The notes under the pieces are model-generated. The model worked only from the letters and a program-made list of their open reading frames with translations, ran no database searches and was not told the DNA's origin. The position numbers and the translations under genes were made by a program. A stretch of 24,367 nt of DNA from Elusimicrobia bacterium CG08_land_8_20_14_0_20_59_10 (lineage in GTDB: Bacteria > Elusimicrobiota > Elusimicrobia > Elusimicrobiales > UBA9959): NCBI GenBank assembly GCA_002779045.1, contig PEXO01000210.1, positions 1 through 24,367 of the forward strand, in the 5' to 3' direction. Position 1 is the stretch's first letter. Each line of letters begins with the position of its first letter. Shown here piece by piece: positions 1 to 24,367 of this stretch.

Positions 1-89
1 ACAGACCACCGGTATGCTCGTTCGTCGCGCCTCGCATCCGCCTCAAATCTGAGCCTCCAAATGCTTCAGTTATTTCGTTACGCTTCCTA
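1..89. mobile_element. Probable end of a MITE/REP-like insertion inside the PAS domain of the sensor gene (runs off window)
   Basis: On the minus strand the PAS-like sequence (KYRSLLDTLNDLVCNLGPDGRILYV) stops abruptly at a TA dinucleotide (89-88) and continues as TAGGAAGCGTAACGAAATAACTGAAGC..., where PAS similarity is lost and A/T-ending codons become more frequent. Resembles from memory TA-flanked miniature inverted-repeat elements; the second end is outside the window, so unconfirmed. Confidence 0.4.
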
Positions 90-1093
90 ACATAGAGTAT
101 CCTGCCGTCCGGCCCCAGGTTGCAGACCAGGTCGTTGAGCGTATCCAGCAGGGACCGGTATTTCTGTTCCTCCGCCGCCTTCCGGCTTTCGGCCAGCTTG
201 TTCTTGAGGATGAGCGAATATACGCGCGCCAACTTTCTTGCGGTTTCCAGGTCCGCTTTGTTGTAGCCGGCCGGCGAGTTGGCCAGGGCCAGTATCCCCA
301 GCACGTTCTCCCCGGCCAGGGCCGGTACGGCCAGGAAAGAGCTTATTTTTATGTGACCCGCGGGAACCCCGCCGGAGCGCGGATCGGCGGCCGCGGTATT
401 GGTCAGCAGCGGCTTTTTGTTCTTCAGTACCCAGCCCCACAGGCCGTTGAACTCTTTGAAGATGAAATTCTTCTTTTTTACACGGCAGTCCTTCCAGACG
501 TTATCGGTCAGGGTGGGTATATGCAGGTGGCCGGTGGCGGGCTCTATATGGCCGGCGAAACCGAAGGGGCTGTTGGTAAGGCGGCGCGCTTCGTCGAGGA
601 CGGTGCGGGAAGCCTCCTCCATGGTAATTTCGGGCAGGGAGAGGAAAACCTCTTCCAGGTGCGTGGTGGCGTCAGCTGTGTCGCGTTCGCGCGTGAGCAG
701 CCTTTCCCTGTCTTCGTACGACAGCCTTCCGCTTATGGCCTTCGCCGCCGCCGTCAGCAAGCGCTTGACGGCGGCCCGTTCTCTGCCGGCGCCGGGTCTC
801 GCCAGCAGGCAGCCGCCCGTTCCCGCGCCGTCTATCCCCGCCGAAATCAACTCTTCCGGTAACTTTCGCTTTCCCCGGCTGATTTCCAGCAGCCTGGCGT
901 GTTCTTCTAGCGTGAAATTTTCCGCGAGGTCGAAGCCCGGGGTGTTCTCCCCGGGCGCGATTATCAGCGCCAGGGCGGCATCCGGGCCGGACGCGTCCGA
1001 CCCGCGCAGCGTCTTCATCACGCGGCGCAGGAAAGCGTCGAAGTTGTCAGGAAGGCCTGCCGCCTCCAGCAGTTTCTCTATCGAAGTATTCAT
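1..1093 (-). CDS. GAF + PAS signal-transduction protein, N-terminal part (3' end outside window); probably a sensor kinase or similar
   Basis: Manually translated: ATG at 1093 (MNTSIEKLLEAAG...) and no stop down to base 1. GAF-like segment FGFAGHIEPATGHL...FNGLWGWVLKNKKPLLTNTAAADPRSGGVPAGHIKISSFLAVPALAGENVLGILALAN, then PAS start EQKYRSLLDTLNDLVCNLGPDGRILYV. Lies 36 nt after the response-regulator stop on the same strand. Missing from the ORF track because there is no in-window stop. Confidence 0.8.
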   Translation of the reverse strand, partial: MNTSIEKLLEAAGLPDNFDAFLRRVMKTLRGSDASGPDAALALIIAPGENTPGFDLAENFTLEEHARLLEISRGKRKLPEELISAGIDGAGTGGCLLARPGAGRERAAVKRLLTAAAKAISGRLSYEDRERLLTRERDTADATTHLEEVFLSLPEITMEEASRTVLDEARRLTNSPFGFAGHIEPATGHLHIPTLTDNVWKDCRVKKKNFIFKEFNGLWGWVLKNKKPLLTNTAAADPRSGGVPAGHIKISSFLAVPALAGENVLGILALANSPAGYNKADLETARKLARVYSLILKNKLAESRKAAEEQKYRSLLDTLNDLVCNLGPDGRILYVRKRNEITEAFGGSDLRRMRGATNEHTGGL

Positions 1094-1129
1094 CGTTCCC
1101 GACCGGGCGGCAGACTAGTTCACGGGCTT

Positions 1130-1816
1130 TTACTCGAACTTGTAACCGTGGCCCGCCACGGCTATTATGCGTTTGGCGAAACTACCCGTTTTTTTCCTGA
1201 GATTGGATATGTGCACTTCCACGGTGTGCGGGTTATTGTAATCCGCCGTGTTGTAGCCCCAGACCGTCTCCAGCAGGCCGGTAAGGCTCAGCAGCCGCCC
1301 GGGGTTGGAAACCAGAGCCGTCAGCAGGTCGAATTCCTTGGAGGTGAGTTTTACCGGCTTTCCTTTTATCTTTACGGCCCGGCCTTCCAGGTCCATTTCC
1401 AGGTCGCCTTTTTTCAGGCGGGCTTCCTTCTTTGAGCCGCGCGCGGACCTGCGGATCACCGCTTTTACCTTGGCCAGCAGCAGGGGGTAGGAGAAGGGTT
1501 TTGTTACATAGTCGTCGGCGCCGAAGGTATAGCCTGAGACCATATCAGCTTCCGAGATCTTCTTGCCGGACATTATGATCAGAGGAATGCCCGCCGTTGC
1601 GCGGCCTTCTTTTATCCTGCGGCAGAGGGTAAAGCCGTCCATGCGCGGCATATCCACGTCCGTTATTATCACATCGGGTTTTCCGGCGGGGACCGCGGCC
1701 AGCGCCTGTACGCCGTCGGCGGCCGTCAGGGCCTCGAAACCGTGGTTTTCCAGGTATTTTTTCAGGATGGACAGCAGTTCGTCGTCGTCGTCGACAATAA
1801 GCGCGCGTTCTTTCAT
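1130..1816 (-). CDS. OmpR/PhoB-family DNA-binding response regulator
   Basis: Receiver (LIVDDD, ITDVDMPRMDG, ADDYVTKPF) plus winged-helix domain (LTSKEFDLL, VWG, TVEVHISNLRKK, GHGYKF); 228 aa. Confidence 0.95.
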   Translation of the reverse strand: MKERALIVDDDDELLSILKKYLENHGFEALTAADGVQALAAVPAGKPDVIITDVDMPRMDGFTLCRRIKEGRATAGIPLIIMSGKKISEADMVSGYTFGADDYVTKPFSYPLLLAKVKAVIRRSARGSKKEARLKKGDLEMDLEGRAVKIKGKPVKLTSKEFDLLTALVSNPGRLLSLTGLLETVWGYNTADYNNPHTVEVHISNLRKKTGSFAKRIIAVAGHGYKFE

Positions 1817-1944
1817 TTCTTAACCCCTTTTACGGCGTTTAGAAAATTATATACAAAAAAGCGCCCCGCCGGAATGATCATGATGTTCTGACAGTATGCC
1901 TTACTGGGATGCGTCATTTGTTGTGCCCGGCGGGGCTTAAATTT

Positions 1945-2035
1945 AGCCAGCGCTGCAGGATGCTAGAGCAAGGGGCCCGAAGGCCCCGAGTCTTGGGGGT
2001 TGGGTTAGGGGGGCGCACCTCACAGCGCTGGGGAT
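1945..2035 (-). repeat. Conserved structured element, copy 1 (91 nt); candidate sRNA 3' domain
   Basis: Near-identical to 2174-2265 (39-nt identical block 1961-1999 vs 2190-2228). Minus strand folds: CCAGCGCUG/CAGCGCUGG outer stem, C-rich internal segment, GGGGC-C(UUCG)G-GCCCC hairpin. Confidence 0.85.
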
Positions 2036-2077
2036 TCGTTGAATTTGTAAAAGAACAGTACGACTTGCGACACTTAA

Positions 2078-2131
2078 AGTATAGTAAAGAGCGTTCAAGA
2101 AACGTTCAAATGCAGCTCAAAAGACGCTCAA
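2078..2131 (-). promoter_or_regulatory. -10 TATACT preceded by four 11-bp-period direct repeats, unit 1
   Basis: Plus-strand AGTATA at 2078-2083, a 9-nt gap, then GTTCAA 2093, GTTCAA 2104, GCTCAA 2115, GCTCAA 2126. Confidence 0.6.
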
Positions 2132-2173
2132 TATCAGCCTGGTCTTTAGACCGCAAAGTTTCATCTATAAATC

Positions 2174-2265
2174 AGCCAGCGCCGCACGGTGCTAGAGCAA
2201 GGGGCCCGAAGGCCCCGAGTCTTGGGGGGTTTGGGTTAGGGGGCGCACCGCACAGCGCTGGGGAT
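2174..2265 (-). repeat. Conserved structured element, copy 2 (92 nt); candidate sRNA 3' domain
   Basis: Direct repeat of 1945-2035, offset 229 nt; same stems, inner stem CGGUGC/GCACCG perfect in this copy. Confidence 0.85.
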
Positions 2266-2331
2266 CTTGTGCCGTACCTGGACCAGGTCCATCGGACGGC
2301 TGTTTTTTAGAGAGCTTCCTGCTGCCTTTAT

Positions 2332-2385
2332 AGTATAACAAGGCGGGTTCAGGAATCGTTCAATTGCGGCTCAAAAGATGTTCAA
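2332..2385 (-). promoter_or_regulatory. Extended -10 (TGnTATACT) preceded by four 11-bp-period direct repeats, unit 2
   Basis: Plus-strand AGTATA at 2332-2337, a 9-nt gap, then GTTCAG 2347, GTTCAA 2358, GCTCAA 2369, GTTCAA 2380; geometry identical to unit 1. Confidence 0.6.
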
Positions 2386-2542
2386 TAATCCCCGGCGGAA
2401 CTTTTACTGCGGGAAAGCCGCCGCGCGCGGCCTGTAATTTTCTAAAATATACATAATGCGCGGCAGGGTGTAGCGGCTCCGCTGGTAATACGCCGCCTGC
2501 GGCAGGGGCCCGGCCCCGCGGTATTCCCGGCGATAGAAAAAT

Positions 2543-4618
2543 ATGGCCTCCATACAGTTCTTAAAAGGCATAGGTCCCAAAAAGGCGGAGCTCTTCGCGC
2601 GCCTCGGCCTGGAAACGCTCGACGACCTGCTTTTTAATTTCCCGCGTAAATGGGAGGACCGCCGCCTGCCCGGAAAAAAAGAACCTCTCCCTTTCGTGGA
2701 AGACGCCCCGGTCCTGAAAGGAAAGATAAAGACCGTCCGCGACCTCTACACCTCCGGCCGGCTGCGTATTTTTAAGCTTACCCTGGAGACCCGCTACGGC
2801 GAGGCCGAGGCCAGCTTCTTCAAGCGGCACAGCCCGCGCTTCGACGTCTTTGCCGGGCTGCGCAAGGACCTGCGGGAAGGCCGCACCGTCTGGATAACCG
2901 GTACGCCCGAAGACCCGCTCTTCATGAGCCGCGTGCGCGCCGACGAGTATTACCTTGACGATGACGTCCGCGCCCTGAAGATGCATGTGGGCCGGCTGGT
3001 GCCCGTCTACCCGCTGACCGAGGGCCTTACCGCCAGGATGATGCGCGAAGCTGTTTATACCGCGGCAGCCTCCCTGGCCGAAACCGTAGGCGAATTCCTG
3101 CCGCCGGACCTGGCCGCCCGGCGCGGTCTGGCCGCGCGGGACCTGGCCGCCCGCGCCATACATTTCCCGGAGAATAATTTCGAGCTGGTGCAGGCCCGCC
3201 GCCGCTTCATCTACGAAGAGCTGCTGCTGCTGGCGCTGGCCTGGGCCATAAAACGGCGCCAGACCCGCAGCGTGGAAAAAAACTTCACCTACGAGATAAA
3301 GAAAACCCTCCTCACCCCTTTCCGGCAAAACCTCGGCTTCAGCCTTACCGCCGCGCAGGCGCATGCCATAAACGAGATCTTCGCCGACATGCAGGCCCCC
3401 GTGCCCATGGCGCGCCTGCTGGAAGGCGACGTAGGCTCGGGCAAGACGGTGGTGGCACTTTCGGCCATGCTGCTGGCGGCCGAGAACGGCGGACAGAGCG
3501 TGTTCGCCGCCCCTACGGAAATACTGGCCGAGCAACACCACTTTACTTTCGAGAAATTCCTGAAAGGCCTGGGATTGCGCTTCGCGCTGCTGACAGGCCG
3601 TATGAAGGGCGCCGTCAGGAAAAAGCTGCTGGAAGAGCTGGCGGAGGGAAAAATAGACATCCTGATAGGCACGCATGCCGTTATAGGTGCAGGCGTGAAG
3701 TTTAAGAACCTGCGGCTGGTGGTGGTGGACGAACAGCACCGTTTCGGCGTGCGGCAGCGCGCGGCGCTCCGGGCCAAGGGCGACCGGGTCGACATGCTTA
3801 TTATGACCGCCACGCCCATACCGCGCACGCTCTTCCTGGCGCTGTACGGCGACCTGGACCTGTCGGTCATAAAGGAAATGCCGCCGGGGCGCAAGCCGGT
3901 GAAGACCACCGAGGCCGGGGAGGAAATAGCCTTCCGCGCCGCAGCCGACGAGGCCGCCAAAGGCCGGCAGGTATATATCGTCTACCCCGTAATAGAGGAG
4001 ACGCAGGACGCGGACATGAAGTCCGTCAAGGCGGAGTTCGCGCGGCTGCAGGCCCTGTTCAAGGGGCGGAAGGTGGATATGCTGCACGGCCGCCTGCCCT
4101 CCGAGCTGAAGAAGCAGGTGATGGAGGATTTCGCGGCCGGCCGCACGGATATTCTGGTGGCTACGCAGGTGATAGAGGTGGGGATCGATGTTCCCAATGC
4201 CACGCTGATGGTGATAAACAATGCCGAGCGCTTTGGCCTGGCGAGCCTGCACCAGCTGCGCGGCCGGGTGGGGCGCGGGCGCTGGGATTCGCGCTGCCTG
4301 CTGGTGCCGTATGCGCGCACGGGGGATTCGGCCGAGCGCCTGCGGGCCATGGTGCAGACTTCCAACGGCTTCGAGCTGAGTGAAAGGGATATATATATAA
4401 GGGGCGCGGGCGAGATCCTGGGGCTGCGCCAGCATGGCGACATGGACCTGAAGCTGGCGGATATGTCGCGCGATAAGGAGATACTTGAACAGGCCATAGA
4501 GGACCGCGAGGCCATCCTGGCCGCCGACCCCGACCTGCAAACCCGCCCCAATGCCGGCCTCCGCCGTAAACTGCACGATCTCTACGCCGAGCGCTGGAAC
4601 CTGATAGATCTTTCCTGA
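2543..4618 (+). CDS. recG: ATP-dependent DNA helicase RecG
   Basis: N-terminal LKGIGPKKAELFARLGLETLDDLLFNFPRKWEDR; Walker A GDVGSGKT; DEQHRFG; TATPIPRTL; QLRGRVGRG; RGAGEILGLRQHG. Confidence 0.97.
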   Translation: MASIQFLKGIGPKKAELFARLGLETLDDLLFNFPRKWEDRRLPGKKEPLPFVEDAPVLKGKIKTVRDLYTSGRLRIFKLTLETRYGEAEASFFKRHSPRFDVFAGLRKDLREGRTVWITGTPEDPLFMSRVRADEYYLDDDVRALKMHVGRLVPVYPLTEGLTARMMREAVYTAAASLAETVGEFLPPDLAARRGLAARDLAARAIHFPENNFELVQARRRFIYEELLLLALAWAIKRRQTRSVEKNFTYEIKKTLLTPFRQNLGFSLTAAQAHAINEIFADMQAPVPMARLLEGDVGSGKTVVALSAMLLAAENGGQSVFAAPTEILAEQHHFTFEKFLKGLGLRFALLTGRMKGAVRKKLLEELAEGKIDILIGTHAVIGAGVKFKNLRLVVVDEQHRFGVRQRAALRAKGDRVDMLIMTATPIPRTLFLALYGDLDLSVIKEMPPGRKPVKTTEAGEEIAFRAAADEAAKGRQVYIVYPVIEETQDADMKSVKAEFARLQALFKGRKVDMLHGRLPSELKKQVMEDFAAGRTDILVATQVIEVGIDVPNATLMVINNAERFGLASLHQLRGRVGRGRWDSRCLLVPYARTGDSAERLRAMVQTSNGFELSERDIYIRGAGEILGLRQHGDMDLKLADMSRDKEILEQAIEDREAILAADPDLQTRPNAGLRRKLHDLYAERWNLIDLS

Positions 4619-4754
4619 AAGGCGCGGCTCCGGCGCCCCTTTGGGCAACCGTCACAAACTTGAAACATAAATTCTTAGCGCTGATTCTGCACGCGATTTA
4701 ACGCTGACATATAATTCGTATTTAATGTCAACAGGTATTTTCATAGGGGAGCAC

Positions 4755-4783
4755 TTTACATGTTTTTTACTTTAGTGTAAAAT
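4755..4783 (+). promoter_or_regulatory. sigma70-type promoter of the nrdR-nrdD-nrdG-dut operon
   Basis: TTTACA (4755-4760), 17 nt, TAAAAT (4778-4783); lies directly upstream of the NrdR boxes. Confidence 0.6.
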
Positions 4784-4790
4784 AATCACG

Positions 4791-4837
4791 CTACTACTAA
4801 TAGTGGTGGGGTCAGTCTGAAACACAACGTATAGTAG
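4791..4837 (+). promoter_or_regulatory. Tandem NrdR boxes
   Basis: CTACTACTAATAGTGG (4791-4806) and ACACAACGTATAGTAG (4822-4837) both fit the acaCwAtATaTwGtgt consensus at the core positions; starts are 31 bp apart, the known tandem NrdR-box spacing; upstream of nrdR-nrdD. Confidence 0.75.
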
Positions 4838-4915
4838 TTCGGCCGGCTGCCGGGGATAGTATAGTAAAGGCGCCGTCTCGGGGGCCTTTCGGCCGGAAGT
4901 TAAGGGAAAACAGCG

Positions 4916-5365
4916 ATGAAATGTCCTTTTTGCGGCGCGGAAGAGACCAAAGTCACGGACAGCCGCGACTCGTCCGAGGCCTTTGAAATAAGGCGGCGGC
5001 GCGAATGTGAGAAGTGCCAGAAACGGTTCACGACTTACGAGCGCATAGAGTCCCACCCGCTGGTAGTGATAAAAAAGGACGGCCGGCGCGAGGGCTTTTC
5101 CGTGGAAAAGCTGATGAGCGGCATCGTGAAATCCTGCCAGAAGCGGGAAGTTAGCGTGGAAAAAATGGAGGAGGCGGGGCGGGAGATCGAGAGTTCACTG
5201 AGGAACGAGGACAAAAGCGAGATCCCCAGCGGCGTTATAGGGGAGCTGGTGGCCAAAAAACTCAAGAGACTCGACAAGGTCGCGTACATACGGTTCGCAT
5301 CCATCTATAAGGATTTCGAGGATGTCACCGATTTCGAAAGAGAGATCAAATTAATAAAGAGATAG
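4916..5365 (+). CDS. nrdR: Transcriptional repressor NrdR
   Basis: MKCPFC...DSR...IRRRRECEKCQKRFTTYERIE zinc ribbon plus ATP-cone (VIKKDGRREGF...LDKVAYIRFASIY). Confidence 0.98.
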   Translation: MKCPFCGAEETKVTDSRDSSEAFEIRRRRECEKCQKRFTTYERIESHPLVVIKKDGRREGFSVEKLMSGIVKSCQKREVSVEKMEEAGREIESSLRNEDKSEIPSGVIGELVAKKLKRLDKVAYIRFASIYKDFEDVTDFEREIKLIKR

Positions 5366-5378
5366 GGGATATAAAGAA

Positions 5379-8300
5379 ATGAATGAATTTTTTCCTAAAG
5401 TGATAAAGAAACGTGACGGCAAAGTGGCGCAGTTCGACCTGGAGCGGACAAAAGCGGCCATCTTCAAGGCGGCCTATACGCTGGGCGGCCGCGACGAGGA
5501 GAAGGCCGTAGAGGTGGCCAACGAAGTGGCCCGCCGCCTCAACAACGAATTTACGCTCCGCAACCGCATCCCCAACGTGGACGACAGCAATACCATGTGC
5601 GTTACCGTCCTGCGCGAACGCGGCTTCGACCGCACCGCCGACAAGTTTGAATCCTACTCGCTGGACCGCAGCCGCGTGCGCCGCAGCGGCCTTACCGTCA
5701 AGAAGAAAAAGGGCAAAACCGACATCACAGACCAGATGCTGCTGGTGCAGTCCGTCACCAACGAGACCATAGAGCCGTTCGACCGGGCCAAGCTGGCCCA
5801 GGCCCTTGAGAGGGAGTACCAGCTTGCTCATGACCTGGCCGCCATGATAGCCAAGGAGACCGAGAACAACGCTTATGAGCTTTCCGAGAAGTACGGCACC
5901 AAGAGCTTCGACACGCAGTTCCTGCGCCGCATAGCCGAATCCCACCTGTCCATGATGGGCATCCCGCTCAAGAACTCGGCCCTGGTCATGCCCATCTCCA
6001 CCGTGGAGTCCCTGGTGATAGGCAACAGCAAGGAAAATTCCAACATCACCTCCAATAACCCCGAGGCGGTGAACCTCGGCATAGCCGAATACGTGCTGAA
6101 ACAATACAACCTGCGCAAGGTGTTCTCGGACGATGTTTCCGAGGCGCATAATAACGGCACCGTGCATATACATGACCTGGGCTACCCCCAGCGCGTGTAC
6201 TGCTCCAGCCATTCGGTGGAATACATAAAGAAGTACGGCCTGGACAAGATCGTTTCCAACCTGCAGAACAAGAGCCGTCCGGCCAAGTCCGCCATGGTCC
6301 TGAACGGCCACATCCAGACCTTCCTGGCGTCCATGCAGTCGCGCTACGCCGGCGCGCTCGGCTTCGGCTTCCTTAATATACTCTACGCGCCTATGCTTAA
6401 CTGCCCCGAAGTGATGATAGAGGGCGAGCTGGAAGGCAAGCCCGTGCGCCTGAAAAGCGATACGCTGGAAGCCATGCTGGAGGCCGGAACCGTCAGCTGC
6501 GCCGACGGCACACCCGTGCCGTACTTCCGCAAGACCGGGGAAGTGCGTGTGCTCAGCAGGCTCCCCCGCGCCGTGGTGCGCCAGATAGCGCAGAATCTCA
6601 TCTTTTCGGCCAGCCAGAACGCCTTCAGCCGCGGCGGCCAGACGCTCTTCATAGACTTCAATATCCACACCGGCGTGCCGCAGTATATGCACAATGTGCC
6701 GGCCATGGGGCCCGGCGGCAAGTATATGCTGGAGGATGCCGGCGGCAATATCGAGCTGGTGGACGAGGCGCCGCGCTTCAAGGGCGTGGAAGGCGACTCC
6801 CGCAACGGCGACGTGGTCCATCCCGCCGACGGGCGCAAGTTCATAACCTACGGCGACCCGCGGATGGTTAAAACTACTCAGGAATTCGCCATAGAGCTGA
6901 TGAAGGTGTGGGAGGACGGCGACAAGTACGGAGTACAGTTTGCTTTCCCCAAGTGCGACCTGCATGTAAGCCGCGAAGCGCTGGAGAATCCCGGCGAGCG
7001 CGAGGTCTACAATTACGGCTGCCGGCTGGCCGCCAAGAACGGCTCCACCTACTTCATGTTCGACCGCGACGGTGCCGGGGCGACCCTGGCGCAGTGCTGC
7101 CGCCTCAAGGAGAAGGTTACCGACCCGTTCCTGCTCAAGCACCCCGAGCGCATCCGCTTCACCGGCTTTCAGAACGTCACCATAAACCTGCCGCAGGCCG
7201 CCTTCAAGGGCAAGACGCTCCAGGGTACGCTCAAACAGATAAGCCGCGCCATGGACGTGGCTATGAAGGCCCACCTGCAGAAGAAGGACTATATCCGGAT
7301 GCTGCTCGATACCGACGGCAGCCCGCTGCGTTCGCTGGGTATCCCGTCCGACGACGGTACCCCGTACGTGGACCTGGATAAGGCCACCTATATAATAGGC
7401 TTGATCGGCCTCAACGAGGTGGTGCAGTATCTTACAGGCAAGGAGTTGCATGACGGCAAGGACGCCTACGAGACCGGCATACAGATAATAGACCACATGT
7501 ACCAGAAGGTCGCCAGTCTGAAGGCGCAGCACGGGCTAAAGATCACGCTGGAGGAGAGCCCCGCGGAATCGGCTACCCAGAAGCTGGCCAAGGGCGATAT
7601 GTTCCGCTATCCCGAAGCTAAAAAGGTGATCAAAGGCGACCTGAACAAGGCCCCTTACTACACCAATTCCGTGCATCTCAACCCCGGCGCGGATGTTTCC
7701 ATACTGGACCGTATAGAGCTGCAGTCCAGGTTCCACGAGATGATAGAGTCGGGTGCTATCATACATGTGTACTGCGGCGAGTCCCAGATCCCTCCGGAGT
7801 CCATAGCCGCGCTGGTGGAGAAGACTTATCTCAATACCCGCACCGCGCAGTTGACCGTCTCACCGGAGTTCACGCACTGCAATAACTGCCATTCCAACTA
7901 CTTCGGTTTCAAGAAGATCTGCGGCAAATGCGGCAGCGGGGATGTGACTCTGCGCACGAAGATAGTGGGTTATTTCTCCAACTTGAGCGGCTGGAACGAC
8001 TCCCAGCTGGAGATCAGCCGCGCCCGCGAGGCCTCGGCCCGGAACTATGCCAACTTCACTCCCGGAGTCAACTGGCTGCATGAGCCCGACCCTTCCAAGA
8101 AGGTGCTGGTGTTCGGCAAGCCCGGTTGTGGTATGTGTGAAGAGGCAAAGCTCAGCCTTACCAAGGCCCTTAAAGAAAAAGGCATAGAGATCCCGGTGGA
8201 GTTCCACGATCTCGGCACTCCGGAAGGGCGCCTGGAAGCCGCCCGCTGGAACGTGCCGCTGGACCCGATACCCACCGTGCTGGTGAAGAACAACGGCGGG

Positions 8301-8399
8301 GCCGTCCGCTACGAGCTGGAATTCAAGCGCGGCAAGCCGGTGCACCGCAAGGAAGTGGAGTATTTCAAGATGGTGGAGGGCGCCTACGCGGTGAAGTAG
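5379..8399 (+). CDS. nrdD: Class III (anaerobic) ribonucleoside-triphosphate reductase with N-terminal ATP-cone(s) and a C-terminal fused CxxC redoxin-like domain
   Basis: VIKKRDGKVAQFD ATP-cone; HIHDLG; QCCRL finger loop (7092-7106); ESPAESA; YYTNS; CNNC...CGKC zinc site; KIVGYF glycyl-radical motif (Gly 7968-7970); then KKVLVFGKPGCGMC...DPIPT. 1006 aa. Confidence 0.95.
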   Translation: MNEFFPKVIKKRDGKVAQFDLERTKAAIFKAAYTLGGRDEEKAVEVANEVARRLNNEFTLRNRIPNVDDSNTMCVTVLRERGFDRTADKFESYSLDRSRVRRSGLTVKKKKGKTDITDQMLLVQSVTNETIEPFDRAKLAQALEREYQLAHDLAAMIAKETENNAYELSEKYGTKSFDTQFLRRIAESHLSMMGIPLKNSALVMPISTVESLVIGNSKENSNITSNNPEAVNLGIAEYVLKQYNLRKVFSDDVSEAHNNGTVHIHDLGYPQRVYCSSHSVEYIKKYGLDKIVSNLQNKSRPAKSAMVLNGHIQTFLASMQSRYAGALGFGFLNILYAPMLNCPEVMIEGELEGKPVRLKSDTLEAMLEAGTVSCADGTPVPYFRKTGEVRVLSRLPRAVVRQIAQNLIFSASQNAFSRGGQTLFIDFNIHTGVPQYMHNVPAMGPGGKYMLEDAGGNIELVDEAPRFKGVEGDSRNGDVVHPADGRKFITYGDPRMVKTTQEFAIELMKVWEDGDKYGVQFAFPKCDLHVSREALENPGEREVYNYGCRLAAKNGSTYFMFDRDGAGATLAQCCRLKEKVTDPFLLKHPERIRFTGFQNVTINLPQAAFKGKTLQGTLKQISRAMDVAMKAHLQKKDYIRMLLDTDGSPLRSLGIPSDDGTPYVDLDKATYIIGLIGLNEVVQYLTGKELHDGKDAYETGIQIIDHMYQKVASLKAQHGLKITLEESPAESATQKLAKGDMFRYPEAKKVIKGDLNKAPYYTNSVHLNPGADVSILDRIELQSRFHEMIESGAIIHVYCGESQIPPESIAALVEKTYLNTRTAQLTVSPEFTHCNNCHSNYFGFKKICGKCGSGDVTLRTKIVGYFSNLSGWNDSQLEISRAREASARNYANFTPGVNWLHEPDPSKKVLVFGKPGCGMCEEAKLSLTKALKEKGIEIPVEFHDLGTPEGRLEAARWNVPLDPIPTVLVKNNGGAVRYELEFKRGKPVHRKEVEYFKMVEGAYAVK

Positions 8400-8405
8400 G
8401 GGTTC

Positions 8406-8538
8406 GGCGGGCGACGCGGGGATCGGGTTACCAAAACGCGCTCGGCCACACCGTGGCCTCGCGCTGCCTCACTCCCCGGCGCTACGCAAGCCTCGTCCTT
8501 CGGAAGGTTTTGTTAACCCGATCCCCGCGTAGTCCGCC
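8406..8538. repeat. 133-nt palindromic (REP/MITE-like) element between nrdD and nrdG
   Basis: 32-nt inverted arms 8406-8437 and 8507-8538 with 3 mismatches (17-nt perfect core ACGCGGGGATCGGGTTA); internal hairpin GGCCAC-ACC-GTGGCC. Confidence 0.75.
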
Positions 8539-8614
8539 TCCGTGGGTGGGCAATAAAGAAATAATGGAGGGGGCGGCCCGGCCCCGACTGAGCATCTCAC
8601 ACTTTAGAAATATA

Positions 8615-9340
8615 ATGAAAATAAGCGCGGCACTCGGATTTAATTTAATTGATTATCCCGGCAAGATAGCGGCCGTGGCTTTTACTCCCGGCTGCAATTA
8701 CCGCTGCCCGCATTGCCACGCCGCGCCGCTGCTGGGTGAAACAAAGGACCTGGGCGACCAGGGGTTCCTTGATTATCTCGATACCGTAAAAGACTGGGTG
8801 AACGGCGTTGCAATCTGCGGAGGCGAGCCCACCCTCCAGCCCGGCCTGGTCACGTTCATAGAAAAGCTGCGCGAACGCGGCCTGACCGTGAAACTGGATA
8901 CCAATGGCAGCAATCCGGGGGTGCTTTCGCGCCTGCTTGACGCCGGGCTGGTTGATTATGTGGCCATGGACGTAAAAGGGCCGCGTTTCCTGTGGCATAC
9001 CACCGCCGGCGTGGAAGGCTATGCGGACCTGATGGCCGAAAGCATGCGGCTTGTCGCCCGTTTCCCGCAATACGAGTTCCGCACCACCATCGCCCCGGTA
9101 GTGCGCGGTGACGGTGATATCACCTTCTTTACCGTACAGGAAATGGCCGCCGCGGCCCGCCTGATAACCCAGACCACCGGCGGCGACACCCATAAATACT
9201 ATGTACAGAAATTTGTTCCGCGCAAGGACGGCCTGCTGGATAAGCGCCTTGAGGCTTTTCCCGAAACCCCGGTGCAGCTTTTGCAGGACATACATAAGGA
9301 AGTAATGAAATATCTGCCTAATACACAGTTAAGAGGATAA
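8615..9340 (+). CDS. nrdG: Anaerobic RNR activating enzyme (radical SAM, NrdG2-type)
   Basis: LIDYPGKIAAVAFTPGCNYRCPHCH (CxxxCxxC), CGGEPTLQ, VKLDTNGS, YVAMDVKGP, YEFRTT. Start moved to ATG 8615 because the longer 8453 ORF runs through the palindrome; 241 aa. Confidence 0.92.
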   Translation: MKISAALGFNLIDYPGKIAAVAFTPGCNYRCPHCHAAPLLGETKDLGDQGFLDYLDTVKDWVNGVAICGGEPTLQPGLVTFIEKLRERGLTVKLDTNGSNPGVLSRLLDAGLVDYVAMDVKGPRFLWHTTAGVEGYADLMAESMRLVARFPQYEFRTTIAPVVRGDGDITFFTVQEMAAAARLITQTTGGDTHKYYVQKFVPRKDGLLDKRLEAFPETPVQLLQDIHKEVMKYLPNTQLRG

Positions 9341-9343
9341 AAA

Positions 9344-9787
9344 ATGAACAAGCTCGAGATCACCGTGCATAAATTGCAGCCCGACGTGAAGACACCCGCC
9401 TATGCGCATGAAGGCGATGCCGGGGTGGACCTTTATTCCGCCATTGACCATACGCTTGCGCCCGGCGAGCGCGTGCTGGTGCCCACCGGCCTGAAGCTGG
9501 CCATCCCGCACGGCTATGAAGGCCAGGTGCGCCCCAAGTCCGGCCTGGCGCTGAAGCACGGCATCACCGTCCTTAACACCCCGGGTACCGTGGACGCTCC
9601 CTACCGCGGCGAAGTCGGCGTGATACTCATTAACCTGGACACCAGCACTCCCTACGAAATAAAGAAGGGGGAAAAAGTGGCGCAGATGGTCTTCAATAAA
9701 GTGGAATACGCCGCCTTCACCGACGCCCCTGAACTTGCCGCTACCACCCGCGGCGCCGGTGGTTTCGGCAGCACCGGCAAGCATTGA
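9344..9787 (+). CDS. dut: dUTP diphosphatase
   Basis: Trimeric dUTPase motifs [48 protein letters not shown]. Confidence 0.98.
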
Positions 9788-9805
9788 GGAATACCGTTCC
9801 CTCGG

Positions 9806-9833
9806 GAAAACCCGGCCTCCGCGCCGGGTTTTC
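9806..9833 (+). terminator. Intrinsic terminator closing the nrd-dut operon
   Basis: GAAAACCCGGC-ctccgc-GCCGGGTTTTC, perfect 11-bp stem 18 nt after the dut stop. Confidence 0.75.
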
Positions 9834-9936
9834 TCATTACCCGAGAGGTCATTCCCGTCGCTGCGGTTGTGCCGTATCCCCCGCATTGCATAAAATATCT
9901 ATGCGCCCTGGCCGGGCGCGTTTTTTGGAGTATTAA

Positions 9937-11490
9937 ATGAAAAAACTTTTTTCTCTGCCGCTATTGATATTCTTTTTCACCGGGCTTCAGGCCGCGGCGA
10001 CAACCATAGTCGTTTACCACACCTCCGATATCCACGGCTGGTACTCCGCGCGCCCGGCCCTCTGGGATAACCGGCACCCCGACCGCCTCATGGGCGGTTT
10101 TGCGGCGCTCTCCGCCCTGCTCAGAAAAGAGACCACGCCCTACCTGCTGCTGGATTCCGGCGACATGTTCCAGGGGACGCCCGAAGGCATCCTCACCAAA
10201 GGCCTGGCCAGCATAGCCCTGATGAACCAGCTCGGGTATTCCGCCGCGGTGCCGGGCAACCATGACTACGACTACGGCGAACCCAATCTAAAAGTGCTCA
10301 TTTCCAGCGCCGCCTTTCCTTTTCTCGGCGCTAATGTCTACTACAAAGCCGGAGGCGCGCACGCGGATTACCTTAAACCGTACGTCATAGTGGAAAAAGC
10401 CGGCAAGCGTATCGCCCTGCTGGGCCTGGCCGGCAGGCATACCGCCACTTCCACCCTGCCCATTAACGTGAACCACCTGGACTTCCGCGACGAAGCCGCC
10501 GAGGCGGCCCGGTGGACGGCCGGGATAAAAAAGCGGGCCCCCGACGCTATTATCGCGCTGGCCCATCTTGGTCTCAGCGAAGATCTCAGCCTTAAATACG
10601 TTGACATCTCCACCTGGACCTTCGAGCCGGCGCCTCCCGGCACCCTGCGGCTGGCCCGTGCTGCGAAGGACATTGACCTTGTGCTGGGCGGCCATCAGCA
10701 CTTCGGCCTTACCAGGGGCTACCATGACCCCGTTTCCGGGACCTGGCTGGGAGAAAGCTATTACGGGCTCTCCTATGTTACCCGCGCCGAGCTTAACTTT
10801 GACGATGGCACAGGGGCGCTTTCCGGTATAAATGTTTCGCTTGTCCCTCTGTGGCCTGATGAAACCGGCCTGGACCTGCTGGTCCAAAGGACCATCTCCG
10901 GCTTCAGCGCTGCCGTGGAGCGTGAAATGGGAACGCTGGCGGGCAGCGCCGCCGAGGACCTGCTCTTCAGCCGTGAAGGGCTGGACTCCGCCATAGGCAA
11001 TTGGCTGGCCGACGCGGTCCGTAAAGCCGCCGGCACGGACGTGGCTTTTCAGAATACCGCCGGCATAAGGGCCGGGTTGCGCAAAGGCGAAATACGGCTG
11101 CGCGACGTTTACCAGGCAATGCCGTTCGAGAATACCATAGTGACCATGCGCCTTAACGGCGCCCGGCTTAAACAGCTTATGGCCGGCAATATCCGCGGCG
11201 GAGAAACAGCCATGCAGATATCCGGCCTGGAAGTGGAGTTCAGGCCGGTCGCCGGCGCGGCTCCGGCCGAAATATGCCTGAAGCGCGGCGGCCGGGAAAT
11301 AAAGGCGGAGGACGAATTTACCGTGGCCACCAATAATTACCTGGCCTTCGGCGGCGATGGCGGCGCTGTCTTCTCCGGCGGCAAGGATATAAAAGACACC
11401 ATGGTCTCGCTGCGCGACGTTATGCTTAAGTGCCTGGCCGCCGGGCCCGTAAAAAACCCGGGAACGGGAAGGATAAAACTCCTGAAGTGA
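9937..11490 (+). CDS. Secreted bifunctional metallophosphatase/5'-nucleotidase (UshA/CpdB-like)
   Basis: Signal peptide MKKLFSLPLLIFFFTGLQA; HTSDIHG, DSGDMFQG, GNHDYDYG, GGHQH; C-terminal 5'-nucleotidase domain (NTAGIR, MPFENT, VATNNYLAFGGDG). Confidence 0.92.
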   Translation: MKKLFSLPLLIFFFTGLQAAATTIVVYHTSDIHGWYSARPALWDNRHPDRLMGGFAALSALLRKETTPYLLLDSGDMFQGTPEGILTKGLASIALMNQLGYSAAVPGNHDYDYGEPNLKVLISSAAFPFLGANVYYKAGGAHADYLKPYVIVEKAGKRIALLGLAGRHTATSTLPINVNHLDFRDEAAEAARWTAGIKKRAPDAIIALAHLGLSEDLSLKYVDISTWTFEPAPPGTLRLARAAKDIDLVLGGHQHFGLTRGYHDPVSGTWLGESYYGLSYVTRAELNFDDGTGALSGINVSLVPLWPDETGLDLLVQRTISGFSAAVEREMGTLAGSAAEDLLFSREGLDSAIGNWLADAVRKAAGTDVAFQNTAGIRAGLRKGEIRLRDVYQAMPFENTIVTMRLNGARLKQLMAGNIRGGETAMQISGLEVEFRPVAGAAPAEICLKRGGREIKAEDEFTVATNNYLAFGGDGGAVFSGGKDIKDTMVSLRDVMLKCLAAGPVKNPGTGRIKLLK

Positions 11491-11631
11491 ACCACCGCTT
11501 TATGGTGAACGGGGTAAGTGTAGTGCACAGAACACAGGCCGTTAACGGACCCGGAAGCCTCCTGAAGCCCCTCAAAGAAAGCTTCTGGACCGGCATCACC
11601 GTTGTTTCCCTGACGGTTCTACCGTAACATT

Positions 11632-12033
11632 ATGGATAAAAAAGCGGATTCGGCGCTCAATTCGTTCTATTACCTGTCGCCGCTCTGGTGCGTGCTGGAA
11701 CTCTTTTTCTGGCCCGGCTTCAGGGCGGGGGTGGTAACCGGGTCCGGCGCGGCCGGAACCGCCGCTTTTTACGCCGTCGAGGCCGGACTAGGCGCGGCGC
11801 TGTGGTTCAGGCTGCCGTATGCCAATGCGGGGGCGTTGGTCGAAAATATAGTCTACCTGGTCTTCGTTCTGAAATTCCTCATGCTCACGCCGCTGGATAT
11901 AGCTATTGGCCTGGGTGACGGGGCGCCCGGAGCCGAGGCCCTGGCCCGCAACTATTCCGCCGCCGTGCCGGGCATCATCTATTCTTCTTTTCACGTGGTC
12001 TACAGAATAAAGAAAGCCCTGCGCCGGGATTGA
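11632..12033 (+). CDS. Hypothetical integral membrane protein (about 4 hydrophobic segments)
   Basis: 133 aa ORF with several hydrophobic stretches and codon style like neighbouring genes; no motif recognised. Confidence 0.65.
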   Translation: MDKKADSALNSFYYLSPLWCVLELFFWPGFRAGVVTGSGAAGTAAFYAVEAGLGAALWFRLPYANAGALVENIVYLVFVLKFLMLTPLDIAIGLGDGAPGAEALARNYSAAVPGIIYSSFHVVYRIKKALRRD

Positions 12034-12226
12034 CCGTGCGGCCCGGGCGTGTTATCGTGCCGAAAATATTTATTTTACAATCGCGCGATTAGTATAATAT
12101 ACACGACAGGCGGCGCCTTGGTTTCGGCGTAAATTTGCCACCCGGCGCTTATTGTCGCATAATATACCAGCAGACCAGCCGGCGGAGTTCTTTTAACGCT
12201 TTCGGGCTGATGAACAGGAGAGTATC

Positions 12227-12541
12227 ATGAAAAAGACCGGAAAGATAATCGGGGCGGGTATCGGGCTGGCGGCGATGACCGCCGCGGGCGCCTATTTCCT
12301 CTACGGGGAAAAGAACGCCAGAAATCGCGACAGGGTTTTTAGCTGGGCGCTTAAGATGAAAGGCGATGTTCTGGAGAAGATGGAGTCTATGAAGACCATA
12401 GACAGGGATACCTACCTGAGAATGGTGGACAAGATAGCGGAGCGCTATTCCAAACAGGATACGATCGACGCTTCAGAACTGCGGCATTTGACGGTGGAGC
12501 TTAAGAACGCCTGGGCGCATATAGACAAGAAGCTGAAATAA
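12227..12541 (+). CDS. Small hypothetical protein with an N-terminal Gly/Ala-rich membrane anchor and helical charged tail (YtxH-like layout)
   Basis: RBS AGGAGA; MKKTGKIIGAGIGLAAMTAAGAYFLYG followed by a Lys/Glu-rich helical region; 104 aa. Confidence 0.8.
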   Translation: MKKTGKIIGAGIGLAAMTAAGAYFLYGEKNARNRDRVFSWALKMKGDVLEKMESMKTIDRDTYLRMVDKIAERYSKQDTIDASELRHLTVELKNAWAHIDKKLK

Positions 12542-12596
12542 TCAGTGCGCGCAACTCCCGTAAAAGAGAACAGAGAGAAGGGGCTAAGTTTCAACC

Positions 12597-13004
12597 TTAC
12601 CGATTACCAGGGGGCGGCGGCGGAGGGGGAGGGTTCATCTGGCCTTCCCCGGATTTTGTCATGTGTTTCCTGACTTCGGACATCAGCACGTCCGGGTCCG
12701 TGGGTTTTTTCAGCACGGACACATTGGTCATACCGGCGAGGTTGCCGATGGCCTCCGGCTTGCCGGTGGAAAATATCATCGGCACCATGTCCTGCCCGGC
12801 GCGCAAGGTCTCGTAAACGAAGATGCCGCCGCCCTCCGGGATGTTCAGGTCCTGCAGGATCAGGTCGGCCTTGAATTCCCGCTGGGCCGCTATCGCGGCG
12901 GTGGCGGTTTCGGCCGTCCTTACATCGAAGCCCGCATCCTCGAAGAATTCCCTGGAAAAATCCAGTATCGCGGGAATGTCGTCCACCACCAGTATTTTAG
13001 GCAT
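12597..13004 (-). CDS. Single-domain response regulator (receiver) with a C-terminal poly-proline tail
   Basis: KILVVDD, LILQDLNIPEGGG (phospho-Asp), IFSTG, LKKP; ends MNPPPPPPPPGNR. Confidence 0.9.
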   Translation of the reverse strand: MPKILVVDDIPAILDFSREFFEDAGFDVRTAETATAAIAAQREFKADLILQDLNIPEGGGIFVYETLRAGQDMVPMIFSTGKPEAIGNLAGMTNVSVLKKPTDPDVLMSEVRKHMTKSGEGQMNPPPPPPPPGNR

Positions 13005-13084
13005 AGCTTTCCCTCCGGATGCTTTGCGGCCGTAAAAACGCTGAACTCCCGACCTCGTTAAATATTACAAAACAAAAAGGCCTC

Positions 13085-13127
13085 AATAAAAACAAAGACG
13101 GCGCCCGCCTCAGGCGGACGCCGTCTT
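13085..13127 (-). terminator. Intrinsic terminator of gdhA
   Basis: AAGACGGCG-c-CCGCC-tca-GGCGG-a-CGCCGTCTT hairpin (13095-13127) followed on the minus strand by TGTTTTTATT. Confidence 0.75.
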
Positions 13128-13151
13128 ATCCGGTTCTGTGTCCCTTACGGT

Positions 13152-14534
13152 TTACACGAGGCCCTGGGCCATCATGGCGTCGGCCACTTTCTTGAAGCTG
13201 GCTATGTTGGCGCCGGCTACGTAGTTGCCGGGCATATCCGATTCGTTGGCGGCCGCCACGCAGGCATTATGGATGTTCACCATAATGCCGTGCAACTGCT
13301 TGTCCACTTCCTCGCGGCTCCAGCTCATGCGCATGCTGTTCTGGCTCATCTCCAGACCCGAGGTCGCCACGCCGCCGGCATTGGAGGCCTTGCCGGGTGA
13401 GAACAGGACCTTCGCTTCCTGGAACGCGGCAACGGCTTCGGGCGTGCAGGGCATGTTGGCGCCCTCGGTAACGCAGATAACGCCGTTGCCGATCAGGTTC
13501 TTCGCGTCGGTTTCATTAAGCTCGTTCTGGGTGGCGCAGGGCAGTGCCACGTCAACCTTCACTTCCCACGGCCGCTTGCCGGCGTGGAACGAGGCGCTCT
13601 TGAACTTTTCCGCGTACGGGGCCACGATATCCCGGCCGGAGGCGCGCAGGGAGAGCATATATTCCCATTTCCCGCCCGTTATGCCCTCGGGGTCATGAAT
13701 GTAGCCGTCGGGTCCGGAGATGGTGACGACTTTGCCGCCCAGATCCCCCACCTTCTTCACCGCGCCCCAGGCCACGTTGCCGAAGCCGGAGACGGCCACG
13801 GTCTTTCCTTTGAAACTGGTGCCCTTGGTCTTAAGCTGCTCTTCGGAGAAATACACCACGCCGAAGCCGGTGGCTTCGGGGCGTACAAGCGAGCCGCCCC
13901 AGGTTATACCCTTGCCGGTCAGCACGCCCGTGAACTCGTTCTTAAGGCGCTTGTACTGGCCGAACAGGAAGCCTATCTCGCGGCCGCCCACGCCGATATC
14001 TCCCGCCGGCACGTCCGTGTCGGGACCGATATGGCGGAACAGTTCCGTCATGAAGCTCTGGCAGAAGCGCATCACTTCGGCGTCGCTCTTGCCCTTGGGG
14101 TCGAAGTCGGACCCGCCTTTGCCGCCGCCCATGGGCAGCGTGGTCAGGGCGTTCTTGAAGATCTGCTCGAAGCCGAGGAACTTCAGGATGCTCAGGTTCA
14201 CCGAGGGGTGGAAGCGCAGGCCGCCTTTGTACGGGCCTATGGCGCTGTTGAACTCGATGCGGAAACCGCGGTTTATCTGCACCTCGCCTTTGTCGTCGGT
14301 CCACGGCACGCGGAAAGTTATCGCGCGCTCCGGCTCCACTATCCGGTCCAGTATCTTCGCCTTCACGTACTCGGGGTGTTTTTCCAGCACCGGGGTGAGG
14401 GTCTCCAGCACTTCTTTGACCGCCTGGTGGAATTCCTTCTCGCCGGGGTTCTTGGCGATAACGTTCGCCAGCACGCCGTTTACGTAGTCATGAACGGACT
14501 TTTTGCCTTTTTCCGCTACAGCTGTTTTAGACAT
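13152..14534 (-). CDS. gdhA: NADP-specific glutamate dehydrogenase
   Basis: SAIGPYKGGLRFHPSVN, GGGKGGSDFDPKG, DVPAGDIGVGGREIG, RPEATGFG, GFGNVAW, EGANMP. Start set at ATG 14534 behind RBS AAGGAAGG; 460 aa. Confidence 0.97.
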   Translation of the reverse strand: MSKTAVAEKGKKSVHDYVNGVLANVIAKNPGEKEFHQAVKEVLETLTPVLEKHPEYVKAKILDRIVEPERAITFRVPWTDDKGEVQINRGFRIEFNSAIGPYKGGLRFHPSVNLSILKFLGFEQIFKNALTTLPMGGGKGGSDFDPKGKSDAEVMRFCQSFMTELFRHIGPDTDVPAGDIGVGGREIGFLFGQYKRLKNEFTGVLTGKGITWGGSLVRPEATGFGVVYFSEEQLKTKGTSFKGKTVAVSGFGNVAWGAVKKVGDLGGKVVTISGPDGYIHDPEGITGGKWEYMLSLRASGRDIVAPYAEKFKSASFHAGKRPWEVKVDVALPCATQNELNETDAKNLIGNGVICVTEGANMPCTPEAVAAFQEAKVLFSPGKASNAGGVATSGLEMSQNSMRMSWSREEVDKQLHGIMVNIHNACVAAANESDMPGNYVAGANIASFKKVADAMMAQGLV

Positions 14535-14605
14535 AAGTTCCTTCCTTAGTGTTGTATTTTTCGGTTTAGCGTTCGGAACGCAGAACAAACTGAAAGCTAT
14601 AAATT

Positions 14606-14635
14606 ATATTACAAACCTACAATCCGCATTGTCAA
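14606..14635 (-). promoter_or_regulatory. Possible sigma70 promoter of gdhA
   Basis: Minus strand TTGACA (14635-14630), 18 nt, TAATAT (14611-14606). Confidence 0.4.
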
Positions 14636-14755
14636 CATGCCCGAACCCACATGCCAAAACCCGCCGCTTCGGACAGTTGGTATGGTCGGTTGCGCCGCCG
14701 GATTTTAAGTATTATAATTTGAAAACGGGAGTTGTGCCGGGAGACGCGGTACATA

Positions 14756-15241
14756 ATGAAAATAAACCTTGCCGCCGCGAAAAAGCTGGTCGGAAAATAC
14801 CGCGATAAAAAAGGCGCGCTGATACCGTTATTACAGGAAGTGCAGGCTTCTTACGGGTATGTCCCCGGGGAAGCGGTAAGCCTTATCGCCGGAGAATTCG
14901 GCATTTATCCCGTGGACATTTACGGGATACTCACCTTTTACGCGCAGTTCTACCTCACCCCGCAGGGTAAACATATAGTCAAGGTCTGCCAGGGGACCGC
15001 CTGCCACGTCATGGGCGGCAAAGAACTGCTGGACTACATGGCCGACAGCCTGGGCGCGGCGGAAGGCAAACCCACCAGGGACGGGCAGTTTTCCCTGGAG
15101 CGGGTAGCCTGTCTGGGCTGCTGCGGCATGGCGCCGGCAATAGTGGTGGACCATGATTTTTACGGGCGCTGCACCATCCAGAAGGTAGAGGGCATCCTGG
15201 GCAAGTACCGGCCTTCAAAAAAAGCGAAGCCGGGCCTGTAA
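14756..15241 (+). CDS. NuoE/HydC-like [2Fe-2S] subunit
   Basis: LIPLLQEVQ, TFYAQF, VCQGTACHVMG, ACLGCCGMAP; start at ATG 14756; 161 aa. Confidence 0.93.
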   Translation: MKINLAAAKKLVGKYRDKKGALIPLLQEVQASYGYVPGEAVSLIAGEFGIYPVDIYGILTFYAQFYLTPQGKHIVKVCQGTACHVMGGKELLDYMADSLGAAEGKPTRDGQFSLERVACLGCCGMAPAIVVDHDFYGRCTIQKVEGILGKYRPSKKAKPGL

Positions 15242-15242
15242 A

Positions 15243-17000
15243 ATGGAAAAGACAAAGATACTTATCTGCATGGGCACCAGCGGACTTTCTGCCGGGGCCG
15301 AATCCCTGGCCGCGAATTTTGAGAAGGAACTGGAACGCCATAATCTGGCCGGTAAATGCCGGGTAGTGCGTACCGGCGACAGGGGGTTGTTCCGGGATAT
15401 ACTGGTGGATATCGTCGCGCCCGGCGGCGGCAGGGTCACCTACGAATATGTAAAGCCCGAGGACGCGGTCAGGATAACCGAGGCTCACCTGCTGCGCGGA
15501 GAGCCGGTGAAGGAATTGCTGGCTGGCGAGGACTATAAACAGTTCTTCGCCGGCCAGATGCGCATAGTTCTTGCGAATTGCGGCGAGATAGACCCCGAGA
15601 ATATAGAAGATTATATAGCATGCGGCGGCTACAAGGCCCTTGCCCTGGCGCTTTCCATGACGCCGGAAAAAGTGGCGCAGGAAGTAAAAGCTTCCGGCCT
15701 CAGGGGCCGCGGCGGCGCAGGCTTCCTGACCGGGCTCAAATGGGAATTCTGCAGGGCCGCCAAAAGCGGCGTTAAATACGTTATCTGCAACGGCGACGAG
15801 GGCGACCCCGGCGCGTTCATGGACCGCAGCATACTGGAAGGCGATCCGCAGGCCGTGATAGAGGGCATGATAATAGCCGGTTATGCCATCGGCGCAGGAG
15901 AGGGCTATGTCTATTGCCGGGCCGAATACCCGCTGGCGATAAAGCGGCTGGAAAAAGCCATAGCGCAGGCCGGGAAAAAAGGATTTTTGGGTAAAAGCGT
16001 TCTTAAAAGCGGCTTCGCTTTTGATATCAGGATCAAGCAGGGCGCCGGCGCTTTCGTCTGCGGTGAGGAAACCGCTCTCATAGCGTCGATAGAAGGGCGC
16101 CGGGGCATGCCCGTGCCCAGGCCTCCCTTCCCGGCACAGCAGGGGCTGTGGGGCAAGCCGACAACCATCAACAATGTCGAGACTTTAGCCAATGTCGCTC
16201 ATATCATCACCAAGGGCGCCAAATGGTTCGCGGCGATAGGGCCCGAGGGCAGCAAGGGCACCAAGGTGTTTGCGCTGGCCGGGAAAGTGAAGAACACAGG
16301 TCTTGTGGAAGTGCCGATGGGCACCACCCTGCGCTCCCTGGTGTTCGGGCCGGGCGGCGGGATGCTGCACAAGAATATCGGTTTCAAAGGCGTGCAGATA
16401 GGCGGTCCGTCGGGCGGCTGCCTGCCCGAAAGTCTCCTGGACACCCCCATAGATTACGAGTCCATTACCCGGACCGGCGCCATTATGGGCTCCGGCGGCA
16501 TGGTGGTTATGGACCAGCTCACCTGCATGGTGGATATGGCGCGGTTCTTCCTGGATTTCACCGTGTCCGAATCCTGCGGCAAATGCGTGCCCTGCCGGGT
16601 TGGACTTAAGCGGATGCTGGAGGTGTTGGAGGAGATCTGCGCGGGCGGCGGCAGGCCCGGGCACCTGGAATTTTTGAACGAGCTGGCGCCGGCCATAAAG
16701 GACACGGCCCTTTGCGGGCTGGGCAATACGGCGCCCAATTCGGTGCTGACCACGCTGAAGTATTTCCCCGAGGAATACAAGGAGCATATAGAGGACAGGA
16801 TCTGCCGCGCCTCCGCGTGCGTGCCGCTGGTAAAATTCGAGGTGCTGGAAGCCAAGTGTATTAAATGCGGACGCTGCAAGACCGTGTGCCCTTCCGGGGC
16901 CATCACTTGGGAAAAGGGCGGATATGCCCGGATAGACAAGGTCAAATGTATAAAATGCAAGGCCTGCATAAATATCTGCCCGGTGATGGCGATAAAATAA
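15243..17000 (+). CDS. NuoF/HydB-like FMN/NADH-binding subunit with C-terminal 2x[4Fe-4S]
   Basis: LRGRGGAGF, CNGDEGDPGAFMDR, GAGAFVCGEETAL, NNVET, GGPSGG, SCGKCVPCRVG, CGLG, HIEDRICRASAC, CIKCGRCKTVCP, CIKCKACINICP. Confidence 0.94.
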   Translation: MEKTKILICMGTSGLSAGAESLAANFEKELERHNLAGKCRVVRTGDRGLFRDILVDIVAPGGGRVTYEYVKPEDAVRITEAHLLRGEPVKELLAGEDYKQFFAGQMRIVLANCGEIDPENIEDYIACGGYKALALALSMTPEKVAQEVKASGLRGRGGAGFLTGLKWEFCRAAKSGVKYVICNGDEGDPGAFMDRSILEGDPQAVIEGMIIAGYAIGAGEGYVYCRAEYPLAIKRLEKAIAQAGKKGFLGKSVLKSGFAFDIRIKQGAGAFVCGEETALIASIEGRRGMPVPRPPFPAQQGLWGKPTTINNVETLANVAHIITKGAKWFAAIGPEGSKGTKVFALAGKVKNTGLVEVPMGTTLRSLVFGPGGGMLHKNIGFKGVQIGGPSGGCLPESLLDTPIDYESITRTGAIMGSGGMVVMDQLTCMVDMARFFLDFTVSESCGKCVPCRVGLKRMLEVLEEICAGGGRPGHLEFLNELAPAIKDTALCGLGNTAPNSVLTTLKYFPEEYKEHIEDRICRASACVPLVKFEVLEAKCIKCGRCKTVCPSGAITWEKGGYARIDKVKCIKCKACINICPVMAIK

Positions 17001-19087
17001 TGGAACTGACGATAGACGGCAAAAAAGTCATTGCAAAAGAGGGGGGCACGGTGCTCGAGGCGGCTCTCGGGGCCGGTATTTACATCCCCAATCTTTGTCA
17101 TCACCCCGATCTGCCGCCCATAGGCGCCTGCCGTTTATGTATTGTGGAGATAGAGGGCATGCGGGGCGTCCCAACTTCCTGCACAACTTTGGCCAGGGAA
17201 GGAATGGTGGTGCGCACCAATAGCGAGCGGGTCCGGGAGCTCAGGAAAGATATCCTGTGGCTGACTTTAAGCGCCTACCCCGGGGAACCGGACAAGGGCT
17301 CGCAATTGCAGAAAGTGGCGGACTGGATCGGGCCCAGGGACTTGTTGCCGGGTTCCGTGTCCAAGCCGGCCGATCTTCCCCCGGTGACGGACGAGCCTTT
17401 CTTCGTCAGGGACCTGGCTAAATGTATTTTATGCGGCCGCTGCGTAACGATGTGCCGGGAGGTACGAAAAACCGGGGCGATAGGCCTGGTCAACCGCGGC
17501 ATCAGGACCTTTGTGGGCACAGGACATGGCGCGCCGCTGAAGGATTCCGGCTGCAAGTTCTGCCTGGCCTGTGTGGAAGTGTGCCCTTCCGGGGCGCTTT
17601 ACGACAGGGAAAAATTCGAAGAGAAAGACCGCGAAAAGAAACTGCTCCCCTGCGTGGATTCCTGCCCGGCCGGCATAGATATTCCGCGCTATGTAAGGCT
17701 TATCGCGGCCGGTAAATACCAGGACGCGCTGGAAGTTATCCGGGAAAAAGTGCCGTTCCCACTGGCGCTGGGCTATGCCTGCAACCATGCTTGCGAAGAA
17801 GTCTGCCGCCGGGGGCAGCTAAACGCGCCTATCTCCATAAAGAATCTGAAAAGGTTCGTGGCCGAAAGGGATTCCGGCAGGTGGCGCGCCAAGCTGGCAA
17901 AAGAGCCGCCTACGGGCAGGAAGGTGGCCGTGATCGGTTCCGGCCCGGGCGGGCTGACCGCCGCCTGGTACCTGAAGTTGGCGGGGCATGAAGTGACCGT
18001 TTTTGAAGCCCTGGAGGAACCGGGCGGCATGATGCGCTCCGCCATCCCCGCTTACCGGCTGCCCAGGCAGGTCCTGGCGCGGGAAATAGCCGAAATAACC
18101 GGGATCGGCGTGAAAATAATAACCAGTTCCGAAGTGTTGTCTATCGACGCTTTGTTCGGGCAGGGCTTTGACGCGGTCTTTGCGGCCGTGGGCGCGTCCG
18201 CCGGCATGAAAATGGGAGCGGAGGGGGAGGGCGACCCGCGCGTGCTGGACGGGCTGTCTTTCCTGCAGGCCGTGAGCTTTGGCCGGAAGACGGATGTTAC
18301 AGGTGAAGTGCTGGTAGTGGGCGGCGGCAATGTGGCCATGGACGTAGCCAGGACAGCTTTAAGGACCGGGGCTGAAAAAGTCACGGTCCTGTACCGCCGT
18401 ACCCGTGAAGAAATGCCCGCGCTGGCCGAGGAAGTGGAGGACGCCGTAAAAGAGGGAGTGAAGTTCCGGTTCCTCACCGCGCCGGAAAAGATCCTGACCG
18501 CCGGCGGAAAGCTGGACGTGGAATGCGTCCTGATGAAGCTGGGCGAGCCCGATGCCAGCGGCAGGCGGCGGCCGGTTCCCGTAGAGGGAAGCAATATCGT
18601 TATCAAGGCGGACAGGATAATAACGGCCATAGGCCAGCGGCCGGCGGTGCCGGAAGGTTTTGCCCTGGCGCTGGACAAGAAACGCTGCATACAGGCCGAC
18701 CCCGAAACCCTGGCTTGTTCAAGGCCCGGCGTTTTCGCGGGCGGGGACGCCGTCAGCGGCCCGGCTTCGATAATTGAAGCCATCCGGGCCGGGCGGAAGG
18801 CCGCCGTCTCGATAGACAAATTTCTGGGAGGCAAAGGCGTTATTGACCGGGCTTTCATCCCCGCGGAGGAGCCGCCCGCCTGTATCGGCAGGGAGGAGGA
18901 TTTCTCTTTCCTGGAAGGGACGGAGATGTCGTGCCTGCCTGCGGCCAAAAGGAAGAACAATTTCAATATCGTGGAGCTCGGTTTTAAGGAAAAAGAGGCG
19001 GCGGCCGAAGCGGCACGCTGCTTGCGCTGCGAGCTGAGATTAAATATCTCCAGGGCCTCCCTGCCTCCCGTGGATTCGGATACTTAA
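17000..19087 (+). CDS. HydA/NuoG-type N-terminal Fe-S module fused to a GltD/NfnL/SudA-like FAD-NAD(P)H oxidoreductase
   Basis: ATG overlaps the previous stop (TAATG at 16998-17002). CHHPDL...GACRLCIVE...SC [2Fe-2S]; CILCGRCVTMC and CKFCLACVEVCP; PCVDSCPAGIDIP...ACNHACEEVCRR; VIGSGPGGL; VVGGGNVAMDVAR...YRRT; GGDAVSGP; EAARCLRC. No H-cluster or molybdopterin domain; 695 aa. Confidence 0.9.
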   Translation: MELTIDGKKVIAKEGGTVLEAALGAGIYIPNLCHHPDLPPIGACRLCIVEIEGMRGVPTSCTTLAREGMVVRTNSERVRELRKDILWLTLSAYPGEPDKGSQLQKVADWIGPRDLLPGSVSKPADLPPVTDEPFFVRDLAKCILCGRCVTMCREVRKTGAIGLVNRGIRTFVGTGHGAPLKDSGCKFCLACVEVCPSGALYDREKFEEKDREKKLLPCVDSCPAGIDIPRYVRLIAAGKYQDALEVIREKVPFPLALGYACNHACEEVCRRGQLNAPISIKNLKRFVAERDSGRWRAKLAKEPPTGRKVAVIGSGPGGLTAAWYLKLAGHEVTVFEALEEPGGMMRSAIPAYRLPRQVLAREIAEITGIGVKIITSSEVLSIDALFGQGFDAVFAAVGASAGMKMGAEGEGDPRVLDGLSFLQAVSFGRKTDVTGEVLVVGGGNVAMDVARTALRTGAEKVTVLYRRTREEMPALAEEVEDAVKEGVKFRFLTAPEKILTAGGKLDVECVLMKLGEPDASGRRRPVPVEGSNIVIKADRIITAIGQRPAVPEGFALALDKKRCIQADPETLACSRPGVFAGGDAVSGPASIIEAIRAGRKAAVSIDKFLGGKGVIDRAFIPAEEPPACIGREEDFSFLEGTEMSCLPAAKRKNNFNIVELGFKEKEAAAEAARCLRCELRLNISRASLPPVDSDT

Positions 19088-19180
19088 ATTCGATAGGAAT
19101 TTTCTTTTATTTTCGCTACAGGCTTGTGTCGCTTCGCTCCACCCTGTGGTGAATCTCTGCAAGTCCGCCCAAAGGGGGTT

Positions 19181-20281
19181 ATGGATATTATTCCGCACAG
19201 TTTTTCCGATAATAAAACATTCCCCCGGCCTATTATGCGGCTGCCCTGGGTTTTCGCGCTCCTGGCGGCTTTCCTTTTTGCCCTTTCCGTGCCCTTGGGT
19301 AAGAAACTGCTGGACGGGCTGCGCCCGCTGGAACTTTCAGCGCTCTGCTACCTGGGCAGCGGTCTTGGGCTGCTCGTATGGAGGGCCCTCGTCAGCGGCA
19401 GGGGTTCCGAGGCCCCGCTTGCGAAGCGCGACCTGCCTTTTGTGGCCGGCTTCGTGCTGACCGGCGGGGTGCTGGCCCCGCTTCTTCTTTTCAGCGGGCT
19501 GCGGCTTACCGCCTCTTCTTCCGCGTCCATGCTGCTTAATTTCGAACTGCTTTTTACGTCGCTGATAGCGGTGACGGTGTTCCGGGAGCCGGGCGGGGCG
19601 CGGTTCTGGACGGCGGCGGCGCTCGTCACCGCGGGCGGTTGCGCGCTTTCCCTGGACGGCGGCGGCGCCCGCCCGGAGCTGGGCGCGCTGCTGGTGCTGG
19701 CCGCCGGCTTTATGTTGGGCGTGGATAACAACCTGACCGCGCGCGTCTCCATGAAGGACCCGGTGACGCTGGCGGCCATAAAGGGCCTGGCCGGCGGGTT
19801 GGTGAGCGGGGGCCTTGCGCTCTTCACCTACCGCTCCCTGCCGCAGTTCAACTGGGCCTGCGCCGCGCTGCTGCTGGGCTTTGCCAGCTACGGCCTCAGC
19901 CTGGTGCTTTTCATACTCGGCATGCGCGGGCTGGGTGCGTCCCGGGCAGGGGCTTTCTTCGGGGTTTATCCTTTTCTGGGCGCGGTGCTGAGCGTGTGGA
20001 TGCTGGGGGAGCCTGTTACGCCGGGCCTGCTTTGGGCGGGGGGGCTTATGCTGACGGCTTTCCTGCTGCTGACCGCCGAGAGCCACGGCCACGCGCATCG
20101 CCACAAGGCGCTGACGCATGAGCACAGTCACATCCACGCCGACGGCCACCACGGGCATACGCACGCGGACCCTCGGCCGGGGGCGCATTCCCACCCGCAT
20201 GCGCACGAGGTCCTGGAGCACGAACACGCCCACAACCCCGACGAACATCACCGCCATGCCCACGACAAAGCCGTCTTGTAG
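19181..20281 (+). CDS. DMT/EamA-family transporter with a His-rich C-terminal tail (CnrT-like)
   Basis: About 10 hydrophobic segments in two EamA halves (ASMLLNFE, DNNLT), then a ~60-aa tail with 23 His. Start uncertain: ATG 19181 has RBS AAGGGGG, ATG 19235 is the alternative. Confidence 0.88.
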   Translation: MDIIPHSFSDNKTFPRPIMRLPWVFALLAAFLFALSVPLGKKLLDGLRPLELSALCYLGSGLGLLVWRALVSGRGSEAPLAKRDLPFVAGFVLTGGVLAPLLLFSGLRLTASSSASMLLNFELLFTSLIAVTVFREPGGARFWTAAALVTAGGCALSLDGGGARPELGALLVLAAGFMLGVDNNLTARVSMKDPVTLAAIKGLAGGLVSGGLALFTYRSLPQFNWACAALLLGFASYGLSLVLFILGMRGLGASRAGAFFGVYPFLGAVLSVWMLGEPVTPGLLWAGGLMLTAFLLLTAESHGHAHRHKALTHEHSHIHADGHHGHTHADPRPGAHSHPHAHEVLEHEHAHNPDEHHRHAHDKAVL

Positions 20282-20367
20282 GCCTGTCCCGCTTTCGTCC
20301 GCCCGGCCTGAGAAGTGACTTCGGTTACAATAATATTCTATACTATAAACGCTTAGGAACCGGCGCT

Positions 20368-21954
20368 ATGAAAAAGACGACTTTTGTCTGTGCGGCTGCG
20401 TTTCTTGTTTTATCGCCCGCGGCTTTCGCAGGCGAATTTAAAGACAAGGACGGCATTATTGCCGTGGATCTCCCTTCCGGCTGGGCGCAGGGCAGCAGCG
20501 ACGATCCGCTGGTCACGCTGAAGCTGGAGAAGGGCAGATCCTTCTGCGAATTCGCCAAACAGGATTCCGAGCTTGGCGACTATTACCTTAAGGCCCGCGT
20601 AAAAGAGCATATTGAATCCCTGCGCAGCAAAGGGGCTTCCCCCAGCGATGTAAAGCCGTTGAGCCTGCACGGCGTTTCCACCGCGTATTATATTGCCTAC
20701 GCTCTTGCCGGCACCCCTGCCGGGGTGGCTTTCCTCACTTATAACGGCGCGTCCTATTCCGTTACCGGGAACGGTATGTCCGACGGGGAATTTCGCGGTA
20801 TGCTTACAACCGTGCGCAAGCCCGGGGAAAAGATCGTGCTTCCGAAGAAACCCAGGGTGGTCCGCGTAAAGAAAGTTCGCGATGAAGAGGAAGAGGAGCA
20901 GCGCGTCGACGACGCCAGGCTGGAGGCCGCCATCTCAAGCGCCGCGATAGCCGCTGCCATCCCGGAAACTCCGGCACAGCCTGAGGAGACGCCTGAAGCT
21001 CCTTCCGCCACGCAGCAGGCCGCGCACGCTTTCCTGGACGAACTGTCCAGGACGAACGCGGATTCTTCTGCTCCGCCGTATTTCGCGCGCAAACCGCTGC
21101 CGCCGGCTTTGTGGGGTGCGTTGATAGCGTTCTGGATATTCGGGTCTTTTATAGCCAGGGGCATAGCCTCCACCTATCAAAACCCCAAGCTGTCGCCTCC
21201 GTCAGGCGATATCCCGCCGGACTTCTTTTTTCCTTTCATGGTTTCGCGGTTCTCCACTTTCAGTGATGTGTCCTATAATGTCACTACGCGGCAGAAGCAG
21301 CTGCTGGCCGCGCATTATCCGTACGAGCATCAGCCGTACGTGGCGGGTTCGGTCTATGCCTGCCTGCTGTTCCATATAGGCTGGAGCGCCCTGGAGCTGG
21401 CGGGGCGCGGCCCCGTGGTAATGAATCTCCTTCTGCGCCTGCCGGGGGGGCGGATATTCGCCTCGGTACCGGAAATATTCTTTATCGTGCCGCTGCTCAT
21501 CGGGGTTATCTTCTGGTGCATTAAAAAGCCGGTCATGGAGCTTTACGACGCGCAGAGAAACCTTGTGATGCGGGCCCTCCCGGAACTGGCCTACTGCCTT
21601 ATCAGGGACGGGGGAGGTAAAGAGGTGGCGCGCCTGGTGCAGAAAGGCGGCCGCCGCTGGGATTTTGTGGATACCGATAACCTGGTGGTTTTCTCCATAC
21701 AGGACGATTTCCCGCGCGCGCGCCTGCTGCGCAAGCTGTTCGGCTGCCAGGGCGGAGCGCTGCGCACGCATTACGGGATCTTCGTGCAGGACAGGCGCGC
21801 CGGTTTCGTGTTCCTGGACCCGATGTCCGCCGACCGTTTCCAGATACATATGGATTTCGATTTTGCGCGCCTGGCCCATCCGGCGCAGATACTTATAAGC
21901 CTCCTTTATCTCATCTCCAGGGAAAAAGACCCCGTTTATCCGTCGCCGTTCTGA
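20368..21954 (+). CDS. Hypothetical multi-domain membrane protein (signal peptide, exported domain, linker, ~3 TM, C-terminal domain)
   Basis: MKKTTFVCAAAFLVLSPAAFA signal; globular N-domain; Lys-rich, acidic and Ala/Pro linker; hydrophobic segments LWGALIAFWIFGSFI, YACLLFHIGW, IFFIVPLLIGVIFWCI; 528 aa. Confidence 0.85.
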   Translation: MKKTTFVCAAAFLVLSPAAFAGEFKDKDGIIAVDLPSGWAQGSSDDPLVTLKLEKGRSFCEFAKQDSELGDYYLKARVKEHIESLRSKGASPSDVKPLSLHGVSTAYYIAYALAGTPAGVAFLTYNGASYSVTGNGMSDGEFRGMLTTVRKPGEKIVLPKKPRVVRVKKVRDEEEEEQRVDDARLEAAISSAAIAAAIPETPAQPEETPEAPSATQQAAHAFLDELSRTNADSSAPPYFARKPLPPALWGALIAFWIFGSFIARGIASTYQNPKLSPPSGDIPPDFFFPFMVSRFSTFSDVSYNVTTRQKQLLAAHYPYEHQPYVAGSVYACLLFHIGWSALELAGRGPVVMNLLLRLPGGRIFASVPEIFFIVPLLIGVIFWCIKKPVMELYDAQRNLVMRALPELAYCLIRDGGGKEVARLVQKGGRRWDFVDTDNLVVFSIQDDFPRARLLRKLFGCQGGALRTHYGIFVQDRRAGFVFLDPMSADRFQIHMDFDFARLAHPAQILISLLYLISREKDPVYPSPF

Positions 21955-21971
21955 TATGACGGGGAGGGGCA

Positions 21972-22700
21972 ATGTCCGCTGAATTCCTTTACGGCATGAA
22001 CACCGCCGGGGAGGTCCTTTCCGCGGGCCGCCGCAGGGTATTCCGGCTTTATATCTCCCGCAAAGAAAAGGATCCGCGCGTGCAGGGGCTTGTGGGGCTG
22101 GCCCGCAAGGCGGGGGTGCCTGTGGATTTCTGCGACCCGCGCACGTTGGAGAAGATGACGGGCGCCGTGAACCACCAGGGGGTGGTGGTGGAAACGGAGC
22201 CGCCGGGAAGGCTGGATCTGGAGGGGGCGCTGGCCCTGGTGAAGGATCCCAAGAGAACTATCTGGGCGGGGCTGGACGGCATTACCGATCCTATGAACCT
22301 GGGCGCGATAATACGGTCCGCTGCCTGTCTTGGCGTTTCTGTTATCGTGCTGCCGGAGCGCCGCTCCGCCGGTCTTACGCCGACGGTGCAGAAGGCTGCT
22401 TCCGGAGCGGTGGAGAAGGTGGATGTTGTTGAGGTGGTTAATCTGAACCGGACTATCTTAAGGCTTAAGGAAAAGGGTTTCTGGATTTACGGTATGGATA
22501 TGGGCGGCAAACCTCTGCCGCAGGCGGATTTCGCGCTGCCGGCTTTTGTGGTGATAGGTTCGGAGGGGGACGGGCTGCATGAAAAGACGCGGGAGCATTG
22601 TGACGAGATAGTTTCCATTCCTCAGAAGGGCGGTGTGGCAAGCCTTAATGCCTCCAATGCCGCCGCCGTGGTTTTCTACGAACTTTCTAAAAAAATATAG
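21972..22700 (+). CDS. rlmB: 23S rRNA (Gm2251) 2'-O-methyltransferase, TrmH/SpoU family
   Basis: LYGMN, NHQGVV, LDGITDPMNLGAIIRSA, KAASGAVE, VIGSEGDGL, SIPQKGGVASLNASNAAAV. Confidence 0.93.
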   Translation: MSAEFLYGMNTAGEVLSAGRRRVFRLYISRKEKDPRVQGLVGLARKAGVPVDFCDPRTLEKMTGAVNHQGVVVETEPPGRLDLEGALALVKDPKRTIWAGLDGITDPMNLGAIIRSAACLGVSVIVLPERRSAGLTPTVQKAASGAVEKVDVVEVVNLNRTILRLKEKGFWIYGMDMGGKPLPQADFALPAFVVIGSEGDGLHEKTREHCDEIVSIPQKGGVASLNASNAAAVVFYELSKKI

Positions 22701-22716
22701 CGGTTTTTTCGCGGGT

Positions 22717-22747
22717 AAAAACGCAGCGCGGGCACTCGCCCGCGCTG
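22717..22747 (-). terminator. Intrinsic terminator (may also serve rlmB in the + direction)
   Basis: CAGCGCGGGC-4 nt-GCCCGCGCTG perfect 10-bp stem (22724-22747); CGTTTTT follows on the minus strand. Confidence 0.75.
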
Positions 22748-22802
22748 TCTCCCTCCGAAAGGAAAGGAGCGGAAAGCAACCGTCGATAAGGTGTTCCGCT
22801 CC
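22717..22802 (-). ncRNA. Candidate ~86-nt small RNA
   Basis: Predicted +1 G at 22802 is the first base of a 9-bp hairpin (GGAGCGGAA/UUCCGCUCC); ends in a 10-bp terminator hairpin plus U5; no ORF; has its own near-consensus promoter. Confidence 0.55.
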
Positions 22803-22808
22803 AAAAAT

Positions 22809-22836
22809 AGTATAGCAGATTTTATTTATTTGTCAA
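22809..22836 (-). promoter_or_regulatory. Near-consensus sigma70 promoter facing left
   Basis: Minus strand TTGACA (22836-22831), 16-nt AT-rich spacer, TATACT (22814-22809). Confidence 0.7.
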
Positions 22837-22881
22837 GGGGGCATCTATTGACTTGTCAAGGGAAAATCGAAAATCAAGAAT

Positions 22882-22929
22882 CGGGGATCGTGATCGGAGC
22901 GTGAACGGGGAAAGGATTCCCGATCCCCG
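22882..22929 (-). terminator. Hairpin directly downstream of the mltA stop
   Basis: CGGGGATCG (22882-22890) / CGATCCCCG (22921-22929), 9-bp inverted repeat with a 30-nt loop, followed on the minus strand by ATTCTTGATTTTCGATTTT. Confidence 0.45.
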
Positions 22930-22931
22930 GT

Positions 22932-24203
22932 CTACCTTATTATAAACAGGTAGAGTTCTCCCGGCGCCTTCATGGAGGAGGCCTCCGTTTCGGCGGTCTC
23001 GCCCGAGCCCCAGAACAGGTCTACCCGGCCGGGGCCGCGTATAGCCGAACCTGTATCGTGCGTGGCTATAAAACGCGTAAAATCCCGGAACCCAAGCGAG
23101 TTTCCCTGCGCTACCGGTTTTCTTGACTTCAGCAGGCCGAACAGCCCGTACGGGATGTGTTTGGGATCTATTGCTATGGAGCGCCCCGGGGTGAGGGCTT
23201 TGCCTATTGCGCCGTAGGGCAGGCTGTCCTTGGGGCGGCCCCGGAAGAAGATGTAGCGCGGGTTGAGGTCAGTAAGTCTCTCTTCCCTGTCCTGCGGCTG
23301 GCCGGATAGATAGGCGATGAAGTCTTTGAACGACATGGCCGGGACCTCTCCGCAATCCATCAGCAGTTTCTGCACGCTGCGGTATGGCTGGCCGTTGGCG
23401 CCGTCAAAGCCGGCGCGCAGATAATCCCCGTCGGGAAAACGCAGTACTCCTGAACCTTGTATCTGCAGCAGCATTACCTGCGAAGGGTGCCTGGACCAGA
23501 CTATCTCCAGGCCCATCCCGGCCAGCGCGCCGCCGTGTATTTCCTGCCGGGTATAATAGGGCACCAGTTTCCCCGCTTCATCGTAACGGCCGTAGTCGAA
23601 AGCCGTCCCCGCCGGGGTCTTCACCAAATCTTGCGGCCTCAGGTATACGGCGTATTTATGGTCCGCGTCCGGGGTTCTGGCGACCGGTATTTCCGCTTCG
23701 TAATAGCCTGTTATCACCGTTTTGCCCGTGCCGTCGTCCGCAGAGGCGCGGTATACGCGGAAGCGCTCCTTAAGGGTTTTAAGCAGTTCGCCGGCGGGCA
23801 GGTCGGCCGAAAAAATAGTTATGAGCGCGCTAAGGGTGCGGCGCAGGCGCGGCGCGTCGTAGGAGTCTCCGCCCAACTGTGCCTTGGCGCTGTCCGGCCG
23901 GGCGTTCCAGTATTCCAGATCAGTCTTCAGAACGGCCAGGATGCCGGCCTTGTCCAGGTCATCGGCCGGGAGCGGCAGGATTTCCGCGTTCACTTCCGCC
24001 ACTTCCCTCACTGCCGCCTCGTCCGCATAGCCGTCCATTACGCCCAGGGCGCGGAGTTCAGGACAGGTGTCCAGCGTATCCGCCGGGCGGCCGGCTTCGG
24101 GCACGCGGAATTCCGCCGTCCTGAAAGGGGAGAACCAGGGCGCTTCCCCGGCCAGAGCCGGCCCGGCCACGCAGATAAAGACAAAGGCGAATAACGGCTT
24201 CAT
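22932..24203 (-). CDS. mltA: MltA-family lytic murein transglycosylase (MltA + 3D domains)
   Basis: ITGYYE, LQIQGSG, NGQPY, NPRYIFF, SIAIDP, HDTGSAIRGPGRVDLFWGSG. Start set at ATG 24203 (MKPLFAFVFICVAGPALA signal peptide); 423 aa. Confidence 0.92.
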   Translation of the reverse strand: MKPLFAFVFICVAGPALAGEAPWFSPFRTAEFRVPEAGRPADTLDTCPELRALGVMDGYADEAAVREVAEVNAEILPLPADDLDKAGILAVLKTDLEYWNARPDSAKAQLGGDSYDAPRLRRTLSALITIFSADLPAGELLKTLKERFRVYRASADDGTGKTVITGYYEAEIPVARTPDADHKYAVYLRPQDLVKTPAGTAFDYGRYDEAGKLVPYYTRQEIHGGALAGMGLEIVWSRHPSQVMLLQIQGSGVLRFPDGDYLRAGFDGANGQPYRSVQKLLMDCGEVPAMSFKDFIAYLSGQPQDREERLTDLNPRYIFFRGRPKDSLPYGAIGKALTPGRSIAIDPKHIPYGLFGLLKSRKPVAQGNSLGFRDFTRFIATHDTGSAIRGPGRVDLFWGSGETAETEASSMKAPGELYLFIIR

Positions 24204-24367
24204 GAGTTGTCTTAAGTCAATATACAAAAAAGAACCGTAAAGGGCAACGCAATAGTAGTTAAACGCGCCTATGACGTTGCGTGTATCATATCGGCCAGTG
24301 TTGGAGGGACGGACCGCCCGGGACCTTGGCAAACCCGTTGCAGAAGGGGGGCCCCGCCTTAAGTTCC

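Follow-up and report, generated by a model that had tools for sequence, protein, structure and literature searches.

Putative tandem small RNAs with a conserved C-rich loop adjoin an OmpR/PhoB-family regulator gene in Elusimicrobiales

Known sibling small RNAs under two-component control and a candidate locus

In the GacA-RsmY/Z, LuxO-Qrr, and OmpR-OmrA/B circuits, the main or only direct outputs of the regulator are redundant sibling small RNAs (sRNAs). The Rsm RNAs are GGA-rich sponges for protein, sigma-54 is required at the Qrr promoters, and OmrA/B act via a 5' seed together with Hfq. The LhrC RNAs act on ribosome-binding sites through several C-rich motifs (UCCC) that are exposed. LhrC1-5 of Listeria monocytogenes are multicopy, partly tandem RNAs that are induced via LisRK, which includes an OmpR-type regulator (PMC4132741). 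RoxS/RsaE (RF01820) uses single-stranded C-rich seeds for G-rich Shine-Dalgarno (SD) regions, is under two-component control (ResDE/SrrAB), and is independent of Hfq (PMC5419742, PMC2790875). The csRNA genes of Streptococcus (ccnA-E) carry a CiaR box, TTTAAG-N5-TTTAAG, 10 nt upstream of the -10 element, and have no -35 element (PMC3091779). For Elusimicrobiota, our literature search found no description of a regulatory RNA.

We analyzed a locus on the 24,367-nt contig PEXO01000210.1 of Elusimicrobia bacterium CG08_land_8_20_14_0_20_59_10, here called the window. The locus resembles the csRNA/CiaRH system in that sibling sRNA genes are found together with an OmpR-family regulator and a hexamer-N5-hexamer arrangement, here TTGARC-N5-TTGAAC located 9 nt before TATACT. 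Further points of likeness are the unpaired pyrimidine-rich region of the csRNAs, which is thought to pair with translation initiation regions, and the rank of the csRNA genes as the strongest promoters of the CiaR regulon. However, there was no similarity to the csRNAs in sequence or covariance model, the hexamer is TTGA(A/G)C, and three to four repeats are present instead of two. The csRNA seed lies between two stem-loops, whereas here the loop is inside one long stem; in addition, the C-runs contain no anti-AUG CAU, a second terminator domain is present, and the phylum is unrelated. Neither the CiaR box itself nor two stem-loops flanking an unpaired anti-SD and anti-AUG region were found at the locus.

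LhrC differs from the RNAs described here in size and fold; its model did not match, and the C-runs here are longer (C5-6) and lie in a single loop. The RoxS/RsaE model did not match either, and RoxS/RsaE is a single-copy, Firmicutes-wide RNA with a regulon in central metabolism. With the Gac, Lux, and Omp circuits the locus shares an array that is almost confined to sRNA promoters, yet the RNAs matched Rsm, Qrr, and OmrA/B in neither sequence nor structure.

The reading that we favor, with a probability of roughly 60%, is that the two units encode sibling small RNAs that are activated by the neighboring regulator and pair with G-rich mRNA sites via a C-rich loop. For Elusimicrobiota, the element represents a well-supported sRNA family that occurs in about 70 genomes, has stems that covary, and follows a defined promoter logic. 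A candidate DNA-binding motif (TTGAGC in 11-bp phase) is obtained as well, for an OmpR/PhoB-type regulator that is otherwise anonymous and for its large GAF/PAS sensor. A further phylum may be added to those with the recurring design of a two-component system and sibling pyrimidine-rich sRNAs, which points to convergent circuit evolution. Because the hosts are uncultured, the practical value lies in genome annotation with the covariance model and in the reading of metatranscriptomes.

Anatomy, fold, and distribution of the element

Two paralogous units were read on the minus strand of the window, U (2385-2176) and D (2131-1855). Both have the layout that an earlier sequence-only reading of this DNA had described, i.e. 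four TTGA(A/G)C hexamers with an 11-bp period, 9 nt, a TATACT box, a leader of variable length, and a core of about 85 nt. Alignment of U and D yielded 82% identity overall, and the cores were near-identical. In U, the hexamers TTGAAC, TTGAGC, TTGAAC, and CTGAAC (2385-2380, 2374-2369, 2363-2358, and 2352-2347) follow an exact 11-bp period. They precede the extended -10 element TGT-TATACT (2340-2332, with TATACT at 2337-2332), which agrees with the family consensus TGnTATACT. The predicted start at about 2326-2324 is followed by a 66-nt leader (2326-2262), in which the conserved GCUCUCUAAAA motif is found together with a hairpin (2300-2271) that is lineage-specific. The core of U (2261-2176) is composed of the outer and the inner stem, the C-rich tract (2244-2219), and the UUCG hairpin (2216-2201). 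It has no dedicated or clear terminator on its 3' side and runs straight into the promoter of D.

For unit D, sequence reading gave the hexamers TTGAGC, TTGAGC, TTGAAC, and TTGAAC (2131-2126, 2120-2115, 2109-2104, and 2098-2093), again with an 11-bp period, and the -10 element TATACT is found at 2083-2078. The 42-nt leader (2071-2032) begins at the predicted start at about 2071 and carries the GUUCUUUUACAAA version of the conserved leader motif. The core (2031-1947) was delineated by its fold, by covariation, and by metatranscriptome contigs. Its outer stem is formed by 2031-2021 with 1957-1947 and its inner stem by 2019-2015 with 1963-1959; the C-rich tract extends from 2014 to 1990 and the UUCG hairpin from 1987 to 1972. 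Downstream of the core lies a 3' domain (1937-1855) with a 10-bp GC stem (1937-1928 with 1872-1863) and a loop of about 55 nt, followed by GC and the U6 of an intrinsic terminator (1860-1855). Our terminator scan allows loops of at most 8 nt and hence overlooks this long-loop terminator. Counted from the predicted start, the RNA of unit D would have a length of about 215 nt. The lengths of about 130 and 150 nt that had been claimed from the sequence are probably wrong, as are the 3' ends, since D has a conserved second domain, absent from U, that reaches to 1855. This second domain had been overlooked in the sequence-only reading, as had the extended -10 consensus.

Most homologues carry, 3' of the core, a 10-bp GC stem that closes a loop of 50-60 nt, and then a U-run. 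RNAalifold supported only the closing stem of this 3' domain, with one compensatory C-G/G-C swap in one genus, and yielded no consistent structure for the loop. The loop carries the motif U[AC]AG[AGU]C in about two copies per RNA (94 observed versus 3.5 in shuffles, counted in sequences that are related and not independent), and in relatives it also carries ACUCC-type motifs. In several genera, the outer stem of the core is itself followed by U5-9 and, to judge from this arrangement, must terminate transcription; in the genus of the window, this U-tail is degenerate. Some relatives contain a structured element of about 150 nt that is inserted exactly between the core and the second domain. The same element is dispersed in the genome of the window, so the two domains are modular.

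On the minus strand, the core folds into a long stem (outer plus inner stem) with an unpaired C-rich tract of 25-28 nt and a C(UUCG)G hairpin. The tract forms an internal loop within the one long stem. The minimum free energies on this strand were -39.2 for D (z -3.3) and -48.8 for U (z -4.6), while the z-scores for the plus strand were only -1.3 and -1.8 and thus no better than those of shuffles. Two alignments were used, A2 with 51 homologues from the genus of the window and A5 with eight genera. RNAalifold on A2 recovered the structure that had been drawn from the sequence, i.e. the outer and inner stem, the single-stranded C-rich tract, and the C(UUCG)G hairpin, and compensatory double changes were found in 9 of the 26 pairs. 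Canonical pairing was observed in 99.2% of the cells of A2, compared with 28-49% for controls with slid partners, and none of 500 shuffles matched the covariation of the genus homologues. In A5, compensatory changes occurred in 10 of 13 outer-stem pairs. As judged by these alignments, the element is a real structured RNA with a conserved fold. Across 42 distinct homologues, 99.2% of the cells could pair in sense orientation and 88.2% in antisense orientation, and 124 cells were G-U pairs. The G-U cells and the poorer antisense pairing place the RNA on the minus strand of the window, so that an argument made before from G-U wobbles between the two copies holds and extends to the family.

The loop follows the pattern C5-6 UAA C3-5 AAA C4-6 AAAG, which was nearly invariant across genera. 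This C-tract of about 27 nt has hardly changed although the regulators of the different genera are just 40-60% identical. The internal hairpin, in contrast to the loop, was wholly replaced in other genera.

The genome of the window is a 2.6-Mb metagenome-assembled genome (MAG) of 453 contigs with a completeness of 91%. It contains the two copies U and D, and the covariance model detected one diverged paralog on another contig. By BLAST, 34 of the 36 other genomes in the genus carried the core, in most cases as a tandem pair; no copy was found in the two further families of the order that this search covered. With the covariance model R1, the RNA was present in 68 of the 80 genomes and in 9 of the 13 genera of its own GTDB family within the Elusimicrobiales, and none was detected in 28 other families sampled across the phylum. 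Outside the genus of the window it is usually single-copy. When one genome per species was searched for the exact C-tract pattern, it occurred in 42 MAGs of Elusimicrobia/Elusimicrobiales, most of which come from groundwater, aquifers, or sediment; three chance matches were in unrelated organisms.

Rfam 15, with its models of csRNA (RF02379), RsaE (RF01820), LhrC (RF00616), OmrA-B (RF00079), and Qrr (RF00378), gave no match at gathering thresholds for the whole window. At E<=10, the only matches in the region 1800-2500 were to a lncRNA model from mammals, on the G-rich plus strand, and to an RNA of Plasmodium; both scored far below threshold. The sequence-only reading had recognized no named RNA family, and this Rfam search agrees with it; likewise, the genome-wide and related-genome searches that it had proposed revealed no dispersed copies. 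The element thus appears to be a new small-RNA family that is confined to one Elusimicrobiales family and belongs to a kind already known from other bacteria. A coding function was also considered. A plus-strand ORF of 133 aa and a minus-strand ORF of 51 aa overlap the element and had no Pfam or family match, and the cores of homologues contain indels of 1-2 nt that are not triplets; together, these results exclude a coding function. Several features of an independent sRNA gene were found at this locus, namely its own promoter, a terminator, a covarying structure, and no coding potential.

Promoters, neighboring genes, and RNA libraries

The pattern of three hexamers had four overlapping matches in the window, all of them at the arrays of U and D, compared with 0.00 expected from 100 shuffles. 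In the genome of the window, the triple-hexamer pattern was found solely at these promoters. In five near-complete relatives, it was likewise found only at sRNA promoters, with the exception of a single site, in one of these genomes, that precedes an XRE-type gene. The array and TATACT were conserved in the genera g1, g8, g10, g70, g11, and g68, and the array, its spacing to the (extended) -10 element, and the leader motif GYUCUUUAAAA were kept across the genus of the window and five other genera. In AT-rich genera the hexamer is TTGAGT.

Neither promoter contains a -35 hexamer 16-18 nt upstream of the -10 element, and a sigma-70 scan of the minus strand did not detect a -35/-10 pair. Such a lack of a sigma-70 promoter is expected when the promoter depends on an activator. 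Tandem direct repeats with an 11-bp period replace the -35 element and end 9 nt before the -10 element; by analogy, this geometry is that of a PhoB/CiaR-type class II promoter. The hexamers are thus presumed to constitute a response-regulator binding array that takes the place of the -35 element.

The gene downstream of unit D (1816-1130, minus strand) encodes an OmpR/PhoB-family response regulator of 228 aa with the Pfam domains Response_reg and Trans_reg_C. The closest NCBIfam models are those of PhoB, which scored below the cut-off. A domain search assigned the next gene (1093-2, minus strand) to a GAF(/PAS) sensor, of which the N-terminal part is present and the remainder is truncated by the contig end. 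Its full-length relatives contain GAF, two to more than five PAS domains, and HisKA. The interval from unit D to the regulator gene contains a strong terminator and, in addition, a separate TATAAT promoter.

By tblastn, the regulator and sensor genes adjoin the RNA in every genus, and the gene order varies. Four genera have the order recG (in opposite orientation), sRNA, regulator, sensor, whereas in three genera (g11, g68, and g65) the regulator and sensor genes come first and the RNA is found downstream of the sensor gene. The preservation of adjacency through this rearrangement argues for a functional link. The regulator is the presumed activator of both promoters, and its control of the RNA pair is probable, as far as gene order and promoter sequence can tell. 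The earlier proposal of paralogous, regulator-controlled sibling sRNAs is supported by the covariation, the conserved array promoter, the gene linkage, and the metatranscriptome contigs.

The locus was best represented in groundwater and aquifer metagenomes, and part of it was present in four metatranscriptomes. Seven contigs from RNA libraries matched the region 1600-2700, and all seven lay inside 1867-2056 and none on the flanking genes; these contigs are unstranded and derive from relatives, the flanking genes are less conserved, and DNA carry-over is possible in principle. The contigs from the four metatranscriptomes were confined to the RNA and had lengths of 88-190 nt. The contig of 190 nt covers 1867-2056, i.e. 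the end of the leader, the core, and the second domain. A contig of 183 nt from a salt-marsh run contains the leader of a relative, its core, and the beginning of its second domain. These lengths agree with the long form of about 215 nt predicted for D, and the contigs support expression of the RNA without proving it.

Possible modes of action

According to the reading that we favor, a large cytoplasmic GAF/PAS sensor would feed the OmpR/PhoB-family regulator. The phosphorylated regulator would bind to the TTGAGC/TTGAAC array and switch on both genes, and the RNAs would start about 7 nt past TATACT. They would consist of a leader with the GYUCUUUAAAA motif, a long stem that displays the C-tract, and a small hairpin beside it, to which D would add the terminator domain. 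The exposed C-runs would most likely pair with G-rich single-stranded mRNA sites, e.g. ribosome-binding regions, and this pairing would repress mRNAs without Hfq, as is the case for RoxS/RsaE, LhrC, and the csRNAs. By analogy with these RNAs, SD sequences are candidate targets of the C-tract. Hfq and CsrA were both not detected in the genome of the window, which is 91% complete.

Several observations bear on the pairing step. The C-runs pair poorly with GGAGG. An invariant stretch of about 27 nt is longer than a short seed requires, and a protein or a fixed RNA as the partner would explain it as well. In the genome of the window, the use of SD motifs appears weak, and TATAAT-like words are enriched directly ahead of start codons, which suggests that many mRNAs are leaderless, that of the regulator included. 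Apparently weak SD usage and many apparently leaderless genes make it less obvious here than in Firmicutes that the RNAs would act generally on SD sequences. When the loop was compared by RNAduplex with all GGGG-containing windows of sequence, the top matches were self-antisense or the G/C-arms of palindromic repeats. Genome-wide, no exact complement of at least 11 nt coincided with a credible start of translation. Translation initiation regions were scanned as well, with crude ORF calls and noisy results, and yielded no convincing target.

Two individual candidates were rejected. A G-rich "leader" on contig C164 proved to be antisense to the C-rich 3' region of a real gene. In the genus of the window, codons 2-3 (AAAGAGC/AAAGAAC) of the regulator mRNA, which appears to be leaderless, are complementary to the leader sequence GYUCUUU of the RNA, and this would allow feedback on that mRNA. 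However, the leader motif is conserved also where the start of the regulator gene differs; there is thus no co-variation, and the feedback lead is weak.

The main rival explanation accepts that the regulator drives the RNAs but sees them as decoys, in which the C-run loop and/or the U[AC]AG[AGU]C motifs titrate an RNA-binding protein or a G-rich RNA, similar to CsrB/RsmZ. The partner would be a poly-C/KH-type protein, Rho, or another factor. We regard this explanation as unlikely, yet it is kept alive by the invariance of the loop among genera with divergent regulators and by the repetition of the motif in the 3' domain, and it also gains from the scans without a convincing mRNA target and from the G-arms of palindromic repeats as the strongest predicted partners. 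On the other hand, no candidate binding protein was found, CsrA and Hfq being among those not detected, and the motif was counted in related sequences. Moreover, the build with multiple C-runs is the same as that of the proven base-pairing sRNAs RoxS/RsaE and LhrC (PMC5419742, PMC4132741). A more specific version, which we consider decidedly doubtful, is that the two-component system is essentially dedicated to these RNAs and that the loop and the 3' motifs capture a protein or the G-arms of the palindromic repeats, as a C-rich sponge of the Csr/Rsm type. If this were true, a C-rich counterpart of Csr/Rsm would exist in a lineage with many leaderless mRNAs and apparently with neither Hfq nor CsrA. 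It is also improbable, for different reasons, that the arrays are bound by another regulator and that the adjacency is a historical accident. One relative does encode a second OmpR-family regulator with a small kinase just beyond the sensor gene, and this would be a possible binder; however, it is the first regulator that adjoins the RNA in all genera through rearrangement, the 11-bp direct repeats have the geometry of the OmpR/PhoB family, and outside of these promoters the array is almost absent.

Two further explanations would deny the element the status of an independent sRNA gene. Its position directly upstream of the regulator gene in four genera, in the same orientation, and the lack of a terminator in unit U would be compatible with a cis-acting element of the regulator-sensor operon, be it a 5' leader, an attenuator, or a riboswitch. 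We consider this very improbable, because the change of gene order from sRNA-regulator-sensor to regulator-sensor-sRNA in g11, g68, and g65 rules out a role as a cis leader; the terminator and the TATAAT promoter ahead of the regulator gene and the end of the RNA-library contigs within the RNA speak against it as well. Hardly any credence can be given to a functionless REP/MITE-like repeat that was duplicated together with its promoter, the alternative that had been offered in the sequence-only reading. The tandem duplication and the presence of other dispersed structured repeats in the genome would agree with such an origin, but it is contradicted by the copy number, with two copies and one diverged paralog per genome, and by the synteny of a locus that is fixed in nine genera; in addition, the stems covary while the loop is invariant.

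The CCCUAACCCAAACCCC motif is also present in the loop of a third, unlinked hairpin RNA, whose promoter is an ordinary one and which was found in 7 of 43 genomes of the genus. Its recurrence in a differently promoted RNA makes the C-tract look like the working module.

Regulator start and the sRNA leader

Upstream of the OmpR/PhoB-family regulator gene, in the window (1817-1853) and in relatives, only 6-8 nt separate the end of the TATAAT from the ATG, and the regulator mRNA therefore looks leaderless. Many mRNAs of this lineage may be translated without a leader: genome-wide, the 18 nt before long-ORF starts were enriched 3-4-fold in TATAA/ATAAT words, and GGAGG was found at only about 5% of these starts. 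The conserved leader motif GYUCUUUAAAA of the two sRNA units (window 2300-2315 and 2045-2060) shows complementarity to the regulator mRNA at codons 2-3 (window 1816-1805): in the window, GUUCUUU of the downstream unit, unit D, is an exact complement of AAAGAAC of the mRNA. This complementarity is confined to the genus, and no co-variation was seen in other genera.

Hexamer arrays and sensor proteins beyond the locus

Outside the sRNA promoters, a TTGAAC-N5-TTGAGC-N5-TTGAGC array was found in one relative (G024, contig C5; locus L143:1330-1370, minus strand), the sole extra array of its kind in the five relatives searched. The gene that it precedes codes for an XRE-family HTH protein and may be a further regulon member; the spacing of the array to the -10 element differs from that of the sRNA promoters. 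A weaker three-hexamer site in 11-bp phase, TTGAAC-N5-CTGAAC-N5-CTGAAG, is present outside the sRNA locus in the own genome (C241:5683-5699, minus strand).

Orthologues of the sensor encoded at window 2-1093 were identified at L132:2501-6727 and L133:4364-6322 (both minus strand). They comprise 1408 aa with GAF and five or more PAS domains, and 652 aa with GAF and two PAS domains, respectively, and both stop directly after the HisKA domain, without HATPase_c. In one relative, two further genes lie beyond that of the sensor, one for a second OmpR-type regulator and one for a 254-aa HisKA and HATPase_c protein without a sensor domain. The sensor may be split or kinase-less.

Diverged and interrupted copies of the sRNA

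A third, diverged paralog of the sRNA is encoded in the own genome at C279:1114-1201 (plus strand; locus L003/L134). It scored 28 bits with R1, the covariance model of the sRNA core, and paralogs of this type were found in 7 of 43 genomes of the genus. Its fold is a simple hairpin with CCUCCCUAACCCAAACCCCAAGC and a C6 run in the loop, followed by a weak U-tract; upstream lies a TTGCCC-N16-TATAAG promoter without TTGAGC repeats.

In several relatives, a strongly structured insert of about 150 nt (z -4.0) is located exactly between sRNA core and terminator domain (L011:1600-1760; also L013, L015, L018, L019 and L023). The own genome contains related elements at scattered positions (C81:16913-17034 and C310:1285-1387 among them). 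The insert has no match in Rfam and looks like a MITE.

Loop motifs and C-run elements

In the terminator domain (window 1855-1937; homologous 3' domains, e.g. L011, L012, L114), the large loop contains one to four copies of U[AC]AG[AGU]C (e.g. GUAAGGC, GUCAGGC, GUAAGAC) as well as ACUCC/ACUCAC motifs. These are kept across genera at shifting positions, and may represent a protein-binding module or a second seed.

In duplex predictions, the sRNA loop pairs best (-38 to -44 kcal/mol) with the G-rich arms of a palindromic repeat family of the own genome (C425:376-397 and 5007-5100, C240:10227-10248, C14:3485-3506, C80, C209). The C-rich arm of these repeats reads CCCTTCCCTCCCCCC and the G-rich arm GGGGGAGGGYYAGGGTGGGGGG; the reverse complement of the latter, GCGCCCCCCACCCTAACCCTCCCCC, is similar to the sRNA loop itself. 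At C164:300-345 (L144) of the own genome, the strand opposite a G-rich stretch carries a gene and, 3' of it, a C-rich region (GCCCCCGCCCCCTGCCCCCCTATCCC...), which is another exposed C-run element.
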